Shown here piece after piece: positions 1 through 64,000 of a stretch of DNA of 64,000 nucleotides. A model generated the notes under the pieces. The model saw only the letters and a program-made list of their open reading frames with translations. It was not told where the DNA came from and did not search any database. Each line of letters begins with the position of its first letter. The first letter of the stretch is position 1. The DNA is taken from the NCBI GenBank assembly GCA_977020255.1, contig CDROCS010000985.1, forward strand, positions 1 through 64,000. Direction: 5' to 3'. Source of the DNA: Obrimoposthia wandeli. Lineage: Eukaryota. Made by a program: the position numbers and the translations under genes.

Positions 1-17
1 GGGAATTTAAAATCATG

Positions 18-53
18 ATAGACGGAATGATTCCGTCTATTAAGCTGTTAGAA
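18..53 (+). other. Hairpin plus GTTAGAA core: right part of a cassette recombination site opening cassette 1
   Basis: Perfect 10-bp stem ATAGACGGAA-tga-TTCCGTCTAT (18-40), then GTTAGAA (47-53), the exact reverse complement of TTCTAAC (603-609) at the end of the same gene. Confidence 0.6.
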
Positions 54-68
54 TTGAAGGAGTATAAA

Positions 69-608
69 TTGAACAAGTGTTTAACAAAGGCCGCACTAAT
101 TTTATTAGGAGGGATATCTTTATCTCTTAACGCTGAGGAACAAGCTGTTAATTCAGCCGATCTCTTAGTTGGGGCGGGTGTATTTACTATTGGTAACTCA
201 AATTGCTCAGGTTGCGATTATTCTGGTGAATTTATTGATCTTGGTTACGAATTGAATGATTTCGTAGATATCGAAGCTAAATATTCAAAAGGTGATGATG
301 ATTATAACTTTGATATTACCACTACTTATTTGGGCGCAAATATAGGATATGATTTTGATACAAAATGGTTGAAATTGTATGGGAAAGTTGGTGTTGAAAA
401 AGTTAAACAAGTTATAGGGGTTAGCTGTGGTTTTGAGTGTAACGACATCTCCCATTCTGAGTCAAAATTTGTTTATGGTGTTGGTGCTCGATTTAAGTTA
501 TCAGAAGTTGCCTCTGGGGTTTATATCGATGTTGAGGCCCAATCAATAGAACTATATAGAAAAAAATCATCGACAGTCTTATTTTTAGGTTTAGGTTATC
601 AATTCTAA
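69..608 (+). CDS. Outer-membrane beta-barrel (OmpA-like/porin family) protein, integron cassette gene
   Basis: AAGGAG RBS at 57-62 and in-frame TTG at 69 (ORF track starts at 15). Signal peptide, alternating beta-strand pattern, C-terminal LGLGYQF with terminal Phe. Stop codon overlaps the attC R'' box. Confidence 0.75.
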   Translation: MNKCLTKAALILLGGISLSLNAEEQAVNSADLLVGAGVFTIGNSNCSGCDYSGEFIDLGYELNDFVDIEAKYSKGDDDYNFDITTTYLGANIGYDFDTKWLKLYGKVGVEKVKQVIGVSCGFECNDISHSESKFVYGVGARFKLSEVASGVYIDVEAQSIELYRKKSSTVLFLGLGYQF

Positions 609-680
609 CTAGGCATTCAAACGGACAATTTACAGTTGGTTGTTCGCTTCGCTCAATTATAACCAACTGCAAATAGCCGC
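603..680 (+). mobile_element. attC site, truncated at the L' box
   Basis: TTCTAAC-taggc-ATTCAAAC-ggac; inner stem TTTACAGTTGGTT (629-641) / AACCAACTGCAAA (661-673) pairs 12/13. Ends at GCCGC where the L'/R' arm should follow. Confidence 0.75.
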
Positions 681-800
681 AATTCACAGGACACCCTTCT
701 TAAAATACTATTAAAAATCATCGGCGCTGCTCTACTTTTATTAAGATTGAACTCTTCCTATTGGTGTAGTGATATTTTATTTAAAGTGGGTGTCTAAGTT
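681..800. repeat. REP/REPIN-like inverted doublet (GGACACCC ... GGGTGTC)
   Basis: GGACACCC at 689-696 and GGGTGTC at 788-794, inverted with a ~90-bp spacer, starting exactly where the attC breaks off. Confidence 0.4.
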
Positions 801-880
801 AAATCTAAGTTAAACCATTTTTGATTGTTAAAAGAAAATAATCCAGTTAGAGTATTTTTATTAAAAATTATATAAAAAAC

Positions 881-898
881 GAGTAATTCTACAGGCTC
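881..898. mobile_element. Isolated MITE/IS terminal inverted repeat abutting a cassette GTT core
   Basis: GAGTAATTCTACAGGCTC; its reverse complement matches the left end of the 1424-1600 element at 16/18 nt. AATTCTACAGGCTCGTTA is identical at 885-902 and 1587-1604. Confidence 0.65.
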
Positions 899-919
899 GT
901 TAAGTGAAAAGGAGGTCCG

Positions 920-1356
920 GTGACAACTGAAAAGCTAATATTTGCACTTGAAATAGATGACGGTTGGCCGCCAATTAGTGCAGAAGGTATTTGGTGTGAA
1001 AAGGTTGATGATAACTATAAATTACTCAACACACCTTTTTTTATACCAGACTTAGCTTGTGGTGATATCTTCAAGGCTATTCCTGACCCTATAAATAAAA
1101 ACATTTTTGAATTCGATGTTATCGAAGAGTCTGGGAATTCAGTGATATGGGTGATGAATAACAATGACCTTGATATCCAGTCTTTCACAGAAACGCTGCA
1201 AAAAATAGGTTGTGAGTTTGAAGGTTTCCCTCGATATTCATTATTATCGGTCGACGTACCTAGCACCGTTGATATCGTAGTTTTAGAGGAACTACTTGAT
1301 TTATTCGAGGAGTCAGTTTGATTTTTGCGTACCCTGTCTGGAGGTTTGGTGAATAA
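920..1356 (+). pseudogene. DUF4265-like protein, cassette gene with apparent 1-bp frameshift near the 3' end
   Basis: GGAGG RBS, GTG start after GTTAAGT (899-905). Frame stops at 1321, but one extra G at ~1317 would read through ...ESGLIFAYPVWRFGE* to TAA 1354-1356, just before the attC. Family call from recalled motifs. Confidence 0.6.
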
Positions 1357-1360
1357 TTTC

Positions 1361-1423
1361 ACCATACAAGTCATTCAAAAGAACAAAAAAAAGTTTGCTG
1401 TTTTTTGTCCTTAATGAGGCGTT
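1361..1423 (+). mobile_element. Short attC site
   Basis: ACCATAC-aagtc-ATTCAAAAGAACAAAAAA ... TTTTTTGTCC-TTAATGAGGC-GTT: imperfect dyad with degenerate R'', ending in the GTT core. Confidence 0.65.
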
Positions 1424-1600
1424 GAGGCTGGAGAATTACTCCAAAGTAGAAAATTGTGGATGACTTTTGTGTTCATACAGCCCGTAAAACTCACATTATA
1501 GTGGAATATTCCCTCAGATTTTACGTAGCATCGTAATTTGAGGCTTAATTTTTAATAAATTATGAGGTTGTTTTTTCTAAAATAGAAATTCTACAGGCTC
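1424..1600. mobile_element. 177-bp non-autonomous element (MITE) inserted in the attC GTT core
   Basis: Ends GAGGCTGGAGAATT (1424-1437) and AATTCTACAGGCTC (1587-1600) are inverted repeats (12/14). Flanked by GTT at 1421-1423 and 1601-1603. No long ORF. Confidence 0.75.
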
Positions 1601-1623
1601 GTTAGCTTATTCAAGGAAGTCCT

Positions 1624-2082
1624 ATGCATCGCATTATAATTTTAACCTTATCTGTTCTTTTTTCTTGTGCCGTAATAGCTGATACAGCTATTGATAGTAA
1701 AAATATAAAACGAGCTGTACTAGATTACATAGAGTCGCAACACAAAGTCGAACCAGAACTAATGAAAAGGGGTTTAGATAAAAAGTTAGCTAAAAGAACT
1801 TACTGGGAATCTAAGGACGGCTCAGAGATTATAATGGAGACCAATTTTGAAACGATGGTGTGGGTGGCTGAAAACTACAACAAAGATGGTAATAAATTCC
1901 CGTCATCTCCCAAAGTTGATGTCAACATACTCGATATTGATAATCGAGTTGCATCGGTAAAATTAACAGTGGATGATTGGATCGATTACATGCATTTATA
2001 TAAAAATGAAAATAACGAATGGAAAATAATTAACGTTTTGTGGCAATACCATGATACGAAAAAACATTCGAGTAAACCGTAA
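1624..2082 (+). CDS. Secreted NTF2-like (putative lumazine-binding family) protein, cassette gene
   Basis: Signal peptide; C-terminal ASVKL...DYMHLYK...WKIINVLW pattern. Cassette opens GTTAGCT (1601-1607) and closes AGCTAAC (2082-2088), exact complements. Confidence 0.75.
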   Translation: MHRIIILTLSVLFSCAVIADTAIDSKNIKRAVLDYIESQHKVEPELMKRGLDKKLAKRTYWESKDGSEIIMETNFETMVWVAENYNKDGNKFPSSPKVDVNILDIDNRVASVKLTVDDWIDYMHLYKNENNEWKIINVLWQYHDTKKHSSKP

Positions 2083-2149
2083 GCTAACAAGGCAATTAAG
2101 CGGAACTAAACAACTTAACTATGCCACCCATCAAGTTATCATGGGTGGC
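2082..2149 (+). mobile_element. attC left arm truncated by a GCCACCCAT/ATGGGTGGC hairpin
   Basis: AGCTAAC-aaggc-AATTAAGC-ggaac, then a 9-bp stem at 2123-2131/2141-2149. No matching right arm or GTT core. Confidence 0.55.
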
Positions 2150-2187
2150 CTGATAAAAATTTGATAAAAATTGCAAGTGGCTTATAA

Positions 2188-2532
2188 ATGAAAAAATGGA
2201 TGGCTTCACCTCAGAAAGTGAAAATTACAAAGTCGATGAAAGACTCTGTAAGCGAAGAAGGGAGTACTCTAATAGATAATGTGCTTAAGCCTCTTTTCAT
2301 AAAACCAGAAGAAGAGAATTACTGCTCTAATCAGGTTTTTGATATCGAATTAAAGTGGCGAGGAAATTCACTATATCTTTTGGCTAAATATAATTGTTTA
2401 GGTGAAAATGCAATATCACCTACATTTGAAAGTAAGTTTGCAAAATTAGTATTTGTGGGCAACGATAAGTTCAATTTGTCCTATATGCGTCATAATGATA
2501 ATGGTGTAATTATGATAGTCGATTTGATTTAA
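2188..2532 (+). CDS. Hypothetical protein (DUF3024-like), possibly C-terminally disrupted
   Basis: 114-aa ORF with KWRG..Y and F.LSYMRH motifs. Family call from memory. Confidence 0.5.
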   Translation: MKKWMASPQKVKITKSMKDSVSEEGSTLIDNVLKPLFIKPEEENYCSNQVFDIELKWRGNSLYLLAKYNCLGENAISPTFESKFAKLVFVGNDKFNLSYMRHNDNGVIMIVDLI

Positions 2533-2592
2533 ATGCAGATATTAGTGTTGATTGTTCAACCATAGTTTTAATAGGTAACGCTTACATGGTTG

Positions 2593-2612
2593 GTATAACA
2601 AAACAGTTAGAC
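2593..2612 (+). other. Tyrosine-recombinase simple-site-like dyad (attI-like)
   Basis: GTATAAC-aaaaca-GTTAGAC: 6/7 inverted match with a 6-bp spacer; the right box fits GTTRRRY. Confidence 0.35.
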
Positions 2613-2640
2613 ATGTTTGTCGCTCCACACATTATAGCCA

Positions 2641-2846
2641 ACTTATGTGGACTCCCCCTTGTCAACAACAAAAATAATAACACAAAGAAATAAATGCGTA
2701 CTTATGTACGAGCTCTAAAATGAGAAGCTATCTCTGGCTCTTTGATATTTACGCGAACTCGTTGTCAAATCTGTTAAGCGAGCGCTAAGCTCTCTGTTGG
2801 CTACTGACTAAACGAGCTGATTTTTATCTTCGTTAGCACGGACAAA
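2641..2846 (-). mobile_element. IS1111-like (IS110 family) non-coding right end, candidate bridge/seek RNA; transposase absent
   Basis: Minus strand ends TTGACAAGGGGGAGTCCACATAAGT (subterminal-IR-like motif with a -35 hexamer). Internal 8-mers match the element end (2700-2707 = 2641-2648) and the flank (2796-2803 = reverse complement of 2635-2642). Confidence 0.5.
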
Positions 2847-3167
2847 GGGGTCAGGTCTTTCTTTTTTCACTCATTCATTATTGCTAATATTTAGTTATTA
2901 ATTTGCCAAATTTGATCGGTGAAAGGGGTGCTAGGCCGTTAAGGTCAGATTTCGCAGGTGCTTTATATCATGTTAGATCACGAGAGAATGAACGAAAGCT
3001 AATTTAGTAAGGTCGTGATAAAAAGCAAGAGCTGTCCTCTTTTACTTTTAGAAAGCCTATGACTAAACCGACAAATTAAACCCTAGATTAAGCTAGCCTC
3101 GACTGTGTAAAATTTATTACTAATTTTTCAATCAAGCCACTGAACCATTATCTAGCTTAGTTTAACT

Positions 3168-3199
3168 TAGCGCTTAAGTCGCAAGCCGATTAAGCGCTA
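3168..3199. terminator. Hairpin downstream of mnmC
   Basis: TAGCGCTTAA ... TTAAGCGCTA, 10-bp stem. Confidence 0.45.
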
Positions 3200-3221
3200 T
3201 TACACCAACACTCTCGCAGAA

Positions 3222-5239
3222 CTAATCAAACTTACGGCGAATAATGTCACGAATAACAAAACGATTAGGGGCAAGATTAAACAGTTGCTCGTTGTCTAAC
3301 GGGTAGGGCATACCGCAAATATCTGCCGTTAAAATATCGGCAAGTAAGGGGGCAGTGCAAAGTCCTCGCGCCCCTAATCCTGTCATCATGTAAAGGTTGT
3401 TAATCACTGGCGCTGGCTGGTCATAACGCCAACGTTTGTCTTTGCTCAGGTGTTGATATTGTACTTTGTGCGCGTCAATATCTGGCATAGCACCTACCAT
3501 TGGCAAGTGATCAGGTGTCATGCAACGCAAGCGCGCTTTACTACTCACCACATCACTGATTTTCCATTGGGTTAAACCTGGTAAGCATTTATCTAACATA
3601 GCAAGGTTAAACTCATCTTCTGCAGTCTTGCTGTCGATATCAACGCTATTTTTTTTGAAGGTTGCACCGATACAGTGAAGGTTGTTACTTGCTGGCGTTA
3701 AATAGCCCTTGTGGCAAATAACCGTTGCCAGTTTTGCTATTTCGCCATGGCTGGCCATATTGCTGACTTGTCCGCGTACCGGCGTTAATGGCATTTGGTC
3801 AATCACATTTAACGCAATGCCTTGCGCACCGCCACAATATATAACGACGTTGGCAGGAATATTTTCAGTATCACTGTGTAGTAGCCACTTTCCTGTTGGT
3901 TGTTGGCTAATACTATTGATTTTACAGCCAGTTTCTATACGCAGGCGATTACTTGATTCCGCCGCCTTAAATATCGCTTTAACCAATTGTGGCGGGGCTA
4001 TCCATCCGGCTTTTGGAAAAAAAAGACCACCATGATTTAGCGTAATGCCCGCTAAACTACTGGCTTGATCTTTATCAATGCTATGCAATAAATTTTCTGG
4101 CCAAATACTAGAGTCAGCGATGTGTTGTTGGCGTAACTCTAGCGCGGGCTTGTAGGATATTTCTAATAAGCCACACCAGTCATGATCATAGTGATGACCT
4201 TGCTCGCTGATGTTTTTATAAAAGCTAAGCGCTTGCTCGAATGCTCGTTGGTAAAACAGACTAATATCATCAGCCTGTTGATGAATAAGTGGGTACAAAG
4301 CGCCAATGTTGTTGCTTGATGCACCTTGCGCGACACTGAAGTCTTGACAGTAAACGGTGACTTTAACGCCACTTTTTGTCAATGCATAAGCGGCACATGC
4401 TGATGCGATGCCACCGCCAATAATGCTGACATGTTGGGGCTTAGCAATAAGAGGACGTTGTTGGTAGCCTTTGCCTGAAAGTGGGTTTTGTTGAAATACC
4501 GCGGTTAACATTTCATTTTTTTTGCCGTCAGTACTTCGCTTTTCAACACGAAAGCCTGCCGCGACTAATTGCCGCTTAACTTTACCTGATACGGTAAAGG
4601 TTGAAAGTGTAGCTTGCTCTTTTGACAAGCGAGAAATTTGCTTAAATAGTGCTTCGTGCCACATGTCAGGATTTTTAGCTGGCGAAAAGCCGTCAAGAAA
4701 CCAAGCGTCGACCATTGCCGCATGCTTATTTTGCTTAAAAGAATGTTGCGAGGACTTTGCTGGTGCAAGTGTTGCTAAACCTTGTGTGGCATCGTCAAAT
4801 ATTAATGTTAAGGTTACTGCACCGCTAAGAGCAGCACGCGAGCTTTAAAAGTAAAGTCAGCGATAAGCTGCTGACTAAATGGCGCAAGCTGCGGTAATAT
4901 TGCTAAAGATTGTGCAAGTTGCGCTCTTGATAGTGGGTACTTTTCTACACTGATAAAGTGCAAGGCGCTGACCGATGCAAAATGCTGCTGGTTTTTATTG
5001 TGTCGTATTTGATCAAATATTTGTAAGGTGAGCAAAAAGTTTAGCCCAGTACCAAAGCCGGTCTCAGCGATAACAAAGTTTTCTTGGCTTTTGGCTAAGC
5101 GAGCTCTAATATTATTACCGTTAATAAAGACATTTTCACTTTGGCTAGTACCTTCGCTGGTATCAAAGTAGATGTCACCGAATTGGCTTGAATAGGGTGA
5201 ACCATCATTTTGAAAGGTAATCTTTGCTTGTTCAATCAC
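3222..5239 (-). pseudogene. mnmC: Bifunctional tRNA mnm5s2U34 methyltransferase/FAD-dependent oxidoreductase, split by a frameshift at ~4815-4850
   Basis: N part (4814-5239) has FGDIYF and ETGFGTGLNF; C part has [15 protein letters not shown] and GLGARG. The C-part frame extends upstream of its first Met (...[14 protein letters not shown]...). Divergent from fabB as in enterobacteria. May be a sequencing error. Confidence 0.9.
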
Positions 5240-5365
5240 AATATTTAGCTGCTTCTTGTTGTCGGTCTACAAGCAAATTAATAAATTAATCTGATTGCTA
5301 TTAATGATAAAAAAAGGTTATTTTACCGTGTATTACAAAGTTCTGTCATAAAAATATAATATTTC

Positions 5366-5383
5366 AGTGTACAAGTGTACGCT
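5366..5383. promoter_or_regulatory. FabR-type operator upstream of fabB
   Basis: AGTGTACAAGTGTACGCT, a near-palindrome matching the FabR consensus AGCGTACAnnTGTACGCT. Confidence 0.75.
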
Positions 5384-5454
5384 GGACAGACCAGTATAGG
5401 GGGCAAAAGTATGTATGATACGCCCAGATTTTTTAATTGAATATGGTTATTTAA

Positions 5455-6666
5455 ATGAAACGTGTAGTTATCACTGGATTAGGCATTGTATCAAGTATTG
5501 GTAATGATGCAGAAGAAGTATTAGCGTCGTTGCAAACAGGACGTTCTGGCATTACCCGCTCTGAAAGTTTTGCTGAGATGGGTTTACGTAGTCAAGTTTG
5601 GGGTAAACCTGAAATTGAAGTGAAAGACCACATTGACCGCAAAGCTTTACGTTTTATGGGCGAAGCGTCAGCTTATGCTTATATAGCCATGGATCAAGCC
5701 ATTAAAGACTCTAAGTTAACTCCTGAACAAGTATCGAACTTCCGTACCGGTATTGTTGCCGGCTCTGGTGGTGCTTCTTCAGAGAACGTAGTTAACTCAG
5801 CAGACACATTACGCGAGAAAGGCGTTAAACGTGTTGGTCCGTATGCGGTACCAAAAACTATGTCGAGCACGATTTCGGCTTGTTTAGCGACACCGTTTAA
5901 AATTTTAGGCGTTAACTATTCAATTAGTTCTGCTTGTGCAACCAGTGCGCATTGTATTGGCCATGCAGCTGAACTTATTCAACTTGGCAAGCAAGACGTA
6001 GTATTTGCTGGCGGCGGTGAAGAAGTGCATTGGTCATTAGCCATGATGTTTGATGGTATGGGCGCGTTGTCTTCTAAGTACAATGACACACCTGAACTTG
6101 CTTCTCGTACCTATGATGCAGACCGTGACGGTTTTGTTATTTCTGGTGGCGGCGGTATGGTTGTTGTTGAAGAACTTGAACACGCTTTAGCCCGTGGCGC
6201 GCACATTTATGCTGAAATTGTTGGTTACGGCGCAACGTCTGACGGTTTTGATATGGTAGCTCCAAGTGGTGAAGGCGCAATTCGTTGTATGCAACAAGCA
6301 ATGCAAGGTGTTGACGCAAAAGTTGATTACTTAAACACGCACGGTACTTCTACGCCAGTGGGTGATGTTAAAGAACTTGGCGCTATTCAAGCGGTATTTG
6401 GTGATGACTCTCCAGCGATTAGCGCAACCAAAGCAATGACAGGTCATGCTTTAGGTGCTGCTGGTGTTCATGAAGCTATTTTCTCATTACTAATGATGGA
6501 AAATAACTTTGTTGCTCCTTCTATTAATATCAATACGCTAGATGAAAAAGCTGAAGGCTTAGACATTGTTACCGAAAAGCGCGACATGGAGCTTAATTTA
6601 GTTATGTCGAACAGCTTCGGTTTTGGTGGTACTAACGCAACACTTGTTATGCAAAAGTATAAATAG
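5455..6666 (+). CDS. fabB: Beta-ketoacyl-ACP synthase I
   Basis: SACATS, HGTST and GHALG catalytic motifs; C-terminal [10 protein letters not shown]. Confidence 0.97.
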
Positions 6667-6724
6667 AATTGCCGTTGGCTTAATGCTACCGCTAGATTGA
6701 CCTGAGCTAGCTTTAAGGTAAATT

Positions 6725-6753
6725 AAAAACCGCTAATTTTTAGCGGTTTTTTT
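6725..6753 (+). terminator. Rho-independent terminator
   Basis: AAAAACCGCTA-atttt-TAGCGGTTTTTTT. Confidence 0.85.
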
Positions 6754-6867
6754 GTGCTTAAAAAATCACAAATAATAAAAGTGCTGGAGATGAATCGTTC
6801 GGTGTTTTTTATTATAAATTTAGCTACAATAAGCACCTTGTCTTTTTATGATTATGTATGACTTATT

Positions 6868-7218
6868 ATGCCTCATTGTATTATTGAATATTCTGCAAAA
6901 ATTACTGAAAGCCTACCTGTTGAACAGCTAATGCACGCTGTTTATAAAGGTGCAAACCAAAGCGAACTTTTTACTTCCTCTGATATAAAAGTACGCGCAT
7001 GCGCTTATGATGATTTTTACCTTCCCGGTGCTGAGCAAGTGTTTGTCCACGTTAATATGAAAATATTATCAGGTCGTGATTTATCGCAACGTAAAAGTTT
7101 AAGTGCAAGTGTGAGCAACCAACTTGAGCGTTTAGGCATTGAAAATGCGATTGTTACTGTTGAAGTGACTAATATTGAAAAAGACAGTTATGTTAAACAA
7201 GTGACTGTAAACGCTTAA
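6868..7218 (+). CDS. 5-carboxymethyl-2-hydroxymuconate isomerase (tautomerase superfamily) protein
   Basis: N-terminal MPH with catalytic Pro; FVHV..KILSGR....K motif. Confidence 0.8.
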   Translation: MPHCIIEYSAKITESLPVEQLMHAVYKGANQSELFTSSDIKVRACAYDDFYLPGAEQVFVHVNMKILSGRDLSQRKSLSASVSNQLERLGIENAIVTVEVTNIEKDSYVKQVTVNA

Positions 7219-7319
7219 AGTAAATGCTTGATCTGACTGCTTTGTTAAAAATATTTTTATAGCACTTGGTTAGAAAGCACACTCAGAAAAATTACAGATA
7301 ACATGACTGGATAGACGAA

Positions 7320-8447
7320 ATGAATATTTTTTATGATGAAAATATGCCTTTTGCAGCGGAATTTTTTGCAGACTTAGGTGTGTTAAGTGCGTTTTCTGGC
7401 CGTACTTTATCAGCGCAAGATGTTAGCGATGCTGATGTGCTATTGGTGCGTTCAATTACCAAAGTAAATGAGCGTCTTCTCGAGAAAAATAAACGCTTAA
7501 GCTTTGTTGGTACTGCTACGATTGGCGTTGATCATATAGATCAAAACTATTTAGCGGATCGTAAGGTTAATTTTCATTCTGCACCCGGTTGTAATGCGAC
7601 TTCAGTTGCTGAATATGTGCTTAGTGCGATGGTGATTTTAGCTGAGCGCTATTTATTGTCTTTGTCTGAGTTAACTGTTGGTATTGTTGGTGCGGGTAAT
7701 ACTGGCTCAAGGCTAAGTGAAAAGCTAACCGCGTTAAATATTAACCATGTATTGTGTGACCCAATATTGGCCCAAAATTCTGCCGATAAACGCACTTTTG
7801 TTTCCCTTGAAAAAGCATTGAATTGTGATGTTATTTCGTTGCATGTGCCGTTAACGCGTGCAGGGCAACACCCTACTTACCATTTATTGGATGCTGAACG
7901 CTTAAAGCAATTGCGTGATAGTCAAATACTGATTAACGCCTGTCGCGGAGAAGTTATCGATAATCAAGCTCTGCTCAACATGAAACAAGCTGGTCATCCA
8001 ATAAAATTGGTGCTCGATGTTTGGGAAGCTGAGCCTAATATTCTGATGGCGCTAATCGAGCATTGTGAAATAGCTACTGCGCACATTGCTGGTTATAGCT
8101 TAGAAGGAAAAGCTCGTGGCACCGAAATGCTGTATCGGGCATTATGCAAACAGCTTGATATTTCACCGAATAAGCAGCTTAGTGACTTTTTACCGATACC
8201 TGCTATTAGTTCGATTGAAATTAAACAAGCATTTGATGAAATACTGTTAAACCAGCTCGTGAAAATGGTATACGATGTCAGACGTGACGATGCAATTTTT
8301 CGTCAACAGATTAATATTCAAGGATTTGACCATATTCGTAAAACTTACCCGACTCGCCGGGAGTTTTCGTCAGTCACTGTCAACTTGAATAACGCGTTGA
8401 GCTTAGATGTGCCACATCAGCTTGGCTTTAAAAAACAAACTGGATAA
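7320..8447 (+). CDS. pdxB: 4-phosphoerythronate dehydrogenase
   Basis: LLVRSITKV, TATIGVDH, GIVGAGNTG, HIAGYS; upstream of asd. Confidence 0.95.
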   Translation: MNIFYDENMPFAAEFFADLGVLSAFSGRTLSAQDVSDADVLLVRSITKVNERLLEKNKRLSFVGTATIGVDHIDQNYLADRKVNFHSAPGCNATSVAEYVLSAMVILAERYLLSLSELTVGIVGAGNTGSRLSEKLTALNINHVLCDPILAQNSADKRTFVSLEKALNCDVISLHVPLTRAGQHPTYHLLDAERLKQLRDSQILINACRGEVIDNQALLNMKQAGHPIKLVLDVWEAEPNILMALIEHCEIATAHIAGYSLEGKARGTEMLYRALCKQLDISPNKQLSDFLPIPAISSIEIKQAFDEILLNQLVKMVYDVRRDDAIFRQQINIQGFDHIRKTYPTRREFSSVTVNLNNALSLDVPHQLGFKKQTG

Positions 8448-8461
8448 AAGAGAGAGGATCC

Positions 8462-9487
8462 ATGGCACAGAAATTTGATGTTTGCGTACTAGGTGCAACA
8501 GGTTTAGTGGGCAAAACAATTATTGAAATACTAGAACAACGTGATTTTCCTATTAATAAATTATATCCATTGGCGAGCGCTCGCTCTGCTGGTGAATTTG
8601 TTGAGTTTAATGGGGAAAGTATTGAAATATTAGATGCTGAACACTTTGATTGGAGCCAAGCGCAAATTGGTTTCTTTTCAGCGGGCGGCGAAATTTCAGC
8701 GAAATACGCGCCAATTGCTGCTGATGCGGGCTGTATCGTTATTGATAATACTTCTGAGTTTCGCTATGACGCGGATATTCCATTAGTGGTACCAGAAGTT
8801 AACCCACAAGCGTTAGCGGAATACCGTAATCGTAATATTATTGCGAACCCAAACTGTTCAACCATTCAAATGATGGTAGCGTTAAAACCTATTTATGATG
8901 CCGTGGGCATTGCACGCGTTAATGTCAGCACTTATCAATCAGTTTCTGGCGGCGGTAAAGCGGCTATGGACGAACTTGCAAAACAAACAGCAGATTTATT
9001 ATGTGGCAAACCGGTAGAGTCTAAAAACTTCCCTCGTCAAATTGCTTTTAATGTTATTCCGCAAATTGATGTATTTCTTGAAAATGGTTATACCAAAGAA
9101 GAAATGAAAATGGTGTGGGAGACACAGAAAATTTTAGGTGACGACACGGTATTGGTAAACCCAACCGCTGTGCGTGTACCGGTATTTTTTGGTCACGGTG
9201 AATCATTACATATTGAAACTAACTCACCAATTTCTGCTGAAGAAGTGAAAGAGTTATTAAGTAAAGCACCAGGTATCGTGGTTTGTCATAATGATGAAGA
9301 CTTCCCTACACAAATTAGTGACGCTAGTGGTAAAGATGAAACATTTGTTGGGCGTATTCGCGAAGACATTAGCCATAACTGCGGTATTAATATGTGGATT
9401 GTGGCAGATAACGTACGCAAAGGCGCAGCAACCAATAGTGTTCAAATTGCCGAATTATTGATTAAAGATCATCTCGGCGAGTATTAA
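8462..9487 (+). CDS. asd: Aspartate-semialdehyde dehydrogenase (type 2/Usg-like)
   Basis: GATGLVG, IANPNCST, DNVRKGAA. Confidence 0.93.
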   Translation: MAQKFDVCVLGATGLVGKTIIEILEQRDFPINKLYPLASARSAGEFVEFNGESIEILDAEHFDWSQAQIGFFSAGGEISAKYAPIAADAGCIVIDNTSEFRYDADIPLVVPEVNPQALAEYRNRNIIANPNCSTIQMMVALKPIYDAVGIARVNVSTYQSVSGGGKAAMDELAKQTADLLCGKPVESKNFPRQIAFNVIPQIDVFLENGYTKEEMKMVWETQKILGDDTVLVNPTAVRVPVFFGHGESLHIETNSPISAEEVKELLSKAPGIVVCHNDEDFPTQISDASGKDETFVGRIREDISHNCGINMWIVADNVRKGAATNSVQIAELLIKDHLGEY

Positions 9488-9522
9488 TTCTCGTTAAGTT
9501 GTAGATTTATTAAAGAAAAATG

Positions 9523-9556
9523 AAAACCCGTCGTTATAATAAACGACGGGTTTTTT
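9523..9556 (+). terminator. Rho-independent terminator
   Basis: AAAACCCGTCGTT ... AACGACGGGTTTTTT. Confidence 0.85.
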
Positions 9557-11377
9557 GTTTTTATGTCAATTAGATCTCTTTAATACTAAATATCGAAGGT
9601 TTTAAGTCATAATTCTGTAAGTGTTATGAGCTAATCGTTAACGGGCTACTCATTAGCGATTGTACTTGAGTAATATCTCCCACTTTATTTTTAACGCTTT
9701 GAAGGTGAGAGAAATACTGTTTGGTATAATTTAATGGTAGTTAAATTAACGATAAGATAAGTATTACAGCGTTAATTTGATAACATAGTGAAAAGCTAGA
9801 ACATATTTAGCCAAGTGCTTAAAGCAATGATCAATAATTGGAATAATATTTGCTTTACAATCTCCTGACTTGGCCCCGTCAATGTATTGGCGAATAATCA
9901 TTATAAATAGGAAATTTTAATGCAAAAATTTTTACATCTGTGCCTATGGCAGATACTTTTTATTAGCATTAGTTGCTTTAGCCTACCTATTTCCGCTGAA
10001 GAGAGTGGTATACGTATTCGAGGGCCAAAATCGACAGATGCCTTTCCTTATGATCGCTACGGCCCCACTGTTGGCAAAGATACCTTATGGAATATTGCGC
10101 TAAAAGTTCGCCCTGATCCTCGTTTATCTGTTTACCAAGTCATGCAAGCACTGTATGAGAATAATCCCGGCTCTTTCAAAGATAACAATTTAAACCACAT
10201 GATCAGTGGGCAATATTTAAAGATTCCGTCAATTGATGTGATGAGAGCTATTAGCACTAGCAATGCACAACAAAAATCACGCAGTGATGATCAAGCTTGG
10301 CAAAAGAAAGTGGTGAAAGTTGTCGCTAAAAAAGTGATACCACCAGAAGAAGCTTCTGTTAATAAAAAAGATTTAGATGCTGCAAAATCAGAAATCAACG
10401 TTCAATTAAAAGCCATTGATGACACACAACAACAACGTTTAGCGACGATTCAAAATGATGTTTTGGACTCTATCGATGGTTTACAAAGCTTATTAAAAGA
10501 AAATGAAACCTTACGAGATCGCCTAACAAGCTTTAATGACCAACTTGGGACCATGCAAAACGAAGTGGCGAAAAGCAAAGAAATTAAAGTGCAGATGGAC
10601 GATATGATCGCTCTGCAACAGGCATTATTAGCAAAAGCTGAAGCTCGAGAACAATCTTTACTGCTTGAAAAACAAAAAGCAGACCTTGAAGATAACAACT
10701 TTATGTCGAGCACTTGGTTTATTGTTTTAATGGCGACGTTACCTGCAATTATTGTGTTGGCGCTATTCGCTATTTTATTGCGACGTCGTTCAAGTAAAGA
10801 TGATGATGTAAAGGTTGTTGAAACTAAAGAAGCCAAGGTTGCTGAACCAGAAGCTAAAATCGTCGATATTGAAAAAGAAGAACCTGAAAGCTTGGATAGC
10901 GAAATGTCGCTAGATGATGATTTAACACTCGATAGTGAGCTTTCACTTGATGATGAATTATCAATAGATCTATCTGAGAATGATGAAGATCATGATGATT
11001 TGTTTGCTGATGATTTAGCTTCGCTTGATGAAGAGTTACTCGATGATGAATCTATTCAACTTGATGATTTAGATGACTTAGACGATTTGGAAGATATTTC
11101 CTTAGAAGACGATCTAGACGCTATTGCGCTAGATGACGATAATGAAGAAGGTGAAGCTTTAGAGGGCGGGCAGCTAGACCAAAGTGACTTAGATTCCCTA
11201 TTTGCTGATTTAGAAGATGATCTAATTATTGATGATGCAGATGAAGGTTTGAGTGATGACATTGATACATCGGAGGCACTTGATGGCGGTGTAGTTGGTC
11301 AGAATGAGTTAGATAGCTTACTCGATGGAATGTCTGGCAGCGAATCACCAGCTTCTGGCGAAGTGATTAACGATGCC

Positions 11378-12616
11378 GATGATATTGATGCGTTATTAGA
11401 TTCTGTCAATGATAAGCCTGCCGAAGCGGCGATAGCAGATAATGCGGATATTGCAGACCCTGATGATATTGATGCGTTATTAGATTCTGTCAATGATAAG
11501 CCTGCCGAGGCGGCGATAGCAGATAATGCTGATGTTGCAGACCCAGATGATATTGATGCGTTATTAGATTCTGTCAATGATAAGCCTGCCGAGGCGGCGA
11601 TAGCAGATAATGCTGACGTTGCAGACCCTGATGATATTGATGCGTTGTTAGATTCTATCAATGATAAGCCTGCAGAGGCGGCGATAGCAGATAATGCTGA
11701 TGTTGCAGACCCTGATGATATTGATGCGTTATTAGATTCTGTCAATGATAAGCCTGCCGAGGCGGCGATAGCTGATAATGCTGATGTTGCAGACCCAGAT
11801 GATATTGATGCGTTATTAGATTCTGTCAATGATAAGCCTGCTGAGGCGGCGATAGCAGATAATGCTGATGTTGCAGATCCTGATGATATTGATGCGTTAT
11901 TAGATTCTGTCAATGATAAGTCTGCTGAGGCTGCGATAGCAGATAATGCGGATGTTGCAGATCCTGATGATATTGATGCGTTGTTAGACTCTATCAATGA
12001 TGAAACAGAGAAACCTGCCGAAGCGGCGATAGCAGATAATGCCGATGTTGCAGATCCTGATGATATTGATGCGTTGTTAGACTCTATCAATGATGAGACA
12101 GAGAAACCTGCAGAAGCGCTAGTTGAAGATAATGTTGATGTTGCAGATCCTGATGATATTGATGCGTTATTAGACTCTATCAATGATGAAGCAGAGAAAC
12201 CTGCAGAAGCGCTAGTTGAAGATAATGCGGATGTTGCAGACCCTGATGATATTGATGCGTTATTAGACTCTATCAATGACGAAGCAGAGAAACCTGCAGA
12301 AGCGCTAGTTGAAGATAATGCGGATGTTGCAGACCCTGATGATATTGATGCGTTATTAGACTCTATCAATGACGAAGCAGATAAACCTGCAGAAGCGCTA
12401 GTTGAAGATAATGCTGATGTTGCAGACCCTGATGATATTGATGCGTTATTAGACTCTATCAATGATGAAGCAGATAAACCTGCAGAAGCGCTAGTTGAAG
12501 ATAATGCTGATGTTGCAGATCCTGATGATATTGATGCGTTATTAGACTCTATCAATGATGAAGCAGATAAACCTGCAGAAGCGCTAGTTGAAGATAATGC
12601 TGATGTTGCAGATCCT
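11378..12616 (+). repeat. Coding tandem repeat A: 7 x 84 bp followed by 7 x 93 bp
   Basis: DDIDALLDS(V/I)NDK(P/S)AEAAIADNAD(V/I)ADP x7, then DDIDALLDSINDE(T/A)(E/D)KPAEA...DVADP x7. Confidence 0.95.
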
Positions 12617-12835
12617 GATGAAACTTCTGACTCTATAAGTGACACGGCAAAGTCGACGGAAAGCTTAGATAATGAAGATTTTAGTGCTGATGAAAATGAT
12701 GTTTCTGATAGTTCAGAAGATGAGAATTTAGCGCTTATTAATAATTTTAGTGACAAGTATGTACAATCGTTCTTAGAGACTGATTTGAGTGATTTACTAG
12801 ATGAATCTACCGATGAAATAGCAGCTTCAGATCTT

Positions 12836-14124
12836 GCTCTTGATCTTCAAGAGGAAGCACTGGATGTTAAGCCAGAAACAGAAACTGATAGCAGCCAAGA
12901 CAATGCCAGTGAAAATTTAATCGACGATAGTGAAGATATTGCTGATGATTTTGACCTAGATGCATTGATTGATGAAGTGAATGAGCCAATAGAAAGTGGT
13001 ACTTCTTTAACGAGCCTGCTCTGATCTTCAAGAGGAAGAGCATGTTAAGTCAGAATCTGAGAATCACAGAGAGTGAAGCTGATAGCAGCCAAGACAATGC
13101 CAGTGAAAATTTAATCGACGATAGCGAAGATATTGCTGATGATTTTGACTTAGATGCATTGATTGATGAAGTAAATGAGCCAATAGAAAGTGCTGAGCCT
13201 GCTCTTGATCTTCAAGAGGAAGAGCTGGATGTTAAGTCAGAATCAGAATCAGAAACAGAATCAGAGAGTGAAGCTGATAGCGGCCAAGACAATGCCAGTG
13301 AAAATTTAATCGACGATAGTGAAGATATTGCTGATGATTTTGACCTAGATGCATTGATTGATGAAGTAAATGAGCCAATAGAAAGTGCTGAGCCTGCTCT
13401 TGATCTTCAAGAGGAAGAGCTGGATGTTAAGTCAGAATCAGAATCAGAATCAGAAACAGAGAGTGAATCTGATAGCAGCCAAGATAATGCCAGTGAAAAT
13501 TTAATCGACGATAGCGAAGATATTGCTGATGATTTTGACTTAGATGCATTGATTGATGAAGTAAATGAGCCAATAGAAAGTGCTGAGCCTGCTCTTGATC
13601 TTCAAGAGGAAGAGCTGGATGTTAAGTCAGAATCAGAATCAGAAACAGAGAGTGAAGCTGATAGCAGCCAAGATAATGCCAGTGAAAATTTAATCGACGA
13701 TAGCGAAGATATTGCTGATGATTTTGACCTAGATGCATTGATTGATGAAGTGAATGAGCCAATAGAAAGTGCTGAGCCTGCTCTTGACCTTCAAGAGGAA
13801 GAGCTGGATGTTAAGTCAGAATCAGAAACAGAGAGTGAAGCTGATAGCAGCCAAGACAATGCCAGTGAAAATTTAATCGACGATAGTGAAGATATTGCTG
13901 ATGATTTTGACTTAGATGCATTGATTGATGAAGTGAATGAGCCAATAGAAAGTGCTGAGCCTGCTCTTGATCTTCAAGAGGAAGAGTTGGATGTTAAGTC
14001 AGAAACAGAAACAGAAACAGAAACAGAAAGCAGCCAAGACAATGCCAGTGAAAATTTAATCGACGATAGCGAAGATATTTCTGATGATTTTGACCTTGAT
14101 GCACTGATTGATGAAGTCAATGAA
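12836..14124 (+). repeat. Coding tandem repeat B: 7 units of ~160-200 bp with an internal hexamer microsatellite
   Basis: ALDLQEEELDVK(SE/TE)n..SQDNASENLIDDSEDIADDFDLDALIDEVNEPIES; unit length varies with TCAGAA/ACAGAA copy number. Confidence 0.92.
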
Positions 14125-15098
14125 TCATTAGATACGTCTGATGATGAGTTATTGGATATTGGCGATGACCTGCTCGATACTGAATTATCAGATGTTGAAC
14201 AATCAGACACTGAGTTAGATACCGATGATCAATCAGGCGAGAGTACTACCGCATTTGTTGATGATGAAACAATGTATGAGTTGTCCAATGATTTTGATGA
14301 ATCGACACTTGCTCAGTTATTAAGTGAAGAGAAAGAAATTGATTCTATGATGGAGTTATCGCCTGACTTTACTGACAGCAATGTACTCGCGGATCTATTA
14401 GCCGAAGATCGCTATGACAGCATGCATAACAACATTAAAAGTGATACCAAAAGTAACGCTGAAGAAGTTAGTGGCATGAAAGAGCTTGATAATTTAGATT
14501 TTGATGACTTACTAGCCAATATTGAAGAAGAGAGCAGCGCATCTAATAACGATGAATTTGCATTGGACGAAAACTTTGAGATAGGTGATGATTTTGATCT
14601 CGAGGTTGTCGATGATGAAGAGCCACTAGATGAAGATAATTTAGTGAATAAAGAGCCGGAAGAAGATTTTATTTCTGTCGACTCGTTATTGTCAGAGAGT
14701 TTACTTGATGGCAAGCCAACCGAACCATATCAAAAAATGAATATTGACGTCGGGCTTGGTGAGTTTCCTGAATTTTCCGGTAATATCACCGAAGATGATA
14801 TCGATGATGATGACAACGGCATCGCGGCAAAACTAGATTTAGCTAAGGTTTATATTGAAATTGGTGATAATGAAAATGCTGAAGTTATTTTACTTGATGT
14901 CGTTAAGCAGGGCGATGCTCAGCAACAATTTGATGCAAAACAATTATTAGATAATTTAAATTAGTAACGTGATTCTTGATAAAGAAAGGCGGCCAATGGC
15001 GGTCTTTCTTTACAACTGTCGCTGACAAATTCTACATATTGTTTACGTGTCAGATGGCAAAAATAGCTAAAATAATAGATAATGCTCACTCCTAAGCA

Positions 15099-15893
15099 GT
15101 GGAGAATAAAATGCGTTACGCATTAGGCATAGAATACGACGGTAGTAATTACTACGGTTGGCAAAGACAAAAAAATGTTATCAGTGTTCAAGAGTCGTTA
15201 GAAAAAGCGTTATCAAAAATAGCTGACGAACCTATTGAAGTGGTTTGCGCGGGTAGAACAGATACCGGCGTTAATGCGACTAATCAGGTTGTTCATTTTG
15301 AGACTGATAAAATACGCAAAGATGTAGCATGGACACTCGGTGTAAATACTAATTTACCGAAAGATATTGCTGTATCTTGGGTGAGAGAAGTCAAAGAAGA
15401 CTTTCACGCCCGCTTTAGCGCAACGGCAAGACAGTACCGCTATATTATTAACAATAGCCGTCTACGTTCGGCAATTTTAAGCTCAGGTATTAGCTTCTGT
15501 CATTACCCGCTCAATGAAAACTTAATGCATCAAGCGGCGCAATATTTAATCGGTCGCCACGACTTTACTTCGTTTAGAACCGTGCATTGTCAATCAAACT
15601 CTCCGATACGAACTTTGTATCATTGTAACGTTTCTCGCCAAGGTGAGTTTGTTATCATTGATGTTAAAGGCAATGCTTTTCTTCATCATATGGTGAGAAA
15701 TATTGCTGGTAGCTTAATGAAAGTTGGACAGGAACTAAAGCCGGTTAGTTGGCTCAAAGAAGTCTTAGAAGCTAAAAATCGTTGTGTTGCAGGTATTACT
15801 GCACCATCTGCTGGTTTATACTTTGTTGATGTTGATTATCCTGAAGAGTTTGGTATTCCAAAGCGTAATCCTGGACCATTGTTTCTATTATAA
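15099..15893 (+). CDS. truA: tRNA pseudouridine(38-40) synthase
   Basis: GRTDTGV catalytic motif, [15 protein letters not shown]. Confidence 0.97.
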
Positions 15894-16050
15894 TCAGTGA
15901 TAAGAAAGAGAACAGACCAGTTTTTCCTATAATTGTGTAGCTGTTCTATGGTCTAATTCAACGTTATATATGTAATTAGCAAATTTTTATATCTAGTGGT
16001 TGTATTTTAAACAATTATTAGATTTCTCGTGCATAGGCAAAAAATATATT

Positions 16051-16908
16051 ATGAGCTGGATTGAAAAAATTCTCCCAAAAGCAAAGTCGACACAAAAACG
16101 CAATATTCCGGAAGGGGTTTGGAGTAAGTGTACTAGCTGTAACGCGGTTCTATATAAAGTTGAGTTAGAACGACAGATGTCGGTTTGCCCAAAATGTGAT
16201 CACCATATGCGCATCTCTGCGCGTAAACGTATTGATGGCTTCCTTGACCAGGGCGAGCGCGTTGAGCTAGGTGAAGAGTTTGAAGCACAAGATATTTTGA
16301 AGTTTAAAGACTCAAAACGTTACAAAGATCGCATTTCAGCAGCACAAAAAAATACCGGTGAAAAAGATGCCCTAGTCGTTATGAAAGGTGAGCTTCACGG
16401 CCAACCTATTGTGGTTGCTGCTTTTGAATTTGCCTTTTTAGGTGGTTCTATGGCGTCAGTTGTTGGTGCTCGTTTTGTTAAAGGTGTTGAATACTGTTTA
16501 GAGCATAACGTACCTTTCGTTTGTTTTTCTGCCAGTGGTGGCGCACGTATGCAAGAAGCATTATTTTCTTTAATGCAGATGGCAAAAACGAGTGCAGCGT
16601 TGGCGAAAATGAGTGAAAAAGGCCTACCTTATGTTTCAGTGCTAACGGATCCTACTATGGGTGGTGTTTCAGCAAGTTTAGCCATGCTAGGTGATATTAA
16701 TGTCGCTGAACCTAAAGCGTTAATTGGCTTTGCAGGTCCTCGTGTTATCGAGCAAACAGTACGTGAAAAACTTCCTGAAGGCTTTCAGCGCAGTGAGTTT
16801 TTGAAAGAAAAAGGCGCGATTGATTTAATTGTTGATCGCCGTGAAATGCGTAGCACTTTAGCTCGCATGCTTGCTAAGTTTATGGGACAAGATAGCCCAG
16901 CACCATAA
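16051..16908 (+). CDS. accD: Acetyl-CoA carboxylase carboxyltransferase beta subunit
   Basis: MSWIEKIL start at 16051, C4 zinc finger, SGGARMQE. Confidence 0.97.
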
Positions 16909-16918
16909 CGGTAAACTC

Positions 16919-18196
16919 ATGTCAAAAATGATTAAAGGCCATTCAGCAAGAGTCAATCTTACTGAATGGCTTTCTTATTTAGAAAACATACACGCAGTCG
17001 AAATCGATCTGGGCTTGCAGCGTATTGCACAAGTTGCAAAAAAACTGAATATTGCTTTTCCAAATGCAACGGTTATTACTGTTGCTGGTACTAATGGCAA
17101 GGGCACGACCTGTGCTTTTTTAGAAAATGCATTTTTAGCTCAAAACTTAACTTGTTCGGTCTATTCTTCGCCCCATATCGAACGTTTTAACGAACGTTTA
17201 CGTCTTAACCGTTGTGAAGTCAGTGATGATGCTCTAGTGAGTGCATTTGATACCATAGAAAACGCTCGAGGCGATATTTCACTCACCTATTATGAATATA
17301 CTACGTTAGCCGCGCTGCTGGTGTTAATGGCAGAGCAACCTGATGTTATTATTCTTGAAGTTGGCTTAGGTGGGCGTTTAGATGCGACCAATATTATAGA
17401 CGCTGATATTGCCGTAGTAACCACTATCGATTTAGACCATCAAGCTTACTTAGGTGATACTCGCGAAGCCATAGGTTTCGAAAAAGCAGGTATTATGCGG
17501 GCGAATAAAATGGCGGTGGTCGGTGATACTAACCCGCCTAAGTCATTGGCGGCACATGCCGATAGTATCGCTGCTAACGCCTATTTTCGAGAGCAAAACT
17601 TCACGGTTGAATTATCAGATAATAATTCTACTTGGTCATGGTCTAGTGATAGAAATAGCTTTTCGACGCTTAGCGCTTGTTATATTCCACAAGACAACGT
17701 GGCAACGGCCATCATGGTGCTAGAGCTGTTGACTGAAAAATTTGCTTTGTCGCTAAATAGTCAATTTATCAACGAAATCATTGCGCAAACAAAAGTAGCT
17801 GGTCGAATGGAGAAATTTTCGCTCGACTGTGATGTTATTTTAGATGTGGGGCACAACCCACAAGCTTCACGATATTTAGCGTCGCAATTGCAACAGCTCA
17901 ATTATCCGAAAGTCCATGCTGTGCTAGGTATGCTGTCAGATAAAGATGTGGAAAATACGGTTGCCGCGCTTTTACCTGAGGTTACGCAGTGGTATATCGG
18001 CACGCTTAATGTACCTAGAGGTTGTGCGGCAAACAAAATTGTTGAACAGATACAAATAGACCCGAGTAAAGTAAATTGCTTTGACAATGTCTCTCAGGCA
18101 TTTAGAATGGCAAAACAGAATGCGAAAGCAACTGATCTTGTTCTAGTTTTTGGATCGTTTTTTACCGTTGCCGAAATAAGACGCTTATTAGTTTAG
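16919..18196 (+). CDS. folC: Folylpolyglutamate synthase/dihydrofolate synthase
   Basis: VAGTNGKGTT, EVGLGGRLDATN, DVGHNP; likely ATG at 16919. Confidence 0.95.
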   Translation: MSKMIKGHSARVNLTEWLSYLENIHAVEIDLGLQRIAQVAKKLNIAFPNATVITVAGTNGKGTTCAFLENAFLAQNLTCSVYSSPHIERFNERLRLNRCEVSDDALVSAFDTIENARGDISLTYYEYTTLAALLVLMAEQPDVIILEVGLGGRLDATNIIDADIAVVTTIDLDHQAYLGDTREAIGFEKAGIMRANKMAVVGDTNPPKSLAAHADSIAANAYFREQNFTVELSDNNSTWSWSSDRNSFSTLSACYIPQDNVATAIMVLELLTEKFALSLNSQFINEIIAQTKVAGRMEKFSLDCDVILDVGHNPQASRYLASQLQQLNYPKVHAVLGMLSDKDVENTVAALLPEVTQWYIGTLNVPRGCAANKIVEQIQIDPSKVNCFDNVSQAFRMAKQNAKATDLVLVFGSFFTVAEIRRLLV

Positions 18197-18214
18197 CAAA
18201 GCTTGGAGTACAAC

Positions 18215-18847
18215 TTGTCTACACCGTTTCAAAATCGTTTAGTGGGTACCATTATTGTGGCCGCCGTTGCTATTATATTTTTGCCAGATGTACTTGATGG
18301 CGATAAAAAGACTTATCAAGATAATTTTGAAACCATCCCACATGCGCCTCAGGTAGATTTTCCTGCTGCGAATAAACGCTTCCCTGAAGAAAAACTGGCG
18401 AGTTTACCGCAAGAAAGCATTACCGATGAACGCGCTTTAGATGATGTTAGCGAGATAGATGCAGGGCAAGCACTCAACGAAACTGGTGTTACTGTGTCGA
18501 GTTTGTCTAAAGAGTCGTCATTCGCAGCAAAACAGACCGCATCAGAAATAAAAAAATCGGCTAATAACAATACTAAAAATACACCTAGCAAAGCCGTACT
18601 TAAGCAAGCTTGGGTTATTCAATTAGGTAGTTTTCGACATCAAAATAATGTTGACGACTTGGTCAGCAAGTTAAAAAAAGCAGGCTACACCGCTTTTACT
18701 AAGCCGATCAAAACAAAAAATGGCAAGTTGACCAAGGTTTTTATTGGCCCCGAGTTGATAAAATCATCCTTAGAGAAAAAACTCCCCGACCTGAAAAAGT
18801 TGACTAATGTGCAAGGAAAAGTTGCTCGTTTTAATCCAGCTAAATAA
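18215..18847 (+). CDS. dedD: SPOR-domain cell division protein
   Basis: [12 protein letters not shown] segment; C-terminal [12 protein letters not shown] domain; folC-dedD-cvpA order; GGAG before TTG 18215. Confidence 0.88.
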
Positions 18848-18918
18848 CAAAATTATTGGTAAACGCTATCGGCCTTCTGATAGAATGCGCGCCTCTAATC
18901 AATGAGAATATTCGATTT

Positions 18919-19401
18919 ATGGTTTGGATAGATTATGCCATTTTGGCTATCATTGGCATTTCAGCTTTAATTAGCTTGGTGCGCGGCTTTGTTAAAGAAG
19001 CAGTTTCCTTAATTGTTTGGATCAGTGCCTTCTTCGTAGCAAGTAATTTTTATCTGAACTTGTCGACATTATTTACCAATATTTCCGATCAACTTCTGCG
19101 TAATGCAGCCTCTATCGCTATTTTATTTATCACCACCTTAATTTTAGGTGCGCTTGTTAACTATATAATCGGTCAGCTGGTCAGTAAAACTGGCTTGTCG
19201 GGCACCGACAGAGTGTTAGGCATTGTGTTTGGCGCCTTAAGAGGCGTATTGATCATCGCCGCGGTCTTATTTTTTATGGATGCATTTACGCCTGCGCCTT
19301 CTAGCCCATGGTGGCAGAGCTCTCAATTGATTCCTGAATTTACATTAATAGTTGAATGGTTTTTTGAATACCTCAAACAATCATCCAGTTTTTTAGCATA
19401 G
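18919..19401 (+). CDS. cvpA: Colicin V production protein
   Basis: MVWIDYAIL..., RGFVKE, DRVLG; directly upstream of purF. Confidence 0.93.
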
Positions 19402-19459
19402 TATTTAAACATAGTCTTTAAACTTAGTAGTTAAACTTAGTTCGTCGGAGAATAAGTTC

Positions 19460-20977
19460 ATGTGTGGTATTGTTGGTATTGTTGGTAAAACGCCCGTTGG
19501 TCAAGCTTTATATGATGGTTTAACGGTGTTACAGCATCGTGGCCAAGACGCTGCTGGTATTGTGACTATTCACGATAATACCTTTAGATTACGTAAAGGT
19601 AACGGCTTAGTAAAAGACGTTTTCCATACGCGTCATATGTTACGTCTTCAAGGTAATATCGGTATTGGTCATATTCGATACCCAACGGCAGGAACATCAA
19701 GTTCTTCAGAAGCACAGCCGTTTTATGCCAATTCACCTTTTGGTATTTCTCTTGCGCATAACGGTAACTTAACCAATGCTGAAGAATTAAAGCATTGGCT
19801 TAATACTGAAGCTCGTCGTCACGTTAATACCACATCTGATTCTGAATTATTACTTAATATTTTAGGTCACGAATTACAAAACACCGATCAACAAACTTTA
19901 GACCCAAGTGATATTTTCACTGCAGTGAGCAATGTACATAAACGTGTACGTGGCGCATACGCAACGGTTGCCTTAATTGTCGGTTACGGCATGATAGCTT
20001 TTCGTGACCCTAACGGTATTCGTCCTCTAGTTTTTGGTAAGCGTGAAACTGAATCTGGCATCGAATATATGGTGGCATCTGAGTCAGTAGCGCTTGATGC
20101 TAACGAATTTGAATTTGTTCGTGATGTGGCACCTGGTGAAGCTATTTTCTTCACTGAATCAGGTCAAATTCACAGCCAACAATGTGCTGAAAATCCGTCA
20201 TTTCATCCCTGTATTTTTGAATACGTTTATTTTGCTCGTCCAGATTCGTCAATTGATAAAATTTCTGTTTACGGATCTCGTGTTGATATGGGTAAAAAAC
20301 TAGGTGATAAAATTGCTAAGGAATGGGATGACATAGATATTGATGTTGTTATTCCAATCCCTGAAACATCTTGTGATACCGCACTAGAAATTGCTCGTCA
20401 TTTAAATATTCCTTACCGTCAAGGTTTTGTTAAAAATCGTTATATTGGCCGTACCTTTATTATGCCAGGGCAAGAACAACGTAAAAAATCAGTACGTCGT
20501 AAATTAAATGCTATTGGTACTGAGTTTTATGGCAAAAATGTTTTGCTTGTTGATGATTCAATTGTTCGTGGTACAACGTCAGGACAAATTATTGAAATGG
20601 CTCGTGCGGCAGGGGCTAAGAAAGTCTATTTTGCTTCAGCAGCACCTGAAATACGTTTTCCAAATGTTTATGGTATTGATATGCCAAGTGCAAATGAGTT
20701 AATCGCCCATGGCCGTGAACTTGACGATATTTGTGAACTCATTGGTGCTGATAAATTAATCTTCCAAACGTTAGAAGATTTAGTTGCTGCTGTTTCTACC
20801 GCAAACCCTGATATTACAGAGTTTGAAACGTCAGTCTTTAATGGCGAATATGTCACTAAAGATATTGATCAAGACTATTTAGATAGACTAGATGCTTTGC
20901 GAAATAATGAAACAAAAGAGACTTCAGACAAAAATGCAGATTCGATTATTGATATGTATAATGAAGGCGCTGAGTAG
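19460..20977 (+). CDS. purF: Amidophosphoribosyltransferase
   Basis: MCGIVG (Ntn Cys), [16 protein letters not shown]. Confidence 0.98.
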
Positions 20978-21114
20978 TTCGTCGCTTTTTAAATAGCATT
21001 TTATACCAAATGTAATAAGTTATTGACGATTTAAACCGCCTTAAAATGATCTATTATTTATTTCAATTGTTATTACATAGCGCTTAAGCAATTAACTCGT
21101 TAAAAATTAATGAT

Positions 21115-21150
21115 AAAAAAGGCTGCTGAATTTATTCAGCAGCCTTTTTT
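21115..21150. terminator. Bidirectional terminator between convergent genes
   Basis: AAAAAAGGCTGCTGAA-ttta-TTCAGCAGCCTTTTTT. Confidence 0.85.
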
Positions 21151-21225
21151 ATGGTGATTAACTTTTATTGCTAAGCTTTAAATTTTAGCCAAGCCAAAGC
21201 TAGTCAAAAGACATTGCTTGGGCCA

Positions 21226-24200
21226 TTAATCAAGTGCAATGAACGTTGTACCCTTAAGTAAGCCTAATCCCGATTGCTGATATTGCTGTTTAAATTGCGT
21301 AATATCTTGTGCTAAGAGATCGTTTACTTGTGTGATACCTAGCGTTAATGCCGCCTTACCTTGTGCTAAGTAAAGCTCGGCTGTCGGTGATGGTTTACCA
21401 TAGCGACTGCCAACGTAGCCCCAAGCGGTATATATTTTAGAGCTAACTTTGTAACTTTCATCAACAATACCATTGGTTTTAGGGATAGCGCGGAGCTCTT
21501 TATCTAACGCCTTAATCTTCTTCAATAATTCATCAGCTGCACTGCTTAGTTTAGCGGCCGGTGTTGATGCTTTATCTTCCATTTTTTCTAGGCTAGCGAG
21601 TGCTTTATCGGCCATTGCTTTGATTAACTCAACATCTTTTTTACTATCCACTAGGGCGTGCACGGCTTTAGTAAGGGTCGAGTACATAGCAACCGCTTGA
21701 TGTTGTAAATTATAACTAGCGCTTAGGTCTTGAGTTGAAACGTTAAAGCGTGGATCTTTTAATACCTTTGCTGACGTTTCAAATTCATTGTCGTTCAACT
21801 TAACACTGATGCTATAAACACCCGGCACCACTTCGGGTCCAGCGGCTAAAATATCTTGGTCTTCTTTAGGTTCATCACCGGGCATACTTAATGCGCCATC
21901 GGACTCTAACCCCCAAGCAATGCGATTGATGCCTTGTTTAAGTTGACTAACAAAAGTACGAACGACTTCGCCTTCGCTGTTTTTAACGGTAATACGCGCT
22001 TTATCTGAAAGTACTAATTTTTCGTCTGTAGCCTTTTTCGATGCCATTTTTTGTTTTTCTATTTCAGCCTTAGCTTTAGCTGCTTTGTTCAACAAGCGAG
22101 TCTTTTCTTTATCTTCATCTGGGTGTACTAAGTGTTCACCTGAAGCCATTAAGGTTAATATAACGCCGTAAACTTCATTTTCGCCAACATAGGCTGCATC
22201 ACCCCAAAAACGAGAAGAGGGTGCTCGATTACTTACATACTGTTGACCGTCTGAAACGCTTAAGAGTTTTAGTGGCGTTTTAAATGATTTCTCAGATAAA
22301 CCTCGCAGCGCACTGTAATCGTCAATCACAATAATTGAACGGCCATGAGTACCAAGCACCAAATCATTTTCACGTTGCTGTATTGCCATATCCATTACTG
22401 AAACGGTTGGCACGCCTTGATCATATTTAAACCAAGAGTCACCAGCATCAGTTGATGCATATAAACCTAATTCCGTACCTAAAAATAATAAATTTTCATC
22501 AACATGATCTTGTTGAACCGAAAGTGCATAACCCTTGATATTTTTAGTGGTTAAATTAGTAAATTTACTACCGTATTTTGACGCTTTGAAAATATAAGGT
22601 TTCATGTCACCACGACGATGATTATCAAAGACGATAAATGCTTCATCGGCATTATAAAGCGACGGTGTTATATGAGGAATAAAAGCACTTTTTGGCGCTT
22701 TTCTAGCTTTTTTCTCTACACTCTGCCAACTTTTACCGCCGTCTTGAGTGACATGAATACGACCATCATCAGTACCCACCCAAATAACGCCTTGTTTTAT
22801 CAGGCTCGGTGCAATGGCGATAATGGCCGTATTGTTTTCTGCAGCTGTTACATCTGGTGTTAAACCACCTGAGTCTTTATAGCGTTGAAAATCAGGATTG
22901 TTGGTCGACAAATCTTTCGAAATAACTTGCCAAGTTTCACCTCTATCTGCTGATTTATGTATAAATTGACTACCATAATAAATGGTGTCTTTATTGAACG
23001 GGTCTTGTGCTAAGCCTGCATTCCAGTTGAAACGTAACTCAGTTTCTGGATTCGGTGGCGGTGGCATGATCAGGCTTTGTTCTCCGGTATTAATATCCCA
23101 ACGGCTTAAATAGCCACCTTGAGATTGGCTGTACCCTTTAGTAACGTCATCAGGAAAAGGCATGGCATCAAAGCCATCACCGAAACCAATTTCTTGCCAA
23201 TGCACATTACGAATACCACCACTATGCCAAACTTCAGCAGGTCCACGCCATGAGCCATTATCTTGCAAACCACCATAAATATTATAGGGTTGTGCGTTAT
23301 CAACACGAACATGGTAGAACTGGGAAATAGCTAAGTTTTGCACAAAACGCCAGCTATCGCCTTTGTCTTGAGTGATTGATACGCCGCCATCATTACCTAA
23401 AATTAAATGCTCAGAATCATTAGGGTTGATCCAGAGAGTGTGATTATCAATATGAATGTTATTGCCGGCAGCACAACAATCGACTTTATCTATTTTTTCA
23501 AAGGTTTTACCGCCATCAATTGAGCGGCGAATAAAGGTTGCTATGTTATAAATTACATCGGGATTATTGGGATCAACTTCAATTTCTGAATAGTAGAAAG
23601 GTCTATCGGCAACGCCTACTTCATTATTAACTGTACGCCAGCTGTTACCACCATCGTCAGAGCGCATTAAGGCACTTTCTTCTGCTTCCACTAATGCATA
23701 AACGGTATTTGGCTGGCTTTGTGAAACATCAAGGGTAATTCGGCCTAAATCGCCTTTAGGTAAGCCATCGGCAACTGTCTTTTCCTGCCAAGATTGACCA
23801 CCATCGAGTGAGATAAATAAACCTGATCCAGGTCCTCCAGACTCAAAACGATCTGGCCAACGTCGAAATTGCCACATTGAGGCATACAATTTATTCGGAT
23901 TACTTGGATCCATTTTTATATCGGTTGCACCTGTGGTGTTGTCAACGAATAAAATGTTCTGCCAAGTCTTACCGCCATCAATGGTTTTATAAATGCCGCG
24001 GTCTTTATTTGTCGACCACAAAGTACCAAGAGCGGCAACGTAAGCGATATCAGGATTAGTAGGGTGTAATGCGATACGGTTGATGTGCTCGGTCTTTGCT
24101 AAACCCATTTTTTTCCAATGCTGACCGGCATCGATTGATTTGTAAATGCCGCCACCGATAGATACTGAATTACGCACATTACCTTCGCCAGTACCTAACC

Positions 24201-24504
24201 AAACGATATCTGGAATAGCTTGGTTAATAGCAATGGCACCTGTTGAGGCATATTCTTCATGTTCGAATATTGGTGTCCATTGTAAACCGGCATTTTCTGA
24301 TTTCCACACGCCACCAGAAGCGGCTGAGGCATAGATAATATTAGGATTTGAAATGACCGCTTCGATATCAGATATTCTGCCACTGGTAGCCGCTGGTCCA
24401 ATGTTACGTACTTTTATACCGGACAATAAATCAGTATCTATGGCTGCTGACGCACTGGTTGTTAGCGCCGCGGTCAGCATTAAGGAGGTAAGAGATTTTT
24501 TCAT
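21226..24504 (-). CDS. Secreted VPS10/sortilin-like BNR (Asp-box) repeat beta-propeller protein, putative glycosyl hydrolase
   Basis: Signal peptide, RNIGPA..SGRI, many S/T-x-D-G-G-x-T/S-W Asp boxes, C-terminal coiled coil. Confidence 0.85.
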   Translation of the reverse strand: MKKSLTSLMLTAALTTSASAAIDTDLLSGIKVRNIGPAATSGRISDIEAVISNPNIIYASAASGGVWKSENAGLQWTPIFEHEEYASTGAIAINQAIPDIVWLGTGEGNVRNSVSIGGGIYKSIDAGQHWKKMGLAKTEHINRIALHPTNPDIAYVAALGTLWSTNKDRGIYKTIDGGKTWQNILFVDNTTGATDIKMDPSNPNKLYASMWQFRRWPDRFESGGPGSGLFISLDGGQSWQEKTVADGLPKGDLGRITLDVSQSQPNTVYALVEAEESALMRSDDGGNSWRTVNNEVGVADRPFYYSEIEVDPNNPDVIYNIATFIRRSIDGGKTFEKIDKVDCCAAGNNIHIDNHTLWINPNDSEHLILGNDGGVSITQDKGDSWRFVQNLAISQFYHVRVDNAQPYNIYGGLQDNGSWRGPAEVWHSGGIRNVHWQEIGFGDGFDAMPFPDDVTKGYSQSQGGYLSRWDINTGEQSLIMPPPPNPETELRFNWNAGLAQDPFNKDTIYYGSQFIHKSADRGETWQVISKDLSTNNPDFQRYKDSGGLTPDVTAAENNTAIIAIAPSLIKQGVIWVGTDDGRIHVTQDGGKSWQSVEKKARKAPKSAFIPHITPSLYNADEAFIVFDNHRRGDMKPYIFKASKYGSKFTNLTTKNIKGYALSVQQDHVDENLLFLGTELGLYASTDAGDSWFKYDQGVPTVSVMDMAIQQRENDLVLGTHGRSIIVIDDYSALRGLSEKSFKTPLKLLSVSDGQQYVSNRAPSSRFWGDAAYVGENEVYGVILTLMASGEHLVHPDEDKEKTRLLNKAAKAKAEIEKQKMASKKATDEKLVLSDKARITVKNSEGEVVRTFVSQLKQGINRIAWGLESDGALSMPGDEPKEDQDILAAGPEVVPGVYSISVKLNDNEFETSAKVLKDPRFNVSTQDLSASYNLQHQAVAMYSTLTKAVHALVDSKKDVELIKAMADKALASLEKMEDKASTPAAKLSSAADELLKKIKALDKELRAIPKTNGIVDESYKVSSKIYTAWGYVGSRYGKPSPTAELYLAQGKAALTLGITQVNDLLAQDITQFKQQYQQSGLGLLKGTTFIALD

Positions 24505-24718
24505 CGATTTTCCCTGTTATTTATATTTTTATTAGCGCTGTTTAACCATCAATTAAGGTTAGTTTGGAGGAGCAATATCAGCTATTGTTTTAGCACTTTA
24601 TGAATATCAATGTGCCATCGATACGCTAAGCTGATGGATTTTTACGTTATATGGAAATTAGGCCGCTTGCGTGACGAATTCATGATTACGCGTGTAGGAG
24701 CTTTATCTTTAGCCTTAT

Positions 24719-25195
24719 TTAGGGAGTAAACTGTGCGCCTTCATGCATTAACAGTTTCGCTTTCAATGCTAAACCACCCGCATAACCTGTTAGTTTTCCG
24801 TTGCTACCAATAACCCGATGACAAGGTACAATTAGGGCGATAGGATTCGCACCATTCGCGGTGCCAACAGCACGCACTGCTTTAGCATTATTGATACTTT
24901 TAGCAATCCAACCATAACTTTTAGTTTCGCCACATGGAATGTTGACTAGCGCTTGCCACACTTGTTTTTGAAAGTTTGTGCCCTCAGGTGCTAACGCTAA
25001 ATCGAACTGCTTTCTGCTACCATCAAAATATTGGGTTAATTGCTGAATGACGTCAGTGAATTTACTGCTATCTTCTGTCAATCCAGTAAATGTGATTGGC
25101 GATTTACCCATTTGAAAAGCCAATGCGCTCAAGCCGTTGTCGTTTGCTGTTAAAGCAATTTCACCTAATGGTGATTGGTAAGTACAATAGTACAT
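24719..25195 (-). CDS. ogt: Methylated-DNA--protein-cysteine methyltransferase
   Basis: RAVG.ANG.NP and active-site PCHRV. Confidence 0.95.
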   Translation of the reverse strand: MYYCTYQSPLGEIALTANDNGLSALAFQMGKSPITFTGLTEDSSKFTDVIQQLTQYFDGSRKQFDLALAPEGTNFQKQVWQALVNIPCGETKSYGWIAKSINNAKAVRAVGTANGANPIALIVPCHRVIGSNGKLTGYAGGLALKAKLLMHEGAQFTP

Positions 25196-25228
25196 TTAAT
25201 CTTTCCTTAAATTTCAATAATATTTTAG

Positions 25229-25533
25229 CGCTATCAGCTATCAGTATTAAGTTATAAGTCGACAGCTAAGAACAGAGCTGTCAGTTATCAGTTTTAAGCT
25301 GTCAGTAAAAGCACAAGCAAAAGTAAAACCAAAATCAGAACCGAAACCTTGAGTGTGGCGCTTGTTTTGACTGACAGCTGACAGCTCTAAACTGACAGCT
25401 AAGAAAAGAGCTGTCAGTTATCAGTTTTAAGCTATCAGTAAAAGAAAAATCAAAACAAAAACCAAGACCAAAGCCTTGAGTGTGGCACTTGTTTTGACTG
25501 ACAGCTGATAGCTTTAAACTTACAGCTAAGAAC
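25229..25533. repeat. Heptamer-built palindromic intergenic repeat: two tandem units (133 bp and 127 bp) plus a partial third
   Basis: Units 25261-25393 and 25394-25520 built from GCTGTCA/GTTATCA/GTTTTAA heptamers and reverse-orientation TGACAGC/TGATAGC, flanking an A-rich hexamer tract. Confidence 0.85.
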
Positions 25534-25548
25534 TCGGCCTTCCTTCGT

Positions 25549-26979
25549 CTAATGGGCAAGTGACTGCCAAAGATAAATAGCGGCATAAGCGCGCCAAGGT
25601 CGCCAACTCTCTGCTAATGCCAATATATCTTTATTTTTCGGTTTTATATCATTAAAAGTTAATGCTTTGATAATACCTAAATCGGCGCTTGGAAAGGCGT
25701 CTGGATCACTTAACCCTCGCATACCTATGTAATTTACCGTCCATGGCCCAATACCTTTTAATGTCGTTAGTGCTACTTCAAGCTCTTCAATAGTAAGGCC
25801 CTTAGCAAAAATACTTTTATTTTCTTTAAAGTAAGCGACCCATGTTTGTAAAGTGGCAATACGCGAGCGTGTTAAACCAATTTCTTGATAATCTACCTTC
25901 ATTAAGGCTTGCACGCTAGGGAAGTATTTTGTTGCAGAGTAGTTTGCTGCTTGTGCCACATCGGCAACATTTTCACCGTATTTTTCTGCAATACGTTGCG
26001 CTAATGTTGTCGCACCTTTAACTGATATTTGTTGACCTAAAATTGCCCGGATAGAAAACTCAAAAATATCCCAACAACCGGGTAAGCGTAAGCCTGGGAA
26101 TTGTTCGATAACTAAGGCTAATTTAGGGTGTTTAATTAAGTGCTGATGAATTATTTGCATGTCAGCGTCTAAGTCAAACATTCTGCGCACACGCGTAATT
26201 ATTTGATGTAAATAACTATAATCGCTCAGCTTAACGGTTAAGTTTAAAGCATCTTTAGTTTGATGTTGCGTTACTTTAATCCAACCTCTGCAATCATCGA
26301 GTTCGATGGTACGAAAATAATGCTCTGCGGTGATATCTTCAATATTACTCATTTTTCTGGCTCGAAAAAAGCTCAACATCAATGGCCAATTAAAAGGAGC
26401 CTTATAAGGCAGTAAAATATTCACTTGTTGGTCAGAGCTTGCACTTTTTTTGCCTCTGATTTCGGTTGGTGTTGTTTGATAGGTTTGCAAAATAACCTCA
26501 TTAAAGCGGCGTATGCTATTAAAACCAGCCGCAAAAGCGACATTAGTAATGCTTAAGGATGTTGAAATAAGCAGTTTATGTGCAAGTAGTAAACGTTGTT
26601 GATGAAAGAATTCACTGGGCGGTAAACCATAATATTGTACAAACAAACGACGAATTTGCCGTTCACTGATATCGAGCTGCTGTGCACACTTTTGTAAATT
26701 GCAGTTATTTTCGTAGTAAACCTGTGTAATTTGTTTAATTTTTTTAGGGGCAGGTAAGCTCGGTGCTAACTGCGGAAAGCAGCGTTTGCAAGGACGAAAA
26801 CCTGATTGTTGGGCTAATTCTGCGCTTTCATAATAGGTGACATTTTCAGGCTTTGGTGGTCGAGCAGGACAAATAGGACGACAGAAAATACCGGTAGTGA
26901 GCACGGCAGTAAAAAATTTACCATCAAAACGAATATCACGACTTAGTCTGGCCTTTTCACATACTTCAATACTTAACAT
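25549..26979 (-). CDS. alkA: Ada metal-binding/AraC-AlkA fusion (DNA-3-methyladenine glycosylase II with regulator domain)
   Basis: GIFCRPICPAR and RPCKRC zinc ligands, AraC HTH, HhH GIGPWT, WRPWRAYA. Confidence 0.92.
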   Translation of the reverse strand: MLSIEVCEKARLSRDIRFDGKFFTAVLTTGIFCRPICPARPPKPENVTYYESAELAQQSGFRPCKRCFPQLAPSLPAPKKIKQITQVYYENNCNLQKCAQQLDISERQIRRLFVQYYGLPPSEFFHQQRLLLAHKLLISTSLSITNVAFAAGFNSIRRFNEVILQTYQTTPTEIRGKKSASSDQQVNILLPYKAPFNWPLMLSFFRARKMSNIEDITAEHYFRTIELDDCRGWIKVTQHQTKDALNLTVKLSDYSYLHQIITRVRRMFDLDADMQIIHQHLIKHPKLALVIEQFPGLRLPGCWDIFEFSIRAILGQQISVKGATTLAQRIAEKYGENVADVAQAANYSATKYFPSVQALMKVDYQEIGLTRSRIATLQTWVAYFKENKSIFAKGLTIEELEVALTTLKGIGPWTVNYIGMRGLSDPDAFPSADLGIIKALTFNDIKPKNKDILALAESWRPWRAYAAIYLWQSLAH

Positions 26980-27513
26980 ATTTTCTCTTTTGTCATGGCA
27001 ATAACATTTGATAGATGATTTGCTTGATCATACGTTAGGGAATGTAAATGACTAGCGATTATCGGACAAGACCTAAAATATAATTAATGCTTGCTAGGTT
27101 TGGGGATATATGTATAAAACAACGACCTTTTGCTTAAATATTAATCGGCTATTAGGGCGTGTATTTACTCGTCTATCAACAAATGAAGGGCTTAAGAATA
27201 CTTAACCAGAACTCTAGATAATAAATACTGATATTTACGTAAACTCAAAAGGCTATATGCCGTTCTTTAAGGTTATGAAATTCATGGGTAATTAACGTTG
27301 CTAATGTTTTATTCTTTAAAGGGGCACTCTGATGATAGTAACTGATAAAAATAATCATTAAACCGCTGATTTATTTACTTTGCGGTTTGACTTTATTACT
27401 CGCTGCTATTTAAATAGTGCTACGTTTTAAGAGTAGTGTTACGCTTTCGAAGTTAAGGGTAAATGCATACGACATAAAGTTAATTTTTTCTGTCAGTATT
27501 AAACTCTTTGCGT

Positions 27514-27554
27514 GTTGAAACATTACTAGTTGAAACATTGTTCGTTTAAACATT
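27514..27554 (+). promoter_or_regulatory. Three 11-bp direct repeats at an exact 15-bp period
   Basis: GTTGAAACATT (27514), GTTGAAACATT (27529), GTTTAAACATT (27544), ~55 bp before the kinase start. Confidence 0.5.
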
Positions 27555-27609
27555 TTTAGTTAATACCAAGGTACTTTATAAGTGATAGAAAATATTACAG
27601 GGAAAAGTC

Positions 27610-29169
27610 ATGAGTCATAAAAGTGCTTTTAATAGCAAACTAAGTCGACGCGTCTTTGTTTACATTTTTTTATGCAGTGCGGTTTTATCTTTGTGCTCAA
27701 TCGCTATTCAGTTATATATGGATTTTCAAGATGGTGTTTCTGCGCTAGATGAGCGCTTTAATAACATTGAATTAAGTTATCAACAGTCAATTTCCACCAG
27801 CTTATGGGACTTTAATGATCCACTTGTCGAACAGCAAATTGTTGGTATTCAACGCTTACCTGACATTCGTCAAGTGGAAATAATCACTAGCTTTGGCAAA
27901 ACTTATCAAGTTGGTGAAGGTAAGGATAATGCTATAAAAATTCGGCGTTACCCCATTGTTTTTGAAGGCAATGATATAGGTGATATGTTCATTTATGCTG
28001 ATTATCAAGACATTTATCAACTTTTACGACAAAAAGCCGGCTTCATCGTCATTGCTGAATTTATCAAAATTTTTATCGTCGCTTTTAGTACGTTTTTTAT
28101 TGTTCACTGGCTGATCACTCGCCATCTATACCGTATTACCTTGTATTCAAAAGCGATGAGTGGTGAGAATATAGATACATCGCTAACGCTAGAAAATCGT
28201 AGTAAAAAGACAGATGAACTCGATGAATTAGTCTCAGCTATTAATGCCATGCGCTTAACATTAAAGAGCGACATTATTCAGTTAGAAGATGCTGAAAACG
28301 CCTTAATTAATCTGAATGGCGATTTAGAAATTAAAGTATATGAGCGAACATCGAAGTTAGCTCAAAGTAATCAACAATTACAACAATCGCTCAATGAATT
28401 AACGCTAGCTAAAGATCAATTAGTGCAATCAGAAAAAATGGCTTCTCTTGGGCAACTAGTTGCAGGTGTTGCTCACGAAGTGAATACTCCACTGGGCATT
28501 TGTGTAACGTCTGTTAGCGCGCTAAAAGAAAAAGTTATCGAATTAAATGAATCACTTACTAATGAAACATTAACAAGAAAGCAGTTGACTCGCGTTTTAG
28601 CTCTTTTTGTTGAATATGAAATCATTATTGAACGCAGCTTGAACAAAGCTGTTGAGCTTATTCGTGGTTTTAAGTCGGTTGCGGTTGAGCAACATACCGA
28701 TCCAAAAATAAATATTAATTTAGCACAACATGTTAACGACGTTGTAAATACAGTGAAAACCTTGTTCAAGCAAAAAAACTATACCATTAACATAGACGTT
28801 GATGAAGAGTTGAATTTAGTGACATATCCTAGTGCTTGGAACCAAATATTAACTAATTTTTTAACTAACTCGCATATACATGGTTTTGAAGATCGTATCG
28901 ATGGTGCAATATCTATAGAATTTCAAATGCATGAAAATGACCTTACTTTGATATATAAAGATGACGGTAAAGGTTTAGACAGCACAATTAAAGATAAAAT
29001 ATTTGACCCTTTTGTGACAACAAAACGCGGGTTAGGGGGCTCAGGTTTAGGCATGAATATTGTTTACAACCTGGTTAATACCAAGTTAAATGGCACGATA
29101 AAAGTTATTACAAGCGAGCAGGGCTGCTGCTTTATTGTGAAAGTACCTTTGCAAGAAAAAATCAACTGA
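27610..29169 (+). CDS. Membrane sensor histidine kinase (HAMP, HisKA, HATPase), orphan
   Basis: Two TM segments, VAHEVNTPLG H-box, DDGKG, GGSGLGMNIV; no adjacent response regulator. Confidence 0.92.
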   Translation: MSHKSAFNSKLSRRVFVYIFLCSAVLSLCSIAIQLYMDFQDGVSALDERFNNIELSYQQSISTSLWDFNDPLVEQQIVGIQRLPDIRQVEIITSFGKTYQVGEGKDNAIKIRRYPIVFEGNDIGDMFIYADYQDIYQLLRQKAGFIVIAEFIKIFIVAFSTFFIVHWLITRHLYRITLYSKAMSGENIDTSLTLENRSKKTDELDELVSAINAMRLTLKSDIIQLEDAENALINLNGDLEIKVYERTSKLAQSNQQLQQSLNELTLAKDQLVQSEKMASLGQLVAGVAHEVNTPLGICVTSVSALKEKVIELNESLTNETLTRKQLTRVLALFVEYEIIIERSLNKAVELIRGFKSVAVEQHTDPKININLAQHVNDVVNTVKTLFKQKNYTINIDVDEELNLVTYPSAWNQILTNFLTNSHIHGFEDRIDGAISIEFQMHENDLTLIYKDDGKGLDSTIKDKIFDPFVTTKRGLGGSGLGMNIVYNLVNTKLNGTIKVITSEQGCCFIVKVPLQEKIN

Positions 29170-29274
29170 TAAAAAGATAATTTGATTAAAATGACCAACC
29201 TTGCCTTAGGTGTTAAATAACAGGAAATAGCGATTATTAAAGCTAAAATCGCTAATTTCTAGTTTCTATGTATT

Positions 29275-29691
29275 TTAAACCGACTTATCTTCTCCTTCTT
29301 GCAATAACGTTAGCACCATACTCGTATAATTGACTAAACCTAGCACTTTTTGGTCTTTAATGACGGGGGCGGTATTAATACCAAAATTTTCAAATAAACG
29401 AGCACAATAGCGCACGTCCATATCCGGTGAAACAGACAGTATAGGTTTAGCCATAATTTCGTATAAATTTACTCGTTCAGGCGATCTGTCTTTAGCGATA
29501 ACTTGCTTGGCGATATCTGATAAAAGTACTAAGCCATATTCATCATTGTCATGGCGCTTGTTAATAATTAGCGCCTCTACATTATATGCTTTTGCCAGTT
29601 TTATTCCTTCTGCAACAGTGACCATACCATCAGTGAAATGATAACTGTCAGTGGTCATGGCATCTTTTACTTGCACTAACTTGCGGTTCAT
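29275..29691 (-). CDS. Stand-alone CBS-pair protein
   Basis: VKDAMT..., VNLYEIMAKP, two CBS repeats. Start overlaps the P-II stop. Confidence 0.9.
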   Translation of the reverse strand: MNRKLVQVKDAMTTDSYHFTDGMVTVAEGIKLAKAYNVEALIINKRHDNDEYGLVLLSDIAKQVIAKDRSPERVNLYEIMAKPILSVSPDMDVRYCARLFENFGINTAPVIKDQKVLGLVNYTSMVLTLLQEGEDKSV

Positions 29692-30038
29692 AATTCTTCC
29701 TCAACTTTGCCTTTTAAGCGCTCTACTTGATGGACAACACCGACCGCGTCTTGAATATCGACTTGAATGGCAATGCCTTTACCAGGCTCTTCATCAAAAC
29801 CAGCCACTTTAGCGATACGTTCTAAAATATTTCGGCTTAAATGCTCCTCGACAACAAATAATAAAACATCGCGTTGTGACTCTAGCTGCATGCCAAAAAA
29901 CGTTCTTTGGCGGTTAACTCCTTCACCACGGGCATGATTAATTATTGTGGCACCGGTAGCGCCAGCCATACGAGCTTCTTTCATTACCTTTTCGGTAACG
30001 TCATCTTCAACGAATGCAATGATCAATTTAAAGTGCAT
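29688..30038 (-). CDS. P-II family signal transduction protein (non-canonical)
   Basis: ARMAGATGAT, ARGEG, PGKGIA; the T-loop has no Tyr. Confidence 0.88.
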   Translation of the reverse strand: MHFKLIIAFVEDDVTEKVMKEARMAGATGATIINHARGEGVNRQRTFFGMQLESQRDVLLFVVEEHLSRNILERIAKVAGFDEEPGKGIAIQVDIQDAVGVVHQVERLKGKVEEEL

Positions 30039-30048
30039 TACTTATTTC

Positions 30049-30813
30049 TCACTTTTGGTTAGTTTTCTTTTTGGTTTGAATTTGACTAATTTGGGCGTAG
30101 GCCATTACTGCAATTATCGGAAATAAACTGGCAAAGGCAATAAGACCGAAGCCGTCAATTAATGGACTTCTTCCGGGGATAGTACTTGCTAAGCCCAAGC
30201 CTAATGCGGCAACAAGGGGCACGGTAACGGTGGAGGTTGTTACACCGCCGGAGTCGTATGCGAGTGGTACAATTAATTTTGGACAGAAAAATGTTTGGAT
30301 AACCACGACAATATAGCCCGATATAATGTAGTAATGAATTGGATGGCCAACCACAATGCGATAGCTTCCCAAAGCGATACCAATGGCGACACCGATTGCA
30401 ACGGCAATACGTAAACTATTGGCACGAATACCTCCACCAGAGACCTCCTGTGCTTTTAATGCCACAGCAATAAGCGAAGGCTCGGCAATTGTGGTACTAA
30501 AACCTATCGCAGCAGAAAAAATATATACCCAAGTATAATCAGTCCAATTAATCGTTGTACCTGCGTTGATAAACTCATCAGCCGTTAGTTGTGCCGCCAT
30601 CATTTTACCTAACGGAAACAAGGCTTTTTCTAAACCTAATAAAAAGAAGGCTAAACCAATTAAGACATAACAAAAGCCAAAACCGACTTTCTTTAAATTA
30701 GCGATAGGGCGACGAATAACAAGTAATTGGAAAATAACGATGATCGATAAAATAGGTAGTACATCAAGCACGGTTGATTTTAAGGTATCCAAAAGTGCTA
30801 TCAGCAAATTCAA
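30049..30813 (-). CDS. DUF1538 family membrane protein
   Basis: Polytopic; [34 protein letters not shown]. Confidence 0.88.
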   Translation of the reverse strand: MNLLIALLDTLKSTVLDVLPILSIIVIFQLLVIRRPIANLKKVGFGFCYVLIGLAFFLLGLEKALFPLGKMMAAQLTADEFINAGTTINWTDYTWVYIFSAAIGFSTTIAEPSLIAVALKAQEVSGGGIRANSLRIAVAIGVAIGIALGSYRIVVGHPIHYYIISGYIVVVIQTFFCPKLIVPLAYDSGGVTTSTVTVPLVAALGLGLASTIPGRSPLIDGFGLIAFASLFPIIAVMAYAQISQIQTKKKTNQK

Positions 30814-30855
30814 GTTAATGTACTCTGTTGTTAAGTCGTAAAATTTTTGCGTTCA

Positions 30856-31593
30856 TTAGCTTATGACCATGCCGTATAACATGACAAATATCATCGGTGT
30901 TAGCGAGGCAAAGGCAATAAGGCCAAAACCATCTGTCATAGGGTTTCTGCCTTTAATTGCTGATGCTAAACCAACACCTAGCGCAGTGACTAATGGCACG
31001 GTAATCGTCGAGGTTGTAACACCACCAGAGTCATATGCAATACCGATGATCCAAGTTGGTGCAAATGCGGTCATGATCACGACGACGATATAACCGCCCA
31101 AAATTAGATATTGAATTGGCCAACCTCGAATTATACGTAAAACACCAATAACAATAGCGAAACCAACAGCAAAGGCAACGGTATAGCGCAGGCCATTCGC
31201 GTACTCATTTTGCGCTACTTCTGTTGCTCCAATAATACCGCCACTCGATGCAACCGCCGCAGCTTCGCTTGCGACAGCGATAAGTGCTGGTTCAGCAACC
31301 GTGGTGCCAAAGCCTAAACAAAAAGCAAAAATGAGCAACCAAGTTGTGCTGCCTTTTATGGCAAAAGCTTTGGCCATCGATTCGCCAATAGGAAATAAGC
31401 TCATTTCTAAGCCATAAATGAAAAAGGTTAAACCTAATACCACCAACACCAAACCAACAAAAATATCGCCAAGGTTTGGCATTGCTTGTTGCAGAACCGC
31501 AAACTGAAAAAAGGCGATCACGAATACGATTGGCAGCAAATCTTTGCAACTATCTAACAGCGCTTTGAAGAAAATAATTAATTGGTGGTTCAT
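30856..31593 (-). CDS. DUF1538 family membrane protein (paralog)
   Basis: [34 protein letters not shown]. Confidence 0.88.
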
Positions 31594-31745
31594 ATCGCAA
31601 ACAAATTGCCAAAGGGATATTTCACCATACCTGCTAAATTGAAATGCCGATTTGATCTAAAACAAGTGTTATGTTTTTAGGCAATAAAGAAAGGCTGCAG
31701 TCAATGGAGGGGATAAGCCAAAGACTGCAGCAGTAAACAGTAAAA

Positions 31746-33059
31746 CTAAGTAAAACGACTAATACAGAAAGGTTTAAGGTCGATATCCGTAGGGTGTTCG
31801 GTCATCAGTTGGCCAATAAGTTTGCCGGTAATGGCGCCAAGTGTTAAGCCCAGATGTTGATGGCCTAAGGCAAATAACACATTATTGTGCTTTGGCGCGC
31901 GACCAATAACGGGCAATGAGTCGGGTAGTGAAGGCCTAAAACCTGACCATTGTTGTTCAGGAAGGACAGCTGTTTCGTCAAACTTAGGAGGGGTTGTTAA
32001 CAAATGAGCGGCATTTTTATACAGCATATTTGCACGTTGCATATTTGCAGCTTGCTTTAAGCCTGCAAACTCTGCGGTCCCCGCTAGTCTGAGTCCATGT
32101 GCCATTGGCGTCATAATAAACTTACGTTCTGCGGAGGCCACTGGTCGAGTCAAATTAGTGCATGGTGATTGTGCTAAATCTAAACTATAACCGCGTTCAG
32201 CTTCTATCGGCAGTCGATAGCCTAATTGTTCTACTAATGTTTTCGACCAAGCGCCCGTTGCAATAACGATGCGATCAAATGTCTTGCTCATTACCGTATG
32301 TGTATTTTTATTATTGTTTTGTTGAGTCAAATCCAAAGTGATAGTTTGCTTGTGACAATGGATGTTTTGCACTTCTGCTTTTAAGAAGTTGGCACCTATT
32401 TTAAGGCTTTGCTTAGCGAGTACTTGGCATATAAGGTGTGGATCAGAAGTATGAGCAACATCTGTGAAATATAAAGAATAGTTCACCTGCTCACTAAGGT
32501 TTGGCTCAAGCAATAAGGTTTGCGCCCGATCGAGTAACTTTACGGCAATACCTGCTTTTTGGTAATGGTTAAATAGTTTTACAGCATGTCGCCGCTTTGG
32601 GCTCTCAAATACTAATAAACTGCCTTTACAGACCATTAAATACTCAGCTTTTGCTGCTCGTAATAATGGTTTGTAGTAAACGATAGCATGTCGGTTCAAT
32701 GATTTTAGTGCCGCACTATTTTTCGCCCTTTTACTGGCGAACATATTGGCAATAAACCGTAAAAACCAAGGCAAAGCTTTTGGAAAATATCTTGGTGATA
32801 GCGCAATGGGTCCCAAGGGATCTAATAGAAACTTAGGCAGTTGCCATAATAAACTTACTTCAGCTAATGGAAATACTTGCTCGGTAGCAAAGTGCCCTGC
32901 ATTAGCTTTTGAGCAACCTTCGCCGATTCCTGCTTTATCAATTAAGGTCACTTGAAACCCTAGCGACTGCAGCTCAAGAGCGCAGTTAATACCGATAATT
33001 CCGGCGCCTAATACAGCAACCTGCTTGCCTTGATTATTATTACCTTGCTCGTCACTCAT
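31746..33059 (-). CDS. FAD-dependent D-amino acid dehydrogenase family (probable D-hydroxyproline dehydrogenase)
   Basis: GAGIIG dinucleotide fold, WSGFRP..PDSLPVIG, GHQHLGLT; divergent from the Hyp operon. Confidence 0.82.
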   Translation of the reverse strand: MSDEQGNNNQGKQVAVLGAGIIGINCALELQSLGFQVTLIDKAGIGEGCSKANAGHFATEQVFPLAEVSLLWQLPKFLLDPLGPIALSPRYFPKALPWFLRFIANMFASKRAKNSAALKSLNRHAIVYYKPLLRAAKAEYLMVCKGSLLVFESPKRRHAVKLFNHYQKAGIAVKLLDRAQTLLLEPNLSEQVNYSLYFTDVAHTSDPHLICQVLAKQSLKIGANFLKAEVQNIHCHKQTITLDLTQQNNNKNTHTVMSKTFDRIVIATGAWSKTLVEQLGYRLPIEAERGYSLDLAQSPCTNLTRPVASAERKFIMTPMAHGLRLAGTAEFAGLKQAANMQRANMLYKNAAHLLTTPPKFDETAVLPEQQWSGFRPSLPDSLPVIGRAPKHNNVLFALGHQHLGLTLGAITGKLIGQLMTEHPTDIDLKPFCISRFT

Positions 33060-33273
33060 GTTAACTGGCTCACTAAAACGGGTTATATATCGATCTTTGG
33101 CTCTTAGGCCATAAGAGTCGAAATAAAAATTTCGCTAATACTTAAGCTCAAAATATAGTGAAGCGATAATATCAGCATGCGTTACTACTTTTTATTACTT
33201 TATTTAACATAAGCTTAGCTAGCGATAGTTGTGCTAAAAAATAAATTTATTTTTGCTACTTGTATCGACTTGA

Positions 33274-33289
33274 ATATTGTATACAATAT
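33274..33289. promoter_or_regulatory. GntR-family operator
   Basis: Perfect 16-bp palindrome ATATTGTATACAATAT between the divergent Hyp genes; a GntR gene lies at the cluster end. Confidence 0.7.
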
Positions 33290-33349
33290 ATTTAATTACT
33301 TCTAGCAATAGTTAATAAATAGCTTAAATACAATTAATGGATAAAAATT

Positions 33350-34267
33350 ATGAAGAAAATTACCTGGCAAGGTGTATACCCTGCAGTAACAACGCAATAC
33401 TTTGATGACATGTCAATCAACTTTGACGCAACCCAAGTTATGGTTGATAACCTGATCAAAGAAGGCGTTAATGGGGTTATTGTTTTAGGTACCGTTGGTG
33501 AAAACTGCTCACATAACCGTGAAGAAAAGCGTGCCATTCTTATCGCTGTTTTAGATGTTGTTGCCGGCCGGGTGCCGGTAATTTCAGGGGTTGCGGAAAC
33601 AACCACGCAATTTGCTATTGAATATTCTCAAATGTGTGAAGAAGTTGGCATTGACGGTTTAATGGTGTTACCTGGCATGGTTTATCGTTCAAGTGAGCGC
33701 GAAGCTATTCACCATTATCAGCAAGTTGCTCGTCACTGCAAGTTACCCATTATGATTTATAACAATCCGGTGACGTATGGTGTTGATGTCTCTATTGAAG
33801 GCATGCGTATTTTAGCCGAAGAACCCAGCATTGTTTCGGTCAAAGAAGCGACAGAAGATACTCGACGTATTTCAGAGTTATATAGCGCTTTTGGCGATCG
33901 CTTTATTGTTTTTGGTGGCGTTGATGACATTGCCCTTGAGAGCATAATGTTAGGTTGTACTGGCTGGATTTCGGGGTTAACTAATGTATTTCCACAAGAG
34001 TCAGTGGCATTATTTAAATTAGCACAGCAAGGGCGTTTTCAAGAGGCCCTTGAGATTTGGCGTTGGTTCTTACCATTATTACGTTTAGATACTATTCCTA
34101 CCTTAGTGCAATGTATTAAGTTGTGCGAACAACTTGCCGGCCGTGGTAGTGAAATCACACGCGCTCCTCGTATGCCGCTTGTTGGTGAAGAGCGTGCTTA
34201 TGTTGAGAAACTTTACAATGAAGCGGTAGCAACAAGAATCGATTTAAGTAAATTTAACTTAGCTTAA
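33350..34267 (+). CDS. DapA-like protein (probable 1-pyrroline-4-hydroxy-2-carboxylate deaminase)
   Basis: GTVGE, IYNNP, VKEAT (Schiff-base Lys); hydroxyproline cluster context. Confidence 0.85.
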   Translation: MKKITWQGVYPAVTTQYFDDMSINFDATQVMVDNLIKEGVNGVIVLGTVGENCSHNREEKRAILIAVLDVVAGRVPVISGVAETTTQFAIEYSQMCEEVGIDGLMVLPGMVYRSSEREAIHHYQQVARHCKLPIMIYNNPVTYGVDVSIEGMRILAEEPSIVSVKEATEDTRRISELYSAFGDRFIVFGGVDDIALESIMLGCTGWISGLTNVFPQESVALFKLAQQGRFQEALEIWRWFLPLLRLDTIPTLVQCIKLCEQLAGRGSEITRAPRMPLVGEERAYVEKLYNEAVATRIDLSKFNLA

Positions 34268-34301
34268 CTTAACTTAGCATGCTCTGCTTTGATTTTAGTT
34301 T

Positions 34302-34333
34302 GAACTCATGTTCGACCACCCGAACATGAGTTC
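34302..34333. other. Perfect 13-bp intra-operon hairpin
   Basis: GAACTCATGTTCG-accacc-CGAACATGAGTTC. Confidence 0.7.
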
Positions 34334-34380
34334 TTTGCTCTATATTCAAGCTGAAAAAGAGCGACGGAGGCCAATATAAA

Positions 34381-35394
34381 ATGATTAAAGGCACTTTTTC
34401 TTGTATTGACGCACATACCTGTGGCAATCCTGTTCGTTTAGTCACGAGTGATCATCCCGATTTACGGGGTAACACTATGAGTGAAAAACGACAGGACTTT
34501 TTACAAAATTATGATTGGATACGTCAAGGTTTGATGTTTGAACCTCGTGGGCACGACATGATGTCCGGCGCTTTTTTGTATCCGGCATGTTCTGATAATG
34601 CTGATGGCTCTATTTTGTTTATAGAAACCTCTGGCTGCTTGCCAATGTGCGGACATGGCACGATTGGCACGGTTACCGCAGCGTTAGAGAATAAGCTATT
34701 AAAGCCCAAAGTAGCAGGAAAGCTAGTATTAGATGTACCTGCAGGGCAAATTAGCGTTGAGTATCAAACCCAAGGTGAGAAAGTCACGGCTGTACGCTTG
34801 CTCAATGTCGCCTCTTATTTAGCCCATCAAGATATTGAGCTAGACATTCCAAGTTTAGGGAAATTGACGGTTGACGTAGCATATGGCGGTAATTTTTACG
34901 TCATCGTTGAACCGCAAGAGAACTTTCCTGGTATTGATCAATGGCGGGCGGATGACATTCTTCATTGGAGTCCCATCGTGCGTGAAGTGGCAGACAAAGT
35001 CCTGAGTTGCGTTCACCCAGAAGATGACACTGTTGTGGGGGTGAGTCATGTACTTTGGACTGGAAAAACACAAACATCAGGCTCTGATGGTGCCAATGCC
35101 GTATTTTATGGTGAAAAGGCCATCGACCGTTCACCGTGTGGTACCGGCACAAGTGCGCGTATGGCGCAGCTTTTTGCCAAAGGCAAATTAAAGCTAGGTG
35201 ATAGCTTTATCCATGAAAGCTACATTGGTAGCCAGTTTGTTGGTCGGGTAGAGGAGGTTGTCCAACTGCAATCAGCAACAGGAGTTATCCAAGCGATTAA
35301 ACCCAGTATTGAAGGTTGGGCACATGTCTTTGGAAAAAACTGTATCACCATAGATGATAGTGATCCCTATGCGACGGGCTTTGTTGTTATTTAG
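34381..35394 (+). CDS. 4-hydroxyproline 2-epimerase (proline racemase family)
   Basis: EPRGH, SGCLPMCGHGTIG and DRSPCGTGT (both catalytic Cys). Confidence 0.9.
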   Translation: MIKGTFSCIDAHTCGNPVRLVTSDHPDLRGNTMSEKRQDFLQNYDWIRQGLMFEPRGHDMMSGAFLYPACSDNADGSILFIETSGCLPMCGHGTIGTVTAALENKLLKPKVAGKLVLDVPAGQISVEYQTQGEKVTAVRLLNVASYLAHQDIELDIPSLGKLTVDVAYGGNFYVIVEPQENFPGIDQWRADDILHWSPIVREVADKVLSCVHPEDDTVVGVSHVLWTGKTQTSGSDGANAVFYGEKAIDRSPCGTGTSARMAQLFAKGKLKLGDSFIHESYIGSQFVGRVEEVVQLQSATGVIQAIKPSIEGWAHVFGKNCITIDDSDPYATGFVVI

Positions 35395-35479
35395 GCCAAA
35401 ATCTTAAACGTGCGACTTGAAGCTAATTTAACGTAGCCGTTTTTTTATCTACTGATTTTAAAAAATTTGAGAGATTATT

Positions 35480-37000
35480 ATGACAATTACAGGTAAAAAT
35501 TTAATTGCTGGGCAGTGGTCTGGCGAGACGAAGCACGGTTTTGTTGCATTTAATGCGCTTGAAAATGTTGCCTTAACAACCCGTTTTGCTGATGCGACAT
35601 CCACTGAAATTGATTGTGCGATCAGTGCAGCCGATAGCGCTTTTATGGCTTATAGCCAGTTACCTGCGGCGCACAGAGCAACTTTTTTACGTACTATTGG
35701 TGAGCAAATATTAGCCTTAGGCGATGAGCTTATTGAAAATGCATGTGCAGAAACAGGCTTACCTGCTGCGCGAATTCAAGGTGAGCGAGGACGCACAGTA
35801 GGGCAGTTGAACTTATTTGCTGATTTATTAGATAAAGGTGAATATCAAGCGGTTATTGACTTAGCCGACCCACAGCGAACCCCATTAGTAAAACCAGACA
35901 CACGACTAGGTTACTTACCCTTGGGTGTGGTAGGTGTTTTTGCCGCGAGTAATTTTCCGTTAGCATTTTCAACGGCAGGCGGTGATACCGCTTCCGCTCT
36001 TGCTGCTGGTTGCCCTGTGATTATGAAAGCACATGCTGCGCATCCTGCAACTGCCGAACTAGTTGCCCAAGCAATGCTGAAAGCAATGGAGTTAACTGGA
36101 ATTAATCCTGCCGTGTTCTCTTTAATTCAAGGGAAAGATTATGCTATTGCTAGCCAAATAGTGACACACCCATCGATAAAGGCCGTTGGTTTTACTGGCT
36201 CTGAACGTGTAGGGATGATTTTACAACAGCAGATTAATCAACGTCCGGAGCCTATTCCATTTTATGGGGAATTAGGTAGTGTTAATCCACAATTCATTCT
36301 TGCTAACAAACTTAACAATGATGCTAACGATATTGCCAGTGCTTTAGTTGCTTCTTTAATGATGGGGCAGGGACAGTTTTGTACGAGCCCAGGTCTTTGG
36401 TTTGTCGTTGATGATGAAAAATATCCACAATTTGCAGAAACGGCGGCAAGTGAAATATCAGCAACTCAAGCGGGCGTGATGTTAACCCCTGGTATAGCAA
36501 CATCATTCAAAAGTACGGTTAGAGATTGGACAGAAATATCGGGTGTTGAGCTATTGGCACAAGGACAAACAGGTCAAGAACATTTCTGCCAATCCGCATT
36601 ATTTAGTACTGACTTTGGAACTTTTTCGGCTAATGCTATGTTACAAGAAGAGGTTTTTGGTGCTGCTGCTTTGGTGGTGAAATGTGCCAATTTCAATGAA
36701 ATGCTACAAGCTATAACGTCGTTAAAAGGCAATTTAACCGCCAGTATTCATGCGTTAGCAAGTGACAGCGAAGACGCTAAAGCTGTCGCTAATATTCTAG
36801 TACATAAAGTTGGACGTTTAATTTACAACCAAATGCCAACAGGTGTAGAAGTTTGTGCATCAATGAACCATGGCGGACCATTCCCTGCGTCAACCAATAT
36901 TCGCAGTACTTCAGTGGGAAGCGAAGCTATTAAACGTTTTCAGCGACCTATTTGTTATCAGAATATGCCTAGTGAGTTGTTGCCCGAACTATTGCAATAA
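35480..37000 (+). CDS. NADP-dependent aldehyde dehydrogenase (alpha-ketoglutarate semialdehyde dehydrogenase type)
   Basis: ASNFPLAFS, GFTGS, ELGSVNP, GQFCTSPG, HGGPFPAS. Confidence 0.9.
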   Translation: MTITGKNLIAGQWSGETKHGFVAFNALENVALTTRFADATSTEIDCAISAADSAFMAYSQLPAAHRATFLRTIGEQILALGDELIENACAETGLPAARIQGERGRTVGQLNLFADLLDKGEYQAVIDLADPQRTPLVKPDTRLGYLPLGVVGVFAASNFPLAFSTAGGDTASALAAGCPVIMKAHAAHPATAELVAQAMLKAMELTGINPAVFSLIQGKDYAIASQIVTHPSIKAVGFTGSERVGMILQQQINQRPEPIPFYGELGSVNPQFILANKLNNDANDIASALVASLMMGQGQFCTSPGLWFVVDDEKYPQFAETAASEISATQAGVMLTPGIATSFKSTVRDWTEISGVELLAQGQTGQEHFCQSALFSTDFGTFSANAMLQEEVFGAAALVVKCANFNEMLQAITSLKGNLTASIHALASDSEDAKAVANILVHKVGRLIYNQMPTGVEVCASMNHGGPFPASTNIRSTSVGSEAIKRFQRPICYQNMPSELLPELLQ

Positions 37001-37040
37001 TAAGTTTATTTAAGCTTCTAAATAAATTTTCCTTAAAATT

Positions 37041-37070
37041 AAAAGAGTTATCTATGATAACTCTTTTTTT
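37041..37070 (+). terminator. Rho-independent terminator
   Basis: AAAAGAGTTATC-tat-GATAACTCTTTTTTT. Confidence 0.75.
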
Positions 37071-37124
37071 TGTGTTTAGCGTGCGAGTCTCTATAATAGC
37101 GGTAATATTCCTAGGAAGCCCAGT

Positions 37125-37796
37125 ATGAGCATAGTATATAAAACAAGAACTCAATTAGTCGTCGAAACACTGAGAGAAAAAATCTTAAGTGGTGAGATTA
37201 AAGCCGGCCAACCTTTAAGACAAGCAGCATTAGCGGAAGAATTGAACGTCAGTCGAATTCCAATCAGAGAAGCGTTATTACAACTTGAAGGTGAAGGTTT
37301 AGTTGCTTTTGAACCTCATAAAGGTGCTACGGCAACCGAGTTAAATGCTGACCAAGTTGATGAACTTTTTGAATTACGTGCAATGTTAGAGGGCGAGTTA
37401 CTGGCGAATTCATTACCACGTATCAGTAATGAAAAACTAGAAGAAGCTACGCAAGTACTGAAAAAACTAGATAAAGCTTTGGGTAAAGAAAATGCAGTAA
37501 ATACTTGGAGTGAACTTAACTCTAATTACCATAATTGCTTATATTCTGGCGCTGACCGTCCGCAAACACAAGACTTGGTTAATACCCTCAATAAAAATGC
37601 CGACCGTTATATTCGTATGCACTTACTTTGGGCAGGCGGTATTTCTAAAGCTGAATCAGAACACAATGAAATTTTAGCCTTATGTAAAGCTCGTGATGTC
37701 GAAAAAGCGGTGGCATTGTTAAAACAGCACATTTTGGGTTCTCGTGACGAAATAAAAGCTTTTTTGAATGAGCGTGAATCTATCACTAGCGGTTAG
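37125..37796 (+). CDS. GntR family (FCD) transcriptional regulator
   Basis: LAEELNVSRIPIREAL HTH; C-terminal FCD with EH..IL. Confidence 0.93.
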   Translation: MSIVYKTRTQLVVETLREKILSGEIKAGQPLRQAALAEELNVSRIPIREALLQLEGEGLVAFEPHKGATATELNADQVDELFELRAMLEGELLANSLPRISNEKLEEATQVLKKLDKALGKENAVNTWSELNSNYHNCLYSGADRPQTQDLVNTLNKNADRYIRMHLLWAGGISKAESEHNEILALCKARDVEKAVALLKQHILGSRDEIKAFLNERESITSG

Positions 37797-38083
37797 TTTT
37801 ACATTAACTTTTTAATATAAAAATATCTGACTAATCTATAGCTTAGAGACGATATTTGCTTGAAAATTCTTGATGTAATTTTGAGCATTTATTGACTTTT
37901 TGCTAATATATCTATAGTATTCCCGCGCCTTCAAGCCCCGAAAGATAACGATTATCGTTTAACCCTACTGGTATAAACTGCCAATCATTAAGTGCTATCG
38001 GGTCTATGCCTACGTATTTAAATATCAGCCAGCTAATGACACTGGTTTGTATTTTTGATGTTCTAATCAAAGTTGAGAAAAAA

Positions 38084-39640
38084 ATGTTTGAATTACACGC
38101 CAGTAAAGTGGCAAATTTGAAAAATGATGTGCTGTCGGGCTTCACCGTAGCCTTAGCACTAGTACCTGAAGCTGTAGCATTTGCCTTTGTTGCTGGTGTG
38201 GAGCCATTAGTTGGTTTATATGCTGCTTTTATGGTGGGTTTAATTACTTCTATATTTGGTGGTCGTCCAGGCATGATCTCGGGTGCTACCGGTGCAATGG
38301 CTGTGGTCATGGTGAGCTTAGTTGCTATTCATGGGGTTGAATATTTATTTGCCACTGTAGTGTTAACTGGGGTGCTGCAAATACTTGCGGGGCTGTTTAA
38401 ACTAGGTAAATTTATCCGTTTGGTGCCGCATCCGGTTATGCTCGGTTTTGTTAATGGCTTAGCTATTGTTATTTTTCTTGCTCAATTAGGGCAATTTAAA
38501 GTAATGAATGAAGAGGGTGTATTAGCCTGGATGCAGGGTAGCCAAATGTTCACTATGGTTGGTCTAATAGTGCTAACGATGGCAATTATTCACTTTTTAC
38601 CTAAATTAACGAAAGCGGTACCGTCTTCGCTGGTAGCGATTGTTGTGGTAACGTTTTTAGTGCAAAGTCTTGATTTAGATGCACGTACTGTTGTTGACTT
38701 TGTGCGTGACATGACCAATGACCCAGCCGCTTCTATTGCTGGCGGCTTACCGCAATTTAGTATCCCTAACGTGCCGTTTAACCTTGAAACATTACAAGTT
38801 ATTCTGCCATTCGCCCTGATCTTAGCGGCCATTGGTTTAATCGAATCTTTGTTAACCTTAACACTTATTGATGAGCTTACGGGCACACGCGGTCAAGGTA
38901 ACAAAGAATGTGTCGCTCAAGGTGCTGCAAATACGGTTACAGGATTTTTTGGTGGTATGGGTGGTTGTGCCATGATTGGCCAGTCGATGATCAATGTGAA
39001 CTCTGGTGGACGTGGTCGCATGTCTGGTGTCACGGCAGCGCTTGCATTACTGGGCTTTATTTTATTTGCTTCAGGGCTAATTGAACAAATACCGCTAGCA
39101 GCACTTGTTGGTGTGATGTTTATTGTGGTTATTGGTACTTTTGAATGGTCGAGCATTCGTATTGTTGGCAAAGTGCCAAAAGCCGATGCCTTCGTCATGA
39201 TTTTGGTCTCTGCGGTTACGGTAGCGACTGATTTAGCGATAGCGGTTGTTGTAGGTGTGATTGTTTCAGCACTGGTTTTTGCTTGGGAACATGCCAAACA
39301 TGTTATTGTACATCGTTCGATTAATGCTAACGGTTCGACGGTATACGATGTTAATGGCCCGTTATTTTTCGGTTCGGTATCAAGCTTTTTAGAGCAATTT
39401 GATATGGAAGCTGATAGCGATGATGTTATTGTTGAGTTTAAAAACTCACGCGTTGCTGACCATTCAGCTATTGAAGCGATTGATACCTTAGCTGAACGTT
39501 ACTTGAGTCGTGGTAAAAAAATGCATTTAAGGCATTTGAGTAACGACTGTACGCAGCTCTTAACCAAAGCTGGTAGCTTAGTGGAAATCAACGTCATTGA
39601 AGACCCAGATTACCATATTGCGTCAGACAAGTTAGGTTAA
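38084..39640 (+). CDS. SulP family anion transporter with STAS domain
   Basis: [34 protein letters not shown]; likely ATG at 38084. Confidence 0.93.
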
Positions 39641-39755
39641 GTCATTGACAAGATACGATAAGCTATACTTGTCGTATCTTTCCAATCGACTTATCTTAGC
39701 GCAGTGTTAAATAAGTCAAAACCAAGCTACATTAGCTTTAAAGAAATTTGAATAG

Positions 39756-40061
39756 ATGCAGTTAGAATTTTTTGATGTTCCTAGCCCTTGTATTGGTATT
39801 TGTCAGTCAGATGACAAAGGTCAATGCTCAGGCTGTTTTCGTACGAGAGACGAGCGCTTAAGCTGGGTATCATTTAATTCTGACGAGCGTCAAAAAGTGA
39901 TAAAACGTTGCCAACAACGTAAAAAGCGTAAAAATAAACCTACAAAAATTAAAGTCGAAGAAGTTGTTGCTGAAAATAAACAAGCATCTTTGCTCGATAC
40001 ACCAATGAAGCCCCACCTTGATAACAGTAGTGATTTTGATTTCGACGATTTTGAACTCTAG
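39756..40061 (+). CDS. DUF1289 domain protein
   Basis: PSPCIGIC....C.GCFR..ER..W. Confidence 0.85.
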   Translation: MQLEFFDVPSPCIGICQSDDKGQCSGCFRTRDERLSWVSFNSDERQKVIKRCQQRKKRKNKPTKIKVEEVVAENKQASLLDTPMKPHLDNSSDFDFDDFEL

Positions 40062-40080
40062 AAATACGCATGGCTAAAAG

Positions 40081-40145
40081 TCATCAATAATTATCATCAA
40101 TAACTGTCATCACTAGTTACCATCGTTAACTACCATTAATAACTA
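40081..40145. repeat. Five degenerate 13-bp tandem repeats
   Basis: TCATCAATAATTA TCATCAATAACTG TCATCACTAGTTA CCATCGTTAACTA CCATTAATAACTA. Confidence 0.6.
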
Positions 40146-40624
40146 ACATGAATCATTTTTATCGTTAAACGTCAGGGGAAGAAGCTCAAACATAAAGTGT
40201 CATCACATAACACAGTCACTCAGCACCACCATTATATATCGTTACTTATCGCAGATAATTGACGGTTTAACGCAATTGCTCAACTCCACCATATAGCTGG
40301 CTTGTTGTTAGCAACATTTCATAATATTGTAATGATTAACAGTAATTATTCGCCTCGAATAATGCCTGTTACTTCAATGGGGACAATCCCCCTTTGATCA
40401 ATTATTTGTCGATTAGCAATGCTTGAAATGAAAAATGATGTGGCTGGGCAACGAGTGAATTAAGTCATTATTGACTTAATTTTTTATCTCACGCGTAGCC
40501 ATGTTATAACAGAGTCGCTAAGCTAATTAACCAAGTAATAAGCCTTATAATAATAAGCTCATACAATAGTTGTGATTAACATGATGTTATTTTGCAATGT
40601 GTGTAGCAATACAGGAACATTTTT

Positions 40625-42007
40625 ATGCAAAAATTTCTACCATCGCTAGTGATGGCAGCACTTTCTGTTGCCTTGACTGGTTGTTTGCAAAGCGAACAAC
40701 AAGACGAAAAAGTCGTCATAAATAAAAATCCATATCCAAGTACTTATAAAGTATTACCGCTGCAAACCACCTTAATTAAAAATGCCACCGTACTAACAGG
40801 CACGGGCAGTCGGATGGATAATGCCGATGTTTTGATGGTAGATGGTAAAATTAACAAAGTGGGTAAAAATTTAGTGGCTGATGGCGCCGTTGAAATTGAC
40901 GCTAATGGTAAATGGATAACACCGGGTATTATTGATGTGCATTCGCACTTAGGTGTATACCCAAGTCCTTCAGTTGAGTCGCATTCTGACGGCAATGAAA
41001 TGAGTTCGCCTAATACTTCAGAAGTATGGGCTGAACATAGCATTTGGCCGCAAGACCCAGGTTTTGAAGCGGCCCGTGAAGGCGGTATTACGACACTACA
41101 AATTTTACCTGGCTCAGCAAACTTATTTGGTGGTCGTGGTGTTACGCTGCGCAATGTACCTAGCCCAACAATGCAAGGGATGAAATTTCCAGAGGCTCCT
41201 TACGGTTTAAAAATGGCTTGTGGTGAAAACCCTAAGCGAGTTTATGGCGCACGTAAAATTTTACCTTCAACACGTATGGGTAATATGGCTGGATATCGCA
41301 TGGCTTGGGCAAAAGCAACTGAATATAAGCAGGCTTGGGAACGCTATGACGCTGATTACGCTGCGGGTAAAAATCCGATAGCACCGATGCGTGATATTGA
41401 ATTAGATACCTTAAAAGGTGTGCTAGATGGTGATATTTTAATTCATAACCATTGTTATAAAGCCGAAGAAATGGCGATGATGATTGATTTAGGTAAAGAG
41501 TTTAACTATGACTCAGGCACTTTTCATCATGCTATTGAAGCTTACAAAATAGCCGATATGCTAGCCGAAAATGGCAATTGTGCAGCCATGTGGCCAGACT
41601 GGTGGGGCTTTAAAATGGAAGCTTATGACATGGTGCATGAAAATGTCGCGATTGTTGATGCCGTTAAAAACTCTTGCGCCGTAGTGCACTCTGATTCAGC
41701 CAGTACTATTCAACGCTTGAACCAAGAAGCGGGTAAAGTGATGTATCGTGCCAATGAAAATGGCTTTGATATCAAACCAGAACTTGCCATCACTTGGATC
41801 ACCGAAAATGCCGCTAAATCGATTGGCTTAGCCGAAAAAACCGGTAGCTTAGAAGCTGGGAAAAATGCTGATGTCGTTATTTGGAATCAAAACCCATTCA
41901 GTGTTTATGCTCAAGCTGAACAAGTGTTTGTTGATGGGGCTAAAGTTTACGACCGTTTTGATGAAAAATACCAAGCAAAAAGCGATTTCCTGTTAGGTCA
42001 AAGATAA
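40625..42007 (+). CDS. Amidohydrolase family lipoprotein
   Basis: Lipobox LTGC; PGIIDVHSH metal motif; KMACGENPK; HSD. Confidence 0.9.
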   Translation: MQKFLPSLVMAALSVALTGCLQSEQQDEKVVINKNPYPSTYKVLPLQTTLIKNATVLTGTGSRMDNADVLMVDGKINKVGKNLVADGAVEIDANGKWITPGIIDVHSHLGVYPSPSVESHSDGNEMSSPNTSEVWAEHSIWPQDPGFEAAREGGITTLQILPGSANLFGGRGVTLRNVPSPTMQGMKFPEAPYGLKMACGENPKRVYGARKILPSTRMGNMAGYRMAWAKATEYKQAWERYDADYAAGKNPIAPMRDIELDTLKGVLDGDILIHNHCYKAEEMAMMIDLGKEFNYDSGTFHHAIEAYKIADMLAENGNCAAMWPDWWGFKMEAYDMVHENVAIVDAVKNSCAVVHSDSASTIQRLNQEAGKVMYRANENGFDIKPELAITWITENAAKSIGLAEKTGSLEAGKNADVVIWNQNPFSVYAQAEQVFVDGAKVYDRFDEKYQAKSDFLLGQR

Positions 42008-42008
42008 G

Positions 42009-43265
42009 GTGAAGAAAATGAAACATTTAAAACTATTCAAATCATCGCTAATTGCTTTGGCACTAGCAAGCTCATCTGCAAGTTTTGCAGAAAGCTTTGC
42101 CATTACACATGCGACTATACACACAGTAACGGCTCAAGGCGTACTTGAAGATGCCACCGTAGTGATTGAAGATGGTAAAGTCATTGCTATTAATCCTGCA
42201 ACGATAGTGGCTGACACCATTATTGACGCACAAGGTAAAATTTTGACCCCTGGTTTAATTGGTTCCATGAATCAATTAGGTTTAGTAGAAGTTGGCGCCG
42301 TATCACGTAGCCGTGATGCTGGTGATGAAAAAGCAGATATAACTTTTGATGCAAGTTTGGCTTTTAATCCACGCTCTACGGTTATTCCTTATAGTCGTAA
42401 AGGCGGTATTACTAGTAATGTTGTAGCCCCTCATGGCGGCGACGATATGTTTAAAGGTCAAACGTTTGTTGCGGATCTTTCGGGAGAGTTTGATAGTGTA
42501 CGCGTAAGTAATAACAACGTTGTTATTGATTTAGGTGCTAAGAGCAAAGGTTCACGTGCTCTAGCTTTACAAAAATTACAGGTTGAGCTTGAAGATGCTA
42601 CGAAACAATTAGCGAAGGCGAAAACAGCTAAAGAAAAGAAAGAAGCAAAAGAGCCAAGTCGTCAAGCGCAAGTGATAAACGCGTTACTAAGCGGTGATAA
42701 AGCGCTAGTTGCTTATGCTGACCGAGCCACCGATTTATTGGTATTACTGCAACTTAAAAAACAATTCTCATTAGATTTAGTACTCGTTGGTGCCGCTGAT
42801 GCGGTCTTAATTGCCAATGAAATTGCCGAAGCTAAGGTGCCGGTTGTGATGGCGGCATTAGATAATTTACCGGGTAGTTTTGATTCTTTGCATGCGTCGT
42901 TAAAAAATGCAGCAAAACTAACCGCTGCAGGTATTGATGTTGTACTTACGGTTGATGGTGATACCCATAACCTTTACCAACTTAGGTTTCATGCTGGTAA
43001 TGCAATCGCTAATGGTTTATCACGAGATGCGGCATTAGCATCGGTTACTGCCAATGTTGCTGAAGCTTTTAATCTCGATAGTGGCACCATTGCCGTCGGT
43101 AAAACAGCAGATTTAGTGTTGTGGAGCGCAGATCCTTTTGAACTGAGCACTAAAGTTGAACACATTTGGATTGCGGGTAAAGAGTACTCAACTAAAAGCC
43201 GTCAGGATGCGTTGCGTGATCGTTACACAAGCGAAAGTGATATGCCTAAATCTTACATAAAGTAA
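42009..43265 (+). CDS. Secreted amidohydrolase-fold protein lacking the HxH motif
   Basis: Signal peptide; PGLIGSMNQ replaces PGxxDxHxH; G.IAVGK.ADLVLW. Confidence 0.85.
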   Translation: MKKMKHLKLFKSSLIALALASSSASFAESFAITHATIHTVTAQGVLEDATVVIEDGKVIAINPATIVADTIIDAQGKILTPGLIGSMNQLGLVEVGAVSRSRDAGDEKADITFDASLAFNPRSTVIPYSRKGGITSNVVAPHGGDDMFKGQTFVADLSGEFDSVRVSNNNVVIDLGAKSKGSRALALQKLQVELEDATKQLAKAKTAKEKKEAKEPSRQAQVINALLSGDKALVAYADRATDLLVLLQLKKQFSLDLVLVGAADAVLIANEIAEAKVPVVMAALDNLPGSFDSLHASLKNAAKLTAAGIDVVLTVDGDTHNLYQLRFHAGNAIANGLSRDAALASVTANVAEAFNLDSGTIAVGKTADLVLWSADPFELSTKVEHIWIAGKEYSTKSRQDALRDRYTSESDMPKSYIK

Positions 43266-43293
43266 GTTATTAGCGGTAAATAAAGCAAATAAA

Positions 43294-43319
43294 TAGCCAC
43301 GTTAATTCGTGGCTTTTTT
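43294..43319 (+). terminator. Rho-independent terminator
   Basis: AGCCACG-ttaatt-CGTGGCTTTTTT. Confidence 0.75.
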
Positions 43320-43462
43320 ATTTCAAAACTTGAAAGTCGTTAGGAATACTTTAACGCTTTCATCCATGAGGTTAATTACCTAAAATGTGATTAATCAAAT
43401 TGGTATAATAACGGTGCAACCTTTGTAGTTGGCGCCATAATGTTAAAGAGGTAGAGATAAGT

Positions 43463-44356
43463 TTGATGTTAAAAATATTGCTAGAAAATGAATTCGGTCG
43501 TGTGGAATTGTTTGAACTTGCCGAAGGATTACAAGCTTTGCGCTTTATTCATCAAAAGGGCGAGGGTAGCGTTAGCTTATACGGCGGGCAAGTATTTGAT
43601 TGGCAGCCAGTAGGCCAAAAACCTGTGTTTTGGCTTAGTCATGATAGTCAATATAACTTAGGTACTGCTATTAGAGGCGGTGTACCACTATGCTGGCCCT
43701 GGTTTGGCGGTGAAGTTAAACTCGCTAACGGCAATATTATTAAAGCGAAAAATCATGGTTTTGCTCGACAGAGCCAATGGCAACTTGCCGATATGAAAAT
43801 GACCTCGGATAATGTTGAAATAACCTTATTATTAGATGGTGAGCTGCTTTCACCTCATTGGCCGGCGGCTTTTAAATTAACGCAAACGCTCATTTTTAAC
43901 GAAACATTTGCGCAAACCTTAACAATGCAAAACTTGTCTGAACAATCAGTTGCTTATACGGGCGCTTTGCATAGTTATTTATGTGTAGGTGACCCACAAA
44001 AAACCGAAGTACCGGCTTTAAACGATGTAACTTACGACGATAAAATTTCTGCTGTTGATGGCCTGAAATCACCATTAAATAATTGTTCTGGTCCTATTGA
44101 TCGTATTTATCATAGTGACGAACACATGGTTATTATTGATCACGAATGGCAACGAGAGCTTGAGATACGCAGTGAGGGTTGCCAACAATGGGTATTATGG
44201 AACCCTGGATCAGACGCTCAAGCGATGAGTGATGTACATGCACACGGCGAAAATGAATTTATTTGCTTAGAAGCTGCAAATACTTGTTGGCAAAGTATTG
44301 AGAGCCAAGCGAGTGTTAGTATCAGCCAAACGATCACACTCCATAATAAAGGTTAA
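43463..44356 (+). CDS. D-hexose-6-phosphate mutarotase (YeaD-like)
   Basis: IRGGVPLCWPWFG, HGFAR, ALHSY, WNPG, FICLEAA. Confidence 0.88.
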   Translation: MMLKILLENEFGRVELFELAEGLQALRFIHQKGEGSVSLYGGQVFDWQPVGQKPVFWLSHDSQYNLGTAIRGGVPLCWPWFGGEVKLANGNIIKAKNHGFARQSQWQLADMKMTSDNVEITLLLDGELLSPHWPAAFKLTQTLIFNETFAQTLTMQNLSEQSVAYTGALHSYLCVGDPQKTEVPALNDVTYDDKISAVDGLKSPLNNCSGPIDRIYHSDEHMVIIDHEWQRELEIRSEGCQQWVLWNPGSDAQAMSDVHAHGENEFICLEAANTCWQSIESQASVSISQTITLHNKG

Positions 44357-44450
44357 AAAAGTGATAAGCGTTAAAAAGTGTTTACAATGGCATTTTTTAA
44401 CGCTTCAACACCTTTAAGTCCTGGCCTGTAAGCCAAATATAGCCAGTAGT

Positions 44451-44490
44451 AATTATCAGCAATTATCAGCAATTATCAGTAATCATTAGT
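44451..44490. repeat. 10-bp tandem repeat (AATTATCAGC) x3 plus one degenerate copy
   Basis: AATTATCAGC AATTATCAGC AATTATCAGT AATCATTAGT between convergent genes. Confidence 0.7.
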
Positions 44491-44510
44491 AATAAGCTTT
44501 AGTTACTCGT

Positions 44511-45947
44511 TTAATTGAAAATAACACTTTGATTTCTGCCATTACTTTTAGCTTCGTATAATGCTTTATCTGCGCACTCTATATAACTTTCAATGGTGGT
44601 ATTTGCGAGAGGCTTCTGACAAATACCAAAACTAATCGTTGTTGAAAAAGTACCACTAGTTGACGATATTGGGAAAGAAATAGCCGCAATATTATTCCTA
44701 ATACGTTCGACAATAACATGGGCTTGTTGCGCGCTTGTTTCTGGCAGCAGCATAACAAATTCTTCTCCACCCCAACGACCAACCACATCAATTTTTCGCA
44801 GTGTTAATGATAATTGCTCTGAGATAATACGTAAAACATCGTCACCGACTAAATGTCCGTAAGTATCATTAACCTGTTTAAAATTATCGATATCTGCTAA
44901 AACAACACAAAGGTTTCTATTACTTTTGGCTAATTCATCGAAGCGTGAATGAATATGACTACGATTGGGGAGTTGCGTTAAATAGTCAGTTTCCGAGTGT
45001 CTAATTAAACGTGATTTTAAATAATTAATGATATTTAAAAGTATCAAATAGAAAATGATGGCAATAAAGAAAAATAGTAAGAAGCGACTAATAAATATTT
45101 TCCAATATTCACTTTGTTCTGAAGCGGGTGGTGAAACAATAAACATGCGCCACTCTAACTCTTGAATAGGCATTTGAGATATTAATAAACCGCTTTTAGT
45201 GGTGTACATAACTTCGGTACTTAGGTTTTTATCTGTGCCATTATTCGCGACTAAAGATTGGTGCCAAGGTAAATCATGTAAACGGGTCATGAGCGCTTTT
45301 CGGTGATGACTTTCCGATTTCATCATTTTATTAGACGACAGTGTAATGACATTATTTTTATCAACAAAATATAATTCGAAACCAAAGCGATCACTATATT
45401 CTTGAAACTTACTGCTAAAATAATTGAGATCAATAGCAACGCCAGTAAAACCAATAAATTTACCATTTTTATTGAAAATTCGATTATCAAAATATAAATG
45501 TGGATCGTCTGCGTTACCTATATCAGTAAACTGATCGCCAGGTAAGTCTTTAATTCGATGAAACCACTCAGCGTCTTCACTGCTTAACATCACTTCTTTG
45601 CCGTTAGAGTCAAGCATAATGTAGTGATCTTCTAATGCCAAGAACGCTAGCATATTATATGAGGTGGATATTTTATTTAGATAAGCAGTAAGGTGTTTTT
45701 TATCTATACTGTCTTGGCTGACATAATCGAGCACAAATTGATTATGCGCCATAAAGCTGGCGACATTTAATGGTCGAAGTATTTCGCTAGTGACTAAGGA
45801 AAATAATGGGGTAATAGCACTTTGTACTTGTTTATTATGATTATTTATTACATCTTTTAATGTTAGATATGATGCCAAAATAACCGTAACAATAGTAACG
45901 AAAAATATTACAGCGATGTAGCGATCAAATTTATTGCCCAACTTCAT
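44511..45947 (-). CDS. Sensor (Cache-like) diguanylate cyclase
   Basis: Two TM segments, DIDNFKQVNDTYGH, RKID I-site, GGEEF. Confidence 0.92.
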   Translation of the reverse strand: MKLGNKFDRYIAVIFFVTIVTVILASYLTLKDVINNHNKQVQSAITPLFSLVTSEILRPLNVASFMAHNQFVLDYVSQDSIDKKHLTAYLNKISTSYNMLAFLALEDHYIMLDSNGKEVMLSSEDAEWFHRIKDLPGDQFTDIGNADDPHLYFDNRIFNKNGKFIGFTGVAIDLNYFSSKFQEYSDRFGFELYFVDKNNVITLSSNKMMKSESHHRKALMTRLHDLPWHQSLVANNGTDKNLSTEVMYTTKSGLLISQMPIQELEWRMFIVSPPASEQSEYWKIFISRFLLFFFIAIIFYLILLNIINYLKSRLIRHSETDYLTQLPNRSHIHSRFDELAKSNRNLCVVLADIDNFKQVNDTYGHLVGDDVLRIISEQLSLTLRKIDVVGRWGGEEFVMLLPETSAQQAHVIVERIRNNIAAISFPISSTSGTFSTTISFGICQKPLANTTIESYIECADKALYEAKSNGRNQSVIFN

Positions 45948-46073
45948 AAATGTATAATTGTTCCAAACCTTAACATAATCTAATTTATAACGCGGTTAAT
46001 CAATTTTAGCTATTATTTTATTTTTTATAGCACTGGTTTGACCTTTTTGAATGTTTTAGCATCAAATAGGTTG

Positions 46074-46790
46074 CTAACTTATCCGCAAATACTTATTTAA
46101 CAGGGCTTGTGTAAAGCTTGTTTTTAAATAAAAACCTCGTGGTAAGGTCATAAACGGCTGACCTAGGCGATTAAAAGCTTGAGTTTTAGCTTGGCTATTT
46201 GCCGCTTTAGGACGAAGTTGCAATACTTGGCCATGTTTGCCATTAATGTTTTCAACATTGCCGAGCACGATCATATCCGTGAGTTCTTGCCAGTCGAGCG
46301 CTAGTAAGTGCTCTTCTTCTGCAGACGGAGACCAAATAAATGCCGTGCCAATAATACGTTCAGCTATCGGGATAGTACGCTCAGAGACCACAGGCACCCA
46401 TAAAACCTTGGCAAGCTTATTACGAATATGACTGGTTTGCCATTGAGCGCCAACTAGTCCGGTTAAGGGAGCGACACAAACAAATGTTGTCTCTAATGGT
46501 TTACCTTGATAATTAATGGGTAAGGATTTTAATTCAATACCCAAATGTGGAAAATCAGGCACAGGTCGAGAACCGGCACTAGCACCTAACACTTGCTCTA
46601 ATAATAAGCCTATCCAGCCTTTTTCACGTTTTAAATCTTTGGGAACAACCACATTAATAGACTCAGCCACTTCGCCAAGTGTCATGCCGGCAAGGTCTTG
46701 TGCTCTTTCTAGCAATTCCGCTTCGTTTTTAGGGCTTGTTCCGATACTCAACACTGGCTCATTCATCAATTTTGTTTTGCTTATTATCAA
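46074..46790 (-). CDS. mutH: DNA mismatch repair endonuclease MutH
   Basis: KGWIG.LLE, PDF...[14 protein letters not shown]; divergent from rppH. Confidence 0.96.
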
Positions 46791-46967
46791 TCAGCTATAA
46801 GGTTTTGAGCAAGGCAATTATTTTCTGTCTTTTTCTTAATCGCTAAAATGTTATGAGTAAACAATCGCTAATCGATAGTATTCGGTCGGTTTCTATCAAT
46901 AAGTGTTTGCCCAAAAGTGCAGAATGTGGAAGAATCAAAGCATTATTTAATGCTGTCAGGAGTTCCT

Positions 46968-47474
46968 TTGATAGATGCCGAAGGCTATCGAGCCAATGTC
47001 GGCATAGTAATAATCAATGATGGGGGACAAGTATTTTGGGCAAGGCGTTTTGGTCAGCATTCTTGGCAATATCCACAAGGTGGAGTTGATGAGGGTGAAT
47101 CTGCAGAGCAAACTATGTATCGGGAATTAGACGAGGAAGTCGGTTTAAAACCTGAACATGTTAAAATTGTAGCAACCACTAAGCATTGGTTAAGATATAA
47201 ATTACCAAAAAGGTTAATTAGACACGAAAGTTTACCCGTTTGTATTGGTCAAAAGCAGAAATGGTTTTTACTGAAACTAACGGCACCAGAATCAGCGGTT
47301 GATTTATTACACTCTAATCATCCTGAGTTTGATGACTGGCGTTGGGTGTCTTATTGGTATCCAGTAAGGCAAGTGGTGTCGTTTAAACGTGAAGTTTATC
47401 GCAAGGTGATGAAAGAATTTGCTTTAGCTGCAATGCCGAGTTATCGCCAAGAACGTCGCCGCCGTCGTGCTTAA
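46968..47474 (+). CDS. rppH: RNA pyrophosphohydrolase
   Basis: [12 protein letters not shown], Nudix box QGGVDEGE...[17 protein letters not shown]; GGAG before TTG 46968. Confidence 0.96.
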
Positions 47475-47507
47475 TTGTTATTACCTTAGATTATTGTTAT
47501 GTCTTGT

Positions 47508-47534
47508 AAAATAGCTCACTTCGGTGAGCTATTT
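47508..47534 (+). terminator. Stable hairpin with UUCG loop after rppH
   Basis: AAATAGCTCAC-ttcg-GTGAGCTATTT. Confidence 0.65.
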
Positions 47535-47802
47535 AGTTTAAAATTGTTGGTCAGCATTTTACTTCGCATTAACCCGTTTGGCCTGGTGTTAACTTGTGTT
47601 AACTCACCATGAGTTAAAACAGAGTTAACTCAGAAGAGGCCAACTATGAAATGGTTAAATCAATAATACAAGTGCAGTCACGGATGAGACACTTACTTTG
47701 AATGTTATAGGTTATTAAATACTATAGGTTGTTTGATATTATAGGTAGCTAAGTATTGTCGCTTATTGAATGCACCAGTAAAAATAAATTATAGGGATTA
47801 TA

Positions 47803-50082
47803 ATGCTTCCGGTTTTACGTCGAATTGTTTTAGAATTCAGCCAAACTTCCGAGCTGGATCAAGCTTTACTTCGCTTAGTGTCTCAGGTGAAAGAGGCATT
47901 AGCGACTCAATGCTGCTCAGTATATTTAGCTGATCATAATAAGCAGCATTTTCTTCTGATGGCATCTAACGGTTTAGCACAACCATCTTTTGGTCGCACG
48001 AGTGTTGGTTTTACTGAAGGTCTTGTTGGCTTGGTTGGGCAACGTGAAGAGCCGATAAACATTGCTAATGCTCAACATCACCCTGATTATATTCATGCAC
48101 CTGAAGTTGAAGAAGATAGTTTTAAAGCCTTCTTAGGCACGCCGATTATTCATCAACGCAAAGTTTTAGGTATATTGACTGTTCAACAAAAGCACGCCCG
48201 TGTTTTTAATGAGCATGAAGAAGCATTTCTCGTCACCTTATCCGCACAATTAGCTACAGTAATCGCCGGTATTGAAGCGCAAGGTCTGATTGAGCTCTAT
48301 CATGGTAATCAAAGCTTTGCTAAGCATCATAAAGGTATCGGTGGTGCGCCAGGTATCGCTATTGGTGAGATGATTGTGGTGCATCCTAAAGCAGATTTAT
48401 CGACTATTGCTGTTAATAAGGTTCACGACGCTGAACAGCAGTTAATTACTTTTGATAATGCTGTGCGTCGAACATTTGCTGAATTTTCCGAAATGAGTGA
48501 AAAGCTCAAAAAAATAATTTCAGACAGTAGTCTTGATATTTTTGATGTTTACAAACAATTACTTGATAGTGATAATTTTAAAACTGAAGTGATGACAAAA
48601 ATTGATCAAGGCTGGAATGCTGAAAGTGCTTTGAAATTAATTGTCGACGGCTATGTGGTGAAATTTGAAGCCTTAGACGACGAATATTTACGTGAACGTG
48701 CCTACGATATTAAAGATTTAGGCAATCGATTATTAAATAACATTCAAAACTTGGCTGAACGCGATCAAAAACTACCTGAGCAATTTATTTTGGTGGCAGA
48801 AGATGTCAGCGCCACTATGTTGGCAGAGTATCAACATTTGGGCTTATTAGGTATTGTTTCGCTATCGGGTTCGAATAATTCTCATACCGCTATTTTAGCT
48901 AAAGCATTAAATATTCCAGCTATTATGGGCGGTGACTTTCTTACTATCCGCCAATTACATCAAAAAAAAGCTATTTTGGATGGCTACGGCTATCAACTTT
49001 ATGTCACACCAGGCGATGCACTAATCAGTGAATATCGTCACATTTTAGCCGTAGAAGAAGAACTACAAGCACAAGTCAACGAAGTTGAGCATTTATCTGC
49101 AGAAACCAAAGATGGCCATATCATGAGTTTATTGGTCAATGCCGGTTTGTCATCTGGCTTTGAATATTCAAAAAGTGTTGGTGCCGATGGCGTAGGTTTA
49201 TATCGTACCGAAATTCCGTTTATGAATCGCAGTTGTTTTCCATCAGAAACGGAGCAGACGGCGTTGTATCGTCAGGTCTTAATGTCATTTGCAGGTAAGC
49301 CGGTCACAATGCGAACGTTAGATGTTGGTGGTGATAAATCACTACCTTACTTTCCTATTATCGAAGCCAATCCTTTTCTAGGTTGGCGTGGTATTCGGAT
49401 CACGCTTGATCATCCTGAAATATTCTTAATACAAATACGCGCTATGCTTAGAGCAAATTTTGGCTTAGGTAATTTAGCTATTATGTTACCGATGATTTCG
49501 AGCATGACTGAGGTCGACGACGCCATTAGGCTGATTAATCAAGCCTATTATGAAATCTCATCTGAGTTGTCTCATAATGAACGTGACAGATTAGTCAAAC
49601 CTAAAGTTGGTGTGATGATTGAAGTACCTAGTGTTATTTTTCAGCTAGAAGATTTGGCTGAAAAAGTCGACTTTTTTTCGGTGGGAAGTAATGACCTAAC
49701 GCAATATTTATTAGCGGTTGATCGTAATAATAGCCGCGTGGCCAGCTTATATGATTTTTATCATCCGGCGGTTTTACGCGCACTGCACTACATTGCACAA
49801 AAAAGCCAAGCGCAGCACATGCCATTGAGTATTTGTGGCGAATTGGCGAATGAGCCCACGGGTGCATTATTGTTAATGGCGATGGGCTATAAAAATTTAA
49901 GTATGAGCGCGCATAGTTTAGCCAAGATAAAATGGGTTGTTCGACATGTTGAGTATCACCAACTACATAAAATGTTAACAACGGTATTGAGTCTAAAAGA
50001 CACCGCAAATGTTCACCGCTATATGCATGAGCAGTTAATAAAACTAGGTTTAGGGGATTTTGCTCATGCGAAATTGCAGTAA
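47803..50082 (+). CDS. ptsP: PEP-protein phosphotransferase EI(Ntr)
   Basis: N-terminal GAF domain, NSHTAILA, GLYRTE, NPFLGWRG, SVGSNDL. Confidence 0.96.
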   Translation: MLPVLRRIVLEFSQTSELDQALLRLVSQVKEALATQCCSVYLADHNKQHFLLMASNGLAQPSFGRTSVGFTEGLVGLVGQREEPINIANAQHHPDYIHAPEVEEDSFKAFLGTPIIHQRKVLGILTVQQKHARVFNEHEEAFLVTLSAQLATVIAGIEAQGLIELYHGNQSFAKHHKGIGGAPGIAIGEMIVVHPKADLSTIAVNKVHDAEQQLITFDNAVRRTFAEFSEMSEKLKKIISDSSLDIFDVYKQLLDSDNFKTEVMTKIDQGWNAESALKLIVDGYVVKFEALDDEYLRERAYDIKDLGNRLLNNIQNLAERDQKLPEQFILVAEDVSATMLAEYQHLGLLGIVSLSGSNNSHTAILAKALNIPAIMGGDFLTIRQLHQKKAILDGYGYQLYVTPGDALISEYRHILAVEEELQAQVNEVEHLSAETKDGHIMSLLVNAGLSSGFEYSKSVGADGVGLYRTEIPFMNRSCFPSETEQTALYRQVLMSFAGKPVTMRTLDVGGDKSLPYFPIIEANPFLGWRGIRITLDHPEIFLIQIRAMLRANFGLGNLAIMLPMISSMTEVDDAIRLINQAYYEISSELSHNERDRLVKPKVGVMIEVPSVIFQLEDLAEKVDFFSVGSNDLTQYLLAVDRNNSRVASLYDFYHPAVLRALHYIAQKSQAQHMPLSICGELANEPTGALLLMAMGYKNLSMSAHSLAKIKWVVRHVEYHQLHKMLTTVLSLKDTANVHRYMHEQLIKLGLGDFAHAKLQ

Positions 50083-50204
50083 AAAAAGTTTAATGTTTTT
50101 TATTTTATTTAGTGACGATGCTAGCGATTACTTTACGCCTAGCCTTAACTTTAATTCGAGCTTAATTTTACAGTCAAGTGAACGAAGTTTTTCAAGCAAG
50201 CTAA

Positions 50205-51008
50205 GTGGTATACATGTTTACTAGTGTCTTTATCGCTTGTGCTTTACTAGGCGCCATTGTTGGTTTTTTTGCTGGTTTACTTGGTATTGGTGGCGGGCTG
50301 ATTATTGTCCCGGTATTAGTTTATTTATTACCTTTACTGGGCATCAGTGCTGAATTGGCTTTCCCTATGGCATTAGCGACTTCACTAGCTTCGATAATCT
50401 TCACTTCTTCTTCTGCGGCTTTTGCACATCATAAAAACGGTAATATTCCTTGGAAAATAGCAAAAAAATTAGTCGTCTCGGTAGCCATTGGTGCTTTACT
50501 CGGTGCGGTTATTGCGGGCATGCTGTCGTTAAAAGCGTTAACGATTATATTTGCCAGTGCAGTACTGATACTGGCTGCTTACATGTTTTTGTCGATTAAA
50601 GTTCAGCGCAGTGTCGCATTACCTACTCGTTGGGGCTTGCAAGGTATTGGCTTATTTACTGGTGTGTTAGCAAGCTTAATGGGCATTGCTGGCGGGGCGA
50701 TATTAGTGCCTATTTTAATGTATTGCTCATTATCGATGCGCCAAGCCATTGGTGTTGCAACAGCTAGTGGCATTATTGTCGCGTTTTTTGGTGCTTTAGG
50801 CTACGTTATTATTGGTTTTGGGCAAGGCGACCTTCCGCCGTGGAGTATTGGTTATATCTATTTACCCGCTTTATTAGGTATCGTGCTGACATCATCGTTG
50901 TTTGCGCCCTTAGGGGTAAAAGCAGGCGCTAAATTGCCTTTATCTTATATGAAAAAAGGCTTTGCGTTGTTTTTAATACTAGTCGCCTTCAAAATGATCT
51001 GCTATTAA
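50205..51008 (+). CDS. Sulfite exporter TauE/SafE family protein
   Basis: GLLGIGGG and GIAGG motifs; polytopic. Start may be ATG 50214. Confidence 0.88.
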   Translation: MVYMFTSVFIACALLGAIVGFFAGLLGIGGGLIIVPVLVYLLPLLGISAELAFPMALATSLASIIFTSSSAAFAHHKNGNIPWKIAKKLVVSVAIGALLGAVIAGMLSLKALTIIFASAVLILAAYMFLSIKVQRSVALPTRWGLQGIGLFTGVLASLMGIAGGAILVPILMYCSLSMRQAIGVATASGIIVAFFGALGYVIIGFGQGDLPPWSIGYIYLPALLGIVLTSSLFAPLGVKAGAKLPLSYMKKGFALFLILVAFKMICY

Positions 51009-51202
51009 GTCATTTTGGTATTTTTAGCGAGATAACTTTGCCTAGTTGTCGATAATTAGGCATAATTTTGTCGACAGCATTCAGGGATTAAAACACTCGA
51101 TGCTGATAATACATTTATACTGCAGCCAGTGGTTGAATTTAGTGCAATAGTATTGATACCTTGGCGCAATCTACTCGAATAAATAACCTTGAAGGAAACC
51201 CT

Positions 51203-52036
51203 GTGAAAGCATATCTTGATTTAATGCGACATGTTAGAGACGAAGGGATTGAAAAGTCTGATCGTACTGGCACCGGCACTAAAAGTATTTTTGGTCATCA
51301 AATGCGTTTTGATCTTGCCAAGGGCTTCCCATTAGTCACCACAAAAAAGTGTCATCTTAAATCGATAATTCATGAGTTATTATGGTTTATTAAAGGTGAG
51401 TCGAACATTGCTTACTTAAAAGAAAATGGCGTAAAAATCTGGGATGATTGGGCTACTGAAGAGGGTGAGCTTGGCCCTGTTTATGGCGTGCAATGGCGTA
51501 ATTGGCCCGCTCAAAATGGCGAAACCATTGATCAATTAGCCCAACTTATCGACGACTTAAAAAATAATCCAGACTCACGTCGCCACATAATTACCGCTTG
51601 GAATCCGGCTTTACTGCCAGATACTTCAATCAGTCCGACAGCGAATGCGGCACTAGGCAAACAAGCTTTACCGCCATGTCATACCTTATTTCAGTTTTAC
51701 GTTTTAAACGGTAAATTAAGTTGTCAGTTATACCAACGCAGTGCTGACATATTTCTCGGTGTGCCCTTTAATATTGCTAGCTACGCATTATTTACCATGA
51801 TGATTGCACAAGTTTGTGATTTAGAAATGGGTGATTTTGTACATACCTTTGGTGATGCACACCTATACTTAAACCACCTTGAACAGGTTGATGAGCAATT
51901 ATCACGTGAGCCTTTGCCATTACCTACTATGTGGATTAACCCAGAAGTAAAAAGTATTTTTGATTTTACTTTTGAAGATTTTGAGTTACAAAATTATCAA
52001 GCACATCCTCATATTAAAGCTGCTATATCGGTATGA
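51203..52036 (+). CDS. thyA: Thymidylate synthase
   Basis: DRTGTGT, ALPPCH, YQRSAD, FNIASY; likely GTG at 51203. Confidence 0.97.
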
Positions 52037-52296
52037 TTTTATTGATGTAAAGCTAAAGTGTTGAATATGAAAAAGTAAACCAATAGGTTAATGCCGTTCA
52101 CTTAAGGTGCTCGGCATTTTTGGTACTGCTTTTTTGATCGGATATCTATTTTAAGTGCACTTTAATGCCAGAGGGTATTTCCTTCCTCTTCTCGATGGCA
52201 AGATATCACACGCCTGAACTTGACTGCCTATTTTTCTTAAGCCTTCATTAAGCTCTCATTGAATGAAGAGCAGCATTTAACCCATTGACATTACGG

Positions 52297-53082
52297 TTAT
52301 CGATGCAAAAGTTGAAAGCGTTGACTCATAATGAGCTTTTTGGTGTATTTATGTTTTGGTTTTTGCAATATTTCAGCTGTTTTACCAAATTCTAAAACTT
52401 TACCATTACATAGCACCATCATTTCGTCACTGAAGTGCCTGACAATACCTAAATTATGAGAAATCAATATAAAAGCTAAACCCATCTGCTGTTGCAAATC
52501 TAACAGCAAATTAATCATCTGAGAGCGCAGGGAAGGATCGAGTGATGCTAAGGCTTCATCAAGAATGATGACTTTGGGTTTTAATATAATGGCCCTAGCG
52601 AGAGAAATACGCTGTTTTTGACCCCCTGAAAACATATGGGGATAAAAACTCATGTGTTCAGCTAACAAACCAACCTTTTGCAATGTTTCTCGAATCAACT
52701 GGTGACGTTCTAATTCGTCTAGGTTGGTGTTAAGTTGCAGTGGCTCGTCTAAGAGTTGTTCTATTGTTAAACTCGGGTTTAAAGTGGTACCAGAATCTTG
52801 AAAAATCATGCGGACATGCTGGCAGCGCTGTTTAAAATCTCCGGGCGTAAACATTTCGCCATTTAAGCGAATATGGCCAGTTGTTGGCAATTCAGCACCG
52901 ACTAATAATCTGGCTAATGTCGACTTTCCAGAGCCTGTTTCACCGACAATCGCTAAAGTTTTATGGGGCATAATATCAAAAGATACGGGGTCTAAAGCCG
53001 CAACGCATTTACGATTGAACCAGTAATTTCTGTCTTTATAGGTCTTACTCAGGTTGATCACCTGCAATAACACATGACTCAC
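52297..53082 (-). CDS. sapF: Peptide ABC transporter ATP-binding protein
   Basis: GETGSGKS, FSGGQKQR; last gene of the sap operon. Confidence 0.88.
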   Translation of the reverse strand: MSHVLLQVINLSKTYKDRNYWFNRKCVAALDPVSFDIMPHKTLAIVGETGSGKSTLARLLVGAELPTTGHIRLNGEMFTPGDFKQRCQHVRMIFQDSGTTLNPSLTIEQLLDEPLQLNTNLDELERHQLIRETLQKVGLLAEHMSFYPHMFSGGQKQRISLARAIILKPKVIILDEALASLDPSLRSQMINLLLDLQQQMGLAFILISHNLGIVRHFSDEMMVLCNGKVLEFGKTAEILQKPKHKYTKKLIMSQRFQLLHR

Positions 53083-54071
53083 GAGTAGCTATCCTTAAGT
53101 GGAAAATGACAGCTGACTTGATGACTATGAAAGTTTTTAATTTTGGGTGCGTGGACACATTTTTGCTGCGCTCTCGGACACCTAGGACCTAAACGGCAAC
53201 CAATAGGTAAATGTTGCAATATTGGAATACTGCCGGGCAAAGTCATCAACCTAGACTTGTTAGGTATCATCCTGTTTGCCCTAGGACTACTGTCGACTAA
53301 TGCTCGCGTGTAAGGATGATAAGGTTGGTTAAATATTTGCTCTGTTGTGCCTGCTTCAACGAATTGTCCGCTGTACATTACGGTGATAGAGTTTGTCCAA
53401 TGTGTAACATTTTCTAAATCATGACTGATCAATAAAATCGACATGTTTTTCAGCTGATTTAAACTGGCCAATAGACGAAAAATTTGCCCCTGATTGGTAC
53501 TTTCCATTGCCGCCGTAGGCTCATCCGCAATCAGCAGCATTGGTCGTCGTGCTAAGGCCATCGCAATCATGACACGTTGGCATAAAGCATCGGTTAATTG
53601 ATGCGGGAAGCTTTTCACACAAATTTCGTGTTGTTTAATGCCAACCTTATGTAATAAAGTAATTGCTGCCAATTTTCGTTGTTGGCGTTTTTGCCAAAAA
53701 AATCCCGTTAACTGCTCAACATCGACGGCTTCTTCGAGTTGCTCGCCTATGGTTGTTGTTGGATCTAAGCAGGCCATTGGCTCTTGAAAAATCATCGCGA
53801 CGTCTTTTGAAATAATCGCTTTTCTTTCTTCTGCAGATAAACGCATTAAATCGTTGCCCCGCCAATGAAAGCGGTCAGCATCAACTTTCCATTTTTCATC
53901 AAGTACACCAACTATTGCTTGTGCTAGCAAAGACTTTCCTGAGCCTGACTCTCCTACTAAACCGCGTACTTCACCTTCTTTCATGGTCAGGTTGACACGG
54001 TCTACGGCGAGTATCGGCTTTGTTGACGTTTGTAATTCAATAGACAGGTTGCGGATATCAATTAAGTTCAT
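53079..54071 (-). CDS. sapD: Peptide ABC transporter ATP-binding protein
   Basis: GESGSGKS, degenerate signature, C-terminal LPIGCRLGPRCP. Confidence 0.9.
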   Translation of the reverse strand: MNLIDIRNLSIELQTSTKPILAVDRVNLTMKEGEVRGLVGESGSGKSLLAQAIVGVLDEKWKVDADRFHWRGNDLMRLSAEERKAIISKDVAMIFQEPMACLDPTTTIGEQLEEAVDVEQLTGFFWQKRQQRKLAAITLLHKVGIKQHEICVKSFPHQLTDALCQRVMIAMALARRPMLLIADEPTAAMESTNQGQIFRLLASLNQLKNMSILLISHDLENVTHWTNSITVMYSGQFVEAGTTEQIFNQPYHPYTRALVDSSPRANRMIPNKSRLMTLPGSIPILQHLPIGCRLGPRCPRAQQKCVHAPKIKNFHSHQVSCHFPLKDSYS

Positions 54072-54964
54072 TAGCTTTCCTTACGCACTTTAAGTGCATG
54101 ACGCATGCCTTCACCGACCAGATTTGTGGCAATAACAGAAAACAAAATGGCTAAACCAGGTAAGTAAACCGTCCAAGGAGCAATATAAAATAGCTCAATA
54201 CCATTAGCCAACATTGCCCCCCATTCAGGCATCGGAATAGGTGCGCCTAAGCCAAGAAAACCCAGTGCTGCAATGTCTAGAATAGCGGCTGATTGAGCAA
54301 GTGTTGCTTGGCTGATAAGTTTTTCAATAATATTTGGAAAAATAGAATAACGTAAAATTCTCAGCGAACTTGCGCCATCAAGTCGAGACGCCAGAACATA
54401 ATCTTTCGCAAATTCTTCTTTAACCGCATTACGGGTGATATGAACAAATTGGGGGATCAGCACCATGATAATAGCCCAAAGCGTATTTTCTAATCCGGGC
54501 CCAAGTATCGCGACAATAATAATCGCTAAAAGCAATGAAGGAATCGATAAAATAACATCGAGGAAGTGATTGAGAAAACTTGATTTAATGCCTGTGGTTA
54601 GTGCTGACAAAGAGCCTATGATGACACCAATCGCTAAAGAGGCCATAACCACAATAATGCTTAAACCAAAGGTCAAAGAAGTACCGTGAATTAAGCGTGA
54701 AAGCATATCTCGGCCTAAATTATCAGTGCCAAGCAGAAAGCTGACATTACCGTCATCACTCCATGCCGGAGGCAATAATAAATGGTCTAAATGATTTTCT
54801 ACAGAAGAGTAAGGCGTAATTATAGTCGCTAATACTGCCAGTACGATTAAGAATAGAAAACAGCCAAAGCCAATCATCACAACCGGAGGCTCTTTAAAGT
54901 TATGCCACAATTGCATTAAAGGCGTTGGAAACTCTTCCTCTTGATAAATTTTATCACGTGCCAT
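54071..54964 (-). CDS. sapC: Peptide ABC transporter permease
   Basis: FLLGTDNLGRD, EAA-like loop ASRLDG. Confidence 0.9.
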   Translation of the reverse strand: MARDKIYQEEEFPTPLMQLWHNFKEPPVVMIGFGCFLFLIVLAVLATIITPYSSVENHLDHLLLPPAWSDDGNVSFLLGTDNLGRDMLSRLIHGTSLTFGLSIIVVMASLAIGVIIGSLSALTTGIKSSFLNHFLDVILSIPSLLLAIIIVAILGPGLENTLWAIIMVLIPQFVHITRNAVKEEFAKDYVLASRLDGASSLRILRYSIFPNIIEKLISQATLAQSAAILDIAALGFLGLGAPIPMPEWGAMLANGIELFYIAPWTVYLPGLAILFSVIATNLVGEGMRHALKVRKES

Positions 54965-55982
54965 TATTAGGCTCCCTAGCGAGAGGATTTAATGCTGCAT
55001 AAACAAAATCGATAATGATATGAACGATAAATATAAAGCTTGATAGCACAATAAGCCCGCCTTGAATTGCGGTATAGTCGCGCTGATAAATACTTTCTAT
55101 TAACCAACGGCCTATACCCGGCCAACTAAAAATAACTTCAGTGACCATAGCAATAGTAATAAGGTTGGCAAACTGTAAACCAACATCACGAATAACTTTA
55201 ATGACAGCGTTGCGCATGGCATGACGATAAATTATTTGGCTAAAAGTTAAGCCTTTTGCTTTAGCTGCTTTTATATAATGCGTGTCTAAAACTTCGAGCA
55301 TGGCGGTACGTGCTAAACGCATAAAAATAGTTGCAGGTGCTAAAGCTACCACTATGACGGGTAAAATCAGGTGACGGGTAGCATCTTGAAAGGCTTGCCA
55401 TTTATAAGGGCTGTCACTGAGTAAAATGTCTACTAGCTGTAAACCAGTAACATACTTAATTTCAAACACCAGACTGATTTGACCGGCAGAAGGTAACCAG
55501 CCCAATTGGATAGAGAATACTAAGATAGCCAGTATACCTAACCAAAAAACTGGAATGGAATAACCTACCATAGCAATGGCTAGTATAAAATTATCAGGAG
55601 CTTTTCGGTGGTAAATTGCAGCGACGAAACCAATAGGAATACCGACAAACATCGCGACTAATAATGCCACACTGGTTAGTTCAATTGTGGCGGGTAAACG
55701 AGTAGATATTTCAGTCAATATAGGTAAGTGGCTGGTCATTGAGTAGCCCATATCGCCATGAAATAAATGACTAACATAGCTGAAATACTGGGTTAATAAA
55801 CTCGATTGCTGTTGATACTCTTTAGCTAAAGCCGTGAGTTGTTCTGGGGACGCATTTATTTGCCCGGTTAGATTGACCAGTTGCTCACCAGGAAATAAAA
55901 AACTTAAACTAAATGACAGTATTGTTAATAACAACATCGTAAAAAAGAATAAATTGAAGCGTCGTAGGGTAAAAATTAACAT
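54954..55982 (-). CDS. sapB: Peptide ABC transporter permease
   Basis: HGDMGYS, LPATIEL, FSWPGIG. Confidence 0.9.
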   Translation of the reverse strand: MLIFTLRRFNLFFFTMLLLTILSFSLSFLFPGEQLVNLTGQINASPEQLTALAKEYQQQSSLLTQYFSYVSHLFHGDMGYSMTSHLPILTEISTRLPATIELTSVALLVAMFVGIPIGFVAAIYHRKAPDNFILAIAMVGYSIPVFWLGILAILVFSIQLGWLPSAGQISLVFEIKYVTGLQLVDILLSDSPYKWQAFQDATRHLILPVIVVALAPATIFMRLARTAMLEVLDTHYIKAAKAKGLTFSQIIYRHAMRNAVIKVIRDVGLQFANLITIAMVTEVIFSWPGIGRWLIESIYQRDYTAIQGGLIVLSSFIFIVHIIIDFVYAALNPLAREPNNGT

Positions 55983-55983
55983 A

Positions 55984-57600
55984 TTAGTTTTTTGTAACCC
56001 CGTTAAAGTCGATACCGCCTATTGAACGTAATACTGTTCCATTGATGTTCATCGAGCGTGCTTCATACCTTTTTGAATGAGCAATAGGGATTAAAGGTAC
56101 CTCTTCATTAATCAACTTTAAGGCTTTTGAATAGTAAGCTTTACGACTATCGATATTACTTGTTTGTAACGCGTTTTGCACTAATTGGTCAAACTCTTCA
56201 TTACACCAAAAAGTTCTATTGCTGCCGGTGATTGCTGAGGTACAACTGAGCATGTTTGAAAAAAAATTGTCTGGATCTGGATGATCTGCCGACCAGCCTA
56301 GCAGTACACTTTGGTGCTCGCCCTCAGTGATCTTTCGTAAGAAGGTCGACCACTCATAATCTGAAACAATTTCTACGTTGATATTAATTTTTTGTAAATC
56401 TGCCTGAATTAGTTTTGCCATCGTAATGGCGTCAGGATTATAAGCGCGCTGCACGGGCATAGCCCATAAGTCCATAGAGAAGCCATCGCGATATCCCGCT
56501 TCTATTAATAATTCGCGTGCTTTAGATATTGAGTACTCCTGACCCTCTATCGATTCATCATAGGCCCAAGAAGAATTAGGAATAAGGCCATTAGCAATTT
56601 CAGCTTGGCCAGTATAAACCGTTTCAAGAATAGCCTGTTTATTGATGGCATAGGATAATGCTTTTCGTACCAAGGGATCATTAAAAGGCGGTTTACTGGT
56701 ATTAAAACCTAGGTAGCCAACATTGAAGGAAGTCACTGACTCTATAGAGAGGTTAGGATGCTGTCTAATTTTCTCGTGTGCAATAGGATAGGCGATAATG
56801 TCGCACTCGCCAGCTAATAGCTTAGTTAAACGGTTAGTATCTCGAGGGGTAATATCAAAGACTAACTGTTTTAGTTGTGATGGGCCGCGCCAATAACTCG
56901 CATGAGTTTCATAACGAATAAATGCGCCAGACTTATATCGCTTAAATTTAAAGGGCCCCGTGCCAATAGGTAACATATCAATATTTGCCATGGCGCCATC
57001 TTCAGCTAAGTTATCAGCGTACTCTTTAGAGAGTATAACCGCCGAATTACTACCAATATTGGCCAGAAAAGAACTGTCTGAATGCGTAAGACGAAAGCGT
57101 ATGGTGTGCTCATTGATTTTTTCGATACTGTCGATTAAATCGACTAGTTGTGCATTTTGGAAAAAAGGATATTTTGCACCTGATACATGATGATATTGAT
57201 GTTCAATATCTAACATACGGTTAAAGCTAAAGAGCACATCATCAGCATTGAGTTCACGGGTTGGCGTGAAATAAGCGGTTTGATGAAATTTAATGTCTTT
57301 ACGAAGATAAAAGGTGACCATTTTACCATCACGTGTCACATGCCAAGATTTGGCGATTGCTGGCACAATAGAGTTATCAGTGGGATTAAATTCAATTAAA
57401 CGGTTATATAGCTGATTTGCAGTTGCATCTATTGTTGTGCCAGAGGTAACTGTTTGTGGATTAAAACTTTCAGGCGCACCTTCACTACAATAAATAACAC
57501 TTTCTTTACTTAGAGAAAGTGCTTCGTTGGAGTCGCAGCCTGATAACACCAACGCGAGTAGTGTTAAGAAGTTGCAATATATAAATTTACAGTGAGTCAT
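55984..57600 (-). CDS. sapA: Peptide ABC transporter substrate-binding lipoprotein
   Basis: LSGC lipobox, YCSEG.PESFNPQ, PIGTGPF. Confidence 0.9.
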   Translation of the reverse strand: MTHCKFIYCNFLTLLALVLSGCDSNEALSLSKESVIYCSEGAPESFNPQTVTSGTTIDATANQLYNRLIEFNPTDNSIVPAIAKSWHVTRDGKMVTFYLRKDIKFHQTAYFTPTRELNADDVLFSFNRMLDIEHQYHHVSGAKYPFFQNAQLVDLIDSIEKINEHTIRFRLTHSDSSFLANIGSNSAVILSKEYADNLAEDGAMANIDMLPIGTGPFKFKRYKSGAFIRYETHASYWRGPSQLKQLVFDITPRDTNRLTKLLAGECDIIAYPIAHEKIRQHPNLSIESVTSFNVGYLGFNTSKPPFNDPLVRKALSYAINKQAILETVYTGQAEIANGLIPNSSWAYDESIEGQEYSISKARELLIEAGYRDGFSMDLWAMPVQRAYNPDAITMAKLIQADLQKININVEIVSDYEWSTFLRKITEGEHQSVLLGWSADHPDPDNFFSNMLSCTSAITGSNRTFWCNEEFDQLVQNALQTSNIDSRKAYYSKALKLINEEVPLIPIAHSKRYEARSMNINGTVLRSIGGIDFNGVTKN

Positions 57601-57609
57601 AGCTAATAC

Positions 57610-58704
57610 TTATTCTTCGTCTGCACTACTTGAATCGAGTAAGTTATATTTTTTTAAGTAGCCTCTTAACTGATGATAGGTTAATTCTAAGGCGTCAGCG
57701 GTTTTCTTTTGATTATATTGGCAACTTGCCAACGCAGACTTGATCAAATCGACTTCATAGTCCTGCGATAGTGTTTTTAATGATAGGGGAAACTGTAATG
57801 CTTTGCTTGCAGGCTGAATTTTTTGCTCAACCTTTGCTGGAGTCGATGTTATGTTGTCATTACTCTCAGGTGCAGGAGCAGTAACTATGCGATCTTGAGT
57901 TTTAATACGGCCCGTTGGGCGGTAAGGCGATTCAAAAGGGTCAATAATTAGCTCATGCACAGGTAAATGAGGGTTGTTACAGCGATAAACACTGCGCTCT
58001 ACAACATTTTTTAATTCTCGAATATTACCCGGCCATTGATGTTCAAGCAGTGCTCTTTTTGCCTTTTCGGTAAAACCACTGAACAGTTCAAACTCTAACT
58101 CTCGTGCCATGTTAATGGCAAAGTGCTCAGCTAATACTAGAATATCATCTAAACGTTCTCGCAGTGGTGGCAGTGTAATAACATCAAAGGCGAGTCTGTC
58201 GAGTAAATCAGCACGAAATTCACCTGCTGCAGCCATCGAAGGTAAGTCTTCATTCGTTGCCGCAACTAAGCGTGCATTGGTTTTAATCGTTCTTGAACCA
58301 CCAACGCGCTCAAACTCGCCATACTCAACAACACGTAATAACTTTTCTTGGATCAACCCTGAGGTATTGGCTATTTCGTCTAAAAATAAGGTGCCGTTAT
58401 CTGCTCTTTCAAAACGGCCTTCATGACGTTTGCTTGCACCGGTGAAAGCGCCGCTGTCGTAACCAAATAATTCGCTTTCTAATAAATTTTCATTTAACGC
58501 CGCGCAATTAAGTTTAAGATAATTTTGGTCCCATCGTTTTGATAGGTAATGTAAACGGGCAGCAACAAGTTCTTTACCTGTGCCACGTTCACCAATAATA
58601 AGAACCGGTTTGCTTAACGGTGCAATCTGAGAAATTTGCTCTAAAACTTCTAAAAAGTTGTTTGATTGACCGATGAGATTATCTTGTTGATTAAAACGTG
58701 TCAT
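57610..58704 (-). CDS. pspF: Phage shock protein operon sigma-54 activator
   Basis: GERGTGKE, GAFTGA, C-terminal HTH YHQLRG; no N-terminal regulatory domain; divergent from pspA. Confidence 0.96.
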   Translation of the reverse strand: MTRFNQQDNLIGQSNNFLEVLEQISQIAPLSKPVLIIGERGTGKELVAARLHYLSKRWDQNYLKLNCAALNENLLESELFGYDSGAFTGASKRHEGRFERADNGTLFLDEIANTSGLIQEKLLRVVEYGEFERVGGSRTIKTNARLVAATNEDLPSMAAAGEFRADLLDRLAFDVITLPPLRERLDDILVLAEHFAINMARELEFELFSGFTEKAKRALLEHQWPGNIRELKNVVERSVYRCNNPHLPVHELIIDPFESPYRPTGRIKTQDRIVTAPAPESNDNITSTPAKVEQKIQPASKALQFPLSLKTLSQDYEVDLIKSALASCQYNQKKTADALELTYHQLRGYLKKYNLLDSSSADEE

Positions 58705-58719
58705 TTACTGACCTAATAA

Positions 58720-58757
58720 TTGGTTTTTTTCACTAACAAATAGTGTATTTTATTAAC
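58720..58757. promoter_or_regulatory. Probable PspF upstream activator sequences
   Basis: TTGGTTTTTTTCACTAA and TAGTGTATTTTATTAA resemble the two E. coli pspA UAS dyads. Confidence 0.5.
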
Positions 58758-58829
58758 AGCTTAGATAGAAGTCTTTTTTTAATTATTAATAATACTTATT
58801 AATTCATGATGTTAGCGAGTTTTAAAAAC

Positions 58830-58846
58830 TTGGCGCAGAACGTGAA
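58830..58846 (+). promoter_or_regulatory. Sigma-54 (-24/-12) promoter of pspA
   Basis: TTGGCGCAGAACGTGAA: TGGC at -24, variant -12. Confidence 0.6.
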
Positions 58847-58896
58847 TACTAAAAAGGTAAGACAATTTAAGCCATTTATTGAACGAGGAAGTAATT

Positions 58897-59568
58897 ATGG
58901 GTGTTTTTTCAAGATTCACAGATATCATTAACTCTAATATTAACAACTTATTAGACAAAGCAGAAGATCCTGCAAAAATGGTGCGCTTGATCATACAAGA
59001 GATGGAAGATACGTTAGTTGAAGTGCGTTCTTCATCAGCAAAAACCTTAGCAGACAAAAAGGAATTGGCACGCCAAGCGAGCCGTTTTGAAGCTGATGCA
59101 ACAAACTGGCAAGAAAAAGCCGAATTGGCATTAAGTAAAGGGCGTGAAGATTTAGCTCGTGCCGCATTGATGGAAAAGAAAAAGTGTGTCGAAAATGCCG
59201 GCTCTTTACGTGAAGAGTTAACGCACATAGATGGTCATATTGCGAAATTACAAAATGAAATATCGCAATTACAAGACAAACTAGCCGATGCTAAAGCGCG
59301 TCAAAAGTCGATCATTATGCGAGAGAAAACAGTCAATTCGCGTTTACAAGTGAAAAAGAAAATTGACAGTGACCGTGTTAACGATGCGTTAAGCCGCTTT
59401 GATCGCTATGAACGTAAAATTGATGATATTGAAGCACAGGTTGAATCTTACGACATGGGCAGTAAGTCATTAGCGGATGAAATTGCCGATTTAGCATCAG
59501 ATGAAAAAGTTGATGATGAATTAGCGCAATTAAAAGCTAAAATGAAATCTGAAGCTAAAAGCAAATAA
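58897..59568 (+). CDS. pspA: Phage shock protein A
   Basis: MGVFSRFTDIINSN, AEDPAKM, coiled coil. Confidence 0.97.
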   Translation: MGVFSRFTDIINSNINNLLDKAEDPAKMVRLIIQEMEDTLVEVRSSSAKTLADKKELARQASRFEADATNWQEKAELALSKGREDLARAALMEKKKCVENAGSLREELTHIDGHIAKLQNEISQLQDKLADAKARQKSIIMREKTVNSRLQVKKKIDSDRVNDALSRFDRYERKIDDIEAQVESYDMGSKSLADEIADLASDEKVDDELAQLKAKMKSEAKSK

Positions 59569-59621
59569 TCATACGTTAATAGCGCATACCTTGAATTAGG
59601 TGCAATTAAAGGAGAAGTATT

Positions 59622-59849
59622 GTGGAAGAAATTATTGTCGCTCCAGTTATTATATTCATGATAGTGGTAGCACCTATTTGGTTGATATTGCACTATCGTA
59701 GTAAACGTCAAATTAGTCAGGGTTTCAGTGAAGAAGAATATGTGCAATTGTCTGAGCTATCTCAGTTAGCTGACAAAATGGCTGATAGAATTAAAACCTT
59801 AGAAGCTATTTTGGATGCTGAAACGCCGGAGTGGAGAAACAAATTATGA
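59622..59849 (+). CDS. pspB: Phage shock protein B
   Basis: VAPIWLILHY, RIKTLEAILDAE. Confidence 0.95.
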   Translation: MEEIIVAPVIIFMIVVAPIWLILHYRSKRQISQGFSEEEYVQLSELSQLADKMADRIKTLEAILDAETPEWRNKL

Positions 59850-60337
59850 TCAGCAAAGGCCGAGGTGAGTTATATCGAAACACGAACCAAGGAAAGTTAG
59901 CCGGTGTATGTGCAGGCATTGCTGATTATTTTGGCTGGGAAACTTGGTTAGTTCGCATATTGGTAGTGTCAGGTGTGTTACTAGGCATGGGATGGTTTAT
60001 TGTTATCTATATTGCTGCATGGTTTATATTAGATAAAAAGTCGGGTAGCGCGACAAATGCTCAGCGCAATGCTCAAAAAGGGCATGCGGGATTTACGCCT
60101 AACGGCCAACAATCTAATCATCAGCAACGAACGACCCAACAGCAAGACTTTGATGAAGAGATAAGTAATGAGTCGATTAAAGTGAAATCAAGAATTTGGC
60201 AGGCAGGCGAGCCGCCAAAACAAGCATTTCATGATATTAGGCGCAAATTTAAGACGTTAGAGCGAGAGCTACAAGTTATTGAACGCTACGTCACATCACC
60301 AGAATTTACCGTATCAAGAGAAATCAATAAACTATAA
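59846..60337 (+). CDS. pspC: Phage shock protein C
   Basis: LAGVCAGIADYFG; C-terminal ERYVTS. Confidence 0.95.
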   Translation: MISKGRGELYRNTNQGKLAGVCAGIADYFGWETWLVRILVVSGVLLGMGWFIVIYIAAWFILDKKSGSATNAQRNAQKGHAGFTPNGQQSNHQQRTTQQQDFDEEISNESIKVKSRIWQAGEPPKQAFHDIRRKFKTLERELQVIERYVTSPEFTVSREINKL

Positions 60338-60361
60338 AAAAAGCGGCTTAGCCGCTTTTTT
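60336..60361 (+). terminator. Rho-independent terminator
   Basis: AAAAAAGCGGC-tta-GCCGCTTTTTT. Confidence 0.85.
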
Positions 60362-60445
60362 ATTGTCACTGACATTTATACTCGATAGGGTTACTGAGTA
60401 TTGCTATTAGCGGTCACTAGATATTGGCATTGGCTATTAAGGTTA

Positions 60446-60465
60446 ATCATTGTGATCACAATGAT
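60446..60465. promoter_or_regulatory. Perfect 20-bp palindrome, candidate operator upstream of ycjX
   Basis: ATCATTGTGA|TCACAATGAT. Confidence 0.4.
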
Positions 60466-60656
60466 AACAACCAGCGTTAAATGGGTATCATCAACATTGG
60501 CAAGCCGCTAGTATCGAAGACAATCATTTTATTGCAATAATCAATTATCCGCTAATAGCCGTTGAATTAATTCATCAAAATTGTCAAACTAAAACAGATT
60601 TTAAAGCATTATTATTGCTTTCAATATATTGAAAATATAAAAGATAACACTTAAAT

Positions 60657-62087
60657 ATGGCATTTATTAATAAAGCTAAATTAGAAAAGTTAAAACAAAA
60701 AGCTAGTGATATTGTTAATCGCTCTATCGATCAACATGTAACACTTGCCGTAACAGGGCTGAGTCGCAGTGGCAAAACTGCTTTTATTACTTCTCTTGTT
60801 AATCAACTACTCAATGAGGGCAGTAACTCACAACTCAGTTTTTTTAATGTTGTGCATCAAGACCGTTACATTGCCGCCAAACGCGTTCCGCAAAAACATC
60901 TACATATTCCAAGGTTTGAATATGACGGTGCATTCTCAGCATTGTGTCAGTCTCCACCACAATGGCCAAAGCCGACCAATGGTATTAGTGAGTTGCGCTT
61001 AGCGGTGCGTTATCAGCCGAAAGATTCCTTATTAAAATATGCGACAGAATCGGCAACACTTTATATTGATATAACCGATTATCCCGGTGAATGGTTACTC
61101 GACTTGCCTATGTTGTCGTTGACCTTTGAAGAATGGTCAGCACAAACCACGGCCCTACTCAAGCAAGCGCCTAGAAGTGAACACGCGGAGGCGTTTCTCG
61201 ATAAGTTAGCGCAGTTCGATCCCTTTGCTAGTGTTGATGAGGCGGTTTTAGCGCAATTATCACAAGAATATACTGACTTATTATTACTTTTTCGTCATCA
61301 ATTAGGTTTGTCAGTGATCCAACCCGGGCGCTTTATATTGCCAGGCGAGTTAGAAGATGCGCCAATATTACAGTTTTTTCCTTATAGCGGATTTGACGAA
61401 CTTGACAGTAACGACTACCAGAATGCAAAAGATGATTGTTATATTGGTATGTTACGTGCGCGCTTTATTGAATACAAAGAACGCGTTGTACGGCGCTTCT
61501 ACAAAGAGCACTTTATTAATTTCGATCGACAAATTGTACTCGCTGATTGCTTAACGCCACTCAATAACGGTCCAGAAAGTTTTGCTGACTTGCAAAACGC
61601 GATGGCGATGATCATGGAGAGTTTTCAGTATGGGCAGTCGAGTTTATTTTCACGTTTATTTTCGCCAAAAATTGACCGACTACTGTTTGCTGCAACCAAG
61701 GCGGACCATGTTACTCCTGAACAACACGATAATTTAGTTTCATTACTGAATAAACTGGTATTTCAGACGAAACAACAGCTGAGCTTTGATGCCATTAAAA
61801 TGAAAACACTAGCAATAGCTTCGGTAAAAGCAACAAAAGTAGGTAAAAGTTTGCATCAAGGCAAAAACATACCTGTTATTAAGGGAAGGCAATTAAGCAA
61901 TGACAAAATGCTGACCTTATTTCCAGGTACTGTGCCTGCAGGTATCCCTACGCTTGATTACTGGCAGACACAACCATTTAACTATATCGCTTTTGCGCCA
62001 ATCGAGTCAGCCAGTAAAGATGAATGTTTACCACATTTACGTATGGACCAAATGCTACAGTTTTTGCTTGGAGATAAATTAAAATGA
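60657..62087 (+). CDS. ycjX: YcjX family P-loop protein
   Basis: AVTGLSRSGKT, DYPGEWLLD, AATKADH, PHLRMD. Confidence 0.93.
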   Translation: MAFINKAKLEKLKQKASDIVNRSIDQHVTLAVTGLSRSGKTAFITSLVNQLLNEGSNSQLSFFNVVHQDRYIAAKRVPQKHLHIPRFEYDGAFSALCQSPPQWPKPTNGISELRLAVRYQPKDSLLKYATESATLYIDITDYPGEWLLDLPMLSLTFEEWSAQTTALLKQAPRSEHAEAFLDKLAQFDPFASVDEAVLAQLSQEYTDLLLLFRHQLGLSVIQPGRFILPGELEDAPILQFFPYSGFDELDSNDYQNAKDDCYIGMLRARFIEYKERVVRRFYKEHFINFDRQIVLADCLTPLNNGPESFADLQNAMAMIMESFQYGQSSLFSRLFSPKIDRLLFAATKADHVTPEQHDNLVSLLNKLVFQTKQQLSFDAIKMKTLAIASVKATKVGKSLHQGKNIPVIKGRQLSNDKMLTLFPGTVPAGIPTLDYWQTQPFNYIAFAPIESASKDECLPHLRMDQMLQFLLGDKLK

Positions 62088-63097
62088 TGAAAGAAAAAGC
62101 AAAGTATCAACAGCAAATTTTGTTTGATGAAGTAGAGTCTACTGATAATGGCGTGAAAGAAAATACGCCGCAAATTATTGTTGATGAGCAGGACTGGGTT
62201 TGTGATGAGCAAACTGAAAAGTTTGATGATAATGTTGTTACGATTGAGTCAAAGCCACGTTGGCTTTGGCGTACCTTAGGACTCGTGTTTGTTACCTTAG
62301 TCGGTGTTGAAGCCGTACAATTTTTTGTTGAAGGTTTTAGTCAATCGCCAATCATTGCCAGTTTATATGCCGTGCTACTAGGCGGCTTGTCAGTTATTTG
62401 TGCGCGTACGGTGTGGCGCGAGTTTTCAGGACTTAGGCAATTTAAATCTCAGCAAAGTATGAAACAGCAAGCGCAAGCTATCATCGATGACGAAGGTTCG
62501 ATAGATGCTGCAAGTCTTTGTGCTAAAATTTCCAAGCGTTTACCGTCCGATTTAGCTGAATTTGATCACAGTGCTTGGCAGCAATTAAACCTTGAAGAGT
62601 ATAACAATGGCGAAATTCTTCAGTTATATTCACGTACGGTGTTATCGCAGGTTGATCAAAAAGCGTTAAAGGAAATTGCAAAGTTCTCCTCTGAATCAGT
62701 TGTTTTAGTTGCGCTAAGCCCCATCGCTGTTATCGACATGTTGTTGATGCTGTGGCGAAATTTGCGTTTGGTCAATAAAATAGCCGCTTTGTATGGATTA
62801 AAGCTAAGTTATTGGAGCCGAGTAAAGTTAATTAAACAAGTTATTATCAATATGGCTTATGCTGGTGCCAGTGAGTTAGTGGCTGATTTGGGTGCCGATT
62901 TGTTAGGCGCTGAATTACTCGGTAAGCTATCAGCGCGTATGGCACAAGGTTTAGGCGCAGGCATGTTAACGGCACGATTAGGATTAAAGGCAATGCATTT
63001 ATGTCGCCCGATACCGTTTAGTGATGATGCACCTAAGCTGGGTCATATACGTCAAAAAATTGTTAGTCAGGTACAGTCATTAGTGAAAAAATCTTAA
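62084..63097 (+). CDS. ycjF: YcjF (TIGR01620) family membrane protein
   Basis: VALSP, QGLGAGMLTARLG, CRPIPF; overlaps the ycjX stop. Confidence 0.92.
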   Translation: MMKEKAKYQQQILFDEVESTDNGVKENTPQIIVDEQDWVCDEQTEKFDDNVVTIESKPRWLWRTLGLVFVTLVGVEAVQFFVEGFSQSPIIASLYAVLLGGLSVICARTVWREFSGLRQFKSQQSMKQQAQAIIDDEGSIDAASLCAKISKRLPSDLAEFDHSAWQQLNLEEYNNGEILQLYSRTVLSQVDQKALKEIAKFSSESVVLVALSPIAVIDMLLMLWRNLRLVNKIAALYGLKLSYWSRVKLIKQVIINMAYAGASELVADLGADLLGAELLGKLSARMAQGLGAGMLTARLGLKAMHLCRPIPFSDDAPKLGHIRQKIVSQVQSLVKKS

Positions 63098-63166
63098 TAA
63101 AGCACTGAAATTTAAGTTGATTTTTGTGTTGTATATATCCTTGTGCGGTAGGAATGTACAGTTGTG

Positions 63167-63184
63167 TGTAACACAAATTTTACA
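63167..63184. promoter_or_regulatory. TyrR/PhhR box
   Basis: TGTAAC-ACAAAT-TTTACA versus consensus TGTAAA-N6-TTTACA, upstream of phhA. Confidence 0.7.
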
Positions 63185-63343
63185 CCTTTATTGTTCTGGT
63201 CGAAAATTAGCCACTTTCAAAGTCGTGCTATTTCTACTGTTGTTGCCTTACTATTGATGCAACAACAGTAGCTTTAAACATCAAAATAAAATTAATAATC
63301 AAATCACTGACAAATTTGATGTTTACTCAGTAAGGTTAAAATA

Positions 63344-64000
63344 ATGGCGAAGGCGACTAAGTATATTTCAAAGGTTGCAGACGAGAAGGGCAATATTGCC
63401 TGGTCTGCAGAAGAAAACGAAACTTGGCAAGCATTAATCACACGCCAACTTTCAACGGTTCAAGACACCGCGTGTGATGAATTTATTGAAGGATTGGGCA
63501 TACTTAATTTACCTCAAGACCGTATTCCACAATTAGAAGAAGTGAGCACGGTACTCAGAGCAACGACGGGCTGGAGCTGTGAACCGGTTCCTGCACTTAT
63601 CGGTTTTGGTGAGTTTTTCCGCTTACTGTCAGAAAAAAAATTCCCTGTTGCGACCTTTATTCGTTCAAAAGAAGAATTCGATTACTTGCAAGAGCCTGAT
63701 ATTTTTCATGAAATATACGGTCATTGTCCATTGCTGACCAATGAGTCTTTCGCTAACTATACACAAGCTTATGGCATGATGGGCTTGAATGCTTCGAAGG
63801 AAGACCGCGTATTTTTAGCTCGACTTTACTGGTTTACTGTCGAGTTTGGCTTACTCAATACGCCAAAAGGTTTACGTGTTTATGGTGGTGGTATTTTATC
63901 TTCACCAAGTGAAACAGAGTACGCCTTGAACGACGAGAATGTCGAAAGAAAGCCTCTCGACGTTTTAGATGTTTTAAGAACTCAATATCGCATCGATATC
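63344..64000 (+). CDS. phhA: Phenylalanine 4-monooxygenase, 5' part (runs off the window; not in the ORF track)
   Basis: Open frame from ATG 63344: MAKATKYISK...YLQEPDIFHEIYGHCPLL...RLYWFTVEFGL...YGGGILSS. Confidence 0.96.
   Translation, partial: MAKATKYISKVADEKGNIAWSAEENETWQALITRQLSTVQDTACDEFIEGLGILNLPQDRIPQLEEVSTVLRATTGWSCEPVPALIGFGEFFRLLSEKKFPVATFIRSKEEFDYLQEPDIFHEIYGHCPLLTNESFANYTQAYGMMGLNASKEDRVFLARLYWFTVEFGLLNTPKGLRVYGGGILSSPSETEYALNDENVERKPLDVLDVLRTQYRIDI

What the first reader, a model, noticed from the sequence alone, without database searches (positions are those of the whole stretch)
881..1607. MITE that lands exactly in the GTT core of attC sites
Seen: 1424-1600 is a 177-bp ORF-less element with 14-bp inverted ends (12/14) and GTT on both sides; removing it restores attC...GAGGC-GTT-AGCT. 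A second end of the same element (881-898) abuts the GTT that opens the previous cassette, with 18 identical nt across both junctions. Established: IS1111-attC elements and group IIC introns are known attC invaders. Inference: a short TIR element with a GTT duplication at the crossover point looks like a different attC parasite. The duplication leaves GTTGAG after the attC stem, so the site may stay recombinogenic and the MITE could travel with the next cassette or supply it a promoter. The GAG(C/G)CTG ends recall IS1182/IS5-type termini, but the family is unverified.
Basis: partly seen in the sequence, partly recalled or inferred. Interest (0 to 1): 0.75.

Follow-up and report, generated by a model that had tools for sequence, protein, structure and literature searches.

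The report
attC-targeting IS1182 transposon and its MITE
The 177-bp repeat is a miniature, gene-less copy of an IS1182-family jumping gene that inserts, always in one orientation, into the GTT triplet where integron gene cassettes are joined; I found no paper describing such a parasite of integrons.

Summary

- **The element.** Window 1424-1600 is an ORF-less 177-bp element with inverted ends and GTT on both sides. It lies at the 3' end of an attC.
- **Copies.** The assembly holds at least 17 copies or fragments. 11 of 13 intact left junctions follow an attC-like ...G(C/T)GTT, and 15 of 17 right junctions are followed by GTT.
- **Parent element.** A 1.89-kb IS1182-family IS with a 510-aa DDE transposase and 14-bp perfect ends sits on a 4.68-Mb bacterial contig of the same assembly. 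All three full copies lie in the same position and orientation in attC sites. One is 11 kb from an intact integron integrase gene.
- **Window 818-898.** This is a remnant of the IS right end, not a second MITE.
- **Breadth.** Across all fetched DNA, 70 of 79 distinct insertions are GTT/GTT, with target GGC-GTT-A. They come from at least eight named genera of Gammaproteobacteria and from Desulfobacterota genomes (transposase 41-96% identical).
- **The duplication is real.** Near-identical empty attCs carry a single GTT, one copy is ATT/ATT, and a sister clade has GCT, TGC or GCA on both sides.
- **Not supported.** No promoter was found. Travel with the downstream cassette rests on two anecdotes.
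- **Novelty.** The papers searched name only IS1111-attC elements and group IIC introns as attC invaders. ISfinder could not be consulted.

The parts
604..680 (+). attC of the first cassette (ORF 15-608, outer-membrane beta-barrel). R'' is TCTAAC at 604-609 and the L' arm is at 657-680. The last ~13 nt and the GTT are missing.
   Evidence: Read. Inverted repeat 628-641/661-674 (I12). Same TATAACCAAC...GCCGC pattern as the other attCs. The ORF matches PF13505.
818..898 (+). Truncated right end of the parent IS1182-family IS. Only the last ~81 nt are kept, and the terminal inverted repeat is at 885-898.
   Evidence: Window 818-901 matches query 1815-1897 of the 1897-nt IS query (ends in the flanking GTT) at 92%. 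685-817 has no similarity to the IS.
899..901 (+). GTT following the IS remnant. It opens the DUF4265 cassette (ORF 920-1321).
   Evidence: The ORF matches PF14085.
1364..1423 (+). Short attC of the DUF4265 cassette. R'' is degenerate (ATACAAG), the L''/L' stem spans 1371-1417, and the site ends ...GAGGC GTT. 1421-1423 is the left copy of the target triplet.
   Evidence: The fold of the reconstructed empty site shows the L''/L' hairpin. Alignment with other filled attCs.
1424..1600 (+). The 177-bp MITE. Its left end (1424-1445) matches the IS left end 20/22 and its right end (1583-1600) matches the IS right end. The ~135-nt interior is unrelated to the IS.
   Evidence: No ORF above 27 aa. No Rfam match.
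1601..1603 (+). Right copy of the duplicated GTT. Together with 1604-1608 it forms GTTAGCTT, which is exactly complementary to AAGCTAAC (2081-2088), the R'' of the downstream cassette's own attC.
   Evidence: Read. Single GTT in empty paralogous attCs.
1624..2082 (+). ORF of the downstream cassette (152 aa, lumazine-binding-like).
   Evidence: PF12893.
2081..2130 (+). 5' part (R''/L'') of the attC of the downstream cassette; its 3' half is missing.
   Evidence: Sequence read.

Best explanation
Window 1424-1600 is a non-autonomous derivative (MITE) of an IS1182-family insertion sequence. It keeps about 20 nt of each IS end and has an unrelated ~135-nt interior.

The parent IS is about 1.89 kb, encodes a 510-aa DDE transposase and has ends GAGGCTGTAGAATT. 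It belongs to a lineage that inserts at one place only: the GTT triplet of the R' box at the 3' end of integron attC sites, which is the triplet where the integron integrase makes its crossover. The target consensus is GGC-GTT-A.

Insertion duplicates the GTT as a 3-bp target-site duplication. It is orientation-specific: the IS left end abuts the attC, and the transposase gene points the same way as the cassettes.

**Shown here:** the anatomy, the copy family, the autonomous partner, the position and orientation rule across many genomes, and the duplication.

**Inferred:**
- The IS transposase moves the MITE in trans, because the two share ends.
- Recognition uses the attC palindrome or folded attC as well as the short GGCGTTA core. 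The sequences upstream of the core differ between hosts, and other IS1182-family members are reported to target stem-loops.
- The attC probably stays usable by IntI, since GTT followed by GAG still fits GTTRRR. If so, the element would then ride at the 5' end of the next cassette.

Window 818-898 is the stump of a full IS that once sat at the previous attC.
For: **Copies in this assembly.** There are 17 copies or fragments at 79-95% identity. 11 of 13 intact left junctions follow ...G(C/T)GTT of an attC-like sequence, and 15 of 17 right junctions are followed by GTT. Six copies lie at about 800-bp cassette spacing on contig C5179.

**Autonomous partner.** Three full IS copies lie on the 4.68-Mb contig C253. 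Each has the layout attC...GGCGTT | IS | GTT + next cassette. Two of them have 14/14 inverted ends. The transposase is IS1182 family.

**Integron context.** An intact intI at C253:3527248-3528195 scores 469.6 bits against a cut-off of 265. It is 11 kb from IS copy a and its adjacent MITE. A partial intI on C3765 lies 2.4 kb from two MITE copies. Further attC-like 3' ends occur on the same strand at cassette spacing around the IS in other genomes.

**Other genomes.** In 35 of 39 related IS copies from at least eight named genera, the left flank is attC...GCGTT or GTGTT, and the right flank is mostly GTTA. Members at 41-50% identity in Desulfobacterota genomes and in a Proteobacteria MAG show the same layout. 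One of these is a typical attC with GTT paired to AAC.

**Pooled count.** Of 79 distinct sites, 70 are GTT/GTT.

**The duplication is real.**
- Two pairs of near-identical attCs exist, one empty with a single GTT and one filled with GTT on both sides.
- Copy L086 has ATT on both sides.
- A sister clade has GCT/GCT, TGC/TGC and GCA/GCA.

**Palindrome test.** The 38 nt ending at the insertion point have an upstream inverted partner above the 99th percentile of 1000 control GTT positions in 34 of 68 sites.

**MITE elsewhere.** The MITE occurs in 6 of 201 sampled genomes of the family, again as attC...GTT | MITE | GTTA.
Against: - No transposition event was observed. Public-run contigs gave no empty-site joint at this locus.
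- The IS transposase scores 267.6 bits, just under the NCBIfam cut-off of 270.
- The window's own attC has a degenerate R'' (ATACAAG), and its GTT is not paired in the minimum-energy fold.
- My two simple attC scoring schemes were only partly discriminating: one search was uninformative, and one search placed 29 of 73 sites above the control 95th percentile.
- Once an element sits after an attC, IntI-mediated cassette movement would reproduce the left junction without transposition. Not all 79 sites need therefore be independent insertions.
- ISfinder could not be consulted, so a prior description cannot be excluded.
Confidence: 0.9

Rival explanations
1. The 177-bp unit is an ORF-less integron cassette, or part of a long composite attC. 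IntI moves it by recombination at G|TT, so the two GTTs are crossover sites and not a duplication.
For: Both junctions are the IntI crossover triplet. The units recur at cassette spacing on C5179. In a circular form the abutted ends would give a palindrome around GTT.
Against: - The unit has no attC of its own. No AAC box pairs with its 3' GTT, and its left end reads GTT-GAGG where an attC would need AAC.
- Its ends are those of a DDE transposon present in the same genome.
- Relatives in a sister clade carry other triplets (GCT, TGC, GCA) on both sides.
- One copy has ATT/ATT.
Confidence: 0.04
2. The element is a MITE/IS pair, but it has no true attC specificity. It recognises only a short sequence such as CGTTA, and copies accumulate in cassette arrays because insertions elsewhere are selected against.
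For: - Only about 7 bases are conserved across all sites, GGC-GTT-A.
- Elements also insert next to the right end of another copy (...CTC GTT), giving tandems.
- Cassette arrays are known to tolerate insertions (Cury et al. 2016, PMC4889954).
Against: - By my own arithmetic, a 5-7-bp core would occur hundreds to thousands of times in a 4.7-Mb genome. Yet 3 of 3 full IS copies here, and nearly all of 39 elsewhere, lie at attC ends in one orientation.
- No copy was seen at the complementary R'' side.
- Inverted-repeat partners are strongly enriched at the sites.
Confidence: 0.05
3. The repeat is a host regulatory or structural module of the array, such as a promoter, terminator or small RNA. It would be kept by selection and copied by homologous recombination, not by transposition.
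For: The interior is well conserved among copies. The element folds more stably than shuffles, z -2.8 and -3.2. It always lies upstream of, and co-oriented with, a cassette ORF.
Against: - No Rfam family matches.
- No sigma-70-like promoter was found in it.
- The fold is mainly the pairing of the terminal repeats.
- The sharp boundaries, the inverted ends shared with an IS and the 3-bp duplication are transposon hallmarks.
- A secondary host benefit is not excluded.
Confidence: 0.01

Closest known systems
IS1111-attC group (IS110 family; ISPa21, ISPst6, ISKpn4 and others; Tetu & Holmes 2008, Post & Hall 2009, as cited in PMC3971601 and PMC12444791)
   Same: Insertion sequences that insert specifically, and in one orientation, into attC sites of integron cassettes.
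   Different: From my general knowledge, those elements encode a DEDD transposase guided by a seekRNA or bridge RNA, have subterminal repeats and make no target duplication. The transposase type, the seekRNA and the subterminal repeats are stated in the abstract of PMC11187229. The element here has a DDE transposase of the IS1182 family, terminal 14-bp repeats and a 3-bp GTT duplication, sits at the R' crossover triplet, and has a MITE derivative.
Group IIC-attC introns (PMC3001079)
   Same: Mobile elements that specifically invade attC sites, co-oriented with the cassettes.
   Different: Those are retroelements with a ribozyme and a reverse transcriptase, and they have documented outward promoters. 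Here there is no intron RNA match, no reverse transcriptase, and no promoter found.
IS1272 and other IS1182-family members that target palindromes (PMC5678879; Siguier et al. 2015 as cited there)
   Same: Same transposase family. The target is an inverted-repeat or stem-loop structure.
   Different: IS1272 is reported to replace unrelated stem-loops without a target duplication. Here the attC palindrome stays intact, insertion is at its 3' foot at a fixed triplet with a 3-bp duplication, and the targets are one functional class of site.
Integron-associated MITEs (integron mobilization units; the 439-bp MITEs flanking class 1 integrons in Acinetobacter; reviewed in PMC3575428)
   Same: Short non-autonomous inverted-repeat elements found with integrons.
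   Different: From my general knowledge, those flank whole integrons or cassette groups and mobilise them as composite units. They are not inserted inside attC sites at the crossover point.

Membership tests
MITE (non-autonomous inverted-repeat element) | Short and without coding capacity | tested here: met
   177 bp; the largest ORF is 27 aa.
MITE (non-autonomous inverted-repeat element) | Terminal inverted repeats shared with an autonomous IS | tested here: met
   12/14 in the window copy. The 5' 22 nt match the IS left end 20/22 and the 3' end matches the IS right end. Full IS copies are in the same assembly.
MITE (non-autonomous inverted-repeat element) | Multiple dispersed copies with conservation ending at or just past the flanking triplets | tested here: met
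   17 copies or fragments on 9 contigs. Also present in 6 of 201 sampled genomes of the family.
MITE (non-autonomous inverted-repeat element) | Target-site duplication | tested here: met
   GTT/GTT in 70 of 79 sites. Empty paralogous attCs carry one GTT. One copy is ATT/ATT. A sister clade has other 3-bp repeats.
IS1182 family | Transposase matches the family profile | tested here: inconclusive
   NF033551 gives 267.6 bits over residues 32-505, against a cut-off of 270. It is by far the best family, the next being IS5 at 36.6 bits.
IS1182 family | DDE_Tnp_1_6 C-terminal domain together with an N-terminal DUF772 domain | tested here: met
   PF13751 at 1.1e-30, PF05598 at 2.8e-14, PF01609 at 4.6e-07. 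NCBI calls the orthologues 'IS1182 family transposase'.
IS1182 family | Size about 1.3-2 kb with terminal inverted repeats (range from my recollection of ISfinder) | tested here: met
   1.79-1.90 kb with 14-bp perfect ends in copies b and c.
IS1111-attC group | DEDD (IS110-type) transposase and subterminal repeats, without duplication | tested here: not met
   The transposase is the DDE type. The repeats are terminal and a 3-bp duplication is present.
Group IIC-attC intron | Group II intron RNA structure and a reverse transcriptase ORF | tested here: not met
   No Rfam match in window 1-3200 at E up to 1, apart from a chance snoRNA hit. No such ORF is present.
Integron gene cassette (ORF-less) | An attC of its own (R''...AAC paired with GTT...R') at the 3' end | tested here: not met
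   The left end reads GTT-GAGG, not AAC, and no internal AAC box is complementary to the 3' end.
attC site (identity of the target) | Imperfect palindrome of about 50-140 nt closed by AAC/GTT, with an unpaired spacer and bulged bases on one arm | tested here: met
   Canonical folds, with GTT paired to AAC over spans of 80-105 nt, were obtained for 9 of the 19 reconstructed empty sites tested, one of them from Desulfobacterota. 34 of 68 sites exceed the control 99th percentile for an upstream inverted partner. The window's own attC has a degenerate R''.
attC site (identity of the target) | Occurs in arrays of co-oriented small ORFs next to an integron integrase gene | tested here: met
   intI matches TIGR02249 at 469.6 bits, 11 kb from the C253 IS/MITE, and a partial intI lies 2.4 kb from the C3765 MITEs. 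Repeated attC-like ends occur at cassette spacing.
attC site (identity of the target) | Recombined by IntI | not testable with these tools
   This needs a recombination assay.

The most novel reading that the evidence does not exclude
A deep lineage of DDE (IS1182-family) transposons, spanning more than one phylum, has specialised on the one invariant feature of integron attC sites, the R' crossover triplet.

Because insertion rebuilds GTT-GAG, the attC would stay recombinogenic. The IS or MITE would then become the 5' leader of the next cassette and be exported by IntI. In that reading the transposon uses the integron as its vehicle for horizontal spread, and its MITEs can saturate arrays and seed rearrangements.
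Probability: 0.3. Interest if true: 0.8.

Novelty: new variant of a known kind. Interest (0 to 1): 0.62.

Why it matters
Integron cassette arrays are major stores of adaptive and resistance genes, and attC sites are their only moving joints. In the papers I could search, only two kinds of attC-specific invaders are named: IS1111-attC elements and group IIC-attC introns.

This would be a third kind, with different chemistry. It is a DDE transposon that hits the exact crossover triplet in one orientation, together with a MITE that can occupy most junctions of an array segment.

- **Annotation.** Such elements split attC from the next cassette by 0.18-1.9 kb and break assemblies.
- **Array dynamics.** They provide repeats for deletion and inversion, and may produce composite cassettes.
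- **Mechanism.** They offer a natural system for asking how a DDE transposase reads a structured, sequence-poor site.

The lineage is common in cold-marine Gammaproteobacteria and is present in Desulfobacterota. In the plasmid collection it appeared only in three records of 0.67-1.3 Mb, so I see no immediate clinical link.

Tried and rejected
- **Promoter supplied by the MITE or the IS end.** Three consensus scans found no outward sigma-70-like site. Only a conserved TAAAAT without a -35 box is visible by eye.
- **Known RNA family in the element.** None was found.
- **Empty site or excision joints in public runs.** All four runs laid were contigs that break at the repeats. They show only that the IS end and the MITE are far deeper than their flanks and have many different neighbours in marine, estuary and seawater metagenomes.
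- **Minimum-energy attC scoring with forced AAC/GTT pairing.** It did not discriminate from control GTT positions. An arm-alignment score that needs an exact AAC was only partly informative. A local inverted-repeat score worked.
- **Covariance model built from empty attCs.** My filter yielded only five sites, so I dropped this.
- **Origin of window 685-817.** One weak partial match elsewhere in the assembly.
- **The MITE in five genomes that hold close IS relatives.** No match, so this MITE family is narrower than the IS lineage.
- **Plasmids.** Only three records of 0.67-1.3 Mb (two Pseudoalteromonas, one Catenovulum) hold a relative.
- **ORF-less cassette reading.** Rejected; see the rival explanations.
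- **Big protein searches.** Deliberately not run, because the family was already clear.

Full report
**Setting.** The window is the first 64 kb of contig C985 of a 1.35-Gb, 6912-contig assembly. That size points to a eukaryote, and the assembly also holds bacterial contigs. I worked only on bacterial contigs.

Window 1-2700 is the distal end of an integron-type cassette array. It holds small co-oriented ORFs (outer-membrane beta-barrel, DUF4265, lumazine-binding-like, DUF3024) separated by attC-like imperfect palindromes. Ordinary chromosomal genes follow (mnmC, fabB).

- Window 1424-1600 is 177 bp with no ORF above 27 aa.
- Its ends are 12/14 complementary.
- GTT lies at 1421-1423 and at 1601-1603.
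- 885-902 equals 1587-1604 over 18 bases.

Within the window alone the end motif is not beyond chance: 3 matches against 1.43 expected. The rest of the assembly settles it. There are 17 copies or fragments at 79-95% identity on nine contigs. In an alignment with flanks, conservation ends at the left GTT and a few bases past the right GTT, at GTTA. 11 of 13 intact left junctions follow ...G(C/T)GTT at the end of an attC-like sequence, and 15 of 17 right junctions are followed by GTT. Contig C5179 carries six copies at about 800-bp spacing, that is, at nearly every cassette junction.

**Autonomous partner.** One MITE copy lies on C253, a 4.68-Mb bacterial contig. Directly before it, separated by a single GTT, is the right end of a larger element. 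That element is 1.89 kb and encodes a 510-aa protein.

- Pfam: PF13751, PF05598 and PF01609.
- NCBIfam: IS1182 model NF033551 at 267.6 bits, against a cut-off of 270.
- NCBI labels its orthologues 'IS1182 family transposase' or simply 'transposase', with no named ISfinder element.

C253 has three full copies. Each has the layout attC...GGCGTT | IS | GTT followed by the next cassette, and two have perfect 14-bp ends GAGGCTGTAGAATT. The MITE shares 20 of 22 nt with the IS left end and about 17 nt with its right end. Its interior is unrelated to the IS.

Window 818-901 matches the last 83 bases of the IS query, its flanking GTT included (query 1815-1897 of 1897), at 92%.

**The target is an attC.**

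- An intact integron integrase gene (TIGR02249, 469.6 bits, cut-off 265) lies 11 kb from the C253 IS/MITE pair. A decayed one lies near IS copy b. A partial one on C3765 lies 2.4 kb from two MITE copies.
- I rebuilt the pre-insertion sites as left flank plus the sequence after the second GTT. Many fold into the canonical attC shape: GTT paired with an upstream AAC, a 3-nt unpaired spacer, and an arm with single bulges on the 5' side, over spans of 80-105 nt.
- In a control-calibrated test, the 38 nt ending at the insertion point have an upstream inverted partner above the 99th percentile of 1000 control GTT positions in 34 of 68 sites. The median score is 14 against 7.5 for controls.
- The window's own attC (1364-1423) is short and has a degenerate R'' (ATACAAG). 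Its L''/L' stem is clear.
- The bases after the MITE, GTTAGCTT, are exactly complementary to AAGCTAAC, the R'' of the downstream cassette's own attC. This marks 1601 as the original cassette boundary.

**The rule holds across genomes.** A scan of one genome per species found 78 loci with a related transposase. At least ten named genera are represented: Colwellia, Cognaticolwellia, Pseudocolwellia, Thalassotalea, Psychromonas, Pseudoalteromonas, Psychrobium, Psychrosphaera, Marinomonas and Alteromonas.

- Of 39 full copies with readable flanks, from at least eight of those genera, 35 have ...GCGTT or ...GTGTT of an attC-like sequence on the left. The right flank is mostly GTTA, always with the transposase gene pointing away from the attC.
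- Further attC-like ends lie on the same strand at cassette spacing around many of them.
- Members at only 41-50% identity, in several Desulfobacterota genomes and a Proteobacteria MAG, keep the end motif GAG(G/C)CTGT(A/C)GAA and the GTT/GTT flanks. The Desulfamplus copy sits in a textbook attC.
- Pooling all fetched DNA gives 79 distinct sites (50 of IS size, 29 of MITE size). 70 are GTT/GTT, and the consensus is GGC-GTT | element | GTT-A.
- The MITE itself occurs in 6 of 201 sampled genomes of the family, again at attC ends.

**Is GTT a true duplication?** Four lines say yes.

1. Two pairs of near-identical attCs exist in which one member is empty (...GGCGTT followed directly by the next cassette) and the other is filled, with GTT on both sides.
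2. The Colwellia sp. C2M11 copy has ATT on both sides.
3. A sister clade of transposases (36-41% identical) with similar ends has GCT/GCT, TGC/TGC or GCA/GCA. A 3-bp duplication is therefore a trait of the wider group, and the triplet varies with the lineage.
4. In a maximum-likelihood tree, a clade of 33 rows with SH-aLRT 100 holds only GTT-type copies, plus copies whose flanks are unavailable.

**Mechanism (partly inferred).** A DDE transposase makes cuts staggered by 3 bp at the R' triplet. Orientation specificity means that the two sides of the target are read differently.

Only about seven bases are conserved across hosts, while the rest of the attC varies. Other IS1182-family members are reported to select stem-loops: IS1272 in PMC5678879, which also cites Siguier et al. 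for palindrome targeting in the family. I therefore think recognition of the attC palindrome or folded strand, plus the GGCGTTA core, is the most likely basis, at about 60%.

The right junction (...CTC GTT A) can be hit again. This explains the tandems IS-GTT-MITE, IS-GTT-element and MITE-GTT-MITE.

**Consequences.**

- After insertion the attC ends GTT-GAG, which still fits GTTRRR. IntI might therefore still use it, and the element would then ride with the next cassette.
- Evidence for this is thin. In two cases, homologous downstream cassettes in different genomes are preceded by an IS in one and a MITE in the other, with different upstream neighbours.
- No outward promoter was found, and there is no Rfam match.
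- In marine, estuary and seawater metagenome contigs, the IS end and the MITE are far deeper than their flanks and have many different neighbours. Contigs break there.

**Comparison with what is known.** The element works like the IS1111-attC elements in outcome (attC-specific, oriented) but is not one of them. It has a DDE rather than a DEDD transposase, terminal rather than subterminal repeats, and a duplication. It is not a group IIC intron and not a cassette. It is an IS1182-family lineage with a MITE.

- Full-text searches pairing IS1182 with attC or integron found nothing relevant.
- Integron papers from 2024 and 2025 still cite only the IS1111 group for attC targeting.
- PLSDB holds relatives only on three records of 0.67-1.3 Mb.

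**Verdict.** The finding is best described as a new variant of a known kind: an attC-specific mobile element that uses a different transposase family and leaves a different footprint.

Noticed in passing
L149, L164, L172 (genome G580); L152, L165 (G497); L136 (G207); L151, L154: A sister clade of IS1182-family elements (36-41% identical transposase, ends GAG(G/C/A)CTGTCGAAAAAGG) has other 3-bp direct repeats: GCT/GCT with target ...CTGCT|AT, TGC/TGC, and GCA/GCA. These lineages seem to have their own fixed targets, which are not attC.
   Followed up: partly
G000:C5179:1-5204 (loci L004, L005, L008, L012): Six MITE copies lie at about 800-bp spacing, so almost every cassette junction in this 5-kb array segment is occupied. 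One copy has an internal deletion and one lacks its first 37 nt.
   Followed up: partly
window 685-817: About 130 nt of unknown origin lie between a 3'-truncated attC (604-680) and the IS right-end stump. The only other match is a weak 61-nt hit on contig C1760.
   Followed up: partly
L028, L029, L030, L025, L026, L032 (various G000 contigs): There are several more solo IS right-end remnants of about 60-190 nt. At least six are directly followed by GTT, mostly with an ORF soon after. Retention of right ends next to cassettes seems recurrent.
   Followed up: no
window 2081-2130 and 2590-2670: Two partial attC-like sequences (an R''/L'' half only, and a TATAGCCAAC-type L' half) mark a decayed distal end of the array before mnmC. 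An earlier first-stage note places an 'IS1111-type seekRNA candidate' at 2631-2858. I did not examine that claim.
   Followed up: no
G000 contigs C5466, C2866, C666, C253: Four integron integrase genes score above the family cut-off on four different contigs. One of them, on C2866, contains an in-frame TAG stop. A decayed one lies at C253:3018453-3019194. The assembly therefore holds several integron-bearing bacteria or replicons.
   Followed up: no
L020:6400-6430: The tandem IS-GTT-MITE junction forms a 14-bp palindrome followed by a T-run, which the scan scores as terminator-like on the strand antisense to the cassettes.
   Followed up: no

What the first reader, a model, noticed from the sequence alone, without database searches (positions are those of the whole stretch)
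2631..2858. Orphan IS1111-type bridge/seek RNA candidate with guides matching its own junction
Seen: on the minus strand the segment ends TTGACAAGGGGGAGTCCACATAA-GT-TGGCTATAATG. ACTTATGT occurs at the element end (2641-2648) and again inside (2700-2707). The flank TAGCCAAC (2635-2642) occurs inside as its reverse complement GTTGGCTA (2796-2803). The two junction 8-mers overlap by exactly 2 nt (2641-2642). Established: IS110/IS1111 elements encode a non-coding RNA with a target-binding loop then a donor-binding loop sharing a short core, and IS1111 members carry it in a long right end with subterminal IRs. The order here (flank guide, end guide, IR) fits. No transposase lies between 2860 and mnmC. 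Inference: a stranded guide RNA or a non-autonomous remnant that could act with a recombinase in trans.
Basis: partly seen in the sequence, partly recalled or inferred. Interest (0 to 1): 0.75.

Follow-up and report, generated by a model that had tools for sequence, protein, structure and literature searches.

The report
Stranded guide RNA of dead IS
This stretch is the leftover right end of an IS1111-type jumping gene that has lost its recombinase but still carries an intact guide ("seek"/bridge) RNA gene written to recognise the integron recombination site it sits in; the mechanism is known, so this is a clean new example and not a new kind of system.

Summary
Window 2642-~2838 (minus strand) is the complete 3' non-coding region and right end of an IS1111-family insertion sequence. 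It is 96-97% identical to the same region of full-length elements in Colwellia, Paraglaciecola and Thalassotalea. There is no transposase and no left end.

I collected about 80 full-length relatives. A six-helix, two-loop RNA structure is strongly supported by compensatory changes. Four guide segments were defined:
- A candidate right-donor guide lies at 2744-2750.

Target guides covary with flanks across 58 distinct elements, far above shuffled controls. The crossover core is AG (+ strand CT, 2642-2643).

The target is one arm of an attC-like site at the end of an integron cassette array. The element is a truncated relic, not a MITE. No close intact recombinase is in the assembly, but reads from the likely source sample hold fuller copies with an identical RNA region at about 5-7 times the depth. 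Expression and action in trans are untested.

The scan already noted the same kind of relic on another piece of this genome (s1-217562). Verdict: new member of a known kind.

The parts
2594..2641 (+). 5' part of the last attC-like site of the cassette array (TATAAC box, then an imperfect palindrome arm). On the minus strand, 2635-2641 (TTGGCTA) is the right flank (RF) of the insertion.
   Evidence: sequence. The same kind of site flanks the relic on C3765 and full-length relatives L062, L079, L081, L067, L068. Cassette hallmark: AAGCTAAC 2081-2088 is the inverse of GTTAGCTT 1601-1608.
2642..2643 (-). Core dinucleotide AG (CT on the + strand) at the right-end/flank junction.
   Evidence: AG precedes ATAAT at the left end and follows CATA at the right end in about 80 relatives.
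2644..2658 (-). Right end: subterminal inverted repeat GGGGGAGTCCA (2648-2658) plus terminal CATA (2644-2647).
   Evidence: Nearly invariant in about 80 elements and covaries with the left-end repeat TGGACTCCCC.
2660..2665 (-). TTGACA, the -35 half of the junction promoter that forms only in the circular form (TTGACA-N17-GATAAT with the left end).
   Evidence: Sequence. The promoter logic is from PMC11187229 and PMC12288879. It cannot form here because the left end is missing.
2696..2817 (-). Bridge/seek RNA core of six helices. P1 2812-2817/2757-2762, P2 2805-2808/2764-2767, P3 2789-2792/2780-2783 (target-binding domain). P4 2751-2754/2696-2699, P5 2737-2740/2710-2713, P6 2731-2734/2722-2725 (donor-binding domain).
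   Evidence: RNAalifold. Pair counts: 96.8% paired and 16/26 pairs with double changes. Covariance model score 163.8 bits with no non-canonical pair. The MFE of the single sequence gives the same fold, z = -2.29.
2796..2803 (-). Right-target guide (RNA UAGCCAAC). It pairs with the top strand of core G plus the right flank TTGGCTA, 8/8 here.
   Evidence: Diagonal of complementarity RF+1..+6 with columns 2797-2802, 0.56-0.83 against 0.25-0.38 expected. Mean 4.40/7 against 2.09 shuffled.
2771..2777 (-). Left-target guide (RNA UUAACAG), identical to left flank plus core and so pairing with the bottom strand. It predicts a left flank ...TTAAC|AG.
   Evidence: Identity LF-1..-5 with columns 2773-2777, 0.67-0.94 against 0.28-0.39 expected. 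Mean 4.10/5 against 1.62 shuffled.
2700..2707 (-). Left-donor guide ACAUAAG (2701-2707), identical to the element's right end plus core, followed by one base (2700) that tracks the first flank base.
   Evidence: C/T covariation with the right end: 78 C/C, 5 T/T, 0 discordant, including the separate record L045. Position 2700 equals RF+1 in 45/58 elements.
2744..2750 (-). Candidate right-donor guide AAAUAUC, complementary to core G plus left-end ATAATT with one mismatch.
   Evidence: Conserved position on the 5' side of the donor loop. Covariation is mixed: L090 supports it, L106-L108 do not.
2818..2838 (-). Conserved leader (AACGAAGAUAAAAAUCA). Homology to full-length elements ends at about 2838-2841, the truncation breakpoint.
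   Evidence: Alignment with the closest full-length relatives.
2839..3221 (.). Unique spacer between the relic and mnmC, with no transposase, no left end and no repeat elsewhere in the assembly.

Best explanation
Window 2642-~2838 (minus strand) is a 5'-truncated relic of an IS1111-family insertion sequence. The element inserted by RNA-guided recombination into one arm of the last attC-like site of a chromosomal integron cassette array. The left end, the transposase gene and the first roughly 50-70 nt of the downstream non-coding region are gone. What remains is the whole seekRNA/bridge RNA gene and the right end.

The RNA folds into two domains. The target-binding loop lies between P2 and P3. 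It carries UAGCCAAC, which pairs with the top strand of the right flank, and UUAACAG, which pairs with the bottom strand of the left flank plus core. The donor-binding loop lies between P4 and P5. It carries ACAUAAG, which matches the element's own right end plus core AG, and probably AAAUAUC, which matches the left end.

The guides 'match their own junction' because every element of this family sits at the site its RNA selected. That match is the footprint of the insertion event, not a special self-targeting device.

Shown here: homology, RNA structure, guide-flank covariation, and absence of a transposase and a left end.

Inferred: the locus cannot move on its own. If it is transcribed (for example by read-through from mnmC on the same strand), the RNA could load onto a recombinase made by fuller copies present in the sample. 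It would duplicate their own identical RNA. Most likely it is a recent, functionally neutral relic.
For: - Homology: 96-97% identity over about 197 nt to the non-coding region of full-length elements L060, L063 and L062. The paralogue on C5358 lies 3' of a frameshifted transposase with a PF02371 hit.
- Family: 80 loci with an intact transposase plus this region, and plasmid copies annotated as IS110-family transposase.
- Structure: 96.8% of cells paired against 82.4% shuffled and 25-50% slid, and 16/26 pairs with compensatory changes.
- Model score: the window scores 163.8 bits on the covariance model it helped to build (its sequence was a row of the training alignment, and training rows match by construction), within the 92-168-bit range of full-length elements. 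Other relics in the same assembly score 17.7-31.5 bits.
- Guide covariation over 58 distinct elements: 4.40/7 and 4.10/5 observed against 2.09 and 1.62 shuffled, with no shuffle of 2000 reaching the observed values.
- Donor guide: 5/5 elements with right end CATATAAG have internal TATATAAG.
- Guide order (top-strand match 5' of bottom-strand match, overlapping in the target) is as published for IS1111 seekRNAs (PMC11187229).
- No transposase and no left end.
- Reads: the RNA region has depth 33-52 against 6.9 for mnmC, and one contig continues past the breakpoint with the family's upstream sequence.
Against: - No direct evidence that this copy is transcribed. No sigma-70-like promoter is predicted upstream on the minus strand. 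The only RNA-library contigs are 92-93% relatives from a marine metatranscriptome and are not shown to be transcripts.
- The right-donor guide is only partly supported.
- The pristine state of the RNA gene next to a complete loss of the transposase could also reflect selection rather than recency.
- The attC/right-end junction (2502-2633) was not covered by the listed read contigs.
- The contigs that cross the breakpoint carry only about 14-18 nt of the shared region.
- No integron integrase lies on this contig, so 'attC' rests on sequence features.
Confidence: 0.88

Rival explanations
1. It is a non-autonomous mobile module (MITE-like: left end + RNA gene + right end) that is mobilised in trans by the recombinase of full-length copies. 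MITEPpu9 (ssr9), next to ISPpu9, is the known precedent.
For: Precedent in PMC12288879. The RNA gene and right end are pristine. Fuller copies with an identical RNA region exist in the sample. The breakpoint falls neatly between the transposase gene and the RNA.
Against: No left-end sequence (AGATAAT+TGGACTCCCC) lies within 460 nt upstream. Local alignment scores are at or below the shuffled mean and no pattern hit was found. No second copy of this truncated form is in the assembly. The sequence upstream of the breakpoint does not match the predicted left flank TTAAC|AG.
Confidence: 0.04
2. It is a retained, functional trans-acting guide RNA gene, kept by selection at the end of the cassette array. 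It would steer a recombinase encoded elsewhere to attC arms, or act as a decoy or regulator of that recombinase.
For: The RNA scores like active copies while relics that still hold transposase fragments have decayed. The junction 2821-2912 is present in two sequence variants at chromosomal depth. Read-through transcripts can give functional bridge RNA in IS621 (PMC13626964). Unoccupied sites close to the programmed target remain in the array (629-642 and 660-673).
Against: Identity to high-depth copies in the same sample is explained more simply by recency. No promoter is predicted and there is no expression evidence. The RNA would be redundant with the identical RNA of fuller copies. No conserved syntenic solo copies in other genomes were shown.
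Confidence: 0.07
3. The internal ACATAAGT is merely part of a terminator-like hairpin (CGTAC-ATAA-GTACG followed by a U-rich tract), and its resemblance to the element end is incidental.
For: The terminator scan flags 2710-2697. A U-rich tract follows P4.
Against: The C/T position inside the 8-mer covaries perfectly with the right end (83/83 concordant). In many relatives the base after AAG follows the flank (C with C-flanks), which breaks that hairpin. The consensus fold places the segment on the 3' side of the donor loop.
Confidence: 0.01

Closest known systems
IS1111-family seekRNA (ISEc11, ISPa11, ISKpn4, ISPst6, ISPa25; Siddiquee et al. 2024, PMC11187229)
   Same: The RNA is encoded in the long non-coding region downstream of the transposase. 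Subterminal inverted repeats are present. Two short target matches overlap at the insertion point, with the top-strand match 5' of the bottom-strand match. ISKpn4, ISPst6 and ISPa25 also target attC sites. A junction promoter forms from the right and left ends.
   Different: This locus has lost the transposase and the left end. It belongs to a lineage from marine Gammaproteobacteria (Colwellia, Thalassotalea, Vibrio, Alteromonas and others) whose relation to the ISKpn4 group I did not test. The insertion point is ACAG|TTGG in an inner palindrome arm of a long attC-like site. The right terminal extension is CATA (4 nt) before core AG, against the usual 3 nt quoted.
IS110-family bridge RNA (IS621; Durrant et al. 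2024, PMC11208160; Hiraizumi et al. 2026, PMC13626964)
   Same: It has two loops (target-binding and donor-binding), each with a left and a right guide that share a core dinucleotide. The guides are programmable and covary with target and donor.
   Different: The RNA lies in the right end, not the left end. The guide order within each loop is reversed (right guide 5', left guide 3'). The core is AG, not CT. No Rfam family matches.
Degenerate IS1111-attC footprints at the ends of Pseudomonas integron arrays (Tetu & Holmes 2008, J Bacteriol 190:4959)
   Same: A decayed or truncated attC-targeting IS1111 element sits at the terminus of a chromosomal cassette array.
   Different: That paper is not held in the library, so the comparison rests on my memory of its abstract. 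The host and IS lineage differ, and here the RNA gene is intact rather than degenerate.
MITEPpu9 / solo ssr9 copies next to ISPpu9 in Pseudomonas putida KT2440 (PMC12288879)
   Same: A small-RNA gene derived from the downstream part of an IS110-family element occurs without a transposase. AG is the recombination dinucleotide.
   Different: Solo ssr9 copies keep both flanking boxes and can form circles, and Ssr9 is not the guide RNA. Here the left end is missing and the RNA is the guide.

Membership tests
IS1111 family insertion sequence | Encodes a DEDD/IS110-type transposase (PF01548/PF02371) | tested here: not met
   No transposase homology anywhere in the window. Homologous full-length elements have it. 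The locus is therefore a fragment of a member, not a complete member.
IS1111 family insertion sequence | Subterminal inverted repeats of about 11-13 bp with short asymmetric terminal extensions | tested here: inconclusive
   The right-end repeat GGGGGAGTCCA (2648-2658) plus CATA is present. The left-end partner is absent from the window. In relatives both repeats are present and covary.
IS1111 family insertion sequence | Long non-coding region downstream of the transposase gene | tested here: met
   Window 2642-2838 aligns with the roughly 200-260-nt region between the transposase stop codon and the right end in all relatives.
seekRNA / bridge RNA | Conserved secondary structure supported by compensatory changes | tested here: met
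   Six helices, 96.8% of cells paired, 16/26 pairs with double changes, and no shuffle of 500 reaching the observed values on any of the five measures reported. RNAalifold independently found five of the six helices.
seekRNA / bridge RNA | Two target guides complementary to opposite strands of the target, overlapping at the insertion point and covarying with flanks | tested here: met
   In the window the right-target guide matches its flank 8/8. The left flank is lost, so the left-target guide can only be compared with the predicted attC arm (AAAAC|AG against UUAAC AG).
seekRNA / bridge RNA | Donor guides matching the element's own ends | tested here: inconclusive
   The left-donor guide is met (identical to the right end, 83/83 concordant at the one variable position). 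Right-donor guide covariation is mixed.
seekRNA / bridge RNA | RNA is made and binds the recombinase | not testable with these tools
   Only contigs of a metatranscriptome from relatives were found. There is no strand or end information.
IS1111-attC group | Inserts site-specifically into attC sites of integron cassettes | tested here: inconclusive
   The flank has attC-like features, and the same site type flanks relatives and the C3765 relic, which lies about 600 bp from an integron-integrase fragment. No integron integrase lies on this contig and no attC model was available.
IS1111-attC group | Transposase groups with ISPa21/ISKpn4/ISPst6 | not tested
   No reference sequences of those elements were fetched.
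Rfam RNA families | Match to a curated covariance model | tested here: not met
   No hit over 2631-2858 even at E <= 10.

The most novel reading that the evidence does not exclude
The transposase-less RNA gene is not mere debris but a kept, expressed guide. Transcribed by read-through from mnmC, it would load onto recombinase supplied by other copies. With its intact right-end junction it could drive one-ended or inter-copy recombination that reshapes or mobilises parts of the cassette array. Alternatively it could titrate the recombinase.
Probability: 0.08. Interest if true: 0.6.

Novelty: new member of a known kind. Interest (0 to 1): 0.35.

Why it matters
RNA-guided IS110/IS1111 recombinases are under development as programmable genome-insertion tools. 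This locus and its roughly 80 relatives form a natural series of one scaffold reprogrammed to 38 distinct right-target and 33 distinct left-target guide sequences among the 58 elements analysed. That series maps which RNA positions read which DNA positions in an IS1111-type system. It also documents a second family of mobile elements that parasitises integron recombination sites in marine bacteria, and shows how such elements die, leaving a guide RNA gene behind. For this genome the finding is ordinary annotation: a truncated IS relic.

Tried and rejected
- Rfam search of 2000-3600 at E <= 10 gave nothing relevant.
- tblastn of four family transposases against the window gave no hit.
- Pattern and local-alignment searches for a left end upstream of the RNA gave nothing above shuffled scores, so the MITE reading was rejected.
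- Searches of the 1.35-Gb assembly found no close intact copy. I used the RNA-region DNA, the full IS DNA of C5358, the L060 element DNA, the L063 transposase and the covariance model. They returned only a frameshifted copy on C5358 (62-74% identical to the L063 transposase; 66-69% to the plasmid L026 one), decayed relics on C3765, C3797 and C253, and other IS1111-type elements at about 40% identity.
- The promoter scan found no minus-strand promoter. The one terminator-like hit is the hairpin around the donor guide, rejected as the main explanation because of covariation.
- The 14-nt programmed target is not over-represented in the window.
- The Tetu & Holmes 2008 paper could not be read.
- Reads could not show expression because both runs are kept as contigs.

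Full report
**Observation.** TAGCCAAC lies at 2635-2642, ACTTATGT at 2641-2648 and again at 2700-2707, and GTTGGCTA at 2796-2803. ACTTATGT occurs nowhere else in the 64-kb window. GTTGGCTA occurs five times, two of them here. The region has no Rfam match even at E <= 10.

**Setting.** The window is the first 64 kb of a 113.8-kb contig (C985) in a 1.35-Gb, 6912-contig assembly that holds many bacterial contigs. Its mnmC product is 58-61% identical to those of Colwellia, Pseudocolwellia and Thalassotalea genomes, so the host is an Alteromonadales-like marine gammaproteobacterium. Positions 1-2640 carry small same-strand ORFs separated by attC-like sites. For example, AAGCTAAC at 2081-2088 is the inverse of GTTAGCTT at 1601-1608, where the cassette begins. 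The 5' halves of these sites are related to each other. No integron integrase is on this contig. Four full ones and several fragments lie elsewhere in the assembly.

**Homology.** The segment has paralogues in the assembly. The best, on C5358, lies directly 3' of an IS110-family transposase gene (PF02371). That gene is frameshifted near the KTDxNDA motif and is bounded by TGGACTCCCCC / GGGGGAGTCCA inverted repeats. Its nearest plasmid relatives are annotated IS110-family transposases in Klebsiella, Citrobacter, Vibrio and Pseudoalteromonas. Their downstream non-coding regions align with the window over its whole length. A scan of one genome per species returned 80 loci, mostly marine Gammaproteobacteria. 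Nearly all have an intact transposase of about 345 aa, a left end AGATAAT+TGGACTCCCC and a right end GGGGAGTCCA+CATAAG. The window is 96-97% identical over about 197 nt to the region in full-length elements of Colwellia marinimaniae (L060), a Paraglaciecola MAG (L063) and Thalassotalea piscium (L062). Homology stops at about 2838-2841, some 50-70 nt downstream of where the transposase stop codon would be. The window has no transposase homology. It has no left end, neither by pattern nor by local alignment against shuffled controls. The 376-nt spacer up to mnmC is unique in the assembly.

**RNA structure.** RNAalifold on 62 sequences found five helices. I added a sixth by eye and counted pairs on a 61-sequence alignment.
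- 96.8% of cells form standard pairs, against 82.4% in shuffles and 25-50% when partners are slid.
- 16 of 26 pairs show changes on both sides (200 cells).
- No shuffle of 500 reaches any of the observed measures.

A covariance model built with this structure scores the window at 163.8 bits with no non-canonical pair. The window sequence was a row of the training alignment, so a high score is partly expected by construction. Full-length elements score 92-168 bits. The single sequence folds the same way (z = -2.29). The fold has two domains. P1-P2 close an internal loop capped by hairpin P3. P4 closes a second loop capped by P5-P6.

**Guides.** I compared every RNA column with every flank position across the family, and two clean diagonals appear.
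- Columns equivalent to 2797-2802 are complementary to right-flank positions +1 to +6 (0.56-0.83 against 0.25-0.38 expected).
- Columns 2773-2777 are identical to left-flank positions -1 to -5 (0.67-0.94 against 0.28-0.39 expected).

Over 58 distinct elements (38 distinct right guides, 33 distinct left guides) the means are 4.40/7 and 4.10/5. Shuffled flanks give 2.09 +/- 0.18 and 1.62 +/- 0.15, and none of 2000 shuffles comes near the observed values. Related elements share guides and flanks, so these are not strict probabilities. However, guide and flank change together in 64 distinct guide pairs.

The order (top-strand match 5', bottom-strand match 3', overlapping at the insertion point) is the one published for IS1111 seekRNAs (PMC11187229) and the reverse of IS621.

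ACAUAAG is identical to the right end plus core. The element ends are almost invariant, so covariation can be tested at only one position. All five elements whose right end reads CATATAAG have internal UAUAUAAG, and all 78 with CACATAAG have C there, with no exception. One of the five, L045 from a Methylococcales MAG, is a separate record from the four Vibrio copies; I did not build a tree to confirm separate lineages.

The eighth base (2700) equals the first flank base in 45 of 58 elements. The 5' side of the second loop carries AAAUAUC, complementary to core G plus left-end ATAATT with one mismatch. Support for it as right-donor guide is mixed.

The shared core is AG (CT on the + strand, 2642-2643), the same dinucleotide reported for ISPpu9 (PMC12288879).

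**Target.** Relatives with the same guides (L062, L079, L081, L067, L068) sit in ...TAAC|AG|TTGGCT... followed by a conserved CGCTTCGCT-type stretch. The same sequence forms the palindrome arms of the window's first attC-like site (629-642 and 660-673). In the window the element entered the 3' arm of the last site in inverted orientation. The expected left flank from the palindrome would be ...AAAAC|AG, which fits the left-target guide at 5 of 7 positions. The relic on C3765 has the same kind of flank and lies about 600 bp from an integron-integrase N-terminal fragment.

**State of the locus.** Other relics of this family in the assembly (C3765, C3797, C253:4178087-4178581) keep transposase fragments but have decayed RNA regions scoring 17.7-31.5 bits. 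The window copy has no transposase but a pristine RNA gene. The assembly holds no close intact transposase. The nearest is the frameshifted C5358 copy (62-74% identical to the L063 transposase; 66-69% to the plasmid L026 one). The nearest intact IS1111-type transposases are about 40% identical.

Contigs from the likely source run were laid on the window.
- Depth is 33-52 over 2634-2834, against 6.9 over mnmC.
- A 1129-nt contig is identical over 2729-2834 and then continues past the window's breakpoint with the family's normal upstream sequence.
- The junction 2821-2912 appears in two variants at chromosomal depth.

I read this as fuller copies with an identical RNA region existing in the sample, probably lost in assembly gaps. 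The truncated junction is probably real, although those contigs carry only about 14-18 nt of the shared part. An RNA-library hit from a marine metatranscriptome is 92-93% identical and says nothing about this copy.

**Mechanism and likelihood.** The best explanation (about 0.88) is a recent 5'-truncated relic. It cannot excise, because that needs both junctions and a recombinase. Its right-end TTGACA cannot form the junction promoter TTGACA-N17-GATAAT without the left end. If it is transcribed by read-through from mnmC, the RNA could serve a recombinase supplied in trans. Read-through transcripts do give functional bridge RNA in IS621 (PMC13626964). Such an RNA would duplicate the identical RNA of the fuller copies. 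The rivals are a MITE-like module (0.04, no left end), a selected trans-acting guide (0.07, no expression or conservation evidence) and a mere terminator hairpin (0.01, contradicted by covariation).

**Comparison and novelty.** The mechanism (seekRNA/bridge RNA), attC targeting by IS1111 members, and transposase-less RNA modules are all published. From my memory of Tetu & Holmes 2008, which I could not open, degenerate IS1111-attC footprints at array termini are also known. This lineage and its insertion point in an inner attC arm may be undescribed. I therefore class the finding as a new member of a known kind, of modest interest for the locus itself. The family-wide guide map is the more useful by-product.

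Noticed in passing
Family alignment; window 2700 and 2769-2770: The 3'-side guides read one or two bases into the integrated junctions. The base after ACAUAAG equals the first flank base in 45/58 elements. The left-target guide is followed by conserved AU, matching the left end's AT after the core. This may parallel the 'handshake' positions of IS621 or reflect tuning to excision substrates.
   Followed up: partly
window 3222-5239 (minus strand): mnmC is read as two ORFs (497 aa at 3222-4715 and 141 aa at 4814-5239), while relatives have one gene of 661-693 aa. A read contig differs by many substitutions and small insertions at 4824-4859. This could be a frameshift, a variable stretch or an assembly error.
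   Followed up: no
G000:C3765:51027-51284 and 51917-52982: An integron-integrase N-terminal fragment (residues 1-86, 83 bits) lies about 600 bp from a decayed copy of the same IS family inserted in the same type of attC-like site.
   Followed up: partly
L095 (Psychromonas sp. PT13 chromosome) 3232-3755 and 3756-4279: There is an exact tandem duplication of the last 524 bp of the element (3' part of the transposase gene, RNA gene and right end), giving a second transposase-less RNA gene directly after the first.
   Followed up: partly
G000:C5358 (L002:1504-2900, minus strand): A sister element has 85% RNA-region identity but different guides (GGAAACAAC / UAUCUAG) that match its own non-attC flanks. 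Its transposase is frameshifted after residue 86.
   Followed up: partly
L060 (Colwellia marinimaniae), L100: In these full-length elements the right-target guide does not match the present right flank. This suggests later rearrangement at the right junction or insertion by another route.
   Followed up: no
window 3165-3200: A strong inverted repeat TAGCGCTTAA...TTAAGCGCTA lies just downstream of mnmC, between mnmC and the RNA gene. It has partial similarity to the 5' part of the attC-like site at 2088-2111. It could be a terminator that blocks read-through or another attC-like remnant.
   Followed up: no
window 722-898 and 1424-1600: Two copies of a repeat of about 177 bp end at ...ATTCTACAGGCTC just before GTTA.
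   Followed up: no
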